Shown piece after piece: positions 1-64,000 of a DNA stretch of 64,000 bases. This DNA comes from Escherichia coli (lineage in GTDB: Bacteria; Pseudomonadota; Gammaproteobacteria; Enterobacterales; Enterobacteriaceae): NCBI RefSeq assembly GCF_003334305.1, contig NZ_QOWS01000001.1. One strand, written 5' to 3'. A model generated the notes under the pieces. That model did no database searches and was not told the origin of the DNA. It saw only the letters and a list, made by a program, of their open reading frames with translations. The translations under genes were made by a program, and so were the position numbers. Each line of letters opens with the position of its first letter. Positions within the stretch are counted from its first letter, which is position 1.

Positions 1-409
<409 letters not shown>

Positions 410-410
410 C

Positions 411-511
<101 letters not shown>

Positions 512-530
512 TAAACACTGCGAGAGCAGA

Positions 531-2603
<2,073 letters not shown>

Positions 2604-2615
2604 CTATTAAATGGC

Positions 2616-2647
2616 TGATCGGACTTGTTCGGCGTACAAGTGTACGC
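2616..2647 (+). promoter_or_regulatory. fabB promoter operator region: FadR-like site (tgatcggacttgttcgg) overlapping a FabR-like palindrome (gcgtacaagtgtacgc)
   Basis: Near-perfect 16-bp palindrome at 2632-2647 and a TCGGACTTGTTC motif about 50-80 bp upstream of the fabB ATG. Site assignment is from recalled consensus sequences. Confidence 0.5.
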
Positions 2648-2695
2648 TATTGTGCATTCGAAACTTACTCTATGTGCGACTTACAGAGGTATTGA

Positions 2696-3916
2696 ATGAA
2701 ACGTGCAGTGATTACTGGCCTGGGCATTGTTTCCAGCATCGGTAATAACCAGCAGGAAGTCCTGGCATCTCTGCGTGAAGGACGTTCAGGGATCACTTTC
2801 TCTCAGGAGCTGAAGGATTCCGGCATGCGTAGCCACGTCTGGGGCAACGTAAAACTGGATACCACTGGCCTCATTGACCGCAAAGTTGTGCGCTTTATGA
2901 GCGACGCATCCATTTATGCATTCCTTTCTATGGAGCAGGCAATCGCAGATGCGGGCCTTTCTCCGGAAGCTTACCAGAATAACCCGCGCGTTGGCCTGAT
3001 TGCAGGTTCTGGCGGCGGTTCCCCGCGTTTCCAGGTATTCGGCGCTGACGCAATGCGCGGCCCGCGCGGCCTGAAAGCGGTTGGCCCGTATGTGGTCACC
3101 AAAGCGATGGCATCCGGCGTTTCTGCCTGCCTCGCCACGCCGTTTAAAATTCATGGCGTTAACTACTCCATCAGCTCCGCGTGTGCGACTTCCGCACACT
3201 GTATCGGTAACGCAGTAGAGCAGATCCAACTGGGCAAACAGGACATCGTGTTTGCTGGCGGCGGCGAAGAGCTGTGCTGGGAAATGGCCTGCGAATTCGA
3301 CGCGATGGGTGCGCTGTCTACTAAATACAACGACACCCCGGAAAAAGCCTCCCGTACTTACGACGCTCACCGTGACGGTTTCGTTATCGCTGGCGGCGGC
3401 GGTATGGTAGTGGTTGAAGAGCTGGAACACGCGCTGGCGCGTGGTGCTCACATCTATGCTGAAATCGTTGGCTACGGCGCAACCTCTGATGGTGCAGACA
3501 TGGTTGCTCCGTCTGGCGAAGGCGCAGTACGTTGTATGCAGATGGCGATGCACGGCGTTGATACCCCAATCGATTACCTGAACTCTCATGGTACTTCGAC
3601 TCCGGTTGGCGACGTGAAAGAACTGGCAGCTATCCGTGAAGTGTTCGGCGATAAGAGCCCGGCGATTTCTGCAACCAAAGCCATGACCGGTCACTCTCTG
3701 GGCGCTGCTGGCGTACAGGAAGCTATCTACTCTCTGCTGATGCTGGAACACGGCTTTATCGCCCCGAGCATCAACATTGAAGAGCTGGACGAGCAGGCTG
3801 CAGGTCTGAACATCGTGACCGAAACGACCGATCGCGAACTGACCACCGTTATGTCTAACAGCTTCGGCTTCGGCGGCACCAACGCCACGCTGGTAATGCG
3901 CAAGCTGAAAGATTAA
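2696..3916 (+). CDS. fabB: 3-oxoacyl-ACP synthase I (KAS I)
   Basis: 406-aa translation with the characteristic thiolase-fold KAS sequence, including active-site Cys in …[14 protein letters not shown]…. Confidence 0.95.
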
Positions 3917-3922
3917 TTCGCA

Positions 3923-3958
3923 GTAGGTCGGAGTAGACGCGCCAGCGTCGCATCCGAC
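3923..3958. repeat. REP-like element downstream of fabB
   Basis: gtaggtcggagtagacgcgccagcgtcgcatccgac, a REP consensus variant. Confidence 0.6.
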
Positions 3959-3993
3959 GTTACGCGCCAATGCGGCCTCCGGCACTAACGCAA

Positions 3994-4018
3994 AAGGGAA
4001 CCTGATGGTTCCCTTTTT
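3994..4018 (+). terminator. Rho-independent terminator after fabB
   Basis: 9-bp perfect stem aagggaacc / ggttccctt with a 4-nt loop, followed by a T5 run. Confidence 0.7.
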
Positions 4019-4177
4019 CACATCATTGACAATCGCCGCCAGTTCCAGGCAAACTTCCCGCTTTGTCGATTTCCTTCTGAAAAGACGTACGCGTTAAATC
4101 CTGCCAACGCACCGTAACCCTGAAACCAGAGAGATGAGACGGGGATACTCCTCGCCTTGCGCTGCATTCTGGAGTAA

Positions 4178-6351
<2,174 letters not shown>

Positions 6352-6449
6352 TACGTATCCTTATACCTGAAATCTTCGCAAGTATGCCTGGCCGCGAGAT
6401 TATGGCACACTTGTCCGGTTAACTCTCGTCTCATACAGGTAACACAAAC

Positions 6450-7586
6450 GTGAAAATCCTTGTTGATGAAAATATGCCTTATGCCCGCGACTTATTTAGC
6501 CGTTTGGGTGAGGTGACCGCGGTTCCCGGGCGTCCAATCCCCGTTGCTCAACTGGCAGACGCGGATGCGCTGATGGTGCGTTCGGTCACGAAAGTGAATG
6601 AATCTTTGCTGGCAGGAAAACCCATTAAATTTGTTGGCACTGCCACTGCGGGGACCGACCATGTCGATGAAGCATGGTTGAAGCAGGCGGGAATTGGTTT
6701 TTCCGCTGCACCTGGCTGTAATGCGATTGCGGTGGTGGAATATGTTTTCTCCTCACTACTGATGCTTGCCGAACGCGATGGATTTTCACTGCACGACCGT
6801 ACGGTGGGGATCGTGGGCGTTGGTAACGTTGGACGTCGATTGCAGGCGCGACTGGAAGCGTTAGGGATTAAAACATTGCTTTGCGATCCGCCTCGCGCTG
6901 ACCGTGGGGATGAGGGTGATTTCCGCTCGCTGGATGAATTAGTTCAGCATGCGGATATTCTGACTTTCCATACGCCACTCTTCAAAGATGGGCCGTACAA
7001 AACGCTGCATCTGGCGGATGAAAAACTGATCCGTAGCCTGAAGCCGGGAGCGATTCTGATTAACGCCTGCCGTGGCGCAGTCGTCGATAATACTGCGTTG
7101 CTGACCTGCCTGAATGAAGGCCAGAAGTTAAGCGTAGTGCTGGATGTCTGGGAAGGCGAACCGGAACTTAACGTGGAGTTGCTGACAAAAGTGGATATCG
7201 GCACGCCGCATATCGCAGGTTATACCCTGGAAGGTAAAGCACGCGGTACTACGCAAGTGTTTGAAGCCTATAGCAAGTTTATTGGGCATGAACAGCACGT
7301 TGCGCTGGATACATTACTGCCCGCGCCAGAGTTTGGTCGCATTACGCTGCATGGCCCGCTCGATCAACCGACGCTGAAAAGGCTGGTGCATTTGGTGTAT
7401 GATGTGCGCCGCGATGACGCACCGCTGCGTAAAGTCGCCGGGATACCGGGTGAGTTCGATAAACTGCGCAAAAACTATCTTGAGCGCCGTGAATGGTCAT
7501 CTCTGTATGTAATTTGTGATGACGCCAGTGCGGCATCATTGCTGTGTAAACTGGGTTTTAACGCCGTTCATCATCCGGCACGTTAA
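6450..7586 (+). CDS. pdxB: Erythronate-4-phosphate dehydrogenase
   Basis: 378-aa D-2-hydroxyacid dehydrogenase-family translation ([12 protein letters not shown]-binding motif); GTG start. Confidence 0.9.
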
Positions 7587-7651
7587 TCTCTTCTTCATGC
7601 TCTCTGCTGTAACATTGGCAGGGAGCTTTGCTATTTCTGGAGTAAACCACC

Positions 7652-8665
7652 ATGTCTGAAGGCTGGAACATTGCCGTCCTGGGCGCAACTGGCGCTGTGG
7701 GCGAAGCCCTGCTTGAAACGCTGGCTGAACGTCAGTTCCCGGTTGGGGAAATTTATGCACTGGCACGTAACGAAAGCGCAGGCGAACAACTGCGCTTTGG
7801 TGGTAAAACAATCACCGTGCAGGATGCCGCTGAATTCGACTGGACGCAGGCGCAGCTGGCATTTTTTGTCGCAGGCAAAGAAGCTACCGCTGCCTGGGTT
7901 GAAGAAGCGACCAACTCAGGTTGCCTGGTGATCGACAGCAGCGGACTGTTTGCTCTCGAACCCGACGTACCGCTGGTGGTGCCGGAAGTAAACCCGTTTG
8001 TACTGACCGATTACCGCAACCGGAATGTCATCGCCGTACCAGACAGTCTGACCAGCCAGCTGCTGGCGGCACTGAAACCGTTAATCGATCAGGGCGGTTT
8101 GTCGCGTATCAGTGTTACCAGCCTGATTTCAGCCTCCGCCCAGGGCAAAAAAGCGGTCGATGCGTTAGCGGGGCAGAGTGCGAAATTGCTCAACGGCATT
8201 CCGATTGACGAAGAAGATTTCTTCGGTCGTCAACTGGCGTTCAATATGCTGCCGTTGTTGCCGGATAGCGAAGGTAGCGTGCGTGAAGAACGTCGTATCG
8301 TTGACGAAGTACGCAAAATCCTGCAGGACGAAGGGCTGATGATTTCGGCAAGCGTCGTCCAGGCACCGGTATTCTACGGTCATGCCCAGATGGTCAACTT
8401 TGAAGCACTGCGTCCGCTGGTGGCAGAAGAAGCGCGTGATGCGTTTGCTCAGGGCGAAGATATTGTGCTCTCTGAAGAGAACGAATTCCCGACTCAGGTA
8501 GGGGATGCTTCGGGTACGCCGCATCTTTCTGTTGGCTGCGTGCGTAATGACTACGGTATGCCGGAGCAAGTCCAGTTCTGGTCGGTGGCCGATAACGTTC
8601 GCTTTGGCGGCGCGCTGATGGCAGTAAAAATCGCCGAGAAACTGGTGCAGGAGTATCTGTACTAA
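7652..8665 (+). CDS. usg: Aspartate-semialdehyde dehydrogenase paralogue Usg
   Basis: 337-aa translation with N-terminal NAD(P)-binding motif ([10 protein letters not shown]); RBS ggag 10 nt upstream. Confidence 0.85.
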
Positions 8666-9477
8666 TGTCCGACCAGCAACAACTGCCAGTTTATAAAATT
8701 GCGCTGGGCATTGAGTACGACGGCAGTAAGTATTACGGCTGGCAACGGCAGAATGAAGTCCGCAGTGTGCAGGAGAAGCTGGAAAAGGCGCTCTCCCAGG
8801 TGGCGAACGAACCCATCACCGTCTTCTGCGCCGGGCGTACTGACGCAGGGGTACACGGTACCGGGCAAGTGGTGCATTTCGAAACAACCGCGCAGCGCAA
8901 AGACGCGGCGTGGACCTTGGGCGTAAATGCGAATTTACCTGGTGACATCGCCGTGCGTTGGGTTAAAGCTGTACCTGATGATTTTCATGCCCGATTTAGC
9001 GCCACGGCTCGCCGTTATCGCTACATCATCTACAATCATCGGCTGCGCCCGGCGGTACTGAGTAAAGGGGTAACCCATTTTTACGAACCGCTGGACGCTG
9101 AACGGATGCATCGGGCTGCGCAATGCTTGCTGGGCGAGAATGATTTCACCTCGTTCCGTGCGGTGCAGTGCCAGTCCCGAACCCCGTGGCGTAACGTTAT
9201 GCATATTAATGTCACGCGTCACGGTCCTTATGTGGTGGTAGATATCAAAGCGAATGCCTTTGTACATCATATGGTCAGGAATATTGTCGGCAGCCTGATG
9301 GAAGTCGGTGCCCACAACCAGCCGGAGAGCTGGATAGCAGAGTTGCTGGCGGCAAAGGACAGAACGCTGGCGGCAGCAACGGCAAAAGCGGAAGGGCTGT
9401 ATCTGGTCGCGGTGGATTACCCTGACCGGTATGATCTTCCAAAACCGCCAATGGGCCCGCTATTTCTGGCGGACTAA
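8665..9477 (+). CDS. truA: tRNA pseudouridine(38-40) synthase
   Basis: 270-aa translation with the TruA catalytic region (…[19 protein letters not shown]…); start overlaps the usg stop (taATG). Confidence 0.92.
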
Positions 9478-9498
9478 CGAGAATAATGCTCGGAACAT

Positions 9499-9531
9499 TT
9501 CAGGCTGTAGCCAACGTAGTTACAGCCTGAA
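9499..9531 (+). other. Hairpin between truA and dedA (11-bp stem, 11-nt loop)
   Basis: ttcaggctgta … tacagcctgaa perfect inverted repeat; no following T-tract, so not a clear intrinsic terminator. Confidence 0.4.
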
Positions 9532-9559
9532 AGATGACGAGTACAAGGCATAGGCAAAT

Positions 9560-10219
9560 ATGGACCTGATTTATTTCCTCATCGATTTTATCCTGCACAT
9601 TGACGTGCATCTGGCAGAGCTGGTCGCGGAGTACGGCGTCTGGGTTTATGCCATTCTGTTTTTGATTCTGTTCTGCGAAACGGGGCTGGTGGTAACGCCA
9701 TTCCTGCCTGGTGATTCGCTGCTGTTTGTTGCTGGTGCATTGGCGTCGCTGGAAACTAACGATCTCAATGTCCATATGATGGTGGTGCTTATGTTGATTG
9801 CCGCTATTGTCGGTGATGCAGTGAACTATACCATTGGACGGTTATTTGGTGACAAACTGTTCAGTAACCCGGATTCGAAAATCTTTCGTCGCAGTTATCT
9901 TGATAAGACTCATCAGTTTTACGAGAGACATGGCGGCAAAACGATTATTCTCGCCCGTTTTGTACCGATCGTCAGAACGTTCGCGCCGTTTGTTGCGGGA
10001 ATGGGCCACATGTCGTACCGTCATTTCGCCGCTTATAACGTGATCGGCGCACTGTTGTGGGTACTGATTTTTACCTACGCGGGTTATTTCTTCGGCACGC
10101 TCCCCTTCATTCAGAGCAACCTTAAGCTGATGATTGTTGGCATTATTTTTGTTTCAATATTGCCTGGGGTTTTCGAATTTATTCGTCACAAACGCGCTGC
10201 GGCACGCGCCGCAAAATAA
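9560..10219 (+). CDS. dedA: DedA-family inner membrane protein
   Basis: 219-aa multi-pass membrane translation matching DedA. Confidence 0.88.
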
Positions 10220-10374
10220 AAAGTAACTCCGCGGTTCGACCACTTTTTTATCCAAAGTTTCGGGCTGTTATGTTTTAATGTGCAACATTCATGGTCTGTT
10301 GGGGGCAAAAATGGCATTATGCGTCCCCAAAGATAAAACTGGCATCGAACCAGGTTCAGACAGAAAGGTCCCTA

Positions 10375-11289
10375 ATGAGCTGGATTGAACGAATTAAAAG
10401 CAACATTACTCCCACCCGCAAGGCGAGCATTCCTGAAGGGGTGTGGACTAAGTGTGATAGCTGCGGTCAGGTTTTATACCGCGCTGAGCTGGAACGTAAT
10501 CTTGAGGTCTGTCCGAAGTGTGACCATCACATGCGTATGACAGCGCGTAATCGCCTGCATAGCCTGTTAGATGAAGGAAGCCTTGTGGAGCTGGGTAGCG
10601 AGCTTGAGCCGAAAGATGTGCTGAAGTTTCGTGACTCCAAGAAGTATAAAGACCGTCTGGCATCTGCGCAGAAAGAAACTGGCGAAAAAGATGCGCTGGT
10701 GGTGATGAAAGGCACTCTGTATGGAATGCCGGTTGTCGCTGCGGCATTCGAGTTCGCCTTTATGGGCGGTTCAATGGGGTCTGTTGTGGGTGCACGTTTC
10801 GTGCGTGCCGTTGAGCAGGCGCTGGAAGATAACTGCCCGCTGATCTGCTTCTCCGCCTCTGGTGGCGCACGTATGCAGGAAGCACTGATGTCGCTGATGC
10901 AGATGGCGAAAACCTCTGCGGCACTGGCAAAAATGCAGGAGCGCGGCTTGCCGTACATCTCCGTGCTGACCGACCCGACGATGGGCGGTGTTTCTGCAAG
11001 TTTCGCCATGCTGGGCGATCTCAACATCGCTGAACCGAAAGCGTTAATTGGCTTTGCCGGTCCGCGTGTTATCGAACAGACCGTTCGCGAAAAACTGCCG
11101 CCAGGATTCCAGCGCAGTGAATTCCTGATCGAGAAAGGCGCCATCGACATGATCGTCCGTCGTCCGGAAATGCGCCTGAAACTGGCGAGCATTCTGGCGA
11201 AGTTGATGAATCTGCCAGCGCCGAATCCTGAAGCGCCGCGTGAAGGCGTAGTGGTACCCCCGGTACCGGATCAGGAACCTGAGGCCTGA
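10375..11289 (+). CDS. accD: Acetyl-CoA carboxylase carboxyltransferase beta subunit
   Basis: Translation from [10 protein letters not shown]… (304 aa) with N-terminal Cys4 zinc finger (CDSCGQ…CPKCDHH); the ORF-track start 10291 is an upstream in-frame extension. Confidence 0.92.
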
Positions 11290-11358
11290 TAACTGATAAG
11301 GGCAGGGCCACTGGCTCTGCCCTTTTGCTATTCTCACCGTAACGAATCAGCGGATACC

Positions 11359-12627
11359 ATGATTATCAAACGCACTCCTCAAGCCGCGTCGCCTCTGGCT
11401 TCGTGGCTTTCTTATCTGGAAAACCTGCACAGTAAAACTATCGATCTCGGCCTTGAGCGCGTGAGCCAGGTCGCGGCGCGTCTTGGCGTCCTGAAACCAG
11501 CGCCATTTGTGTTTACCGTTGCGGGTACGAATGGCAAAGGCACCACCTGCCGTACGCTGGAGTCGATTCTGATGGCGGCAGGGTACAAAGTGGGCGTCTA
11601 CAGTTCACCGCATCTGGTGCGTTATACCGAGCGCGTACGTGTGCAGGGGCAGGAATTGCCGGAATCGGCCCACACCGCCTCTTTTGCGGAGATTGAATCG
11701 GCACGCGGTGATATTTCCCTGACCTATTTCGAGTACGGTACGCTGTCGGCGTTGTGGCTGTTCAAACAGGCACAACTTGACGTAGTGATTCTGGAAGTAG
11801 GGCTGGGCGGTCGTCTGGACGCAACCAATATTGTCGATGCCGATGTGGCTGTAGTAACCAGCATTGCGCTGGATCATACCGACTGGCTGGGACCAGATCG
11901 CGAAAGTATTGGTCGCGAGAAAGCAGGCATCTTTCGCAGCGCAAAACCGGCAATTGTCGGTGAGCCGGAAATGCCTTCTACCATTGCTGATGTGGCGCAG
12001 GAAAAAGGTGCACTGTTACAACGTCGGGGCGTTGAGTGGAACTATTCCGTCACCGATCATGACTGGGCGTTTAGCGATGCTCACGGCACGCTGGAAAATC
12101 TGCCGTTGCCGCTTGTCCCGCAACCGAATGCCGCAACAGCGCTGGCGGCACTGCGTGCCAGCGGGCTGGAAGTCAGTGAAAATGCCATTCGCGACGGGAT
12201 TGCCAGCGCAATTTTGCCGGGACGTTTCCAGATTGTGAGCGAGTCGCCACGCGTTATTTTTGATGTCGCGCATAATCCACATGCGGCGGAATATCTCACC
12301 GGGCGTATGAAAGCGCTACCGAAAAACGGGCGCGTGCTGGCGGTTATCGGTATGCTACATGATAAAGATATTGCCGGAACTCTGGCCTGGTTGAAAAGCG
12401 TGGTTGATGACTGGTATTGTGCGCCACTGGAAGGGCCGCGCGGTGCCACGGCAGAACAACTGCTTGAGCATTTGGGTAACGGCAAATCATTTGATAGCGT
12501 TGCGCAGGCATGGGATGCCGCAATGGCGGACGCTAAAGCGGAAGACACCGTGCTGGTGTGTGGTTCTTTCCACACGGTCGCACATGTCATGGAAGTGATT
12601 GACGCGAGGAGAAGCGGTGGCAAGTAA
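11359..12627 (+). CDS. folC: Dihydrofolate synthase / folylpolyglutamate synthase
   Basis: 422-aa translation with Mur-ligase-type P-loop (VAGTNGKGTT). Confidence 0.92.
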   Translation: MIIKRTPQAASPLASWLSYLENLHSKTIDLGLERVSQVAARLGVLKPAPFVFTVAGTNGKGTTCRTLESILMAAGYKVGVYSSPHLVRYTERVRVQGQELPESAHTASFAEIESARGDISLTYFEYGTLSALWLFKQAQLDVVILEVGLGGRLDATNIVDADVAVVTSIALDHTDWLGPDRESIGREKAGIFRSAKPAIVGEPEMPSTIADVAQEKGALLQRRGVEWNYSVTDHDWAFSDAHGTLENLPLPLVPQPNAATALAALRASGLEVSENAIRDGIASAILPGRFQIVSESPRVIFDVAHNPHAAEYLTGRMKALPKNGRVLAVIGMLHDKDIAGTLAWLKSVVDDWYCAPLEGPRGATAEQLLEHLGNGKSFDSVAQAWDAAMADAKAEDTVLVCGSFHTVAHVMEVIDARRSGGK

Positions 12628-13279
12628 GTTTCAGAATCGGTTAGTGGGCACGATCGTGCTGGTGGCGCTGGGGGTGATTGTACTTCCAGGGCTGCTGGAC
12701 GGGCAGAAAAAACATTATCAGGATGAGTTCGCGGCTATCCCGCTGGTGCCGAAAGCGGGCGATCGTGATGAGCCTGATATGATGCCAGCCGCCACCCAGG
12801 CGTTGCCGACGCAGCCGCCGGAAGGCGCAGCGGAAGAGGTGCGGGCAGGTGATGCCGCAGCACCGTCGCTCGATCCGGCCACTATTGCAGCCAATAACAC
12901 CGAGTTTGAACCGGAACCTGCACCGGTCGCCCCACCGAAGCCGAAACCGGTGGAGCCGCCTAAACCGAAGGTTGAAGCACCACCTGCGCCGAAGCCAGAA
13001 CCGAAGCCGGTCGTGGAAGAAAAAGCAGCGCCAACGGGTAAAGCCTATGTTGTGCAACTGGGTGCGCTGAAAAATGCCGATAAAGTAAATGAGATTGTCG
13101 GTAAGCTGCGCGGTGCCGGTTATCGGGTTTATACGTCGCCATCCACGCCAGTGCAGGGTAAAATTACCCGTATTCTGGTTGGGCCGGATGCCTCGAAAGA
13201 TAAGCTGAAAGGTTCGCTGGGTGAGTTGAAGCAACTTTCTGGCTTAAGTGGCGTGGTAATGGGCTATACGCCGAATTAA
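12617..13279 (+). CDS. dedD: Cell division protein DedD (SPOR domain)
   Basis: GTG start giving VASKFQNRLVGTIVLVALGV… (220 aa); Pro/Lys/Glu-rich linker and C-terminal SPOR-like region; overlaps the folC 3' end by 11 nt. Confidence 0.85.
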   Translation: MASKFQNRLVGTIVLVALGVIVLPGLLDGQKKHYQDEFAAIPLVPKAGDRDEPDMMPAATQALPTQPPEGAAEEVRAGDAAAPSLDPATIAANNTEFEPEPAPVAPPKPKPVEPPKPKVEAPPAPKPEPKPVVEEKAAPTGKAYVVQLGALKNADKVNEIVGKLRGAGYRVYTSPSTPVQGKITRILVGPDASKDKLKGSLGELKQLSGLSGVVMGYTPN

Positions 13280-13288
13280 TACGGCCTT

Positions 13289-13372
13289 GCCTGATGCGAC
13301 GCTGGCGCGTCTTATCAGGACTGGGCAGGGTTAGAACCGTAGGTCGGATAAGGCGTTTACGCCGCATCCGAC
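13289..13372. repeat. BIME: two REP elements in inverted orientation
   Basis: gcctgatgcgacgctggcgcgtcttatcagg (13289-13319) and gtaggtcggataaggcgtttacgccgcatccgac (13339-13372). Confidence 0.75.
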
Positions 13373-13465
13373 ACGCATTGCACGATGCCGCAAAGGCATA
13401 AAAAGTCGATGGCGTTGAATATTTTTTCAGCGCCATTTTTATTGATGCGCGGGAAGGAAATCCCT

Positions 13466-13481
13466 ACGCAAACGTTTTCTT
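13466..13481 (+). promoter_or_regulatory. PurR box upstream of the cvpA-purF-ubiX operon
   Basis: acgcaaacgttttctt matches the PurR operator consensus ACGCAAACGTTTTCNT, about 60 bp upstream of cvpA. Confidence 0.7.
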
Positions 13482-13537
13482 TTTCTGTTAGAATGCGCCC
13501 CGAACAGGATGACAGGGCGTAAAATCGTGGGACACAT

Positions 13538-14026
13538 ATGGTCTGGATTGATTACGCCATAATCGCGGTGATTGCTTTTTCCTCTCTGGTTAGCCTGATC
13601 CGCGGCTTTGTTCGTGAAGCGTTATCGCTGGTGACATGGGGTTGTGCTTTCTTTGTTGCCAGTCATTACTACACTTACCTGTCAGTCTGGTTTACGGGCT
13701 TTGAAGACGAACTGGTTCGAAATGGGATTGCCATCGCGGTACTATTTATCGCTACCCTGATCGTTGGTGCTATCGTGAACTTCGTGATAGGCCAGCTGGT
13801 GGAGAAAACGGGGTTGTCAGGCACCGATCGGGTGCTGGGCGTCTGTTTCGGTGCGTTGCGCGGTGTGTTGATTGTTGCCGCCATTCTATTCTTTCTCGAC
13901 TCCTTTACCGGGGTGTCGAAAAGCGAAGACTGGAGCAAATCACAGCTGATCCCGCAGTTCAGTTTTATCATCAGATGGTTTTTTGATTATCTGCAAAGCT
14001 CGTCAAGTTTCTTGCCCAGAGCGTAA
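13538..14026 (+). CDS. cvpA: Colicin V production membrane protein CvpA
   Basis: 162-aa hydrophobic translation matching CvpA. Confidence 0.88.
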   Translation: MVWIDYAIIAVIAFSSLVSLIRGFVREALSLVTWGCAFFVASHYYTYLSVWFTGFEDELVRNGIAIAVLFIATLIVGAIVNFVIGQLVEKTGLSGTDRVLGVCFGALRGVLIVAAILFFLDSFTGVSKSEDWSKSQLIPQFSFIIRWFFDYLQSSSSFLPRA

Positions 14027-14062
14027 GTGCTCTGAGATGTGGCTTAACGAGGAAAAAGACGT

Positions 14063-15580
14063 ATGTGCGGTATTGTCGGTATCGCCGGTGTTATGCCGGT
14101 TAACCAGTCGATTTATGATGCCTTAACGGTGCTTCAGCATCGCGGTCAGGATGCCGCCGGCATCATCACCATAGATGCCAATAACTGCTTCCGTTTGCGT
14201 AAAGCGAACGGGCTGGTGAGCGATGTATTTGAAGCTCGCCATATGCAGCGTTTGCAGGGCAATATGGGCATTGGTCATGTGCGTTACCCTACGGCTGGCA
14301 GCTCCAGCGCCTCTGAAGCGCAGCCGTTTTACGTTAACTCCCCGTATGGCATTACGCTTGCCCACAACGGCAATCTGACCAACGCTCACGAGTTGCGTAA
14401 AAAACTGTTTGAAGAAAAACGCCGCCACATCAACACCACTTCCGACTCGGAAATTCTGCTTAATATCTTCGCTAGCGAGCTGGACAACTTCCGCCACTAC
14501 CCGCTGGAAGCCGACAATATTTTCGCTGCCATTGCTGCCACAAACCGCTTAATCCGCGGCGCATATGCCTGTGTGGCGATGATTATCGGCCACGGTATGG
14601 TTGCTTTCCGCGATCCAAACGGGATTCGTCCGCTGGTACTGGGAAAACGTGATATTGACGAGAACCGTACAGAATATATGGTCGCTTCCGAAAGCGTAGC
14701 GCTCGATACGCTGGGCTTTGATTTCCTGCGTGACGTCGCGCCGGGCGAAGCGATTTACATCACTGAAGAAGGGCAGTTGTTTACCCGTCAATGTGCTGAC
14801 AATCCGGTCAGCAATCCGTGCCTGTTTGAGTATGTATACTTTGCTCGCCCGGACTCGTTCATCGACAAAATTTCCGTTTACAGCGCGCGTGTGAATATGG
14901 GCACGAAACTGGGCGAGAAAATTGCCCGCGAATGGGAAGATCTGGATATCGACGTGGTGATCCCGATCCCAGAAACCTCGTGTGATATCGCGCTGGAAAT
15001 TGCTCGTATTCTGGGCAAACCGTACCGCCAGGGCTTCGTTAAAAACCGCTATGTTGGCCGCACCTTTATCATGCCGGGCCAGCAGCTGCGTCGTAAGTCC
15101 GTGCGCCGTAAACTGAATGCCAACCGCGCCGAGTTCCGCGATAAAAACGTCCTGCTGGTCGACGACTCCATCGTCCGTGGCACCACTTCTGAGCAGATTA
15201 TCGAGATGGCACGCGAAGCCGGAGCGAAGAAAGTGTACCTCGCTTCTGCGGCACCGGAAATTCGCTTCCCGAACGTTTATGGTATTGATATGCCGAGCGC
15301 CACGGAACTGATCGCTCACGGTCGCGAAGTTGATGAAATTCGCCAGATCATCGGTGCTGACGGGTTGATTTTCCAGGATCTGAACGATCTGATCGACGCC
15401 GTTCGCGCTGAAAATCCGGATATCCAGCAGTTTGAATGCTCGGTGTTCAACGGCGTCTACGTCACCAAAGATGTTGATCAGGGCTACCTCGATTTCCTCG
15501 ATACGTTACGTAATGATGACGCCAAAGCAGTGCAACGTCAGAACGAAGTGGAAAATCTCGAAATGCATAACGAAGGATGA
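14063..15580 (+). CDS. purF: Amidophosphoribosyltransferase
   Basis: 505-aa translation starting MCGIVGI (Ntn-type catalytic Cys at position 2) with PRTase motif ([13 protein letters not shown]). Confidence 0.95.
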
Positions 15581-15674
15581 TGCCTTCGCTGAGGGTGCCG
15601 GTCTGGCACCCTGACTTGCAACTCCCGCCGAAATACTGCAAAGTCTGCCTGCAAGTCTGACAGGGCAACTATTT

Positions 15675-16244
15675 ATGAAACGACTCATTGTAGGCATCAG
15701 CGGTGCCAGCGGCGCGATTTATGGCGTGCGCTTATTACAGGTTCTGCGCGATGTCACAGATATCGAAACGCATCTGGTGATGAGCCAGGCGGCGCGCCAG
15801 ACCTTATCCCTCGAAACGGATTTTTCCCTGCGCGAAGTGCAGGCATTAGCTGATGTCACGCACGATGCGCGCGATATTTCCGCCAGCATCTCTTCCGGTT
15901 CTTTCCAGACGCTGGGGATGGTGATTTTACCCTGTTCAATCAAAACCCTTTCCGGCATTGTCCATAGCTATACTGATGGCTTACTGACCCGTGCGGCAGA
16001 TGTGGTGCTGAAAGAGCGTCGCCCGTTGGTGCTCTGCGTGCGTGAAACACCATTGCACTTAGGCCATCTGCGTTTAATGACTCAGGCGGCAGAAATCGGT
16101 GCGGTGATTATGCCTCCCGTTCCGGCGTTTTATCATCGCCCGCAATCCCTTGATGATGTGATAAATCAGACGGTTAATCGTGTTCTTGACCAGTTTGCAA
16201 TAACCCTTCCTGAAGATCTCTTTGCCCGCTGGCAGGGCGCATAA
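15675..16244 (+). CDS. ubiX: Flavin prenyltransferase UbiX
   Basis: 189-aa translation matching UbiX (MKRLIVGISGASGAIYGVRLL…). Confidence 0.92.
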   Translation: MKRLIVGISGASGAIYGVRLLQVLRDVTDIETHLVMSQAARQTLSLETDFSLREVQALADVTHDARDISASISSGSFQTLGMVILPCSIKTLSGIVHSYTDGLLTRAADVVLKERRPLVLCVRETPLHLGHLRLMTQAAEIGAVIMPPVPAFYHRPQSLDDVINQTVNRVLDQFAITLPEDLFARWQGA

Positions 16245-16252
16245 CTCCGCTG

Positions 16253-16275
16253 TTGCCCTGTTTCAGGGCAATTTT
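16253..16275 (+). terminator. Rho-independent terminator after ubiX
   Basis: 7-bp stem ttgccct / agggcaa, 5-nt loop, followed by tttt. Confidence 0.6.
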
Positions 16276-16425
16276 GCAACCGCGATCAAATCCTCGACAT
16301 TTTGTTTCTGCCATTCAATCGAAACGCTGCGATTCAACCGCTATACCTGCTATCTTCAACTTCAGGACAATAATGCAACGTCTTATTAACATATTTAACG
16401 TTGAATGTTACTGTTGTCGTCAAGA

Positions 16426-16441
16426 TGGCATAAGACCTGCA
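16426..16441 (+). promoter_or_regulatory. Sigma-54 (-24/-12) promoter of argT
   Basis: TGGCAT-aagac-CTGCA matches TGGCAC-N5-TTGCA with correct GG…GC spacing, about 70 bp upstream of the argT ATG; argT is a known nitrogen-regulated gene. Confidence 0.55.
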
Positions 16442-16509
16442 TGAAAGAGCCTGCAAACACACAACACAATACACAACATAAAAAAGCCATTTTCACTTGA
16501 GGGTTATGT

Positions 16510-17292
16510 ATGAAGAAGTCGATTCTCGCTCTGTCTTTGTTAGTCGGTCTCTCCGCAGCGGCTTCCAGCTATGCGGCGCTACCGGAGACGGTACGTATCG
16601 GAACCGATACCACCTATGCGCCGTTCTCGTCGAAAGATGCTAAAGGTGATTTTGTTGGCTTTGATATCGATCTCGGTAACGAGATGTGCAAACGGATGCA
16701 GGTGAAATGTACCTGGGTTGCCAGTGACTTTGACGCGCTGATCCCCTCACTGAAAGCGAAAAAAATCGACGCCATTATTTCGTCGCTTTCCATTACCGAT
16801 AAACGTCAGCAGGAGATTGCCTTCTCCGACAAGCTGTACGCCGCAGATTCTCGTTTGATTGCTGCCAAAGGTTCACCGATTCAGCCAACGCTGGATTCAC
16901 TGAAAGGTAAACATGTTGGTGTGCTGCAGGGATCAACCCAGGAAGCTTACGCTAACGAGACCTGGCGTAGCAAAGGCGTGGATGTGGTGGCCTATGCCAA
17001 CCAGGATTTGGTCTATTCCGATCTGGCTGCAGGACGTCTGGATGCTGCGTTACAAGATGAAGTTGCTGCCAGCGAAGGATTCCTCAAGCAACCTGCTGGT
17101 AAAGATTTCGCCTTTGCTGGCTCATCAGTAAAAGACAAAAAATACTTCGGTGATGGCACCGGTGTAGGGCTACGTAAAGATGATGCTGAACTGACGGCTG
17201 CCTTCAATAAGGCGCTTGGCGAGCTGCGTCAGGACGGCACCTACGACAAGATGGCGAAAAAGTATTTCGACTTTAATGTCTACGGTGACTGA
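16510..17292 (+). CDS. argT: Lysine/arginine/ornithine-binding periplasmic protein
   Basis: 260-aa translation with signal peptide; close paralogue of the adjacent hisJ. Confidence 0.92.
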
Positions 17293-17512
17293 TACGTCGC
17301 TGGGAAGCTGTACCTGATGGAATGATCATCATGGTGCACGCCAGGTTTGTTGCACTATCGTGGTGCATTGAAATGCATACTTAAGCATTTTTAATGAAAA
17401 ATAATACGTCTAACGGGGCGGGATATTTTGCCTTGATGGTCAATTTTATGGCACGATAAGTGTAACAAACCTGTAAATATTCCCTATAAAAAGACTGTCA
17501 GTTGAGGACATT

Positions 17513-18295
17513 ATGAAAAAACTGGTGCTATCGCTCTCTCTGGTTCTGGCCTTCTCCAGCGCAACTGCGGCGTTTGCTGCGATTCCGCAAAACATCCGCA
17601 TCGGTACCGACCCGACCTATGCGCCATTTGAATCAAAAAATTCACAAGGCGAACTGGTTGGCTTCGATATCGATCTGGCAAAGGAATTATGCAAACGCAT
17701 CAATACGCAATGTACGTTTGTCGAAAATCCGCTGGATGCGTTAATCCCGTCCTTAAAAGCGAAGAAGATTGACGCCATCATGTCATCGCTTTCCATTACG
17801 GAAAAACGTCAGCAAGAAATAGCCTTCACCGACAAACTGTACGCTGCCGATTCTCGTTTGGTGGTGGCGAAAAATTCCGACATTCAGCCGACAGTCGAGT
17901 CGCTGAAAGGCAAACGGGTAGGCGTATTGCAGGGCACCACCCAGGAGACGTTCGGTAATGAACATTGGGCACCAAAAGGCATTGAAATCGTCTCGTATCA
18001 GGGGCAGGACAACATTTATTCTGACCTGACTGCCGGACGTATTGATGCCGCGTTCCAGGATGAGGTCGCTGCCAGCGAAGGTTTCCTCAAACAACCTGTC
18101 GGTAAAGATTACAAATTCGGTGGCCCGTCTGTTAAAGATGAAAAACTGTTTGGCGTAGGGACCGGCATGGGCCTGCGTAAAGAAGATAACGAACTGCGCG
18201 AGGCACTGAACAAAGCCTTTGCCGAAATGCGCGCTGACGGTACTTACGAGAAATTAGCGAAAAAGTACTTCGATTTTGATGTTTATGGCGGTTAA
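17513..18295 (+). CDS. hisJ: Histidine-binding periplasmic protein
   Basis: 260-aa translation with signal peptide, matching HisJ. Confidence 0.92.
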
Positions 18296-18319
18296 TCGCC
18301 ATCGGTGAAAGAAAGCCCG

Positions 18320-18343
18320 CTCCCTTCGGGTAACCGGAGGGAG
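18320..18343 (+). other. Intercistronic stem-loop between hisJ and hisQ
   Basis: ctccc…gggag inverted repeat with inner ccgg pairing; the classical position of a REP-type mRNA-stabilising structure in the his transport operon. Confidence 0.5.
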
Positions 18344-18384
18344 ACAAGAGGCGGTAATTCACCACACACGACAGGACAGGCAGC

Positions 18385-19071
18385 ATGTTGTATGGGTTTT
18401 CAGGTGTTATTTTACAGGGTGCGCTCGTCACGCTGGAGCTGGCTATCAGTTCTGTAGTGCTCGCTGTAATCATCGGTTTAATTGGCGCTGGCGGTAAGCT
18501 CTCGCAAAATCGGCTTTCGGGGCTGATTTTCGAAGGGTACACCACGCTGATTCGAGGCGTGCCGGACTTGGTGTTGATGCTGCTGATTTTCTACGGTTTG
18601 CAGATTGCACTAAACACGGTGACGGAGGCGATGGGCGTCGGGCAGATTGATATCGATCCGATGGTCGCTGGTATTATTACTCTCGGTTTTATCTACGGTG
18701 CTTATTTTACCGAAACGTTCCGTGGCGCGTTTATGGCAGTGCCGAAAGGGCATATAGAGGCGGCGACGGCGTTCGGTTTTACTCGTGGGCAAGTGTTTCG
18801 GCGGATCATGTTTCCGGCGATGATGCGTTACGCCCTGCCAGGCATTGGCAACAACTGGCAGGTGATCCTCAAATCTACCGCACTGGTTTCGTTACTCGGC
18901 CTGGAAGATGTGGTCAAAGCCACCCAACTGGCAGGCAAAAGTACCTGGGAACCGTTCTATTTCGCCATCGTCTGTGGCGTGATTTACCTGGTTTTCACCA
19001 CTGTTTCCAATGGTGTGCTGCTGTTCCTTGAGCGCCGCTACTCCGTGGGTGTGAAGAGGGCTGACCTGTGA
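18385..19071 (+). CDS. hisQ: Histidine ABC transporter permease HisQ
   Basis: 228-aa membrane translation matching HisQ. Confidence 0.92.
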   Translation: MLYGFSGVILQGALVTLELAISSVVLAVIIGLIGAGGKLSQNRLSGLIFEGYTTLIRGVPDLVLMLLIFYGLQIALNTVTEAMGVGQIDIDPMVAGIITLGFIYGAYFTETFRGAFMAVPKGHIEAATAFGFTRGQVFRRIMFPAMMRYALPGIGNNWQVILKSTALVSLLGLEDVVKATQLAGKSTWEPFYFAIVCGVIYLVFTTVSNGVLLFLERRYSVGVKRADL

Positions 19072-19784
19072 TCGAAATCTTACATGAATACTGGAAACCG
19101 CTGCTGTGGACCGACGGTTATCGCTTTACTGGTGTGGCGATCACTCTGTGGCTGCTTATTTTGTCGGTAGTGATAGGCGGAGTCCTGGCGCTGTTTCTGG
19201 CGATTGGTCGTGTCTCCAGTAATAAATACATCCAGTTTCCAATCTGGTTATTTACCTATATTTTTCGTGGTACGCCGCTGTATGTTCAGTTGCTGGTGTT
19301 CTATTCCGGCATGTACACGCTTGAGATTGTTAAGGGAACCGAATTCCTTAACGCTTTCTTCCGCAGTGGCCTGAACTGTACCGTGCTGGCGCTGACGCTT
19401 AACACCTGCGCTTACACTACCGAGATTTTTGCTGGGGCAATCCGTTCGGTTCCGCATGGGGAAATTGAAGCCGCCAGAGCCTATGGCTTCTCGACTTTTA
19501 AAATGTATCGTTGCATTATTTTGCCTTCTGCGCTGCGTATTGCGTTACCGGCATACAGCAACGAAGTGATCCTGATGCTGCACTCTACTGCGCTGGCGTT
19601 TACGGCCACTGTGCCGGATCTGCTGAAAATAGCCCGCGATATTAACGCCGCCACGTATCAACCTTTTACCGCCTTCGGCATTGCCGCGGTGCTCTATTTA
19701 ATCATCTCTTATGTCCTGATCAGCCTCTTTCGCAGAGCGGAAAAACGCTGGTTGCAGCATGTGAAACCTTCTTCAACGCACTGA
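19068..19784 (+). CDS. hisM: Histidine ABC transporter permease HisM
   Basis: 238-aa membrane translation; start overlaps the hisQ stop. Confidence 0.92.
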
Positions 19785-19791
19785 GAATACG

Positions 19792-20565
19792 ATGTCCGAG
19801 AATAAATTAAACGTTATCGATTTGCACAAACGCTACGGCGAACATGAAGTGCTGAAAGGGGTCTCACTGCAAGCGAATGCCGGAGATGTAATAAGCATCA
19901 TCGGATCGTCGGGATCGGGGAAAAGTACCTTTCTGCGCTGCATTAACTTCCTCGAAAAACCGAGTGAAGGGTCGATCGTGGTCAATGGCCAGACGATCAA
20001 TCTGGTGCGCGACAAAGACGGTCAACTCAAAGTCGCCGATAAAAATCAACTGCGCTTACTGCGCACACGCCTGACGATGGTATTCCAGCACTTCAATCTC
20101 TGGAGCCATATGACGGTGCTGGAAAACGTCATGGAAGCGCCGATTCAGGTGTTGGGCCTGAGCAAGCAGGAAGCGCGCGAGCGGGCGGTGAAGTATCTGG
20201 CAAAAGTCGGGATAGACGAACGTGCGCAGGGGAAATATCCGGTGCATCTTTCCGGCGGTCAGCAACAGCGTGTTTCTATCGCGCGGGCGCTGGCGATGGA
20301 ACCGGAAGTTTTACTGTTTGATGAACCTACCTCGGCGCTCGATCCTGAACTGGTAGGCGAAGTGTTACGTATTATGCAGCAACTGGCAGAAGAGGGGAAA
20401 ACCATGGTGGTAGTGACTCACGAAATGGGCTTTGCTCGCCATGTTTCTACTCACGTCATTTTCCTCCATCAGGGGAAAATAGAAGAAGAGGGCGCGCCGG
20501 AGCAGTTATTTGGCAACCCGCAAAGCCCTCGTCTGCAACAGTTCCTTAAGGGATCGCTGAAATAA
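19792..20565 (+). CDS. hisP: Histidine ABC transporter ATP-binding protein HisP
   Basis: 257-aa translation with Walker A (GSSGSGKST), ABC signature (LSGGQQQR) and Walker B. Confidence 0.95.
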
Positions 20566-20569
20566 TTTC

Positions 20570-20602
20570 CTCTCCGGTGGCTAACGCTGCCGGAGTATTT
20601 TC
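20570..20602 (+). terminator. Rho-independent terminator after hisP
   Basis: ctccgg…ccggag stem followed by tatttt. Confidence 0.55.
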
Positions 20603-20761
20603 ATGGGGAATTTGCGAGTCAGCTTCCGCTGAAATGTAAAAGTTGCAGTCCGCTAAAAATACTTCTGAATTCGCTGTCCAAAGATAAAAACTGCCTGCTG
20701 CATTGGGTGTTAATCGTGGTTATTGTCGCGTCATCTTAAATTTGAGGGGTGACGGAACGCC

Positions 20762-21664
20762 ATGACAATATCGACAACTTCCACGCCGCATGATGCGGTA
20801 TTTAAATCTTTTTTACGCCATCCAGACACCGCGCGGGATTTTATTGATATTCATCTTCCCGCGCCGCTGCGCAAACTGTGTGATTTAACGACGCTTAAAC
20901 TGGAACCAAACAGTTTTATTGATGACGACCTGCGGCAATATTATTCCGACCTCTTGTGGTCTGTGAAAACGCAGGAGGGAGTGGGTTATATTTATGTAGT
21001 GATAGAGCACCAAAGTAAGCCGGAAGAATTAATGGCTTTTCGCATGATGCGTTATTCCATTGCGGCAATGCAAAACCATCTTGATGCGGGCTATAAAGAG
21101 CCTCCATTGGTGATCCCGATGCTGTTTTATCATGGTTGCAGAAGTCCTTATCCTTATTCACTCTGCTGGCTTGATGAATTTGCTGAGCCTGCGATTGCCC
21201 GTAAAATATATTCATCGGCTTTTCCGTTGGTGGATATTACCGTGGTGCCGGATGACGAGATTATGCAACACCGCAAAATGGCGCTGTTGGAGTTAATTCA
21301 GAAACATATTCGTCAGCGCGATCTGTTGGGATTAGTCGACCAAATTGTTTCGCTGCTAGTTACAGGGAACACTAATGACAGACAGCTAAAAGCCCTGTTT
21401 AATTATGTATTACAAACGGGAGATGCCCAGCGTTTCCGTGCATTTATTGGTGAGATAGCAGAACGCGCACCACAAGAAAAGGAGAAACTGATGACCATTG
21501 CTGACAGATTACGTGAAGAAGGGCGGAATGATGGATTAATTCTGGGCAAACGCGAAGAAGCCCTGCGTATTGCTCAGGAGATGCTGGATAGAGGTTTAGA
21601 CAGAGAGTTAGTTATGATGGTGACCCGACTATCGCCAGACGATCTTATAGCGCAAAGCCACTAA
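20762..21664 (+). CDS. rpnB: Recombination-promoting nuclease RpnB (YhgA-like, PD-(D/E)XK family)
   Basis: 300-aa translation matching the Rpn/YhgA-like family. Confidence 0.85.
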
Positions 21665-21711
21665 CCCTGTAACACCGGGAGTTAACTGGCGGATGTTTGC
21701 AGTAAACCACA

Positions 21712-22605
21712 TCAGCGAACGACATCCGCCAGCGCCTCTTCTAAATCGTACCAACGAAACGCAAAACCCGCTTCTTCCAGCCGTTTAGGCAGCGCGCGTT
21801 GTCCACCTAATACCAGTACTGAAGATTCGCCCATTAACAGCCGAATGGCGGTTGCGGGGACGCGCAAAATAGCCGGGCGATGCAGCGCATGACCGAGCGC
21901 ATGGGCAAATTGTTCATTGCGTATCGGGTAGGGCGAAACCATATTAAATGGCCCGCGCAGCTCGTTATCCAGCAGCCAGAGAATGCCGTTGACCATATCA
22001 TCGATATGAATCCAGGCAAGATACTGCCGACCGGAACCAATCGGCCCGCCCAGGCCAAGACGAAACGGTGGCAGCATTTTACCGAGAATACCGCCGTCCG
22101 GTGCCAGTACCACGCCGGTTCGCAGCAGGCACACTCGCGTTTTGTCACTTTGCGCCCGGCAGGCAATCTCTTCCCAGCGGGCGCAGAGTTTATGAGTAAA
22201 TTCGTTATGCGGCGGTTCCTCTTCGGTAACCACCACTTCACCTAAGTCGCCATAATAGCCCGTTGCCGAGCCGGAAATGAGTACCGACGGCGGCGTGTCG
22301 CTGGCATTAATCAAATCGACCAGTTTTTGCGTGATATTCCAGCGGCTTTGGCAGAGACGCTCTTTTTGCTCGTGAGTCCAGCGTTTATCAGCAATCGGTT
22401 CTCCGGCCAGGTTGATTACCGCATCAACGCCGTTGAGGTTGCTTTGATCGGCTAGCCCTTGCCATAGCGTCACCCGAGGGCCGAGAACGGAACTGGCTTT
22501 CTGTGGGTTACGCGTCACTACCGTGATTTGATGGCCCAGCTCCAGCAAACGCGGAATCAAATGGCGACCAATTAATCCCGTCCCTCCGGTGATCACTATG
22601 TTCAT
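21712..22605 (-). CDS. yfcH: Epimerase-family protein YfcH (NAD-dependent epimerase/dehydratase fold)
   Basis: 297-aa translation with N-terminal Rossmann motif (ITGGTGLIG). Confidence 0.88.
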
Positions 22606-22625
22606 GCAGCCTCCCGATATGGCGG

Positions 22626-22988
22626 TTAACGCTGCCAGCTTAAGGTCATGGATACCGAATCGGCGTAGCGCAGCGCGTGCAGTTTATCGATCTCCACTTC
22701 AGCATACGTCACCCAGTGATGTTCACGTGCGATATCGAGCACATCCTGAGTTAGTTTTTCCAGCAAAGAGAAACGGTTATTCTCTACATGCTGAATAATG
22801 TTTTTCGTTACGGTGCGATAATTCAGCGCATCGTTGATATCTTCGCTAGTGCGCGCTTTATCGGCGGGGTAGTGGATCGTCACATTGATAACAATATCCT
22901 GACGGTTGTTAATTTCTTCTTCCTTAATTCCGATAAACGTACGCAAACGAAGGTTCTTTATACGAATAATAGCGGCAGGTTGTGCCAT
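22626..22988 (-). CDS. folX: Dihydroneopterin triphosphate 2'-epimerase
   Basis: 120-aa translation matching FolX. Confidence 0.9.
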
Positions 22989-23044
22989 TGCAGGTTCTCC
23001 GTTGTTTTACTTAGGATGAAATAATACACGAGAACCTGTTTCTG

Positions 23045-24521
<1,477 letters not shown>

Positions 24522-24524
24522 TGA

Positions 24525-25079
24525 GTGATGAAACTGATGTTTGCATCGGACATTCATGGGTCGTTACCGGCGACGGAACGTGTTCTGGAGTTGTTTGCCC
24601 AAAGCGGTGCCCAGTGGCTGGTGATCCTTGGCGACGTGTTGAATCACGGCCCGCGTAATGCTTTACCGGAGGGTTACGCGCCAGCCAAAGTCGCTGAACG
24701 GCTTAATGAAGTGGCACATAAGGTTATCGCTGTGCGCGGCAACTGCGACAGCGAAGTGGATCAAATGCTGCTGCATTTCCCGATAACCGCGCCGTGGCAA
24801 CAGGTATTACTGGAAAAACAACGTCTGTTTTTGACGCATGGTCATCTTTTTGGCCCGGAAAATCTACCTGCTTTAAACCAGAACGATGTGCTGGTGTACG
24901 GTCATACCCATCTGCCAGTGGCAGAACAGCGGGGGGAGATTTTCCACTTCAACCCCGGCTCGGTGAGTATTCCGAAAGGCGGTAATCCGGCGAGTTATGG
25001 CATGCTGGATAATGACGTACTTAGTGTAATCGCACTCAATGATCAAAGTATCATTGCGCAGGTCGCGATTAATCCGTAA
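24525..25079 (+). CDS. yfcE: Calcineurin-like metallophosphoesterase YfcE
   Basis: 184-aa translation with metallophosphatase motifs (DIHG…GD…GNCD…GHTH). Confidence 0.88.
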   Translation: MMKLMFASDIHGSLPATERVLELFAQSGAQWLVILGDVLNHGPRNALPEGYAPAKVAERLNEVAHKVIAVRGNCDSEVDQMLLHFPITAPWQQVLLEKQRLFLTHGHLFGPENLPALNQNDVLVYGHTHLPVAEQRGEIFHFNPGSVSIPKGGNPASYGMLDNDVLSVIALNDQSIIAQVAINP

Positions 25080-25136
25080 TTTACCCACAACTCAAAATGC
25101 GCCGTAAGAGCGCCAGAAAAAGAAGGTTTCCTGATA

Positions 25137-25679
25137 ATGGAACAGCGTCGTTTGGCAAGTACTGAATGGGTGGATATTGTCAATGAAGAGAACGAAGTCA
25201 TTGCACAAGCCAGCCGGGAACAAATGCGGGCACAGTGTCTGCGTCATCGTGCAACTTACATCGTCGTGCATGATGGCATGGGCAAAATTCTGGTCCAGCG
25301 TCGTACCGAGACAAAAGACTTTTTACCCGGCATGTTAGATGCGACCGCAGGCGGTGTGGTCCAGGCCGATGAGCAACTGCTGGAATCCGCGCGTCGCGAA
25401 GCGGAAGAAGAGTTGGGCATTGCCGGTGTCCCCTTTGCCGAGCACGGGCAGTTCTATTTCGAAGATAAAAATTGCCGTGTCTGGGGCGCGTTGTTCAGCT
25501 GCGTCTCTCACGGTCCCTTCGCCCTACAGGAAGATGAAGTCAGTGAAGTTTGCTGGCTGACGCCGGAAGAAATCACCGCACGCTGCGATGAGTTCACTCC
25601 AGACTCGCTGAAAGCGCTGGCGTTGTGGATGAAGCGCAATGCCAAAAATGAAGCCGTAGAGACTGAAACGGCAGAATGA
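25137..25679 (+). CDS. yfcD: Nudix hydrolase YfcD
   Basis: 180-aa translation with Nudix box (…[10 protein letters not shown]…). Confidence 0.85.
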
Positions 25680-25711
25680 AAAAAGAGCCGCAATTGCGGC
25701 TCTTAACATTT

Positions 25712-27232
25712 TTAGTGGTAGCCCATCAACTGAGCGCCGATCACTACGACGCTGGACATAATAAACAGCAGTCCAAGTAGGGTCGCGCCCACCTTCAGCC
25801 AGTTACGGAAGTCCACCCTGCACACACCGAGAGTTGCCATTAACGAAGCTGAGGTTGGGTAAATGATGTGACTGAAGCCATCACCAAACTGGAATGCCAG
25901 CACGGTAACCTGACGGTTAACACCGACCAGATCGCCAAGCGGTGCCAGTAACGGCATGGTTAACGCCGCCTGACCAGAACCGGACGTCACGAAGAAATTA
26001 AATACCGCCTGGAAGAGCAACATAAACCAGGCCGCGACCGCGTTGTCCAGACCGCTAATGGCATTGGCAATGCTGTTGAGGATGGTATTTAACACGCTGG
26101 CATCACCCGCTTCACCATTACCGACCAGCAGCAAAATCCCTTTGGCGAAACCCACCAGCAGGGCAGGGGCGATCATCATTCGCGCCCCTTCGGTAAAGGA
26201 TGAAGCCATGGTATTAACCGTCATGCCGTTAAGGCGGAAAACAACGCCGATGATGCCAATCACCAGACCCATGGTGAAGAACTGGCTGGCAATTTCTGGA
26301 ATAAACCAGGCATTAACGATCACGCCCCAAATCACCCAGACCATTACGGCGGTCAGGACAATCAATACCAGCCAGTCACCAAAGGTAAACGGACGTTGTT
26401 CAACATCCGCCTGCTTTTCACGAAAGAAGCGGTCGGACTCATGCACGCGTGACAGAAGAGGATTCTTTTTCACTCGTGAGGCGTACACCATGGTAAAGAT
26501 CAGGCCAATCATAGTGGCGATAACCCACACCACGATGCGCAACCCGGAGCCAGAAAGCACCGGAACGCCGGCAATCCCCTGAGCAACGACCACACAAAAC
26601 GGGTTCATCCACGAACTGGCAAAACCGATTTGCGTGGCAATATAGGTCACCAGGACGGTGGTAATACTGTCATAGCCCAGCCGGACCATTAGCGGTGCGA
26701 TGATAATGGCAAAGGCGACGGCCTCTTCTCCCATACCAAATACCGCGCCGCCAAGTGAAAACAGAATAAACAGCGCAGGAATAAAGAGAATTTCATTCCC
26801 GCGGGTATGGCGAATAAGCGCCAGGATACCGTTATCAATGGTTCCTGTACGCATCACAATGCCAAACGCGCCGCCAATCACCAGCATAAACATGATGATG
26901 CCAACGGCTGTCCCGTATTTCGATCCTGAGGTTAATCCTTCAAACGGGAAGTTCATCAGGCCCGGGCGTTCATCGCCCGTCGTGAACAGCTGTACGCGGT
27001 GATACTCAGGTTCGCCTGCTTCGTTAGTCAGAATGCGAAATGAGTGTGGATCTACGACTTTGCGTGTTTTTGTTTGACCATCAACCTGATACTGCACTTC
27101 CTGACTGTCAAACATCCCCACCGGAACTACCCAGGTGGCAAGGCTGGTTAAAATAGCAACAAAAAAGATAATCACCAACGTATCGGGCATTGCCCATCTT
27201 CTTGTTGGTTTGGATTCAGTGATTGCGGACAT
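25712..27232 (-). CDS. yfcC: Inner membrane transporter YfcC
   Basis: Translation from MSAITESKPTRRWAMPDT… (506 aa), highly hydrophobic; the ORF-track start at 27253 is an upstream extension. Confidence 0.8.
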   Translation of the reverse strand: MSAITESKPTRRWAMPDTLVIIFFVAILTSLATWVVPVGMFDSQEVQYQVDGQTKTRKVVDPHSFRILTNEAGEPEYHRVQLFTTGDERPGLMNFPFEGLTSGSKYGTAVGIIMFMLVIGGAFGIVMRTGTIDNGILALIRHTRGNEILFIPALFILFSLGGAVFGMGEEAVAFAIIIAPLMVRLGYDSITTVLVTYIATQIGFASSWMNPFCVVVAQGIAGVPVLSGSGLRIVVWVIATMIGLIFTMVYASRVKKNPLLSRVHESDRFFREKQADVEQRPFTFGDWLVLIVLTAVMVWVIWGVIVNAWFIPEIASQFFTMGLVIGIIGVVFRLNGMTVNTMASSFTEGARMMIAPALLVGFAKGILLLVGNGEAGDASVLNTILNSIANAISGLDNAVAAWFMLLFQAVFNFFVTSGSGQAALTMPLLAPLGDLVGVNRQVTVLAFQFGDGFSHIIYPTSASLMATLGVCRVDFRNWLKVGATLLGLLFIMSSVVVIGAQLMGYH

Positions 27233-27348
27233 AGCGCAAATATTCCCTTGCACAAAACAAAGTGGTAAGTATGCAAAGTGAGATGGCGCAATTCATTGAT
27301 GCAGCGCAGTTAAGCAAGATAATCAGAAAGGATTAATGCAAATTAAGA

Positions 27349-27383
27349 GAATAAAAAACCGGAAATAGTGATTATTTCCGGTT
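27349..27383 (-). terminator. Rho-independent terminator downstream of pta (minus strand)
   Basis: aaccggaaata / tatttccggtt 11-bp stem followed on the minus strand by a U-rich run; a second perfect hairpin (atccgcagc-gcaaa-gctgcggat) sits at 27389-27411 immediately 3' of the pta stop. Confidence 0.6.
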
Positions 27384-27421
27384 CAGATATCCGCAGCGCA
27401 AAGCTGCGGATGATGACGAGA

Positions 27422-29566
27422 TTACTGCTGCTGTGCAGACTGAATCGCAGTCAGCGCGATGGTGTAGACGATATCGTCAACCAGTGCGCCACGGGACAGG
27501 TCGTTAACCGGCTTGCGCATACCCTGCAGCATCGGCCCGATGGAGATCAGGTCGGCAGAACGCTGTACCGCTTTGTAGGTGGTGTTACCGGTGTTCAGAT
27601 CCGGGAAGATGAACACGGTAGCGCGACCTGCAACCGGAGAGTTCGGCGCTTTGGATTTCGCAACGTCAGCCATTACCGCAGCGTCGTACTGCAGCGGACC
27701 GTCGATCATCAGGTCAGGACGTTTTTCCTGCGCCAGACGAGTTGCTTCGCGAACTTTTTCTACGTCGCTACCTGCACCAGAAGTACCGGTGGAGTAGGAG
27801 AGCATAGCAACGCGCGGTTCGATACCGAAGGCCGCAGCGGAATCAGCGGACTGAATCGCGATTTCTGCCAGCTGTTCAGCGGTCGGATCCGGGTTGATCG
27901 CACAGTCACCGTAAACGTAAACCTGTTCCGGCAGCAGCATGAAGAACACGGAAGATACCAGGGAGCTGCCCGGTGCAGTTTTGATCAGCTGCAGCGGCGG
28001 ACGGATGGTGTTTGCGGTAGTGTGAACAGCACCGGAAACCAGACCATCAACTTCATCCTGTTCCAGCATCAGCGTACCGAGCACCACGTTGTCTTCCAAC
28101 TGTTCGCGGGCAACGGTTTCGGTCATGCCTTTGTTCTTACGCAGTTCGACCAGACGACCAACATAGCTTTCGCGAACCACTTCTGGATCAACGATTTCAA
28201 TCCCTGCACCCAGTTCTACACCCTGAGACGCTGCAACACGGTTGATCTCTGCCGGATTACCCAGCAGTACGCAAGTTGCGATACCACGTTCAGCACAGAT
28301 AGCGGCTGCTTTAACGGTACGCGGTTCGTCACCTTCCGGCAGTACGATACGTTTGCCCGCTTTGCGCGCAAGTTCAGTCAGCTGATAACGGAACGCAGGC
28401 GGAGACAGACGACGGCTGCGCTCAGAAGTGGCAGTCAGAGATTCGATCCAGTCAGCGTTGATGTAGTTAGCAACGTATTCCTGAACTTTCTCGATACGCT
28501 CGTGATCGTCAACCGGAACTTCCAGGTTGAAGCTCTGCAGGCTCAGAGAGGTCTGCCAGGTGTTGGTGTTCACCATAAATACCGGCAGGCCGGTAGCGAA
28601 AGCACGTTCGCACAGTTTAGAAATGCGCGCGTCCATTTCGTAGCCGCCAGTCAGCAGCAGGGCACCGATTTCTACGCCGTTCATGGCTGCCAGGCAAGCG
28701 GCCACCAGCACGTCAGGACGGTCTGCGGAAGTCACCAGCAGAGAACCGGCACGGAAGTGCTCCAGCATGTGCGGAATGCTGCGTGCGCAGAAAGTGACGG
28801 ATTTAACGCGGCGAGTATTGATGTCGCCTTCGTTGATGATGGTCGCATTCAGGTGGCGAGCCATATCGATCGCACGAGTCGCGATCAGGTCAAAGCTCCA
28901 CGGCACAGCGCCGAGAACCGGCAGCGGGCTGGATTCTTGCAGCTTCGCCGGATCAACATTGTTTACTTTAGCTTTGGAAGAGTCGTCGAAAATCTCGGAC
29001 AGATCCGGGCGAGTACGACCCTGTTCATCAACCGGTGCGTTCAGTTTGTTAACGATAACGCCGGTGATGTTGGTGTTTTTGGCACCGCCGAAGCTGTTGC
29101 GGGTCAGTTCGATACGCTCTTTCAGCTGTTCCGGGGTGTCAGTGCCCTGAGACATAACGAAGACGATTTCCGCATTCAGCGTTTTAGCGATTTCGTAGTT
29201 CAGAGACTGGGCAAACTGGTGCTTACGTGTCGGGACCAGACCTTCAACCAGAACGACTTCAGCGTCTTTGGTGTTAGCGTGGTAGTTTGCGACGATCTCT
29301 TCCATCAGCACATCTTTCTGATTGCTGGAAAGCAGACCTTCAACGTAGCTCATTTTCAGCGGTTCAGCGGCCGTCGTGGTGGAAGAGTTCGCACGCACGA
29401 TAGTCGTAGTCTGATCGGGCGCATCGCCACCGGTACGCGGCTGAGCGATAGGTTTGAAAACGCTCAGACGAACGCCTTTGCGTTCCATTGCACGGATCAC
29501 GCCAAGGCTGACGCTGGTCAGACCGACGCTGGTTCCGGTAGGGATCAGCATAATAATACGGGACAC
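27422..29566 (-). CDS. pta: Phosphate acetyltransferase
   Basis: 714-aa translation matching Pta; GTG start. Confidence 0.95.
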
Positions 29567-29612
29567 GGTTTATCCTCTTTCGTTACCGCCGATTTGGCGG
29601 GTTACAAAACAG

Positions 29613-29635
29613 CACCGCCAGCTGAGCTGGCGGTG
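29613..29635 (-). other. ackA-pta intercistronic hairpin (10-bp perfect stem, 3-nt loop)
   Basis: caccgccagc-tga-gctggcggtg between the ackA stop and the pta start. Confidence 0.5.
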
Positions 29636-29640
29636 TGAAA

Positions 29641-30843
29641 TCAGGCAGTCAGGCGGCTCGCGTCTTGCGCGATAACCAGTTCTTCGTTGGTTGGGATAAC
29701 CACCGCAGGACGGGTACCTTCTTTGTTGATGAAACCAGATTTGCCGAAACGTGCAGCCAGGTTGCGTTCATGATCAACTTCAAAGCCCAGCACGCCCAGT
29801 TTGCCCAGAGACAGTTCACGAACCATCGCGGCATTTTCACCGATACCACCAGTGAATACAACAGCGTCCAGACGACCATCCATCAGCGCAGTGTAGGCAC
29901 CGATGTATTTCGCCAGGCGGTGGCAGTAAACGTCCATTGCGCGCTTCGCGTCTTCTTTCGTCGCGTAGTTGTCTTCAACATAGCGGCAGTCGCTGGTCAC
30001 TTCGGTCAGACCCAGCAGGCCAGACTCTTTGGTCAGCAGTTTGTTGATTGCGTCAACGCTCATGCCCAGGGTGTCGTGCAGGTGGAAGATGATCGCCGGA
30101 TCGATATCACCAGAACGGGTACCCATGACCAGACCTTCCAGCGGGGTCAGGCCCATAGAGGTGTCAACGCATTTACCGTTGCGGATAGCAGAAACGGAAC
30201 CACCGTTGCCCAGGTGGCAGGTGATGATGTTCAGTTCTTCTACCGGTTTGTTCAGCATTTTTGCCGCTTCCTGGGTTACATAGAAGTGGCTGGTGCCGTG
30301 CGCGCCGTAACGACGGATGCCGTGCTCTTTGTACAGGTTGTACGGCAGGGCGTAGAGGTAAGACTCTTCCGGCATAGTCTGGTGGAACGCGGTGTCAAAT
30401 ACAGCAACGTTTTTGTCTTTCAGCTGTGGGAAAGATTTCAGAGCTTCTTCGATACCGATCAGGTGAGCCGGGTTGTGCAGCGGTGCAAAAGAAGCTGCAT
30501 CTTTGATACCCTGAATAACAGACTCATCGATCACTACGGAGCTGGTATACTTTTCGCCGCCGTGTACGATACGGTGACCGATAGCAGTCAGCTGCGCAGA
30601 CAGTTCTGGTTTTTGTGCCAGAATAGTATTAACGATAAAGTTGAGCGCTTCGCTGTGAGCGGCGCCTGCACCTAAAGCCGCTTCCTGTTTATTGCCGTCC
30701 ATTTTCCATTTGATACGTGCTTCGGGCAGGTGGAAACATTCGGCTAAACCAGAAAGGTACTCTTCACCATTTACTGCATCGATGATGGCAAATTTCAGTG
30801 AAGAACTACCGCAGTTCAGAACCAGTACTAACTTACTCGACAT
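29641..30843 (-). CDS. ackA: Acetate kinase
   Basis: 400-aa translation matching AckA ([20 protein letters not shown]…). Confidence 0.95.
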
Positions 30844-31180
30844 GGAAGTACCTATAATTGATACGTGGCTAAAAAAACGTCAGGGAGCCATAGAGCGTAG
30901 CGCATGATGACACCGACATTTATGATTAACATCATGCACTGCAAATTTTTTTTGCATGATGGAAGAAATATCTTGAGTCTATGCCATTTTGCGTAATTTT
31001 CAGCCAATGGCATAATGTATATGAATTTGACGACTCAATGAATATGTACTACTTAGGCCTTCAGGCTGCTAAAGGATACCTGATAGTGGGTATGGAAGAC
31101 AAAATGTTTTGAACGTTGTCCCGCTGAGTTGTGAATTTGCACAAATTTTTGAATCTTTATATGTGAAGTTGAGGTGAAGC

Positions 31181-31636
31181 ATGTCAACGCCGGATAATCG
31201 TTCTGTTAATTTTTTTAGCTTGTTTCGCCGGGGACAGCATTACTCAAAGACGTGGCCGCTGGAAAAACGCCTTGCCCCGGTCTTTGTCGAAAATCGCGTT
31301 ATCAAGATGACGCGTTATGCGATCCGTTTTATGCCGCCGATCGCCGTATTTACTCTCTGCTGGCAGATTGCCCTGGGCGGTCAGCTTGGGCCGGCAGTTG
31401 CCACTGCGCTGTTCGCCTTAAGTTTACCCATGCAGGGATTGTGGTGGCTGGGCAAGCGTTCTGTAACGCCATTACCCCCTGCAATCCTTAACTGGTTTTA
31501 TGAAGTTCGCGGTAAATTGCAGGAGTCTGGACAGGTGTTGGCACCCGTTGAAGGCAAGCCTGATTACCAGGCATTAGCTGACACGCTTAAGCGCGCCTTC
31601 AAACAACTGGATAAAACTTTCCTTGATGATTTGTAA
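31181..31636 (+). CDS. yfbV: UPF0208 membrane protein YfbV
   Basis: 151-aa translation matching YfbV. Confidence 0.85.
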
Positions 31637-31640
31637 TTGA

Positions 31641-32213
<573 letters not shown>

Positions 32214-32223
32214 GGAGGCCCGT

Positions 32224-32874
32224 GTGCGGTGCAAAGGTTTTCTGTTTGATCTTGATGGAACGCTGGTGGATTCCCTGCCTGCGGTAGAACGGGCGTGGAG
32301 CAACTGGGCCAGACGTCATGGGTTAGCACCGGAAGAGGTGCTGGCTTTCATTCACGGTAAACAGGCGATCACCTCTTTGCGCCATTTTATGGCGGGCAAA
32401 TCCGAGGCTGATATTGCCGCCGAGTTTACGCGTCTGGAGCACATCGAGGCCACGGAAACCGAAGGTATTACCGCGCTTCCGGGGGCAATCGCCTTACTCA
32501 ATCATTTGAATAAAGCAGGTATTCCGTGGGCCATTGTGACTTCTGGCTCCATGCCGGTAGCGCGAGCGCGCCATAAAATAGCTGGGCTTCCCGCACCAGA
32601 GGTGTTTGTAACCGCTGAGCGAGTGAAGCGCGGAAAACCAGAACCTGATGCGTATCTGTTAGGTGCGCAGCTGCTGGGGCTTGCGCCGCAGGAGTGTGTG
32701 GTGGTGGAAGATGCTCCCGCTGGCGTGCTTTCTGGCCTGGCGGCGGGTTGCCATGTCATTGCGGTTAACGCTCCGGCAGATACCCCGCGCCTGAATGAGG
32801 TCGATTTGGTCCTCCACAGTCTGGAGCAAATTACTGTGACCAAACAGCCAAATGGCGATGTTATTATTCAGTGA
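32224..32874 (+). CDS. yfbT: HAD-family sugar phosphatase YfbT (HxpA)
   Basis: 216-aa translation with HAD motif I (FLFDLDGTLVDS); GTG start. Confidence 0.88.
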   Translation: MRCKGFLFDLDGTLVDSLPAVERAWSNWARRHGLAPEEVLAFIHGKQAITSLRHFMAGKSEADIAAEFTRLEHIEATETEGITALPGAIALLNHLNKAGIPWAIVTSGSMPVARARHKIAGLPAPEVFVTAERVKRGKPEPDAYLLGAQLLGLAPQECVVVEDAPAGVLSGLAAGCHVIAVNAPADTPRLNEVDLVLHSLEQITVTKQPNGDVIIQ

Positions 32875-32892
32875 AACACCTGATCATGATTT

Positions 32893-32917
32893 AGCCCCGT
32901 CTCGTCGGGGCTTTTTT
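32893..32917 (+). terminator. Rho-independent terminator after yfbT
   Basis: agccccg / cggggct stem followed by tttttt. Confidence 0.7.
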
Positions 32918-32960
32918 ATGGCAGAATCAAGTCATCCCCCTCAATTAACAAGGATAAGTT

Positions 32961-34793
32961 GTGAACGGTGAATTGATTTGGGTTCTTTCATTACTGGCCG
33001 TTGCCATCGTCTTGTTTGCGACGGGCAGAGTGCGTATGGATGCGGTCGCTTTGTTTGTTATTGTCGCGTTTGCATTAAGCGGAACGCTGACGGTCCCCGA
33101 AGTATTTTCCGGCTTTTCTGATCCTAACGTTGTCCTGATTGCCGCCTTGTTTATTATTGGCGATGGTTTGGTCCGTACCGGTGTTGCCACCGTAATGGGA
33201 ACATGGCTGGTCAAAGTGGCGGGCAACAGTGAAATCAAAATGTTGGTTTTGTTGATGCTGACCGTCGCGGGGCTTGGCGCGTTTATGAGTTCAACCGGCG
33301 TTGTCGCTATCTTTATTCCCGTGGTGTTAAGCGTTGCCATGCGTATGCAAACTTCGCCGTCACGTCTGATGATGCCGTTAAGTTTTGCCGGGCTGATTAG
33401 CGGCATGATGACGCTGGTGGCGACGCCGCCGAACCTGGTAGTCAACAGTGAATTGCTGCGTGAAGGCTATCACGGCTTCAGTTTCTTTAGCGTAACACCT
33501 ATTGGCCTGGTCGTGCTGGTGCTGGGTATTTTGTATATGTTAGTGATGCGTTTCATGCTGAAAGGGGATACCCAGACCCCGCAGCGCGAAGGCTGGACGC
33601 GTCGAACCTTTCGCGATCTTATCCGTGAATATCGACTGACCGGGCGTGCGCGACGTCTGGCTATTCGCCCCGGATCGCCAATGATAGGTCAACGGCTGGA
33701 TGATCTCAAATTACGTGAGCGTTATGGCGCTAACGTCATCGGTGTTGAACGCTGGCGGCGTTTTCGTCGCGTTATCGTGAACGTTAATGGGGTTTCTGAA
33801 TTTCGCGCGCGTGACGTTTTGCTTATTGATATGTCTGCGGCTGATGTCGATCTCCGGCAATTTTGTAGTGAGCAATTGCTGGAGCCGATGGTACTGCGCG
33901 GCGAGTATTTTTCTGACCAGGCCCTTGATGTGGGCATGGCAGAGATTTCATTAATTCCTGAGTCAGAACTGATTGGTAAATCGGTGCGCGAAATTGGTTT
34001 TCGTACCCGCTACGGACTGAATGTGGTGGGGCTAAAGCGCAATGGCGTGGCGCTGGAAGGTTCGCTGGCGGATGAGCCTCTGCTGCTGGGCGATATCATC
34101 CTGGTTGTGGGTAACTGGAAACTGATCGGTATGCTGGCCAAACAGGGCCGCGACTTCGTAGCGCTGAACTTACCGGAAGAGGTGAGTGAAGCATCGCCCG
34201 CGCACAGCCAGGCACCCCATGCCATTTTCTGTCTGGTGCTAATGGTGGCGTTAATGCTGACAGATGAAATTCCTAATCCTGTTGCCGCTATCATCGCCTG
34301 CCTGCTGATGGGGAAATTCCGCTGTATAGATGCTGAAAGCGCCTATAAATCCATTCACTGGCCGAGCATTATTTTGATCGTTGGGATGATGCCGTTTGCT
34401 GTGGCATTACAGAAAACGGGAGGTGTCGCGCTGGCGGTGAAAGGGCTGATGGACATTGGCGGTGGTTACGGGCCACATATGATGCTGGGTTGTTTGTTTG
34501 TCTTGTCGGCGGTTATTGGGCTATTTATCTCTAATACCGCGACGGCGGTGTTGATGGCTCCGATTGCGCTGGCTGCTGCCAAAACGATGGGGGTGTCGCC
34601 TTATCCATTCGCGATGGTCGTGGCGATGGCAGCATCCGCCGCCTTTATGACACCGGTTTCTTCACCTGTTAACACACTGGTTTTAGGTCCGGGAAATTAC
34701 AGCTTCAGTGACTTTGTGAAGTTGGGGGTACCGTTCACCATTATCGTGATGGCGGTTTGTGTGGTGATGATCCCGATGCTGTTTCCGTTTTGA
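32961..34793 (+). CDS. yfbS: Putative ion transporter YfbS (two transmembrane blocks flanking TrkA-C/RCK-C domains)
   Basis: 610-aa translation matching YfbS; GTG start. Confidence 0.85.
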
Positions 34794-34798
34794 CAAGA

Positions 34799-34840
34799 GC
34801 CTGATGTCGCATCCGGCGCTTATTGCCTGATGCGACGCAG
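34799..34840. repeat. REP-like palindromic element between the convergent yfbS and yfbR
   Basis: gcctgatgtcgcatccggcgcttattgcctgatgcgacgc contains REP-consensus half-sites in inverted orientation. Confidence 0.6.
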
Positions 34841-34851
34841 ACTCCGGCTGC

Positions 34852-35451
34852 TTACAGCGGTGAATCCTGGCTAATCTCATCGAGCGAAAGATGGAAGCTG
34901 GGAACAAATACTTCCATGAAGTAGTCCATCTCCTGGCTGCGACGCGCTTCAAGCGTCGCTTCCAGTCGCGTTTTTGCCAGCAAGAATTCATTATTTCCGG
35001 CCGCGAGTTCTTCCAGACATTTCAGATATGCACACAGTGCATCTGCCTGTTTCACCAGCGATTTTTCTTCATCGCTATATGCATGCTCGTCAATTAACGG
35101 CGCAAAGATATCCCGCAGCTCTTCCGGAACCATATCGACCAGTTTTTGCTGAGCGATTTTTTCAATAGCCTTGTACTCCTGAGCGATTTGCGAATTGAAG
35201 TATTTCACCGGAGTAGGGAGATCGCCGGTGAGCACTTCTGAGGCATCGTGGTACATCGCCAGTAAAGCGATACGTTCGGCGTTGACATTACCGCCAAATT
35301 TCCGATTTTTGATAGCTGCCAGCGCATGGGCGACCATCGCTACCTGCAAACTGTGTTCGGACACATTTTCCGTCCGCACGTTGCGCATGAGCGGCCAGCG
35401 GTTAATGAGTTTCAGGCGGGAGAGATGGGCAAAAAAATGGCTCTGTTTCAT
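34852..35451 (-). CDS. yfbR: 5'-deoxynucleotidase YfbR (HD domain)
   Basis: 199-aa translation with HD-domain motifs. Confidence 0.9.
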
Positions 35452-35534
35452 AGTGACCTTACGTATGATGACATCATCAGGTCATTGTGGCGGGATAACG
35501 CTGCCGGATGCAATCTCCGGCAGTGAAATTAAGA

Positions 35535-36752
35535 TTACAGCTGATGATAACCAGAAAGGAAACGCGCGAACTTGCTCAAAGACAGCTCGATATCATCGAC
35601 ACGCGGTAGCGTGACAATGCGGAAGTGATCCGGCCACGGCCAGTTGAATGCCGTCCCTTGCACCAACAGAACTTTTTCCTGCAACAGGAAATCCAGCACC
35701 ATTTTCTGATCGTCGTGAATGTTAAAGCGTTTGGCGTCGATTTTCGGGAACATATACAGCGCACCACGAGGTTTCACGCAGGAAACGCCCGGAATATCGT
35801 TGATCAGTTCCCACGCGCGGTTACGCTGCTCATAAAGACGACCGCCAGGGGTAATAAATTCACTGATGCTCTGATAACCACCCAGCGCGGTCTGAATGGC
35901 GTGTTGCGCAGGAACGTTAGCACACAGGCGCATTGAAGCCAGCATTTCCAGACCTTCGATGTAGCCTTTGGCGTGTTTTTTCGGCCCGTTCAACACCATC
36001 CACCCCTGACGGAAGCCTGCAACGCGGTACGTTTTCGACAGTCCGTTAAAGGTAATGGTCAGCAGGTCAGGTGCCAGCGGCGCAATTGAGTGATGCTCAG
36101 CGTCGTCGTAAAGAATTTTGTCATAAATTTCATCGGCGAAGATAATGAGATTATGCTGACGTGCAATCTCCACAATCTCCATTAAAAGCTCTTTGGAATA
36201 TACCGCGCCGGTTGGGTTATTTGGGTTGATTATAACGATCCCACGCGTACGAGGCGTAATTTTAGCGCGAATATCATCGAGGTCCGGGAACCAGTCAGAG
36301 GATTCATCGCAAAGATAATGCACCGCTTTACCGCTGGAAAGCGAAACCGCCGCGGTCCATAGTGGGTAATCTGGTGCAGGAACCAACATTTCGTCCCCGC
36401 TGTTCAGCAATGCCTGCATTGCCTGAACGATAAGCTCCGATACACCATTGCCGATGTAAATATCTTCCACGGTAACATCACGCATGCCACGAGCCTGGTA
36501 GTGCTGCATGATGGCTTTACGCGCGGAGTAAAGACCTTTGGAATCGCAATACCCTTGAGCGGTAGGCAGGTTGCGTATCACGTCAACGAGGATTTCATCT
36601 GGCGCGTCAAAACCGAACGGGGCTGGGTTGCCGATGTTCAGTTTCAGTACCTTGTTACCTTCTTCTTCCAGGCGTTTTGCTTCTTTCAGCACCGGACCAC
36701 GGATGTCATAACAGACATTCTCTAATTTGCTGGATTTTTCAATGGGGGACAT
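35535..36752 (-). CDS. alaA: Glutamate-pyruvate aminotransferase AlaA (YfbQ)
   Basis: 405-aa class I/II aminotransferase translation with PLP-lysine context (…FNGLSKTYRVAGFR…). Confidence 0.92.
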   Translation of the reverse strand: MSPIEKSSKLENVCYDIRGPVLKEAKRLEEEGNKVLKLNIGNPAPFGFDAPDEILVDVIRNLPTAQGYCDSKGLYSARKAIMQHYQARGMRDVTVEDIYIGNGVSELIVQAMQALLNSGDEMLVPAPDYPLWTAAVSLSSGKAVHYLCDESSDWFPDLDDIRAKITPRTRGIVIINPNNPTGAVYSKELLMEIVEIARQHNLIIFADEIYDKILYDDAEHHSIAPLAPDLLTITFNGLSKTYRVAGFRQGWMVLNGPKKHAKGYIEGLEMLASMRLCANVPAQHAIQTALGGYQSISEFITPGGRLYEQRNRAWELINDIPGVSCVKPRGALYMFPKIDAKRFNIHDDQKMVLDFLLQEKVLLVQGTAFNWPWPDHFRIVTLPRVDDIELSLSKFARFLSGYHQL

Positions 36753-37668
36753 GAATCTTGACCTTTTTTGCTGTTATCGCCACTCCCTGCCGTGGAAGTC
36801 AGCTTAGAACAATGTACTCCCCCAGGACGGTGTTTTGAAGGTCTGCAGAATAAGATTTTGCCAGAGGGGAAGGCTCGATTGTGCTGTTAATAACTTAATA
36901 ATGACAAAATAATGAGGTGTATATGCTTTACATGCAATGTTATATAGTGAATTGTTCTGATTCTTAATTGTAAGTCTGGTTTTTTTATCTGTAAGATAAT
37001 TGTGTGAAAATGCCTCATTTAAGAATTCACTAATGAAACGCGATGATGATATTTCCGCATTACGGAGAGTTTAACAGCGTGATGATTTCCGAGGTGTCGT
37101 AATGGGGGCAAGGTGTGAAACTATTGTTAAGCGGAATTAATGAATGAGGATGATGCTAATTAATTATTATTTAATATTCAAAAAGGTTTTGATGTGCTTA
37201 TTAATAATAGAAGATTACTTTGCCTAACATAACATAACTTTGCATCAGATAATTCGCAATGACCCTTATAAATAAAAGGTTTTTGGGGTAAAATGCTCGC
37301 ATAAATGACGGATCCCTGCTCTTGATGCCGCCTCACCATTGCTGTTTGTACGTGTTCGCGTATGACCAGCGATGCTGCACGAGAGTGGAACAAGGACTCA
37401 CATTTACATTTATACAAACACGCGCATGTCATAAATAGAAAAGAGTGAGTAACTTAATAGATATGCGATCCCTGAAGATATATTCTGTGATCTACTTCAG
37501 GCATTATAACGGAACAATGTGAGTCGCTTTTTTAGTGCAACTCATATGCATTTTTACTTTCGTCCGGGTTCCGGATGAAACTGCCAGGGAGGCACATTAC
37601 AAATGGAATTGCTTGTTTGTGTGTGCACAGCATTAACCAGCTCAGTATGAGCCGCCAGTAAGTGATAA

Positions 37669-38610
<942 letters not shown>

Positions 38611-38655
38611 TCGACGGACGATAGATAATTCCTGAGACAATAGTGTAAAAAACGA

Positions 38656-38693
38656 GCCGCTGGGGGTGTTTTAAACCCCAGCGGCTTTTTTTT
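38656..38693 (+). terminator. Rho-independent terminator after lrhA
   Basis: 10-bp stem gccgctgggg / ccccagcggc followed by a T8 run. Confidence 0.8.
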
Positions 38694-39240
38694 AGTAAAA
38701 ATCCTTCCTCGCATAGTGCAGAACGTACAAAACTGTTCATTTTTCAATCACCAGAGATTCACGTCCCGAACGCACAAATAATCGCCTGAAAAAAATCACC
38801 TGCTACAATGATGTTAAAAAATACGTAAATTTGTTGCTGCGTTTTTGTTATGGAATGACAAAAGCGTGTCACAGATCAAGAAAATACTCTCTTTTGGGGG
38901 GAGGAATCGACACAAATTCCTGTCAAAATAGACCCGTATTTTTTCCATTGCTTCACAACGGACACGATTCAACAACATCTAATTATCCTGGAGTCGTCAA
39001 GGATCTGGGGTGAAAGGGCATTAAATGCTAATGGTGTTGATATTATGTAAACTAATGTGAAGAAACTTTTGTTAAAGTTGACAAAAGGTTATAGAAAGGA
39101 GTAAAAGACCACATCAATTAGCTGTATAAAAGAATTTCTACAGTGATTGTAAGGTTTTTTTTATTCCTCCCCATGAATCGATGTGGCGTCCATCTGCCGT
39201 GAAGAGCAGTGAATCTGGCGCTACTTTTGATGAGTAAGCA
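38694..39240 (+). promoter_or_regulatory. nuo operon promoter / regulatory region (long AT-rich leader)
   Basis: About 550 bp non-coding between the lrhA terminator and nuoA; individual promoter and regulator sites are not resolved from sequence alone. Confidence 0.45.
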
Positions 39241-39684
39241 ATGAGTATGTCAACATCCACTGAAGTCATCGCTCATCACTGGGCATTCGCTATCTTTCTT
39301 ATCGTTGCCATTGGCCTGTGTTGCCTGATGCTGGTAGGCGGTTGGTTTTTAGGCGGTCGCGCACGCGCGAGGTCGAAAAACGTGCCGTTTGAATCCGGTA
39401 TCGACTCGGTCGGCTCCGCCCGCTTACGCCTGTCCGCCAAGTTTTATCTGGTGGCCATGTTCTTCGTTATCTTCGACGTTGAAGCGCTGTATCTGTTCGC
39501 ATGGTCAACCTCTATCCGCGAAAGCGGCTGGGTAGGCTTTGTGGAAGCTGCAATTTTTATTTTTGTGTTACTGGCAGGTCTGGTTTATCTGGTGCGTATT
39601 GGCGCGCTGGACTGGACGCCCGCGCGTTCACGCCGCGAGCGTATGAACCCGGAAACGAACAGTATCGCTAATCGTCAACGCTAA
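39241..39684 (+). CDS. nuoA: NADH-quinone oxidoreductase subunit A
   Basis: 147-aa translation matching NuoA. Confidence 0.95.
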
Positions 39685-39699
39685 CCGCGAGGCATTAAG

Positions 39700-40362
39700 A
39701 TGGATTATACGCTCACCCGCATAGATCCCAACGGTGAGAACGACCGTTACCCCCTGCAAAAGCAGGAGATCGTAACCGACCCTCTGGAGCAAGAAGTTAA
39801 CAAAAACGTGTTTATGGGCAAGCTCAATGACATGGTTAACTGGGGTCGTAAAAACTCAATTTGGCCGTATAACTTCGGTCTTTCCTGCTGTTACGTTGAG
39901 ATGGTGACTTCGTTTACCGCGGTGCATGACGTGGCGCGTTTTGGCGCAGAAGTATTGCGTGCTTCGCCGCGTCAGGCTGACCTGATGGTGGTTGCAGGAA
40001 CCTGCTTTACCAAAATGGCACCGGTTATTCAGCGTCTGTATGACCAGATGCTGGAACCAAAATGGGTTATCTCAATGGGTGCCTGTGCCAACTCTGGTGG
40101 TATGTACGATATTTATTCCGTTGTGCAGGGCGTCGATAAATTCATCCCGGTTGATGTGTATATCCCGGGCTGCCCGCCGCGTCCTGAAGCGTACATGCAG
40201 GCACTGATGCTGTTGCAGGAATCTATCGGCAAAGAACGTCGTCCGCTCTCCTGGGTGGTTGGCGATCAGGGCGTTTATCGCGCCAATATGCAATCAGAGC
40301 GCGAACGCAAGCGCGGTGAACGCATTGCCGTAACCAACCTGCGTACACCTGACGAGATTTAA
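39700..40362 (+). CDS. nuoB: NADH-quinone oxidoreductase subunit B
   Basis: 220-aa translation with Fe-S cysteine motifs (CCYVEM…GCPP). Confidence 0.95.
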
Positions 40363-40455
40363 TTTGCGCCTGTCGGCAAAGGGATTTTTCTTCGCTTATT
40401 CCTAAATCTATTTCGCGAAGCTTACTGCGCCGACAGTCACCACGGACCATTTGCA

Positions 40456-42258
40456 ATGGTGAACAATATGACCGACTTAACCGCGCAAGAACCCGCCTGG
40501 CAGACCCGCGATCATCTTGATGATCCGGTGATTGGCGAACTGCGCAACCGTTTTGGGCCGGATGCCTTTACTGTTCAGGCGACTCGCACCGGGGTTCCCG
40601 TTGTGTGGATCAAGCGTGAACAATTACTGGAAGTTGGCGATTTCTTAAAGAAACTGCCGAAACCTTACGTCATGCTGTTTGACTTACACGGCATGGACGA
40701 ACGTCTGCGCACACACCGCGAAGGGTTACCTGCCGCGGATTTTTCCGTTTTCTACCATCTGATTTCTATCGATCGTAACCGCGACATCATGCTGAAGGTG
40801 GCGCTGGCAGAAAACGACCTGCACGTACCGACCTTCACCAAACTGTTCCCGAACGCTAACTGGTATGAGCGTGAAACCTGGGATCTGTTTGGCATTACTT
40901 TCGACGGTCACCCGAACCTGCGCCGCATCATGATGCCGCAAACCTGGAAAGGTCACCCGCTGCGTAAAGATTACCCGGCGCGCGCTACCGAATTCTCGCC
41001 GTTTGAGCTGACCAAAGCCAAACAGGATCTGGAGATGGAAGCCCTGACCTTCAAACCGGAAGAGTGGGGGATGAAGCGCGGCACCGAAAACGAGGACTTC
41101 ATGTTCCTCAACCTCGGTCCGAACCACCCGTCGGCGCACGGGGCTTTCCGTATCGTTTTACAACTCGACGGCGAAGAGATTGTCGACTGCGTACCAGACA
41201 TCGGCTACCACCACCGTGGTGCGGAGAAAATGGGCGAGCGCCAGTCCTGGCACAGCTACATTCCGTATACCGACCGTATTGAATACCTCGGCGGCTGCGT
41301 TAACGAAATGCCTTACGTGCTGGCGGTAGAGAAACTGGCCGGGATCACCGTGCCGGATCGCGTTAACGTCATTCGCGTTATGCTCTCCGAACTGTTCCGT
41401 ATCAACAGCCACCTGCTGTACATCTCGACCTTTATTCAGGACGTCGGCGCAATGACGCCCGTGTTCTTCGCCTTTACCGATCGTCAGAAAATTTACGATC
41501 TGGTGGAAGCGATCACGGGTTTCCGTATGCACCCGGCGTGGTTCCGTATTGGCGGCGTAGCGCACGACCTGCCGCGCGGCTGGGATCGCCTGCTGCGTGA
41601 GTTCCTCGACTGGATGCCGAAACGTCTGGCGTCTTACGAGAAAGCGGCGCTGCAAAATACCATTCTGAAAGGTCGTTCCCAGGGCGTTGCCGCCTATGGC
41701 GCGAAAGAGGCGCTGGAGTGGGGCACCACTGGCGCGGGCCTGCGTGCTACCGGGATCGACTTCGACGTGCGTAAGGCGCGTCCTTATTCTGGCTATGAAA
41801 ACTTCGACTTTGAAATCCCGGTTGGTGGTGGTGTTTCTGACTGCTACACCCGCGTAATGCTGAAAGTGGAAGAGCTGCGCCAGAGTCTGCGCATTCTTGA
41901 GCAGTGCCTCAACAACATGCCGGAAGGCCCGTTCAAAGCGGATCACCCGCTGACCACGCCGCCGCCGAAAGAGCGCACGCTGCAACATATCGAAACCCTG
42001 ATCACCCACTTCCTGCAAGTGTCGTGGGGGCCGGTGATGCCTGCCAATGAATCTTTCCAGATGATTGAGGCGACCAAGGGGATCAACAGTTACTACCTGA
42101 CCAGCGACGGTAGCACCATGAGTTATCGCACTCGTATCCGCACGCCGAGTTATGCGCATTTGCAGCAAATTCCGGCGGCGATCCGCGGCAGCCTGGTGTC
42201 TGACCTGATTGTTTATCTGGGCAGTATCGATTTTGTTATGTCAGATGTGGACCGCTAA
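40456..42258 (+). CDS. nuoC: NADH-quinone oxidoreductase fused subunit C/D
   Basis: 600-aa translation matching fused NuoCD; an alternative ATG lies at 40468. Confidence 0.92.
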
Positions 42259-42260
42259 TT

Positions 42261-42761
42261 ATGCACGAGAATCAACAACCACAAACCGAGGCTTTTGAGC
42301 TGAGTGCGGCAGAGCGTGAAGCGATTGAGCACGAGATGCACCACTACGAAGACCCGCGTGCGGCGTCCATTGAAGCGCTGAAAATCGTTCAGAAGCAGCG
42401 TGGCTGGGTGCCGGATGGTGCGATCCACGCGATCGCCGATGTGCTGGGTATTCCGGCAAGCGACGTCGAAGGTGTGGCAACGTTCTACAGTCAGATCTTC
42501 CGCCAGCCGGTTGGTCGCCATGTGATCCGTTATTGCGACAGCGTGGTCTGTCATATCAACGGGTATCAGGGTATTCAGGCGGCGCTCGAGAAAAAGCTGA
42601 ACATCAAACCAGGGCAAACGACATTTGATGGCCGCTTTACGCTGCTGCCAACTTGCTGCCTGGGGAACTGTGATAAAGGGCCAAACATGATGATCGATGA
42701 GGATACTCACGCGCATCTGACCCCGGAAGCGATCCCTGAACTGCTGGAGCGGTATAAATGA
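42261..42761 (+). CDS. nuoE: NADH-quinone oxidoreductase subunit E
   Basis: 166-aa translation with 2Fe-2S cysteines. Confidence 0.95.
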
Positions 42762-44095
42762 AAAACATTATCCGTACTCCCGAAACGCATCCGCTGACCT
42801 GGCGTCTGCGCGATGACAAACAGCCAGTGTGGCTGGACGAATATCGCAGCAAAAACGGTTACGAAGGCGCGCGTAAGGCGCTGACCGGGCTGTCTCCGGA
42901 CGAAATCGTTAATCAGGTAAAAGACGCTGGTCTGAAAGGGCGCGGTGGCGCGGGCTTTTCTACCGGCCTGAAATGGAGCCTGATGCCGAAAGACGAATCC
43001 ATGAACATCCGTTACCTGCTGTGTAACGCCGATGAAATGGAGCCAGGCACCTATAAAGACCGCCTGCTGATGGAGCAACTGCCGCACCTGCTGGTGGAAG
43101 GTATGCTCATCTCCGCGTTTGCGCTGAAAGCTTACCGTGGCTACATCTTCCTGCGTGGCGAATATATCGAAGCGGCAGTAAATCTGCGCCGCGCCATTGC
43201 CGAAGCCACTGAAGCGGGCTTGCTTGGCAAAAACATTATGGGAACAGGTTTCGACTTCGAACTGTTCGTCCATACCGGGGCAGGGCGCTACATCTGCGGG
43301 GAAGAAACAGCGTTAATCAACTCCCTGGAAGGGCGTCGTGCTAACCCACGCTCGAAACCCCCCTTCCCGGCAACCTCCGGCGTATGGGGCAAACCGACCT
43401 GTGTCAACAACGTCGAAACCCTGTGTAACGTTCCGGCGATCCTCGCTAACGGCGTGGAGTGGTATCAGAACATCTCGAAAAGTAAAGATGCTGGCACCAA
43501 GCTGATGGGCTTCTCCGGTCGGGTGAAAAATCCGGGACTGTGGGAACTGCCGTTCGGCACCACCGCACGCGAGATCCTCGAAGATTACGCCGGTGGTATG
43601 CGTGATGGTCTGAAATTTAAAGCCTGGCAGCCAGGCGGCGCGGGCACCGACTTCCTGACCGAAGCGCACCTTGATCTGCCGATGGAATTCGAAAGTATCG
43701 GTAAAGCGGGCAGCCGTCTGGGTACGGCGCTGGCGATGGCGGTTGACCATGAGATCAACATGGTGTCGCTGGTGCGTAACCTGGAAGAGTTTTTCGCCCG
43801 TGAGTCCTGCGGCTGGTGTACGCCGTGCCGCGACGGTCTGCCGTGGAGCGTGAAAATTCTGCGTGCGCTGGAGCGTGGCGAAGGCCAGCCGGGCGATATC
43901 GAAACACTTGAGCAACTGTGTCGATTCTTAGGCCCGGGTAAAACTTTCTGTGCCCACGCACCTGGTGCAGTGGAGCCGTTACAGAGCGCCATCAAATATT
44001 TCCGCGAAGAATTTGAGGCGGGAATCAAACAGCCGTTCAGCAATACCCATTTGATTAATGGGATTCAGCCGAACCTGCTGAAAGAGCGCTGGTAA
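42758..44095 (+). CDS. nuoF: NADH-quinone oxidoreductase subunit F
   Basis: 445-aa translation with FMN/NADH-binding and 4Fe-4S motifs; start overlaps the nuoE stop. Confidence 0.95.
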
Positions 44096-44147
44096 CCGAA
44101 TTTCGATTAACGCTCAGTCTCTGACTGAGAAAACTGGAAGCATGCTA

Positions 44148-46874
44148 ATGGCTACAATTCATGTAGACGGCAAAGAATACGAGGTCAACGGAGCGGACAA
44201 CCTGCTGGAAGCTTGTCTGTCTCTGGGCCTTGATATTCCTTACTTTTGCTGGCATCCGGCGCTGGGAAGTGTCGGTGCTTGCCGCCAGTGTGCGGTGAAG
44301 CAATACCAAAACGCGGAAGACACGCGTGGTCGCCTGGTGATGTCCTGTATGACACCGGCTTCCGATGGCACCTTTATTTCCATTGACGACGAAGAAGCGA
44401 AACAGTTCCGTGAAAGCGTGGTCGAGTGGTTGATGACCAACCACCCGCACGACTGTCCGGTATGTGAAGAGGGCGGTAACTGCCATCTTCAGGATATGAC
44501 TGTGATGACCGGACACAGCTTCCGTCGCTACCGTTTCACCAAACGTACCCACCGTAATCAGGATTTGGGGCCATTCATCTCTCACGAAATGAACCGCTGC
44601 ATCGCCTGCTACCGCTGTGTGCGTTACTACAAAGATTACGCTGACGGTACAGATCTGGGCGTTTACGGTGCGCACGACAACGTCTACTTCGGTCGCCCGG
44701 AAGACGGCACGCTGGAAAGCGAATTTTCCGGTAACCTGGTCGAAATTTGCCCGACCGGCGTATTTACCGACAAAACGCACTCCGAGCGTTACAACCGTAA
44801 ATGGGATATGCAGTTTGCGCCGAGCATCTGCCAGCAATGTTCCATCGGCTGTAACATCAGCCCCGGTGAACGTTACGGCGAACTGCGTCGTATCGAAAAC
44901 CGTTACAACGGTACGGTAAACCACTACTTCCTCTGCGACCGTGGTCGTTTCGGTTACGGTTACGTCAACCTGAAAGATCGTCCGCGTCAACCAGTACAGC
45001 GTCGTGGCGATGATTTCATTACCCTCAACGCCGAACAGGCAATGCAGGGCGCGGCAGATATTCTGCGTCAGTCGAAGAAAGTGATCGGTATTGGTTCTCC
45101 GCGTGCCAGCGTGGAAAGCAACTTTGCGCTGCGTGAACTGGTGGGCGAAGAAAACTTCTACACCGGTATCGCTCACGGTGAGCAGGAACGTCTGCAACTG
45201 GCGCTGAAAGTGCTGCGTGAAGGCGGCATTTATACTCCGGCTCTGCGCGAAATCGAATCTTACGATGCGGTACTGGTGCTGGGCGAAGACGTTACCCAGA
45301 CCGGCGCGCGCGTCGCGCTGGCAGTGCGTCAGGCTGTGAAAGGTAAAGCGCGCGAAATGGCGGCAGCACAGAAAGTGGCTGACTGGCAGATTGCGGCAAT
45401 CCTCAACATCGGTCAACGTGCGAAGCATCCGCTGTTTGTTACCAACGTTGATGACACCCGTCTGGATGATATCGCGGCGTGGACTTACCGCGCACCGGTT
45501 GAAGATCAGGCGCGTTTAGGTTTTGCCATCGCCCATGCGCTGGATAACTCTGCGCCAGCGGTTGACGGTATCGAACCTGAGCTGCAAAGCAAAATCGACG
45601 TCATCGTGCAGGCACTGGCAGGTGCGAAGAAACCGTTGATTATCTCCGGGACGAACGCCGGTAGCATAGAGGTGATTCAGGCTGCGGCTAACGTCGCGAA
45701 AGCCCTGAAAGGTCGCGGCGCTGACGTTGGTATCACCATGATTGCCCGTTCCGTCAACAGCATGGGGCTGGGCATTATGGGTGGCGGTTCGCTTGAAGAA
45801 GCGTTGACCGAACTGGAAACCGGACGCGCCGACGCGGTGGTGGTGCTGGAAAACGATCTGCATCGTCACGCTTCCGCTACCCGCGTGAATGCTGCGCTGG
45901 CTAAAGCGCCGCTGGTGATGGTGGTTGATCATCAACGCACAGCGATTATGGAAAACGCCCATCTGGTACTTTCTGCTGCCAGCTTTGCTGAAAGCGACGG
46001 TACGGTGATCAACAACGAAGGCCGCGCCCAACGTTTCTTCCAGGTTTACGATCCTGCTTATTACGACAGCAAAACTGTCATGCTGGAAAGCTGGCGCTGG
46101 TTACACTCGCTGCACAGCACCCTGCTGAGCCGTGAAGTGGACTGGACGCAGCTCGACCATGTGATTGACGCTGTTGTGGCGAAAATCCCGGAACTGGCAG
46201 GTATCAAAGATGCTGCGCCGGATGCGACATTCCGTATTCGTGGGCAGAAACTGGCCCGTGAACCGCACCGTTACAGCGGTCGTACCGCCATGCGCGCCAA
46301 TATCAGCGTTCATGAGCCGCGTCAGCCGCAGGATATTGACACCATGTTCACCTTCTCGATGGAAGGTAACAACCAGCCGACTGCGCACCGTTCGCAAGTG
46401 CCGTTTGCCTGGGCGCCGGGCTGGAACTCCCCGCAGGCGTGGAACAAATTCCAGGACGAAGTGGGCGGCAAACTGCGCTTTGGCGATCCGGGCGTGCGTC
46501 TGTTTGAAACCAGCGAAAATGGTCTGGATTACTTCACCAGCGTACCGGCACGCTTCCAGCCGCAGGACGGGAAATGGCGTATCGCGCCGTATTACCACCT
46601 GTTTGGCAGCGATGAATTGTCACAGCGTGCTCCGGTCTTCCAGAGCCGTATGCCGCAGCCGTACATCAAACTCAACCCAGCGGATGCCGCGAAGTTAGGT
46701 GTGAACGCAGGTACACACGTCTCCTTTAGTTACGATGGCAACACGGTCACGCTGCCGGTTGAAATCGCTGAAGGGCTGACGGCAGGGCAGGTGGGCTTGC
46801 CGATGGGTATGTCCGGTATTGCTCCGGTGCTGGCTGGCGCGCATCTTGAGGATCTCAAGGAGGCACAACAATGA
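44148..46874 (+). CDS. nuoG: NADH-quinone oxidoreductase subunit G
   Basis: Translation from [13 protein letters not shown]… (908 aa) with N-terminal Fe-S clusters. Confidence 0.95.
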
Positions 46875-47848
46875 GTTGGATATCACCGGAACTGATTGAG
46901 ATCCTGCTGACCATCCTCAAAGCGGTGGTGATCCTGCTGGTGGTTGTCACCTGCGGGGCATTCATGAGCTTTGGCGAACGTCGCCTGCTGGGTCTGTTCC
47001 AGAACCGTTACGGACCTAACCGTGTTGGCTGGGGCGGTTCGCTCCAGCTGGTTGCGGACATGATCAAAATGTTCTTTAAAGAAGACTGGATCCCGAAATT
47101 CTCGGATCGCGTCATCTTTACCCTGGCACCGATGATTGCCTTTACCTCGCTGCTGCTGGCCTTTGCGATTGTGCCAGTCAGTCCGGGTTGGGTGGTTGCC
47201 GACCTGAACATCGGGATTTTGTTCTTCCTGATGATGGCAGGTCTGGCGGTTTACGCGGTGCTGTTTGCGGGCTGGTCAAGTAACAACAAATACTCGTTGC
47301 TGGGTGCGATGCGTGCTTCTGCGCAGACCCTGAGCTACGAAGTGTTCCTCGGGCTTTCCCTGATGGGCGTGGTGGCGCAGGCCGGTTCATTCAACATGAC
47401 CGACATCGTCAACAGCCAGGCGCATGTGTGGAACGTTATCCCGCAATTCTTTGGTTTTATTACCTTTGCCATCGCGGGCGTGGCGGTATGTCACCGTCAC
47501 CCGTTTGACCAGCCGGAAGCCGAGCAGGAACTGGCGGATGGTTACCACATTGAATATTCCGGTATGAAGTTCGGTCTGTTCTTCGTGGGTGAGTACATCG
47601 GGATTGTGACCATCTCTGCATTGATGGTGACGCTGTTCTTCGGTGGCTGGCAAGGCCCGTTGTTACCGCCATTCATCTGGTTCGCGCTGAAAACCGCGTT
47701 CTTTATGATGATGTTCATTTTGATTCGTGCGTCGTTACCGCGTCCGCGTTATGACCAGGTAATGTCCTTCGGCTGGAAAATCTGCCTGCCGCTGACGCTG
47801 ATCAACTTGCTGGTAACGGCGGCTGTCATTCTCTGGCAGGCGCAATAA
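46871..47848 (+). CDS. nuoH: NADH-quinone oxidoreductase subunit H
   Basis: 325-aa membrane translation; overlaps the nuoG stop. Confidence 0.95.
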
Positions 47849-47862
47849 GGGGCAATAAGACC

Positions 47863-48405
47863 ATGACCTTAAAAGAATTGTTAGTAGGTTTCGGCACCCA
47901 GGTTCGTAGTATCTGGATGATCGGCCTGCACGCGTTCGCCAAACGCGAAACGCGAATGTACCCGGAAGAGCCGGTCTATCTGCCGCCCCGTTATCGTGGT
48001 CGTATCGTTCTGACCCGCGACCCGGACGGCGAAGAGCGTTGCGTAGCCTGTAACCTCTGCGCGGTAGCCTGCCCGGTCGGCTGTATCTCGCTGCAAAAAG
48101 CAGAAACCAAAGACGGTCGCTGGTACCCGGAATTTTTCCGCATCAACTTCTCACGCTGCATTTTCTGTGGTCTGTGCGAAGAAGCCTGTCCGACCACGGC
48201 GATTCAGTTAACCCCGGATTTCGAAATGGGGGAATACAAGCGCCAGGATCTGGTTTACGAAAAAGAGGATCTGCTGATCTCCGGTCCGGGCAAATACCCG
48301 GAATATAACTTCTACCGGATGGCAGGTATGGCAATCGACGGCAAAGATAAGGGCGAAGCAGAGAACGAAGCCAAGCCTATCGACGTCAAGAGCCTGTTAC
48401 CGTAA
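47863..48405 (+). CDS. nuoI: NADH-quinone oxidoreductase subunit I
   Basis: 180-aa translation with two 4Fe-4S ferredoxin motifs ([21 protein letters not shown]). Confidence 0.95.
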
Positions 48406-48416
48406 GGAGAGGGGCA

Positions 48417-48971
48417 ATGGAGTTCGCTTTTTATATCTGTGGCCTGATAGCCATACTTGCGACCTTGCGAGTGATCACCCATACCAATCCGGTACACGCA
48501 CTGCTGTACCTGATTATTTCGCTGCTGGCGATTTCCGGGGTGTTCTTCTCACTGGGCGCTTACTTCGCCGGTGCGCTGGAAATTATCGTCTACGCGGGTG
48601 CCATTATGGTGCTGTTCGTGTTCGTGGTGATGATGCTCAACCTGGGCGGTTCAGAAATCGAACAGGAACGCCAGTGGCTGAAACCGCAGGTGTGGATTGG
48701 TCCGGCAATTTTGTCGGCCATCATGCTGGTGGTGATTGTTTACGCCATCCTTGGTGTTAATGATCAGGGTATCGACGGTACGCCAATCAGTGCTAAAGCA
48801 GTGGGTATTACGCTGTTCGGGCCTTACGTACTGGCGGTGGAACTGGCTTCTATGCTGCTGCTCGCGGGTCTGGTTGTGGCCTTCCACGTCGGTCGTGAAG
48901 AGCGTGCGGGTGAAGTGCTGAGCAATCGTAAAGACGACAGCGCGAAAAGAAAAACGGAGGAGCACGCATGA
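48417..48971 (+). CDS. nuoJ: NADH-quinone oxidoreductase subunit J
   Basis: 184-aa membrane translation matching NuoJ. Confidence 0.95.
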
Positions 48972-49270
48972 TCCCCTTACAACATGGACTGATCCTCGCG
49001 GCAATCTTATTCGTTCTTGGCTTAACCGGTCTGGTTATCCGTCGCAATCTGCTGTTTATGCTGATTGGTCTGGAAATCATGATTAACGCCTCCGCGCTGG
49101 CCTTTGTGGTCGCCGGAAGCTACTGGGGTCAGACCGACGGTCAGGTGATGTACATTCTCGCCATCAGCCTCGCGGCGGCAGAAGCGAGTATCGGCCTTGC
49201 GCTGCTGCTGCAACTTCACCGTCGTCGCCAGAACCTGAACATCGATTCAGTAAGTGAGATGCGCGGATGA
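48968..49270 (+). CDS. nuoK: NADH-quinone oxidoreductase subunit K
   Basis: 100-aa membrane translation; overlaps the nuoJ stop. Confidence 0.95.
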
Positions 49271-51108
49271 ACATGCTTGCCTTAACCATTATTTTGCCAT
49301 TGATTGGCTTCGTCCTGCTGGCGTTCTCCCGTGGGCGCTGGTCTGAAAACGTTTCGGCGATCGTCGGCGTTGGCTCTGTGGGCCTGGCGGCGCTGGTAAC
49401 CGCCTTTATCGGCGTTGATTTCTTCGCTAACGGCGAGCAGTCATACAGCCAGCCGCTGTGGACGTGGATGTCGGTAGGCGACTTTAACATCGGTTTTAAC
49501 CTGGTGCTGGACGGCCTGTCGCTGACCATGCTCTCGGTGGTCACTGGTGTGGGTTTCCTTATTCACATGTACGCCTCCTGGTACATGCGCGGTGAAGAGG
49601 GCTACTCTCGCTTCTTCGCCTACACCAACCTGTTCATCGCCAGCATGGTAGTTCTGGTTCTCGCCGATAACCTGCTGCTGATGTACCTCGGCTGGGAAGG
49701 CGTGGGCCTGTGCTCCTATCTGCTGATCGGTTTCTATTACACCGATCCGAAGAATGGCGCAGCGGCAATGAAAGCGTTCGTCGTGACCCGTGTGGGTGAC
49801 GTTTTCCTCGCTTTCGCACTGTTCATTCTTTACAACGAACTGGGCACCCTGAACTTCCGCGAAATGGTGGAACTGGCACCAGCGCACTTTGCTGACGGCA
49901 ATAACATGCTGATGTGGGCGACGCTGATGCTGCTGGGCGGTGCGGTCGGTAAATCTGCGCAGTTGCCGTTGCAGACATGGCTTGCTGACGCGATGGCGGG
50001 CCCGACGCCTGTCTCCGCGCTGATCCACGCCGCAACGATGGTAACCGCGGGTGTCTACCTGATCGCCCGTACCCACGGCCTGTTCCTGATGACGCCGGAA
50101 GTTCTGCATCTGGTGGGTATTGTCGGGGCGGTTACGCTGCTGCTGGCCGGTTTTGCCGCGCTGGTACAGACCGACATCAAACGTGTTCTCGCTTACTCTA
50201 CCATGAGCCAGATTGGCTACATGTTCCTCGCGCTTGGCGTGCAGGCATGGGATGCGGCGATTTTCCACTTGATGACTCACGCGTTCTTTAAAGCGCTGCT
50301 GTTCCTGGCATCCGGTTCCGTCATTCTGGCCTGCCATCACGAACAGAACATCTTCAAGATGGGCGGTCTGCGTAAATCTATTCCGCTGGTTTATCTCTGC
50401 TTCCTGGTGGGCGGCGCAGCACTGTCGGCACTACCGCTGGTCACTGCGGGCTTCTTCAGTAAGGATGAGATCCTCGCGGGTGCGATGGCGAATGGTCATA
50501 TCAATCTGATGGTGGCAGGTCTGGTCGGTGCGTTTATGACCTCGCTCTACACCTTCCGTATGATTTTCATCGTCTTCCACGGAAAAGAACAAATTCACGC
50601 TCACGCCGTGAAAGGGGTAACTCACAGCCTGCCGCTGATTGTGCTGCTGATCCTTTCCACCTTCGTTGGCGCACTGATTGTACCGCCGCTGCAGGGCGTG
50701 CTTCCGCAAACGACGGAACTGGCGCACGGCAGCATGTTGACCCTGGAAATTACCTCTGGCGTGGTCGCGGTGGTCGGCATTCTGCTGGCAGCCTGGCTGT
50801 GGCTGGGTAAACGTACTCTGGTGACCTCCATCGCCAACAGTGCGCCGGGCCGTCTGCTGGGCACCTGGTGGTACAACGCCTGGGGATTTGACTGGCTGTA
50901 TGACAAAGTGTTCGTCAAGCCGTTCCTGGGTATTGCCTGGTTGCTGAAACGCGATCCGCTGAACTCAATGATGAACATCCCGGCTGTCCTTTCCCGCTTT
51001 GCAGGTAAAGGTCTGCTGTTAAGTGAGAACGGCTATCTGCGCTGGTATGTGGCATCCATGAGCATCGGTGCGGTCGTGGTGCTGGCACTGTTGATGGTAC
51101 TGCGTTGA
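49267..51108 (+). CDS. nuoL: NADH-quinone oxidoreductase subunit L
   Basis: 613-aa antiporter-like membrane translation. Confidence 0.95.
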
Positions 51109-51146
51109 GTTAAGGATTGTGGGATTGCCCCTGGGCATATAAGAAC

Positions 51147-51182
51147 GTAGGTCGGATAAGCCGCCTTCGCGGTGCATCCGAC
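51147..51182. repeat. REP element inside the nuo operon (nuoL-nuoM intergenic)
   Basis: gtaggtcggataagccgccttcgcggtgcatccgac matches the REP consensus. Confidence 0.7.
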
Positions 51183-51271
51183 ACTACCCCCAGTCCGAAG
51201 AGAATTTTCTGTCGTGAGAATTCGTTGAAAATCCGGTCCTGACGGGACTTTTACAAGGAATAAAGATCGCC

Positions 51272-52801
51272 ATGTTACTACCCTGGCTAATATTAATTCC
51301 CTTTATTGGCGGCTTCCTGTGCTGGCAGACCGAACGCTTTGGCGTCAAGGTGCCGCGCTGGATCGCGCTGATCACCATGGGATTGACGCTGGCGCTGTCG
51401 CTGCAACTGTGGTTGCAGGGCGGTTATTCACTGACGCAATCCGCCGGAATTCCGCAGTGGCAGTCTGAATTCGACATGCCGTGGATCCCGCGTTTTGGTA
51501 TCTCTATTCATCTCGCCATTGACGGTCTGTCGCTGCTGATGGTCGTGCTGACCGGTCTGCTCGGTGTGCTGGCGGTACTCTGTTCGTGGAAAGAGATCGA
51601 AAAATATCAGGGCTTCTTCCACCTCAACCTGATGTGGATCCTGGGCGGCGTTATCGGCGTGTTCCTTGCCATCGACATGTTCCTGTTCTTCTTCTTCTGG
51701 GAAATGATGCTGGTGCCGATGTACTTCCTGATCGCACTGTGGGGGCATAAAGCCTCTGACGGTAAAACGCGTATCACGGCGGCAACCAAGTTCTTCATTT
51801 ACACCCAGGCGAGTGGCCTGGTGATGTTGATTGCCATCCTGGCGCTGGTTTTTGTTCACTACAATGCGACCGGCGTCTGGACCTTCAACTATGAAGAGCT
51901 GCTGAATACGCCAATGTCCAGTGGTGTGGAATACCTGTTAATGCTGGGCTTCTTCATCGCCTTCGCAGTCAAAATGCCGGTGGTTCCGCTGCATGGCTGG
52001 CTGCCGGATGCGCACTCCCAGGCTCCGACCGCCGGTTCCGTTGACCTCGCGGGGATCTTGCTGAAAACTGCCGCTTACGGTTTGCTGCGTTTCTCCCTGC
52101 CGCTGTTCCCGAACGCGTCGGCAGAGTTCGCGCCAATTGCTATGTGGCTGGGTGTTATCGGCATCTTCTACGGTGCGTGGATGGCCTTCGCCCAGACCGA
52201 TATCAAACGTCTGATCGCCTACACCTCGGTTTCCCACATGGGCTTCGTGCTGATTGCTATCTACACCGGCAGCCAGTTGGCCTACCAGGGCGCGGTAATC
52301 CAGATGATTGCGCACGGCTTGTCGGCGGCGGGTCTGTTTATTCTTTGTGGTCAGCTTTATGAACGTATCCATACCCGCGACATGCGCATGATGGGCGGTC
52401 TGTGGAGCAAGATGAAATGGCTGCCAGCACTGTCGCTGTTCTTTGCGGTGGCAACGCTTGGGATGCCTGGCACCGGTAACTTCGTCGGCGAATTTATGAT
52501 TCTGTTCGGCAGCTTCCAGGTTGTCCCGGTGATTACCGTTATCTCTACCTTTGGGCTGGTCTTTGCATCTGTTTATTCGCTGGCGATGTTGCATCGCGCT
52601 TACTTCGGTAAAGCGAAAAGCCAGATTGCCAGCCAGGAACTGCCAGGGATGTCGCTGCGTGAGCTGTTTATGATCCTGTTGCTGGTGGTGCTGCTGGTAC
52701 TGCTGGGCTTCTATCCGCAGCCGATTCTGGATACCTCGCACTCCGCGATTGGCAATATCCAGCAGTGGTTTGTTAATTCCGTTACTACTACAAGGCCGTA
52801 A
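51272..52801 (+). CDS. nuoM: NADH-quinone oxidoreductase subunit M
   Basis: 509-aa antiporter-like membrane translation. Confidence 0.95.
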   Translation: MLLPWLILIPFIGGFLCWQTERFGVKVPRWIALITMGLTLALSLQLWLQGGYSLTQSAGIPQWQSEFDMPWIPRFGISIHLAIDGLSLLMVVLTGLLGVLAVLCSWKEIEKYQGFFHLNLMWILGGVIGVFLAIDMFLFFFFWEMMLVPMYFLIALWGHKASDGKTRITAATKFFIYTQASGLVMLIAILALVFVHYNATGVWTFNYEELLNTPMSSGVEYLLMLGFFIAFAVKMPVVPLHGWLPDAHSQAPTAGSVDLAGILLKTAAYGLLRFSLPLFPNASAEFAPIAMWLGVIGIFYGAWMAFAQTDIKRLIAYTSVSHMGFVLIAIYTGSQLAYQGAVIQMIAHGLSAAGLFILCGQLYERIHTRDMRMMGGLWSKMKWLPALSLFFAVATLGMPGTGNFVGEFMILFGSFQVVPVITVISTFGLVFASVYSLAMLHRAYFGKAKSQIASQELPGMSLRELFMILLLVVLLVLLGFYPQPILDTSHSAIGNIQQWFVNSVTTTRP

Positions 52802-52807
52802 ATCGCC

Positions 52808-54265
52808 ATGACAATAACTCCACAAAACCTGATCGCACTGCTACCGTTGCTGATCGTCGGCTTGACGGTGGTGGTTGTGATGCTCTCCATTGCGTGGCGA
52901 CGCAATCATTTCCTCAACGCTACGCTCTCGGTTATTGGGCTTAACGCGGCGCTGGTTTCGCTCTGGTTTGTCGGCCAGGCGGGCGCTATGGACGTTACGC
53001 CGCTGATGCGCGTTGATGGTTTCGCCATGCTTTACACCGGGCTGGTATTGTTGGCGAGCCTCGCCACCTGTACTTTCGCCTACCCGTGGCTTGAAGGCTA
53101 TAACGACAACAAGGATGAGTTCTACCTGTTGGTGTTAATTGCCGCGCTGGGCGGGATCCTGCTGGCGAATGCCAACCATCTGGCGTCTTTGTTCCTCGGT
53201 ATTGAACTGATCTCTTTGCCGCTGTTTGGCCTGGTCGGTTACGCTTTCCGCCAGAAACGTTCGCTGGAAGCCAGTATCAAATACACCATCCTTTCTGCCG
53301 CAGCGTCTTCTTTCCTGCTGTTTGGTATGGCGCTGGTGTATGCACAGTCTGGCGACCTGTCGTTTGTCGCGCTGGGTAAAAACCTCGGCGACGGTATGCT
53401 CAACGAGCCGCTGTTGCTGGCAGGTTTCGGACTGATGATTGTTGGCCTCGGCTTCAAACTCTCTCTGGTGCCGTTCCACCTGTGGACGCCAGACGTATAC
53501 CAGGGCGCGCCTGCGCCGGTTTCCACTTTCCTGGCGACGGCGAGCAAAATCGCTATCTTCGGTGTGGTGATGCGTCTGTTCCTCTACGCACCGGTGGGTG
53601 ACAGCGAAGCGATTCGGGTAGTGCTGGCGATTATCGCCTTTGCCTCTATCATCTTCGGTAACCTGATGGCGCTGAGCCAGACCAATATCAAACGTCTGCT
53701 CGGTTACTCATCTATCTCTCACCTCGGCTATCTGCTGGTGGCGCTGATTGCGCTGCAAACGGGCGAGATGTCGATGGAAGCGGTAGGAGTTTACCTGGCC
53801 GGTTATCTGTTCAGCAGCCTCGGCGCGTTCGGCGTGGTCAGCCTGATGTCCAGCCCGTACCGTGGCCCGGATGCTGATTCCCTGTTCTCTTACCGCGGTC
53901 TGTTCTGGCATCGCCCGATCCTCGCGGCGGTGATGACGGTGATGATGCTGTCTCTGGCCGGTATTCCGATGACGCTGGGCTTTATTGGTAAGTTCTACGT
54001 GCTGGCGGTCGGTGTCCAGGCACACTTGTGGTGGCTGGTGGGCGCCGTGGTTGTCGGTTCGGCAATCGGCCTTTACTACTACCTGCGCGTGGCGGTGAGC
54101 CTGTACCTGCACGCCCCGGAACAACCGGGTCGCGATGCACCGTCAAACTGGCAGTACAGCGCAGGCGGTATCGTGGTGCTGATCTCTGCACTGTTGGTAC
54201 TGGTGCTGGGTGTATGGCCACAACCGCTGATTAGCATTGTGCGGTTAGCAATGCCGCTGATGTAA
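52808..54265 (+). CDS. nuoN: NADH-quinone oxidoreductase subunit N
   Basis: 485-aa antiporter-like membrane translation. Confidence 0.95.
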
Positions 54266-54289
54266 GCTATCAGTTTGTAAGTCAGAAAG

Positions 54290-54317
54290 CCGCCGACATG
54301 TTCGGCGGTTTTTTTTG
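54290..54317 (+). terminator. Rho-independent terminator of the nuo operon
   Basis: ccgccga-catgt-tcggcgg stem-loop followed by a T8 run. Confidence 0.75.
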
Positions 54318-54331
54318 GTGCCCTGACACCA

Positions 54332-54835
54332 TCACCCAACAATAACCGTCAGCGCATGATTCCCTTGTCGCAGCATACGTCGATACGCGCTAATCAGCTT
54401 TTCCATATCAAGCATGATCGAAGCAAAGAGTTGCCCCTCTAACTCTTCTGAAAAGGTCACTCCCGGATAAATCTCCATTTCATTGAGTCGCTTAATGGAA
54501 AACTGTTTACGCAGCTCACTTCGATCCAGTGATTCCAGTCGGTCGATTGTCGCGGCTAACTCCTGATTCCAGGTCAATCCCAGGAAGCCATCTATGCCAT
54601 CTTCGAGGCTGTGTTCACCAAGCACGGCACGACTCAGCGGATCATTCTTCGCGGGATCAAAAGCAGAGGTGCCTGTCAGCCCAAAGTGTAAAAAATCCCA
54701 GCGTTTATCAATATCCAGTCGGCGTAATCCTGAAAGCGTGTCATGTATATTATCCATCAAAGGTTTTTCAGTAGACTCAAGCAGTTGGTTAATCTTTTCT
54801 GAGTCAATTTCTGCAAAATAACCAATCATTCCCAT
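54332..54835 (-). CDS. yfbM: DUF1877-family protein YfbM
   Basis: 167-aa translation matching YfbM. Confidence 0.8.
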   Translation of the reverse strand: MGMIGYFAEIDSEKINQLLESTEKPLMDNIHDTLSGLRRLDIDKRWDFLHFGLTGTSAFDPAKNDPLSRAVLGEHSLEDGIDGFLGLTWNQELAATIDRLESLDRSELRKQFSIKRLNEMEIYPGVTFSEELEGQLFASIMLDMEKLISAYRRMLRQGNHALTVIVG

Positions 54836-54960
54836 TTATTTTTCCTCCATTGAATTTTATGTTTCGCATCTTAAAACAGACGAGGGAAAATAAAATGTAC
54901 ATGTCGCTGTTTCTGGACCCGCCTCGAGAAATTTTTATTATTTACTGTTGTGTAACAAGG

Positions 54961-55567
54961 TTATAACACCATCTGAGCCATTTTCTGATAATTCAATCTG
55001 TCTGCTGTATCACCGGGCAAGTGGTATTGTTTATTACGATAAAAAGCGGTGTCAGTAATCATTACGGCGGGAATATCGTGTTGCCAATAATTCAGGTGGT
55101 CAGAGAAATCAATACCGGGAATAAACCATGGGGCATTCATAGAATAAACAGATAAATCCCGGGATGATAACAATGCCGTTTTTACCTGACGAACGGCGTT
55201 GATATCCTGTATTCTGCCGACCAGGCAATAAAGTCCCCCCGATCGGGATAAAGCCAGGACATTGCGGGTAAGGGTAATCCTGGCTACCAGGCGCAGAGTC
55301 GTAATAGCCAATCGGGGACGCCCTGCGCGGTAACTCTGGCACCGCTACTGACAAAGAACTCTTTTATATACTCTACGGACCTATTCAGATTATCAATATT
55401 GTCGGCATTACGTGGATGCACAGTTTGTGTAAGATAACGAACTGTTTTTTCTAATTGCTCAGGACTGACGTGTCGGGGCGTTGGCGATAATGCAGTGACC
55501 CAGGGTTGGTAAAAATAATCAGAGGGAGTGAAATCAGAAATAATATAACAAAAGGATTTTTTTTCAT
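54961..55567 (-). pseudogene. yfbL: Remnant of an M28-family peptidase gene (yfbL-like): frameshifted at an A8 run next to the ATG and internally shortened
   Basis: ATG at 55567-55565 is followed by an 8-nt A run and a stop after 38 codons. A different frame is open for about 95 codons (…SFCYIISDFTPSDYFYQPWVTALSPTPRHVSPEQLEKTVRYL…) but has no start. A third frame encodes a 116-aa M28-like C-terminus (…GIDFSDHLNYWQHDIPAVMITDTAFYRNKQYHLPGDTADRL…). Total span is about 600 bp, versus roughly 970 bp for the intact gene as I recall it. Confidence 0.6.
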
Positions 55568-55905
55568 ATATAAATTATCAATAAAAGACGTTATTTTATC
55601 ATTATTTATAATGAGTTATGAGTGTTTGTTTTATTACGGTTGTTAGATCTATACAAAAAGTATCTTTTACAGTGGCTTCGCTATTTTAAAAAGGAATTCA
55701 TATAAGGAAAAATATAATTATGTTATTTATTGGCAGATTGAGTTGACAGGGGGCAGAACTCTGAGGGTAAGAAAAGTCAGCAACAACAATCCACTACATC
55801 AACAGACCAGCAATCGCGTGCCGAGATACGCTGGAAATACCCGAAGATTGAACTGGCGGATGGTGTGACTGACATCAGTCAGTGATGACTTTTTAGCAAA
55901 CTATG

Positions 55906-55939
55906 TTCGACCAGTCAGCATATTTGCTGACTGGTCGAA
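55906..55939. other. Perfect 15-bp stem / 4-nt loop hairpin 17 bp downstream of the elaD stop
   Basis: ttcgaccagtcagca-tatt-tgctgactggtcgaa; likely a convergent or bidirectional terminator. Confidence 0.55.
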
Positions 55940-55955
55940 TTAATTAACTATGATG

Positions 55956-64000: not shown

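Follow-up and report, generated by a model that had tools for sequence, protein, structure and literature searches.

An in-frame internal start within Escherichia coli rpnB is that of the published RpnB-S antitoxin

The rpnB gene in the stretch of Escherichia coli DNA analyzed here (64,000 nucleotides, referred to as the window) contains an in-frame internal start site, and this site is that of the published antitoxin RpnB-S. It had been pointed out in a preliminary description, made by a model from sequence alone, which thus correctly rediscovered a gene-within-a-gene antitoxin that is already known. RpnB-S is among the few proven products of in-frame internal starts that oppose the corresponding full-length protein. 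We consider it highly probable that rpnB, in the allele carried by the window too, specifies two proteins in one frame, with the antitoxin RpnB-S restraining the nuclease RpnB-L. The present analysis established which site this is, how far it is conserved, where in the family it recurs, and what fold its product is predicted to have, and it lends the idea of selection on the internal start region modest support at the population level.

Upon re-reading and translating the DNA, every coordinate in the preliminary description proved exact. The core GGAG at 21481–21484 is followed, after a 6-nt spacer (aaactg, 21485–21490), by the ATG at 21491, which lies 729 nt (243 codons) past the rpnB ATG at 20762 and is therefore in frame, encoding 57 residues up to the stop codon at 21662–21664. 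The site had also been called a near-ideal ribosome-binding site, which is borne out by the predicted duplex between the Shine–Dalgarno (SD) and anti-SD sequences, with an energy of −8.7 kcal/mol as compared with −8.5 kcal/mol for the annotated rpnB start. This duplex is the strongest among 376 internal in-frame ATGs from 38 long open reading frames of the window, for which the first percentile lies at −7.45 kcal/mol. The RNA around the internal start is A-rich and shows no significant structure (z = −0.23), with both the SD sequence and the AUG in an open loop; a structured RNA element at this position was rejected on the basis of the same z value. E. coli records in RefSeq carry no separate CDS for rpnB-S. 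The GGAG-6-nt-ATG arrangement inside rpnB is not a chance motif. The coordinates of the features discussed here are collected in Table 1.

Table 1. Features of the rpnB locus, in window coordinates.
Feature	Coordinates	Strand	Remark
rpnB (yfcI) ORF, encoding RpnB-L, toxin, PD-(D/E)XK DNA endonuclease	20762–21664	+	300 aa; ORF list, RefSeq match
Transposase_31 / YhgA-like nuclease domain, residues 8–209	20783–21388	+	Pfam PF04754, E = 1.5e-89
Candidate sigma-70 promoter for short rpnB-S transcript: ATGACA 21375–21380, 17 nt, TTTAAT 21398–21403	21375–21403	+	Inferred
Invariant block, −24 to +30 around internal ATG	21467–21520	+	54 nt, 0 substitutions, synonymous sites included
Shine–Dalgarno AAGGAG of internal start (core GGAG 21481–21484)	21479–21484	+	SD duplex −8.7 kcal/mol
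Internal initiation codon (iTIS), Met244 of RpnB-L = Met1 of RpnB-S	21491–21493	+	Homologous to RpnA Met244
rpnB-S ORF, antitoxin, 57 aa + stop	21491–21664	+	Translation; identical to RpnB-L C-terminal domain
Hypervariable helix-1 segment, RpnB-S residues 11–21	21521–21553	+	Three Gxxx units; K-12 has two (GAMQ-GKHE)

The full-length protein is a clear member of the Rpn family, scoring 184.6 bits against TIGR01784, for which the curated cut-off is 52.1. In both the window and RefSeq, the gene lies in the order hisP-rpnB-yfcH, with hisQMP upstream and the convergent yfcH downstream, and, over the 1,161 nt queried, the rpnB DNA in the window shows 100% identity with that of E. coli strain A7 (RefSeq), where the gene is annotated as rpnB. 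RpnB-L is 65% identical to RpnA, and the alignment of the two is free of gaps before residue 254. The catalytic and functional residues reported for RpnA, that is, D11, D63, E82, Q84, R94, and D165, the last of these within the sequence PDDEI (PMC5350276), are all kept at the same positions in RpnB-L. Neither RpnB-L nor RpnB-S matched any of the defence families in PADLOC v2.0.0 (2023).

In E. coli K-12, the start site, its product, the raised toxicity of RpnB without RpnB-S, and the specific block of SOS induction by RpnB-S have all been shown by others. The preliminary description stated that small proteins from internal starts have been described for Rpn-family genes, and this agrees with the literature: Meydan et al. 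(2019, bioRxiv 10.1101/520783) saw Ribo-RET peaks within each of the five rpn genes, at internal starts that are in frame, and Zhong et al. (2023, PNAS; PMC10400941), using ribosome profiling with Onc112 and retapamulin, found an initiation signal in K-12 rpnB. In the latter study, all five Rpn small proteins, including RpnB-S, were detected as SPA-tagged products from the chromosome. That the short product counteracts the toxic full-length nuclease, as had also been proposed, is supported for the 53-residue product of K-12 rpnB. RpnB in which the internal start site and its ribosome-binding site were mutated inhibited growth more strongly, and RpnB-dependent SOS induction was blocked by RpnB-S but not by RpnA-S; a stop codon at D29 of RpnB-S abolished this block (PMC10400941). 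For the paralogue RpnA, mutation of the ribosome-binding site and Met244 led to loss of RpnA-S, and RpnA-S was found to bind RpnA-L and to block DNA cleavage in vitro (PMC10400941).

The published start can be placed at the ATG at 21491, since the numbering of D29 fits only a start at Met244, residue 29 counted from Met244 in K-12 RpnB being Asp, and since the region is identical to that in K-12. Indeed, the K-12 gene is the same gene at the same hisP-rpnB-yfcH locus, with the same Met244 start and 98% protein identity to that of the window; SD, spacer, and ATG are identical, and the identity spans positions −29 to +30 relative to the ATG. The gene-within-a-gene toxin–antitoxin pair suggested in the preliminary description is therefore the published RpnB-L/RpnB-S system, with an SD-ATG sequence identical to that of K-12. 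All functional data come from the 53-residue K-12 allele, and the window carries a 57-residue one; we infer that the latter would share the activity of the former in both translation and neutralization.

The predicted structure of RpnB-S (AF2; pLDDT 83) consists of three helices, comprising residues 3–33, 38–45, and 49–56. Its top fold match in the PDB is E. coli RpnA-S (7TH0), with a Foldseek probability of 1.00, a TM score of 0.74, and 40% sequence identity; the sequence match to the same entry has an E value of 0.002 (phmmer). The two small proteins share a long first helix within a three-helix fold, and their starts likewise correspond, both being Met244 preceded by AAGGAG and a 6-nt spacer, whereas RpnA-S is shorter (49 residues) and lacks the Gxxx units of RpnB-S. 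A Pfam scan with PF14261 (DUF4351) yielded no match for full-length RpnB, for RpnB-S, or for eight aligned RpnS sequences. Large summed scores of RpnB-S against designer pentatricopeptide-repeat (PPR) proteins were dismissed: each repeat contributes about 10 bits with an independent E value near 10, and ten identical repeats inflate the sum. The resemblance concerns 21530–21628 of the long allele (RpnB-S residues 14–46) and the designer PPR consensus DGLCKAGKLDEALKLFEEMVEKGIKPDVV, and we take it to be a chance likeness between helical hairpins.

Window and K-12 differ by a 12-nt indel, aligned at 21521–21532, from residue 12 of RpnB-S onward, so that RpnB has 300 residues in the window as compared with 296 in K-12, and RpnB-S 57 as compared with 53. 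At the protein level, helix 1 of the window allele is longer by a single four-residue unit and also has four substitutions, the corresponding K-12 stretch reading EEG-A----MQGKH-EEA in the alignment. Zhong et al. described strain variation in RpnS proteins in the form of four-residue repeats inserted 8–20 residues past the Met, and they found that RpnC-S with one repeat added no longer pairs with RpnC-L unless the latter has that repeat as well (PMC10400941). The indel lies within this range, and the length variant in the window thus fits the published pattern and represents no new kind of variation. The long allele (225-nt class) found in the window is the minority form, present in about 1,165 of the rpnB-carrying E. 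coli genomes (24%), versus about 3,591 (76%) for the short allele (213-nt class); within the short class there is an O157:H7-type subclass whose helices 2 and 3 diverge, and no third length was found in 60 evenly sampled E. coli records. The long allele also occurs in E. whittamii and one cryptic clade, and the short one (AMQGKH) in E. albertii and another cryptic clade. Neither allele is confined to a single Escherichia species, a pattern suggestive of either a polymorphism of long standing or interspecies recombination, and diversifying or balancing selection could have kept the two as a trans-species polymorphism.

How the pair would work is best described by the model already in the literature. 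RpnB-L would be translated from the ATG at 20762 as an N-terminal PD-(D/E)XK (Transposase_31) domain followed by a C-terminal three-helix domain, and, if unchecked, it would damage DNA. RpnB-S would be translated independently from AAGGAG-N6-ATG (21479–21493) and, judging from the literature, would be made more abundantly, largely from a shorter, more abundant transcript starting inside rpnB. The long helix 1 of RpnB-S is the helix through which RpnB-L would self-associate; by binding to the C-terminal domain of RpnB-L, RpnB-S would hold the nuclease in an inactive hetero-oligomer and thus act as an intragenic antitoxin resembling those of type II systems. In RpnA, binding through helix 1 has been demonstrated by structure and biochemistry; in RpnC, the demonstration relied on engineering of the repeats (PMC10400941). 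Since toxin and antitoxin share codons, any change in the number of helix-1 units strikes both partners together, which would keep the pair matched to each other and orthogonal to other alleles and paralogues. In cross-tests, RpnA-S did not neutralize RpnB, nor did RpnB-S neutralize RpnA (PMC10400941).

Among the alternatives, the one that survives best, although we hold it to be very unlikely, is that RpnB-S is made but is not primarily an antitoxin in the long allele, the chromosomal locus having no toxin–antitoxin or defence role in vivo. RpnB-S could then serve as a subunit for assembly or regulation, or else as a decoy that phage factors sense. Such a reading would accommodate the observation that chromosomal rpn deletions leave basal recombination unaffected (PMC5350276), as well as the demonstration of anti-phage activity, directed against T-even phages and assayed at pH 8.5 and low temperature, for the plasmid-borne RpnP2 and not for chromosomal RpnB, and the variation of the L:S ratio with the promoter, the reasons for which were flagged as unknown (PMC10400941). 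It is difficult to reconcile, however, with the specific suppression of RpnB-dependent SOS induction by K-12 RpnB-S and the increase in toxicity upon loss of the internal start (PMC10400941); moreover, a single helical unit and a few substitutions are all that sets the long allele apart, and the change is present in both partners. An antitoxin that restrains RpnB-L thus remains the preferred reading of RpnB-S, and chromosomal RpnB may take part in phage defence.

The start region is unusually conserved. In an alignment of eight Escherichia orthologues from E. coli, E. albertii, E. whittamii, and two cryptic clades, the block around the internal ATG is the longest invariant run in rpnB, with 18 codons free of substitutions where permutation gives a mean of 9.0 (P = 0.003); the second-longest run is at 21368–21393. 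At the level of populations, the 60-mer at 21461–21520 is identical in 3,912 of 4,756 rpnB-carrying complete E. coli genomes (82%), as compared with 37%, 33%, and 28% for three control 60-mers from rpnB. The variants sampled carried the synonymous changes CAA>CAG at 21475 and ACC>ACT at 21496, both outside the SD and ATG, which were intact in every rpnB sequence inspected. The preliminary description had named loss of the SD and ATG in close orthologues as speaking against the internal start; both are instead kept, within a stretch of 54 nt that is invariant across Escherichia. The freezing of synonymous sites up to +30 exceeds what is normal for a ribosome-binding site and may point to additional control at the RNA level, such as a site for an sRNA or a protein that sets the S:L ratio. 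We regard it as rather unlikely that such extra RNA-level control is what the 54-nt freeze represents, or that the 57- and 53-residue alleles constitute mutually orthogonal classes of toxin–antitoxin specificity.

The arrangement also recurs in the family, for which the five K-12 paralogues and two distant homologues were compared. GGAG-6-nt-ATG is found at the homologous codon (242–245) in all of the K-12 genes rpnA to rpnE, where the sequence continues with MT(I/L)A. The homologue from Erwinia, 56% identical, has GGAGAGG ahead of the homologous ATG, and the full-length Rpn protein of Sodalis phage phiSG1 (SGPHI_0024) has GGGAGG-6-nt-ATG at codon 243. The residues encoded across the SD differ between homologues (KE, GE, RE, and GEE), and the SD is therefore kept independently of the protein sequence.

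These comparisons bear on a second alternative, in which GGAG and ATG would arise merely because a conserved linker encodes Lys-Glu...Met, with no initiation in this strain. The motif does lie within a conserved protein segment, in which AAG-GAG simply encodes Lys-Glu, and RefSeq lists rpnB-S as no CDS of its own. Nonetheless, we give this reading hardly any credence, given that profiling and immunoblots in K-12 were obtained on an identical SD-ATG sequence, that the paralogues keep GGAG at the same spacing despite encoding different residues, and that synonymous sites are frozen over 54 nt. Pauses at SD sequences in ribosome profiling of E. coli have largely been put down to artefact. The least probable reading of all, to which we attach next to no weight, is that the internal SD-like sequence is no start site but an elongation pause that aids folding of RpnB-L, for which its position, precisely where the nuclease region gives way to the C-terminal domain, would be suitable; inhibitors specific for start sites trap ribosomes there and the small protein is observed as a separate product (PMC10400941; 10.1101/520783), pausing does not call for an ATG conserved at a fixed distance of 6 nt, and loss of the small product upon an ATG-to-CTG change, with folding and activity of the long protein unaltered, has effectively been shown for RpnA M244L. 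Even when combined, the three alternatives are improbable; they are disfavoured by the conservation of the SD independently of the encoded residues and by published data, from start-site profiling as well as genetics, for a start region identical to this one, and translation of the antitoxin RpnB-S from this site is the reading that we adopt.

A transcription start site has been reported inside every rpn gene on the basis of dRNA-seq (PMC10400941), and a relaxed scan for a corresponding promoter identified ATGACA-17-TTTAAT, which matches the consensus at 10 of 12 positions. Both hexamers recur at an unchanged distance in rpnA, rpnB, and rpnE, where the −10 one starts 93 nt ahead of the internal ATG, and rpnD has a variant form; the element is absent from rpnC and from the Erwinia homologue. 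It is embedded in the conserved coding motif NDRQ...LFNY and overlaps the invariant run at 21368–21393. A strict promoter scan did not call it, nor any other + strand promoter shortly upstream of the internal ATG, and the text of the Cappable-seq and SMRT-Cappable-seq supplements holds no entry for a mapped transcription start site at the rpnB locus. Judged by its hexamers and position, this element may be the internal promoter reported from dRNA-seq, in which case transcription would be predicted to start at about 21410–21412.

Other small proteins of related design offer instructive comparisons. Stand-alone RpnS-like genes (ypaA/rpnE-Ss; DUF4351, PF14261) encode the same kind of small helical antitoxin domain (PMC10400941). 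These are separate genes downstream of the toxin gene, whereas rpnB-S is nested in frame within it and has no match to PF14261. The pair mcrB/mcrB-S likewise involves a shorter, internal in-frame product that shares a domain with the long protein, although these proteins are unrelated to Rpn, and mcrB-S, in contrast to rpnB-S, appears in the annotation of the K-12 record as a second CDS. McrB-S modulates the long McrB protein.

A scan of contigs with the single RpnB protein gave eight loci, all from Escherichia except for one in an Erwinia MAG and one on a 380-bp contig labelled Novosphingobium. The latter, from the assembly of Novosphingobium sp. BW1 and with a coverage of 0.9, was discarded as almost certainly E. 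coli contamination and no real homologue; it consists of the 3′ end of a K-12-type rpnB, with a C-terminal protein sequence identical to that of K-12. A tblastn search against phages for a stand-alone mimic of RpnS, as a possible anti-defence protein, returned none that was convincing, the matches being bacterial contigs, short fragments, or the full-length Rpn protein of phage phiSG1. The carrier of this protein is a phage or phage-plasmid; the gene, annotated as "transposase", adjoins the tail-fibre genes, and the helix in its RpnS region contains a very long run of four-residue repeats, with five consecutive copies of GRQE and related units.

The gene itself is not universal in E. coli. All 5,426 complete genomes match at least the flanks, and rpnB is absent from 670 of them. 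In the Nissle strain (EcN), hisP and yfcH are separated by a gap of about 160 nt; homology with the window ends at 20671 on the left and restarts on the right at 21686, the two points being separated in EcN by about 27 nucleotides of unrelated sequence. The polymorphism in presence and absence, together with these junctions, indicates that rpnB behaves as a 1-kb accessory cassette (20672–21685 in the window). In E. coli ECNB21-M121, IS903B is inserted about eight codons into rpnB-S (at about 21513 of the window), truncating RpnB-L and destroying RpnB-S at once. The remaining 3′ fragment of rpnB in this strain is automatically annotated as "ISNCY family transposase", a label from which it follows that NCBIfam NF007418 still mislabels Rpn proteins as transposases. 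Just 3′ of the rpnB stop codon, a perfect inverted repeat of 11 bp, CTGGCGGATGT ... ACATCCGCCAG, with a loop of 25 nt (21687–21733) overlaps the 3′ end of the convergent yfcH. The repeat belongs to the yfcH side, since the right flank is kept in genomes without rpnB, and it may serve as a shared terminator.

Follow-up and report, generated by a model that had tools for sequence, protein, structure and literature searches.

Inverted repeats in two divergent promoter regions of Escherichia coli: operator sites or promoter elements

The ackA–yfbV and yfcG–yfcF intergenic regions of Escherichia coli have an ordinary divergent promoter architecture, and the inverted repeat found in each offers no good grounds for postulating a new operator. 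Both repeats would be side effects of the compact layout of divergent promoters and not palindromes dedicated to operator function. This explanation by promoter elements, with Fis possibly occupying the spacer of the ackA–yfbV repeat (repeat 1), is given about an even chance of being right for the two repeats. A first-pass annotation had described both as positioned like operators shared by divergent promoters. As an operator, repeat 1 is unproven and the yfcG–yfcF repeat (repeat 2) is unlikely. Neither repeat could be matched to a regulator or to a motif, and we know of no cognate regulator for them. The control of ackA-pta is of practical interest for fermentations, where acetate overflow occurs. 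The ackA–yfbV spacer is strikingly conserved, and to define a function for its block at 30976–31016 would refine the picture of a well-studied promoter. Most of the conserved bases are already explained by the FNR site, the mapped starts and published promoter predictions, and the importance of the repeats is small. The useful outcome is a negative one, namely that the two palindromes should not be taken as evidence for new regulators.

The window, i.e., the whole 64-kb stretch of DNA that was analyzed, is E. coli chromosome, and the assignments of ackA, yfbV, yfcG and yfcF agree with the RefSeq annotation of identical E. coli genomes. In the matching genomes ackA is annotated as acetate kinase and yfbV as terminus macrodomain insulation protein, while yfcG and yfcF are glutathione-transferase genes for two glutathione-dependent enzymes. 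An 801-bp stretch around repeat 1 matches 5,425 of 5,426 complete E. coli genomes, and in every match but one the identity reaches 99% or more. Numbering in the window is opposite in direction to that of K-12. Published U00096.2 coordinates (c) were converted for the ackA region as window = 30843 + (2,411,492 - c), with an analogous rule for yfcF/yfcG, and every published 51-nt start-site sequence proved identical to the window at its computed position. The comparative set came from a YfbV scan of species-representative genomes, which gave 80 Enterobacteriaceae loci with flanks of up to 10 kb, and the four genes were placed in these loci by tblastn. The ackA–yfbV intergenic spacer is 337 bp long in the window and the yfcG–yfcF region 135 bp. 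Among 77 distinct sequences the former measures 331–339 bp in 75, with a mean identity to the window of 78%.

Repeat 2 and the yfcG and yfcF promoters

The yfcG–yfcF region contains the following features.

23721–23756, minus strand: yfcG promoter, with the -35-region CTCACG at 23751–23756 in the left arm of repeat 2, the -10 element TATACT at 23728–23733 and the start at 23721
23750–23768: perfect part of repeat 2, ACGTGA-N7-TCACGT, with 6-bp arms (6/6)
23762–23771: 10-bp perfect palindrome GTCACGTGAC, overlapping the right arm of repeat 2 and the yfcF -35 element
23767–23803, plus strand: yfcF promoter, with the -35 element GTGACA at 23767–23772, a 15-nt spacer, the -10 element TATAGT at 23788–23793 and starts at 23800 and 23803

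The letters quoted for repeat 2 in the first-pass annotation are present at 23748–23755 and 23763–23770, but the 8-bp arms TTACGTGA and TCACGTGA are not an exact inverted repeat, matching at 7/8 positions as reverse complements. Symmetry of this degree is at chance level. In shuffles of the 135-bp region a 7/8 repeat appears in 52% and a 6-bp perfect repeat in about 47%, and the 10-bp palindrome is found in 11% (P=0.11).

What did hold of that annotation is the placement, since repeat 2 spans the -35 regions of both yfcG and yfcF, whose promoters stand back to back. The yfcG start (K-12 2,418,614; 8 reads, 29-nt leader) and the yfcF starts at 23800 and 23803 are taken from a published map, with exact 51-mer matches to the window (PMC3415461 supplement). 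The yfcG and yfcF start sites lie 79–82 bp apart. For both promoters under repeat 2, the sigma-70 hexamers are properly spaced from the mapped starts. Counted from the yfcG start, ACGTGA falls at -29 to -34; counted from the yfcF starts, TCACGT falls at -32 to -37. The left arm is the yfcG -35 region itself, and the right arm abuts and overlaps the yfcF -35 element GTGACA. The combination GTGACA-15-TATAGT has been predicted as a promoter, and sigma-70 holoenzyme alone selects the yfcG–yfcF spacer in vitro (PMC3946193). The promoter elements are also what is retained in evolution: across 24 species-level sequences the yfcG -10 element (AGTATAG) is at least 90% conserved, and GTGACAG and TATA of the yfcF promoter are conserved as well.

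The symmetry itself has a different history. The 6/6 arms occur only in the window, i.e., in 1 of the 24 species-level sequences, with 4/6 in the majority, and GTCACGTGAC is a 5/5 palindrome only in the window, with 2–3/5 in the other species. Repeat 2 is common to mainstream E. coli strains (K-12-like, O157:H7 and others). Divergent Escherichia lineages are without its symmetry and carry the ancestral form. What the 24 sequences share, other genera included, is the conserved block GTGAGTTTTCATCAAGTGACAG, which is not palindromic. The symmetry probably arose recently, in E. coli proper, through three substitutions in this older block between the two -35 elements, and two of the three E. coli-specific substitutions raise the palindrome.

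A protein bound at repeat 2 would touch both promoters, and a repressor or class II activator lying over the two -35 regions is possible; nothing indicates that one exists. The arm centers are 13 bp apart, a distance compatible with helical phasing (centers about 10–11 or 21 bp apart). A CRP site has the form TGTGA-N6-TCACA, and CRP was rejected for repeat 2 on this consensus because GTGA-N7-TCAC is one base too long. No second copy of repeat 2 was found in the 64-kb window when mismatches were allowed.

Repeat 1: position and conservation

Repeat 1 is a 35-bp unit in the shared upstream region of the ackA and yfbV promoters.

30980–30988: left arm TATGCCATT, identity to the window 0.89 across 77 Enterobacteriaceae
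30989–31005: spacer TTGCGTAATTTTCAGCC, identity 0.84, 17 nt long in 77/77 species
31006–31014: right arm AATGGCATA, identity 0.91 across 77 Enterobacteriaceae

The 8-bp repeat of the first-pass annotation, ATGCCATT-N17-AATGGCAT, is found at 30981–31013 exactly as given there, and it extends by one base per arm to a repeat with perfectly complementary arms, TATGCCATT-N17-AATGGCATA (30980–31014, 9/9). When the 337-bp region is dinucleotide-shuffled, 3.6% of the shuffles contain arms of at least 9 bp with a spacer of at most 30 (P=0.036), and 15% contain arms of at least 8 bp. The window holds 18 inverted repeats with arms of at least 9 bp against 7.3 +/- 1.6 expected, so repeat 1 alone is unremarkable after multiple testing. 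The same spacer contains two further inverted repeats, CATCATGCA-N14-TGCATGATG at 30930–30961 and GCATGATG-N20-CATCATGC at 30902–30937, both built on GCATGATG. Shuffles of the region yield three repeats with 8-bp or longer arms in 0.05% of cases (P about 0.0005). No second copy of repeat 1 was found in the window with up to 3 mismatches.

The known regulatory features of the spacer lie to either side of the repeat.

30885–30899, minus strand: ackA proximal promoter, with the -10 element TACGCT at 30894–30899 and a start at about 30885, about 42 nt upstream of the ATG
30923–30934, center 30928.5: FNR-type palindrome TGATTAACATCA, kept in 75/77 sequences and separate from repeat 1
30941, minus strand: ackA start with 5 reads and a 98-nt leader (PMC3415461 supplement), its 51-mer identical to the minus strand of 30941–30991
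31027–31063, plus strand: main yfbV promoter, with putative hexamers TTGACG at 31027–31032 and TACTTA at 31050–31055, a 17-nt spacer and the start at 31063

Repeat 1 lies between the divergent ackA (30941) and yfbV (31063) start sites, in agreement with the earlier placement. These starts are 122 bp apart. The repeat occupies -39 to -73 relative to ackA 30941, its left arm falling at -39 to -47, and -49 to -83 relative to yfbV 31063; from the proximal ackA start it is more distant, at -95 to -129. The yfbV start at 31063 is represented by 69 reads and an exact 51-mer match to the window, and the same map gives a further ackA start at 31066 (4–5 reads) and a second yfbV-direction start at 30520, inside ackA (33 reads; PMC3415461 supplement). 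The TTGAC of the yfbV promoter is kept in 70/77 sequences. Both strands of the spacer are transcribed, and a cluster of RNase III-processed double-stranded RNA covers window 30550–31132 (PMC7373196). An RpoN genomic-SELEX peak also lies in the ackA–yfbV spacer.

The best-conserved block of the spacer is TTTATGATTAACATCATGCACT (30917–30938, identity 0.95), and it includes the FNR-type palindrome. An FNR ChIP-seq peak at K-12 2,411,410 converts to window 30925, and ackA-pta is directly activated by FNR (PMC3688515). An FNR ChIP-chip motif overlaps 30927–30950 (PMC1802558). The proximal ackA promoter is listed with a start at -42 and the -10 element atgcGCTACGCTctat (PMC2760140 supplement), and AGCGTA, which is this -10 element, is kept in 73/77 sequences. 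With the ackA start at -42 from the ATG, the FNR site comes to lie near -42/-43, the usual class II position. The value of -74.5 given elsewhere is counted from that study's own start site and is not reconciled with -42/-43 (PMC3688515).

Repeat 1 is conserved across enterobacterial regions, but not as a symmetric site. Among the 77 species complementarity of the arms is 9/9 in 31, 8/9 in 15 and at most 6/9 in 25. Conservation of at least 8/9 in 46/77 species and the invariant 17-nt spacer are both features that a protein-binding site would predict too. The symmetric-conservation test nevertheless failed: the arms (0.89 and 0.91) stand little above the spacer between them (0.84), rank at the 71st–78th percentile of 9-mers in the ackA–yfbV spacer, and keep their half-sites unequally. 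Base by base, the counts (n=77) are T71 A74 T55 G70 C58 C65 A70 T77 T76 in the left arm and A70 A62 T73 G77 G73 C77 A77 T49 A75 in the right. A31012 is kept in 77/77 and its partner T30982 in 55/77, and T31013 is kept in 49/77 and its partner A30981 in 74/77. This inequality argues against a symmetric dimer, which would constrain both partners alike. The arm centers, moreover, fail the helical-phasing test, since the 26 bp between them make about 2.5 turns of the helix. Reasoning from these coordinates, the half-sites fall on opposite faces of the helix, which is awkward for a simple dimer.

Predicted elements beneath the arms of repeat 1 and alternative readings

The pattern of conserved bases is consistent with promoter elements in opposite orientation. 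Five predicted elements fall in the arms and the spacer of repeat 1 or overlap their ends.

30976–30981, minus strand: predicted -10 hexamer TAGACT, facing ackA and overlapping the left arm at its outer end
30998–31003, minus strand: -35-like CTGAAA within the repeat spacer, partner of TAGACT at a 16-nt spacing
31008–31016, plus strand: predicted extended -10-like element TGgCATAAT in the yfbV direction, within the right arm
30989–30994, plus strand: -35-like TTGCGT within the repeat spacer, partner of TGgCATAAT at a 16-nt spacing
30991–31005, plus strand: predicted Fis-like 15-mer GCGTAATTTTCAGCC, within the repeat spacer

In the proposed explanation each arm would carry a -10-like element that faces outward, TAGACT in the direction of ackA and the similar TGgCATAAT in the direction of yfbV, and the spacer would supply their -35-like partners together with an A/T-rich site of Fis type. 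Such a pair of similar promoter-like elements pointing in opposite directions would then be read as an inverted repeat. In the ackA direction, CTGAAA-16-TAGACT has been proposed as an ackA promoter within a sigma-70 RNA polymerase genomic-SELEX fragment (PMC3946193). On this strand TAnnnT is kept in 70/77 sequences, with T1, A2, A4 and T6 conserved and positions 3 and 5 variable, and the hexamer reads TAAAAT or TAGAAT in most genera. The yfbV-direction element is suggested by its conservation: 72/77 sequences keep TGnnAnnnT, with G31009, C31011 and A31012 invariant, T31016 present in 76/77 and hexamer positions 3 and 5 variable. The TTG of its -35-like partner (30989–30991) is kept in 77/77. 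RNA polymerase may use the hexamers of repeat 1. A sigma-70 ChIP-seq peak is centered at window 30971, but ackA P1 and the yfbV promoter, with their signals merged, would explain this peak equally well. A consensus promoter scan of the ackA spacer returned only two promoter-like matches, neither beneath the arms. Two published maps contain no start near 30969 (minus strand) or 31023 (plus strand), which is weak evidence, as these maps are shallow for ackA (2–5 reads) and disagree with each other.

Several candidates for a factor at repeat 1 were considered and set aside. Compared by eye with repeat 1, the consensus sequences of PurR, Cra, ArcA, IclR, Lrp, Fur and CRP gave partial or half-site matches only. 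FNR recognizes TTGAT-N4-ATCAA, and a site for FNR or another member of the FNR/CRP family was rejected on the consensus, neither the half-site nor the spacing being present. A sigma-54 promoter, considered in view of the RpoN peak, was also rejected: TGGC and GC are one base away from the right spacing, and the second G (31004) varies, being kept in 44/77.

In spite of these rejections, repeat 1 could be a true operator or activator site for a dimeric or tetrameric factor that coregulates ackA-pta and yfbV, with repeat 2 an operator of recent origin through which a regulator would control the two glutathione-transferase genes. This is an unlikely combination. It would account for the perfect 9-bp arms of repeat 1, with a local P of 0.036, for their 9/9 or 8/9 complementarity in 31 and 15 of the 77 species around a spacer that is 17 nt long in all 77, and for a position at -39 to -73 and -49 to -83 of the divergent starts. 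It would likewise give a role to the coverage of both -35 regions by repeat 2 and to the two of three E. coli-specific substitutions that increase its palindrome. Against the same reading stand, at repeat 1, the unequal mirror positions, the spacer conserved nearly as well as arms that rank only at the 71st–78th percentile, the 25/77 species at 6/9 or below, the half-sites on opposite faces and the single copy in the window, and none of the papers found that mention yfbV or ackA assigns a factor to its bases. At repeat 2 it meets a symmetry no stronger than chance would give and confined to E. coli proper. In a more specific form, repeat 1 would be the site of a regulator coupling acetate overflow metabolism (ackA-pta) to the terminus-macrodomain insulation gene yfbV, which would bind two half-sites whose 17-bp spacing is the same across the Enterobacteriaceae, for example as a tetramer or with Fis bending the DNA between the arms; we regard this as distinctly improbable. 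At the other extreme the symmetry may be pure coincidence, in promoter DNA that is A/T-rich and under constraint for other reasons. Chance alone should give the window about 7 repeats whose arms reach 9 bp or more, repeat 2 is at chance level, and many intergenic regions were scanned in the first pass, but the fixed spacer, the 46/77 species with at least 8/9 complementarity and the three repeats in one spacer (P about 0.0005) make coincidence alone very unlikely.

Two further readings concern repeat 1 only. In one, a Fis site in the spacer is the functional unit, activating the yfbV and/or ackA promoters in fast growth, and the arms are incidental. A weight-matrix Fis site given for ackA, ATTTTGCGTAATTTTCAGCCAATG, coincides with 30986–31009 and so spans exactly the repeat spacer and the inner arm bases (PMC2760140 supplement). 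Its center at 30998 falls at -65 when counted from the yfbV start and at -57 when counted from ackA 30941. G30991 (77/77) and C31005 (76/77) flank an A/T-rich core, and the variable positions are the degenerate positions of the Fis motif. The pattern used here, GNNYAWWWWWYRNNC, in which one position was relaxed to fit after the sequence was seen, is kept in 60/77 species and matches 9 times in the 64-kb window against 9.2 expected. The Fis consensus prefers T where the match in the spacer needs C. Fis binding is a prediction here, and the two -35-like elements account for the same conserved bases. A Fis site as the sole functional unit is improbable as well. The other reading invokes an RNA hairpin (9-bp stem, 17-nt loop) in long ackA or yfbV leaders that would affect stability or processing. 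Transcription of both strands, starts beyond the repeat at 31066 (ackA direction) and 30520 (yfbV direction) and the double-stranded-RNA cluster over 30550–31132 would allow it; the predicted energy is -12 kcal/mol (z -2.5 on the plus strand, -3.5 on the minus strand), and most single changes on the plus strand are G-U compatible. The hairpin was rejected because covariation is lacking. In 36 distinct sequences the share of paired cells is 90.4%, compared with 89.7% for shuffles, just 2 pairs (3 cells) change on both sides, and the outer pairs break in 11–15 of the 36. The RNAalifold consensus (-1.59 kcal/mol) did not recover the stem, and the hairpin has neither an Rfam match nor a terminator-like tail. 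An Rfam scan of 22500–32500 found nothing in either spacer, with one sub-threshold Leu_leader match elsewhere, and a terminator scan found no terminators. Such a hairpin is extremely unlikely.

Comparison with known systems

Classical palindromic operators, such as those of LacI, CRP and LysR-type regulators (T-N11-A), resemble the two repeats in having inverted arms over or beside promoter elements, and TGA-N7-TCA of repeat 2 has the LysR-type form. The differences are those that weigh against operator function: in repeat 1 the arm centers are 26 bp apart and the mirror positions are unequally conserved, while the symmetry of repeat 2 is lineage specific and at chance level.

Promoters activated by FNR in class II manner carry TTGAT-N4-ATCAA centered near -41.5. 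The ackA spacer has one such site, TGATTAACATCA, about 42–43 bp upstream of the -42 start and backed by ChIP and FNR-dependent expression. Repeat 1 differs from it in lying 50–60 bp away, in being without TTGAT/ATCAA and in having a spacer of 17 rather than 4 bp. Fis sites upstream of growth-rate-regulated promoters are similar to the predicted site in the repeat 1 spacer in their 15-bp G...C unit, A/T-rich core and position at about -57 to -65, and the spacer departs from them by the C that stands where T is preferred.

Both regions resemble back-to-back divergent sigma-70 promoters whose upstream regions overlap, a general E. coli architecture. Repeat 1 differs in that the mapped promoters flank it and do not use it. 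Both spacers have been described as divergent "constitutive promoter" regions, and holoenzyme alone binds both in vitro (PMC3946193). The starts are 79–82 bp apart for yfcG/yfcF and 122 bp apart for ackA/yfbV, and in each region hexamers of opposite orientation, predicted ones in the case of repeat 1, lie beneath the arms of the repeat.

The ackA promoter and its repeats

The 337-bp spacer between the divergent genes ackA and yfbV carries the following features on the ackA side.

30902-30961: three copies of GCATGATG/CATCATGC, forming two overlapping inverted repeats
30946-30953: run of eight Ts, with the FNR site on one side and the third copy of GCATGATG on the other

The pair of inverted repeats at 30902-30961 reads GCATGATG-N20-CATCATGC and CATCATGCA-N14-TGCATGATG. 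Three repeats with arms of length at least 8 were found in only 0.05% of dinucleotide shuffles of the spacer. The middle copy of GCATGATG/CATCATGC is included in the FNR site of ackA (30923-30934), and copies one and two make up an 11-bp stem that begins at +2 of the transcript from the mapped ackA start at 30941 (minus strand). The outer pairs of this stem are not conserved, and covariation is absent from it.

Published ackA starts disagree with one another across the region 30843-30941. One study places a start at -42 (PMC2760140), another finds starts at -98 and -223 with low read counts (PMC3415461), and a third report puts FNR at -74.5 relative to an ackA start that is not stated (PMC3688515). 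The textbook status of the ackA promoter suggests a firmer map than there seems to be.

The eight-T run lies directly upstream of the mapped start at 30941. In experimental evolution the yfbV/ackA spacer gained the same +T insertion on two occasions, and the insertion was tied to a putative ArcA site (PMC3576414). Our guess is that this insertion falls in the run at 30946-30953; it is a guess because the text of that study gives no position.

Variation between and within species

Among the distinct spacers collected from Enterobacteriaceae species representatives, only two are long (462 and 464 bp), both because of a 125-127-bp insertion in Kluyvera (loci L064 and L070) located after the equivalent of position 31039. 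The insertion looks like an enterobacterial repetitive intergenic (ERIC-like) element, and at the yfbV promoter mapped in E. coli it comes between the -35 and -10 elements.

The same scan returned an Enterobacteriaceae yfbV in a 455-bp contig of an assembly labelled Microbispora bryophytorum (L021) and an Enterobacteriaceae yfbV with ackA in an assembly labelled Chryseobacterium sp. 18061 (L049). These are most likely contamination of public assemblies.

Within E. coli, the ackA-yfbV region (30600-31400) is at least 99% identical in 5,424 of 5,425 genomes. For the region of the second divergent pair, yfcG-yfcF (23560-23960, 401 bp), identity reaches only 95-99% in 2,308 of 5,426 genomes, and the YfcG proteins of GTDB "E. 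coli" representatives show just 93-94% identity. The diversity of the yfcG-yfcF region inside the species is unusually high.

Other candidate elements

25680-25798, minus strand: Rfam match below threshold, to the leader of the leucine operon, between yfcD and yfcC
25683-25704: 11-bp perfect palindrome overlapping that match
55906-55939: longest inverted repeat of the window, intergenic, with 15-bp perfect arms TTCGACCAGTCAGCA / TGCTGACTGGTCGAA and a 4-nt loop
31163-31178, minus strand: TTCACctcaacTTCAC, adjoining the yfbV start codon

The leader match reaches 26.5 bits (E=0.044), where the gathering score is 50, and is probably due to chance; the palindrome looks like a shared terminator. Beside the repeat at 55906-55939, no T-tract was found on either side.

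The element at the yfbV start codon is present in just 5 of the 77 Enterobacteriaceae sequences, every one from Escherichia. It fits TTCAC-N6-TTCAC, the consensus of the CreB "cre tag," a site that has reportedly been described upstream of ackA.

Follow-up and report, generated by a model that had tools for sequence, protein, structure and literature searches.

The yfbL and yfbK genes of this Escherichia coli genome are very probably two adjacent non-functional remnants, fixed in a large E. coli lineage as the result of deletion and then neutral decay. We place the probability of this reading at about 0.93. The window (by which we mean the whole stretch of 64,000 nucleotides analyzed) carries nuoN, yfbM, the yfbL remnant, the yfbK remnant, elaD, rbn, elaA and elaB in that order, and the features discussed are collected in Table 1. 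Alignments were made with BLAST and MAFFT against K-12 and E1, the latter having an intact yfbL. The intact alleles of K-12, E1 and SF-166, together with three Escherichia outgroup alleles, were used as references at the level of single bases, and population counts were taken over 5426 complete E. coli genomes. The sequence of KSC9 (NZ_CP018323) is 100% identical to window positions 54266-57363 over the full length of this 3.1-kb interval.

Table 1. Positions of the features of the nuoN to elaD region in the window, with the evidence for each.
Feature	Position	Strand	Evidence and remarks
nuoN	52808-54265	+	gene order
nuoN-yfbM spacer, compact, with nuoN terminator hairpin; without the K-12 yfbP/O/N island	54266-54331	.	
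yfbM, intact, 167 aa	54332-54835	-	ORF; annotated as YfbM family protein in KSC9
yfbL pseudogene (M28 metallopeptidase remnant)	54938-55567	-	alignments, tblastn map; 'frameshifted' in KSC9 PGAP annotation, same span
7-bp deletion near yfbL 3' end (~54973)	54972-54975	-	window, OkiPb01682, 38I23CPO002; not in O157/KY204 remnants
two 1-bp deletions in yfbL, each frame-shifting	55265 and 55223/55224	-	in all five remnant alleles examined, O157:H7 included
326-bp internal deletion junction in yfbL	55313/55314	-	BLAST, MAFFT; K-12 YfbL residues 88-196 gone
T6 to T5 frameshift in yfbL, coding strand (plus-strand A5)	55511-55515	-	alignment to intact alleles
A8 run (plus-strand T8), directly after ATG at 55565-55567	55557-55564	-	sequence; length polymorphic in population
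yfbK remnant, 184 nt (1728 in K-12)	55702-55885	+	BLAST, alignment
inverted repeat (hairpin), 34 nt, near-perfect	55906-55939	.	self-reverse BLAST; conserved in K-12, E1, OkiPb01682
elaD pseudogene	55956-57176	-	W220*; 'internal stop' in KSC9 PGAP annotation

The yfbL remnant lies where yfbL (b2271, an M28 family metallopeptidase) lies in K-12, between yfbM and yfbK/elaD. It is identified as yfbL by the synteny yfbM-yfbL-yfbK/elaD-rbn and, lesions apart, by its nucleotide identity to the intact gene. Mapping by tblastn shows that residues ~1-87 and 197-312 of K-12 YfbL are retained, distributed over three frames, and the retained parts have 74-88% protein identity with the K-12 protein. Unlike K-12 yfbL, the remnant lacks both a continuous ORF and the metal-binding core, having lost 326 bp and suffered four further frame-breaking indels. 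An earlier note made from the sequence had concluded that the remnant is too short to hold the M28 core and must contain an internal deletion, and both points are borne out. Its list of lesions was incomplete, lacking the two 1-bp deletions and the 7-bp deletion.

The consequence of the 326-bp deletion is clear from the position of the conserved motifs. The Pfam M28 family (PF04389) matches K-12 YfbL over residues 95-317, and of this domain the window keeps only 197-312, split across three frames. The motifs GAHYDS, GADDNASG, SEEPP and LEMIGY all fall inside the deletion, and SDH alone of the five survives. In an alignment with Aeromonas aminopeptidase (chain 3b3t_A, the same 68-187 region as 1AMP) the four deleted motifs correspond to GGHLDS, GADDNASG, AAEEVG and LDMTNY. 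We take them to contribute four of the five zinc ligands plus the catalytic Glu, as in the known Aeromonas enzyme; this assignment of motifs to ligands draws on the 3b3t_A alignment and on general knowledge of that aminopeptidase. No GADDNASG-like or G.DD motif was found in any minus-strand frame of the remnant. On the plus strand a DDN tripeptide was considered as a trace of the motif and rejected as a chance occurrence in an unrelated frame.

The earlier note placed the frameshift of yfbL in the A8 run that follows the ATG. The run is there as described, reading T8 on the plus strand and abutting the ATG of the minus strand, but it is not where the frame is broken. From the ATG the window allele reads MKKNPFVILFLISLPLIIF, an in-frame signal peptide to which those of E1 (MKKITPLCFISLLLSLPLIIF) and SF-166 (MKKINFAFIILFLFSLPLIIF) align colinearly, and the conserved TCA-CTC-CCT codons follow the ATG at a distance of 33 nt, in frame. 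The real break is found ~50 nt downstream of the ATG and A8 run, where the codons ATT-ATT-TTT-TAC containing T6 have become ATTATTTTTAC with T5. T6 is present in K-12, E1, SF-166, two further Escherichia lineages and the O157 and KY204 remnants; T5 is present in the window, OkiPb01682 and 38I23CPO002. There is no T-run at this position in E. albertii. Two open frames are left within the remnant, a tail of 116 codons (54961-55311) for which TTG is the only start codon, and a signal-peptide ORF of 38 codons (55451-55567).

The second remnant has the position and orientation of K-12 yfbK (b2270), which encodes a lipoprotein with a vWA domain. The start codon has changed from ATG to ATA (55702-55704), and the lipoprotein signal sequence terminates at an in-frame TGA (55739-55741). 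A further 4 bp are missing, and ~1.5 kb, with the vWA domain in its entirety, has been removed by two large internal deletions at about 55823/55824 and 55845/55846. What remains corresponds to K-12 YfbK residues 20-40, ~485-491 (IRWKYP) and 565-575 (IELADGVTDISQ*), so that three parts can still be recognized: the QQQQ-rich segment near the N terminus, the IRWKYP segment and the 11 C-terminal residues. The 48-codon frame at 55742-55885 (ending ELADGVTDISQ*) had been suspected to be the orphaned 3' end of a larger gene. It is that, and the gene is yfbK; the frame has no start codon in the window. The accompanying statement that yfbK is absent holds for the full-length gene only. In sum a functional yfbK would need a start codon, a signal peptide of the lipoprotein type and a vWA domain, and these are not found here.

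Some of this is already known. RefSeq/PGAP annotation of the identical sequence over the same span (KSC9 BS635_RS24595; O157:H7-type ARC77_RS31655) flags the yfbL pseudogene, with the label 'hypothetical protein / zinc-binding metallopeptidase family protein, frameshifted' for this haplotype, and as pseudogenes the pair is an ordinary one. The public annotation gives neither the individual lesions nor the yfbK remnant, and both are resolved here. The annotation is thereby tidied, with exact lesions, the orphan frame assigned to yfbK and the site of the frameshift corrected. A full-text literature search for 'yfbL' returned no paper that, by its title or the opening of its abstract, is apparently about the pseudogene.

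How old is this arrangement? The 326-bp core of yfbL is present in 3311 and absent from 2115 of the 5426 genomes, and a 50-mer spanning the exact window junction occurs in 1657; the O157-type alleles have a SNP at the junction base and are missed by this word-based search. The interior of yfbK is present in 2540/5426, and the junction 50-mer of the window yfbK remnant in 1774/5426. The haplotype is old and is carried by 31-39% of complete E. coli genomes, being neither recent nor specific to this strain. Some of its lesions are shared with O157:H7, and the earlier picture of a locus still undergoing decay does not fit these frequencies. The region from the 5' end of yfbL through the yfbL-yfbK intergenic sequence to the 5' end of yfbK (window 55314-55823) is only ~80% identical to K-12, compared with 94-97% for its flanks. 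Two classes of allele are found in this segment, that of K-12, SF-166 and MOD1 and that of the window, E1 and O157, and a third, distinct sequence is present in the divergent Escherichia lineage of L006 (E. coli SCPM-O-B-8794). The yfbK deletion accompanies the window/E1/O157 class, and in E1 the junction of the yfbK remnant lies beside an intact yfbL. The haplotype could also have passed between lineages by recombination.

We aligned five remnant alleles, those of the window, OkiPb01682, 38I23CPO002, 28RC1 and KY204, where 28RC1 is a bovine strain that clusters with records labeled O157:H7. All five have the 326-bp deletion and the pair of 1-bp deletions. The T5 run and the 7-bp deletion are confined to the window, OkiPb01682 and 38I23CPO002. 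The A-run after the ATG is the most labile of the lesion sites. The lesions are nested in these five alleles, and we infer from the nesting that the 326-bp and two 1-bp deletions, shared with O157:H7, are the older ones and the rest younger. Nested lesions and a labile A-run are the pattern expected of a gene that was killed once, long ago, and has been drifting since.

A simple series of events would account for these observations. yfbL would have encoded a secreted zinc peptidase of the M28 family, and would first have been killed by the 326-bp deletion of its metal-binding core, the two 1-bp deletions being equally old or accompanying it. In the sub-lineage of the window one T of the T6 run would then have been lost, with a break of the frame behind the signal peptide, and a further 7 bp would have gone close to the 3' end. 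In the dead gene the A-run following the ATG has slipped among A7, A8 and A9. In yfbK the start codon would have been lost and about 1.5 kb removed by two internal deletions, so that a frame of 47 aa without a start remains. The small indels since inactivation, mostly in homopolymers, would have accumulated under no constraint, with no regulation involved. A functional product of either remnant is not expected on this reconstruction, and a small product of the 116-codon or the 38-codon open frame is conceivable in formal terms.

The explanation offered previously was that a one-base slip to A8 is the inactivating lesion, and that the run acts as a reversible ON/OFF switch of yfbL. The count of the run in related isolates that had been proposed does reveal variation. 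Remnants that are otherwise near-identical have A7 (OkiPb01682 and AMSHJX01), A8 (the window) or A9 (KL53), and the length also varies among alleles that retain the core. Thus two properties of a contingency gene are seen, a mononucleotide repeat in the 5' coding region and a length that varies among isolates, but in the window allele no repeat length generates the full-length functional product required for an ON state, since this yfbL has lost its catalytic core and carries four other indels. Four of the five metal-ligand motifs are gone, three more indels come after the 326-bp deletion, and with A8 the signal peptide is read in frame from the ATG, the frame being lost at the T5 run. The A9 allele of KL53 is instructive, since an A9 run restoring the frame had been listed as evidence that would overturn the decay. 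It does fuse the ATG to the long start-less frame, but a stop is reached 9 codons beyond the deletion junction (AQGVP|DWLLRLCAW*), so the product would be at most ~95 aa without an M28 domain, and still no peptidase. The run-length classes also recur, with an identical 90-mer containing A8 in 865/5426 genomes and a common match of CFT073, EcN and JCM 5491, which suggests inheritance over rapid switching. The switch has very little chance of being correct as an account of this gene, and judged from its sequence ON/OFF switching is excluded for the window allele.

An error of sequencing or assembly, leaving a gene that is really intact, might be feared because the A8 and T5 lesions are in homopolymer runs, which are typical error sites of long reads. 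Yet the 326-bp junction recurs in 1657 independent complete genomes, the T5 and 7-bp lesions are also present in independently sequenced strains, and KSC9, which is identical in the interval compared, is a finished RefSeq genome; the probability of an artefact is almost nil. Co-option of the remnant, through a new function of the 116-aa C-terminal frame, of the 38-aa signal-peptide ORF or of an RNA, would explain why it has remained unpurged and 95-99% identical across its carriers with several short frames open. That level of conservation is, however, no different from the surrounding neutral divergence. Moreover, the later lesions strike these same frames, the 7-bp deletion truncating the tail frame and the T5 and A-run changes altering the 5' ORF, and the tail has only its TTG start. 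An Rfam scan of 54200-57400 at E<=1 gave sub-threshold chance matches only, with no known RNA element. We regard co-option as very improbable, and loss by deletion followed by neutral drift as the very probable explanation of both remnants.

The A-run was also compared among yfbL alleles that retain the core. K-12 and SF-166 have A7 and an ATG that is in frame. CFT073 (L043, 1141-1160) and CREC-591 (L045) have A8, which puts the ATG out of frame; in both, the PGAP annotation starts the gene at a non-canonical ATA. For the Nissle strain EcN and for JCM 5491 the match, 91 nt at 94.5%, equals that of CFT073, and A8 is probable in both. In the cryptic-clade Escherichia sp. MOD1-EC7003 (L005, 9997-10010) the run is A9, the core is kept and the ATG is again out of frame. 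None of these core-retaining A7, A8 and A9 alleles has another frame-breaking lesion within the aligned 5' ~120 nt.

It could be proposed that the run following the ATG is a recurrent slippage hotspot that also turns otherwise intact yfbL genes off, and in the boldest version that yfbL is a genuine homopolymer ON/OFF gene. If true, and taken with the independent nonsense codon of the E. albertii type strain, the lost ATG of DSM 103246 and the independent yfbK deletions, yfbL and yfbK would be a pair subject to parallel, repeated inactivation across the genus; the boldest version would make yfbL one of the rare homopolymer switches of E. coli. There is a likeness to the simple sequence repeat (SSR) contingency loci of Neisseria, Haemophilus and Campylobacter in that a mononucleotide run of isolate-variable length is located right after the start codon. 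In contrast to those loci the yfbL run is short (7-9), no length restores function in the window allele, and the length variants appear to be inherited within lineages. We consider the proposal improbable.

The spacer between nuoN and yfbM requires a different interpretation. In K-12 the interval from the nuoN terminator to the yfbM stop codon contains, in place of 17 bp, a segment of 2561 bp with yfbP, yfbO and yfbN. The three genes are indeed absent from the window, but the proposal that this reflects reduction of the locus is not upheld. The K-12 segment (L002, 1940-4500) has a GC content of 39.8% compared with 52% for the window. The island was found in 1013/5426 genomes (19%), in 985 of them with at least 99% identity, and 27 E. 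coli records have the segment at 60-90% identity. The window spacer has the structure of that of SF-166 and is identical to it across the island insertion site, and it is near-identical to the spacer of the L006 lineage. A deletion of yfbP/O/N from the window is not demonstrable: the 17 bp that the island replaces contain no remnant of these genes, and the spacer is matched by that of strains in which the island never appears. The compact spacer without yfbN/O/P is the majority state and is most simply read as ancestral, making K-12 the atypical strain at this junction. In the cryptic-clade genome L005 a diverged copy of the segment is present, with yfbN adjoining yfbM and 93.5% identical at the amino acid level; given this, ancestral polymorphism at yfbP/O/N is possible. 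The possibility that the whole arrangement is the common ancestral state of the locus, which had been allowed for, is thus realized in part: it is common, but it appears ancestral only with respect to yfbN/O/P.

The elaD gene adjoining the two remnants is also interrupted. The nonsense codon seen previously is confirmed as W220*, a change of TGG to TGA at 56517-56519 upstream of the GGHW and SCGAF motifs. A 50-mer including this TGA occurs in 144/5426 genomes, with isolates from mouse, cow, pig, human and river, and W220* is a lineage allele and not a private mutation. Full-length elaD with premature stop codons has been found in 16.6% of 530 strains, clustered by clade (PMC12575377). The window allele is of the same kind as these. 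elaD is absent from SF-166, E. albertii and two other Escherichia lineages, and was therefore gained in part of E. coli.

Other lesions of yfbL and yfbK were encountered in the genomes used for comparison. SF-166 lacks elaD but has both yfbL and yfbK intact. In the E. albertii type strain NBRC 107761 (L007, 10001-10969) yfbL is full-length except for an in-frame TAG derived from TGG (AMS*LYP), which is an independent inactivation. In DSM 103246 the ATG of yfbL has been lost and yfbK has an internal stop, while CUPF12 has an IS1 insertion in yfbK. SCPM-O-B-8794 (L006, 9470-10010) lacks elaD and carries a separate internal deletion of yfbK; the idea that this deletion and that of the window are one and the same was rejected, as their junctions differ in the alignment and they are independent. 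yfbL and yfbK appear to have been lost repeatedly across the Escherichia genomes sampled. They are apparently dispensable, which is a hint about their uncharacterized function rather than a discovery.

The closest relatives of YfbL found outside Escherichia are 37-48% identical, from Opitutales, Nitrospirae, Thiothrix and Acinetobacter, with no other enterobacterial genus among the relatives returned. This suggests an old horizontal acquisition of yfbL by an ancestor of Escherichia. Lastly, the yfbK remnant and elaD converge, and the hairpin that separates them probably acts as a bidirectional terminator.

Follow-up and report, generated by a model that had tools for sequence, protein, structure and literature searches.

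The 3' ends of elaD and yfbK in this Escherichia coli genome are separated by a long and perfect RNA hairpin, which is probably an ancestral, single-copy 3'-UTR stem-loop working at the RNA level as a transcript-end element, non-canonical as an intrinsic terminator. It is an ordinary inherited stem-loop that plays no visible part in the deletions found beside it. The palindrome spans 34 nt (55906-55939, strandless; TTCGACCAGTCAGCA-TATT-TGCTGACTGGTCGAA) of the window, i.e., the whole 64-kb stretch of DNA that was analyzed, and consists of two 15-bp arms and a TATT spacer. All 15 arm positions are complementary (15/15), and seven of the pairs are G-C. As RNA the hairpin is predicted to fold with -29.1 kcal/mol on the + strand (z = -8.2) and -29.7 kcal/mol on the - strand (z = -9.1), and none of 200 dinucleotide shuffles is as stable. 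No perfect hairpin in the window is longer; the runners-up have stems of 10-11 bp, and block shuffles of the window give 0.37 stems of at least 10 bp per window, with a maximum of 11 bp. The perfect 15-bp stem and tatt loop reported in the preliminary description are therefore borne out, far beyond what chance would produce.

The genes around the hairpin are arranged in the order nuoN (52808-54265, +), yfbM (54332-54835, -), a yfbL pseudogene (54938-55567, -), a yfbK remnant, the hairpin, an elaD pseudogene (55956-57176, -) with an in-frame stop codon at 56517-56519, rbn (57364-58299, -) and elaA. The strandless elaD-yfbK spacer is 70 nt long (55886-55955) and is bounded by the yfbK stop codon TGA at 55883-55885 and the elaD stop codon at 55956-55958 (-), which places the hairpin 20 nt past the former and 16 nt past the latter. 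The palindromes had been described as sitting where two convergent genes would have met, one of them now mostly missing; this holds, the genes being elaD and yfbK, with about 166 nt of yfbK left. Three adjoining genes, yfbL, yfbK and elaD, are dead in this strain (54938-57176), and the hairpin is therefore a leftover here, with no intact gene to serve.

Some further features of the region were recorded. The yfbL pseudogene carries a 326-nt internal deletion (junction 55313|55314) together with 1-nt indels. In the interval 54266-54331 nuoN is followed directly by yfbM, the yfbN-yfbO-yfbP genes that intervene in K-12 being missing; the B2 and O157-type loci examined lack them too. A weak sigma-70-like site (CTGACT-16-TATGAT, 9/12 matches; 55927-55954, +) overlaps the 3' arm of the hairpin and is directed antisense into elaD. 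Its -10-like TATGAT needs the T at 55950, which is an A in K-12 and nine other aligned strains, and such sites are no more frequent in the region than chance predicts.

The hairpin is present in strains whose neighboring genes are intact. In K-12-type genomes (J53, MG1655) a 1,728-nt yfbK and elaD converge on a 70-nt spacer, and the spacer holds an identical 34-nt palindrome, again 20 nt from the yfbK and 16 nt from the elaD stop codon, at 2,383,941-2,383,974 in MG1655. Among 5,426 complete E. coli genomes the 34-mer was found in 4,200, at one locus each; it is perfect in 3,718 genomes, has one mismatch in 461 and more in 22. Searches with the 70-nt spacer and with the 34-mer both return a single locus per genome, in 4,053-4,200 genomes. 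The yfbK remnant of the window type occurs in 2,580 genomes, leaving about 1,620 hairpin carriers without it; in the sampled carriers of this second kind yfbK is full-length, except for one in which it is disrupted by IS1. Strain KSC9 is 100% identical to the window across the compared kilobase. Comparison with the intact locus of other strains, which the preliminary description had named as a check, shows the hairpin to be ancestral and identical in K-12 and J53, and to be both older than the loss of yfbK and independent of it.

What remains of yfbK in the window lies in three pieces on the + strand. The first (55720-55823) is a diverged 5' end of ~104 nt with 75-79% identity to intact alleles, whose reading frame is closed by an early stop codon. 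The second (55824-55846) is a 23-nt island corresponding to nt ~1455-1476 of K-12-type yfbK, with 19/21 to 21/23 matches to intact yfbK, and the third (55847-55885) comprises the last 39 nt with the stop codon, at ~98-100% identity to K-12. A remnant in three pieces implies two internal deletions, which together took ~1.56 kb from the gene. Their junctions are 55823|55824, 83 nt upstream of the large hairpin, and 55846|55847, which is 60 nt upstream of the large hairpin and 20 nt upstream of the small palindrome at 55866-55883. Both junctions show at most 1 nt of microhomology and contain no palindrome sequence. These junctions recur in each of the six remnant loci read, whose identity to the window is 93-100% (compared were L002, L005, L006, L007 and L009, with L012 and L015 at the right-hand junction; L002 is identical, at 100%, across the compared kilobase). 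Because the junctions are common to all remnant loci read, we infer from the alignments that the yfbK deletions were one old, inherited event.

These junctions bear directly on the suggestion that the palindromes were a hotspot that helped to create the deletion, through slipped mispairing or hairpin-stimulated breakage, and thereby cost the strain yfbK. The sole point in its favor is proximity: from the right-hand junction it is 20 nt to the small hairpin and 60 nt to the large one. However, both palindromes are untouched and identical to those of strains with intact yfbK, where they stand at the same distance from elaD; two internal deletions left a 23-nt island of yfbK between them, with hardly any microhomology; and junctions common to six remnant loci speak for one old event and not for recurrence. 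Among the loci examined there is no independent deletion ending within or beside 55866-55939, and the one other deletion haplotype, that of strain S1-ESP-02-A, removes the hairpin and has unrelated endpoints. Palindromes of 34 bp are, moreover, far shorter than the lengths that are unstable in E. coli. The locus thus resembles palindrome-associated deletion hotspots in having a perfect inverted repeat near a deletion junction, but differs from them in that the junctions fall outside the repeat, the repeat is intact and the event was single. The preliminary description had itself named such hairpins, at an unchanged distance from elaD beside an intact neighboring gene, as what would refute it, and by that criterion the hotspot is refuted. 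The suggestion is extremely improbable, and the comparison of deletion endpoints speaks against it.

The deletion in E. coli S1-ESP-02-A (L004 4150-4560) defines a fourth haplotype of the locus. It is a single deletion after which the region between yfbL and yfbK adjoins the first ~110 nt of elaD; yfbK, the hairpin and most of elaD are gone. A separate observation concerns the divergent promoter region between yfbL and yfbK, which together with both 5' ends is hypervariable (55500-55823). Its identity to K-12 and B2 alleles is 66-84%, with flanks at 94-100%, and even YDC107, which has the same yfbK remnant, reaches just 85-88% over 55500-55699. The variability could go back to an allele that diverged long ago, to recombination with DNA of another species, or to rapid decay.

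The small palindrome (55866-55883, +) lies within the last yfbK codons, V-T-D-I-S-Q-stop, and is present in the intact gene too. It can be drawn in two registers, ACTGAC-ATCA-GTCAGT (55868-55883) or TGACTGA-CA-TCAGTCA (55866-55881). Its z-scores are -2.0 and -1.6, and 10 and 20 of 200 shuffles, respectively, fold as well. Perfect hairpins with 6 bp and a 4-nt loop number 28 in the window vs. 14 +/- 5 in shuffles, and the small hairpin is at chance level. It shares a CAGTCAG core with the large one. By our own estimate, the chance of a 7-mer being shared with a 34-nt palindrome within ~100 nt is roughly 0.17. The second hairpin and the shared gtcag core pointed out previously are thus both present, but neither exceeds chance. 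The heptamers CAGTCAG/CTGACTG occur 22 times in the window vs. 6.5 expected, and 9 of these 22 are in or beside the pta and ackA coding sequences (27101-30591). CAGTCAG was rejected as a motif family, the surplus coming mainly from pta/ackA coding sequence, where we take it to be a codon-usage effect (CTG-ACT-G) and no motif. Cross-pairing between the small and large hairpins was also rejected, 7 bp being no match for 15 bp; a fold of 55850-55960 retains the large stem.

Several traits of the large hairpin are those of a terminator. It is a stable, G+C-containing stem-loop within ~100 nt of a stop codon, and it is placed between two convergent genes, yfbK (+) and elaD (-) in K-12-type genomes and their remnants in the window. 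Its tails are different. No U-rich tract directly follows the stem on its 3' side: on a T-tract score of the d'Aubenton-Carafa type, the yfbK-sense (+) tail UUAAUUAACUAUGAU scores 2.29, a marginal value at about the 96th percentile of the window background, and the elaD-sense (-) tail CAUAGUUUGCUAAAA scores 0.64, i.e., has no U-tract. Scores of 3.4-5.2 are reached by the canonical terminators of this window, in several cases on either strand, and a consensus terminator scan did not call the large hairpin. The A-tract and T-tract that flank a bidirectional terminator are likewise missing, the flanks being AACTATG/TTAATTAA. By comparison, the bidirectional terminator at 3992-4017 is flanked by AAAAGGGAACC...GGTTCCCTTTT; a second comparator of this kind lies at 31658-31684.

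Bidirectional intrinsic terminators between convergent genes are said to have been described by Ju, Li and Liu in Nat Microbiol in 2019. The large hairpin is like them in its symmetry, in its 70-nt convergent spacer and in folding equally well on both strands, and unlike them in the missing A-tract and U-tract flanks and in that the K-12 tables checked contain no overlapping 3' ends. A scan of 100,044 species representatives with CCAGTCAGCANNNNTGCTGACTGG returned one match, in Enterococcus cecorum (NZ_ASWI01000003.1; L011 1229-1252), where the core CCAGTCAGCA-N4-TGCTGACTGG lies between convergent ORFs and is flanked by AAAAAAAAG and AAATTTT, a textbook bidirectional terminator. We judge the match itself to be due to chance, about 0.3 being expected in such a scan. 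No Escherichia representative matched; the E. coli representative may be B2-type, since B2-type genomes are without elaD. A canonical bidirectional intrinsic terminator, efficient for both elaD and yfbK, would agree with the position of the hairpin 16 and 20 nt from two convergent stop codons, with its very stable fold on both strands and with the E. cecorum example, in which the 10+4+10 core has A/T flanks and which makes the stem compatible with termination. However, the lack of an A-tract upstream and a U-tract downstream, the low T-scores and the negative terminator scan argue against it, as do three K-12 data sets, none of which maps a 3' end to the spacer, and a bicyclomycin-sensitive read-through region at the elaD 3' end (both described below). 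This interpretation is rather doubtful: of the bidirectional terminator proposed earlier, the convergent position stands, but the flanking tracts do not.

The published K-12 transcript-end maps were consulted at the corresponding MG1655 positions. Neither the Term-seq tables (PMC7815308) nor the SMRT-Cappable-seq tables (PMC6131387) contain a 3' end at 2,383,900-2,383,999, and the TRS table (PMC10687069) has no entry for elaD or the spacer. Mapping of RNA 3' ends had been named at the outset as a check on the hairpin, and in the published K-12 tables no 3' end falls on it. The missing ends could mean that elaD and yfbK are weakly expressed in laboratory culture. Adams et al. (2021; PMC7815308, Supplementary file 2) report a Rho termination region sensitive to bicyclomycin at 2,383,800 (+), within the 3' end of elaD; its Rho score is 3.6, and the windows of +/-800 nt used are too wide to assign it to the hairpin. 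The center of this region is 140 nt upstream of the hairpin, at a calling resolution of about 800 nt. Rho seems to contribute to ending elaD transcription. A second Rho region lies at 2,382,764 (-), antisense to elaD (PMC7815308). Reads antisense to elaD downstream of the hairpin are expected if the hairpin leaks, but could equally start inside elaD.

The other end of elaD's neighborhood offers a mapped example. Between rbn and elaD a further strandless hairpin (57322-57342; CAGGGC-N-GCCCTG; MG1655 ~2,382,550-2,382,571) served as a comparator. It has a T-score of 3.03 on the + strand and 0.0 on the rbn-sense strand, and it may chiefly stop antisense transcription leaving elaD. The primary 3' end of rbn has been mapped to 2,382,571, on this hairpin, which has no U-tract on that strand (PMC10687069). 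Hairpins of this U-less kind therefore mark stable 3' ends at this locus.

On the favored reading, the elaD/yfbK hairpin would act on RNA as a transcript-end element without being a canonical intrinsic terminator. In the yfbK sense (+), where UUAAUUAA comes after the very stable hairpin, the two together may bring about partial, hairpin-dependent termination. In the elaD sense (-), where there is no U-tract, the hairpin more probably pauses RNA polymerase or blocks 3'-to-5' exonucleases. A block to exonucleases would both define and stabilize the 3' ends of transcripts terminated by Rho nearby. Overall, the features of the hairpin suggest a pause site or a barrier to exonucleases rather than a terminator that works by itself. 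The closest known counterparts are the stem-loops that protect Rho-terminated 3' ends (Dar and Sorek 2018, PMC6061677). Shared with these are a stable, U-tract-less hairpin just past a stop codon, the bicyclomycin-sensitive region at the elaD 3' end and the rbn 3' end on a comparable U-less hairpin; the differences are that the K-12 tables checked contain no 3' end at the elaD/yfbK hairpin and that the Rho region, called at about 800-nt resolution, is not centered on it.

The distribution of the hairpin follows that of elaD. In B2-type genomes yfbK is intact and the elaD segment is missing, with 144 unrelated nt in its place. Alignment of B2 with K-12 loses homology ~25 nt before the yfbK stop codon and regains it 3 nt before the rbn stop codon. 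The strandless segment so delimited (~55859-57360 in the window) is ~1.5 kb long, takes in the final ~25 nt of yfbK, the large hairpin and elaD as well as the hairpin next to rbn, and has a GC content of 0.32-0.39 vs. about 0.5 in its flanks. In every case the lack of elaD goes with the lack of the hairpin. The lack of elaD at the B2 loci agrees with a published survey (PMC12575377), in which 66.6% of strains, none of them B2, had elaD. As judged from these alignments, the large hairpin evidently belongs to the ~1.5-kb low-GC elaD segment. The B2-type spacer between yfbK and rbn has a hairpin of its own, of unrelated sequence, with a 10-bp stem, -20 kcal/mol and z = -5.6; each haplotype therefore has its own stem-loop at this convergent site. 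The 144 nt of the B2 type also give YfbK another C-terminus (...GLAKDLDNSQN).

The hairpin might also be a hairpin-only element without a U-tract that acts as a two-way stop solely in a convergent context, through stalling of polymerase combined with collisions or Rho, and would then be a built-in insulator that arrived with the elaD segment. Termination by head-on collision has been proposed for convergent gene pairs in a preprint (bioRxiv 10.1101/2022.10.23.513370). This insulator reading is unlikely. If it were true, the hairpin of the horizontally acquired elaD segment would keep transcripts that leave this AT-rich island from reading through into rbn and yfbK.

The commonest variant of the stem among E. 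coli genomes is a G to A change at 55926, found in all three genomes sampled (3/3) from the 461 with one mismatch. In elaD-sense RNA this change gives a G-U pair, so that 15 pairs are kept at -28.9 kcal/mol, and in yfbK-sense RNA it gives a C-A mismatch. Rare variants either have their G-U pair on the opposite strand or simply lose the pair to a mismatch. In the L015 lineage, in which elaD is frameshifted, four uncompensated changes bring the stability down to ~-15 kcal/mol. No compensatory double substitution occurs among the aligned loci; E. coli sequences vary too little for covariation to be tested. Conservation of the hairpin is not clearly above that of its 36 flanking spacer nt. The 120 ElaD homologues listed with K-12 ElaD are all from E. 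coli and 99-100% identical.

These data also bear on the idea that the hairpin is a functionless passenger, a quasi-palindrome perfected by template-switch mutation and carried along with elaD. The lack of covariation and a conservation no better than that of the flanking spacer agree with this, and so does a stem that is perfect here despite two dead neighbors and has decayed in just one sampled lineage. However, the spacer of the elaD-less haplotype also has a strong hairpin, unrelated in sequence, and the adjoining rbn hairpin marks a mapped 3' end, which together are what use of stem-loops at these sites would predict. A pure passenger is distinctly unlikely.

Other identities were sought for the palindrome at the DNA level. 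It is not a member of a repeat family: the window has one copy even when up to 3 mismatches are allowed, and each E. coli genome that carries it has one locus. Plasmid collections yielded only chromosomal DNA filed as plasmids, and phage collections yielded none. The end of a mobile element was accordingly rejected, the palindrome being single-copy and found in neither plasmids nor phages. The hairpin presumably bears no resemblance to the REP consensus. With REP/BIME elements it has in common that it is an extragenic palindrome of ~35 nt in a 3' UTR between convergent genes, but it differs from them in occurring once per genome and in having no significant Rfam match. An Rfam search with 55400-56400 and E up to 10 gave only sub-threshold snoRNA and TarA noise, the best match being an irrelevant snoRNA model that scored 29 bits (E = 0.05), where the gathering score is 90. 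For REP elements themselves an action on 3' UTRs is proposed in a preprint (bioRxiv 10.64898/2026.03.23.713779).

Two candidates were considered in connection with the sequence around the stem. A 7-nt direct repeat, AACTATG (55899 and 55946), was rejected as a target-site duplication because the element is single-copy and because K-12 and most other strains have AACAATG in place of the second copy. The half-sites of typical operators are much shorter than the 15-bp arms. An LldR gSELEX peak is given as 'elaD > yfbK > yfbL' in older MG1655 numbering (PMC10272880); an LldR site was rejected, since the converted peak falls within yfbK at a distance of ~1.15 kb and the box given for it has another sequence. 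More generally, the palindrome might be a DNA-level element, whether a protein operator, a cruciform, or the scar or recognition site of the insertion of the elaD segment. The perfect two-fold symmetry across 34 bp is in line with this, as are its position 47 nt inside the left edge (~55859) of the segment and a TGGTC half-site in the arms that recalls GntR-family boxes, with the LldR peak in yfbK. However, it is single-copy, has no counterpart at the other end of the segment, is absent from plasmids and phages except for misfiled chromosome, and neither the position nor the box of the LldR peak corresponds to it. Such an element is very unlikely. Neither a DNA-level role nor the passenger reading has positive support.

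The useful outcome is a negative one, in that the palindrome is neither a deletion hotspot nor a textbook bidirectional terminator. As a further example of a 3'-UTR stem-loop at a convergent gene pair of E. coli, it matters little in itself. The haplotypes of the locus, in which yfbK is intact next to elaD, yfbK is a remnant next to elaD, elaD is lacking and another hairpin is present, or both genes are deleted, form a natural series for testing U-tract-less hairpins at convergent 3' ends.
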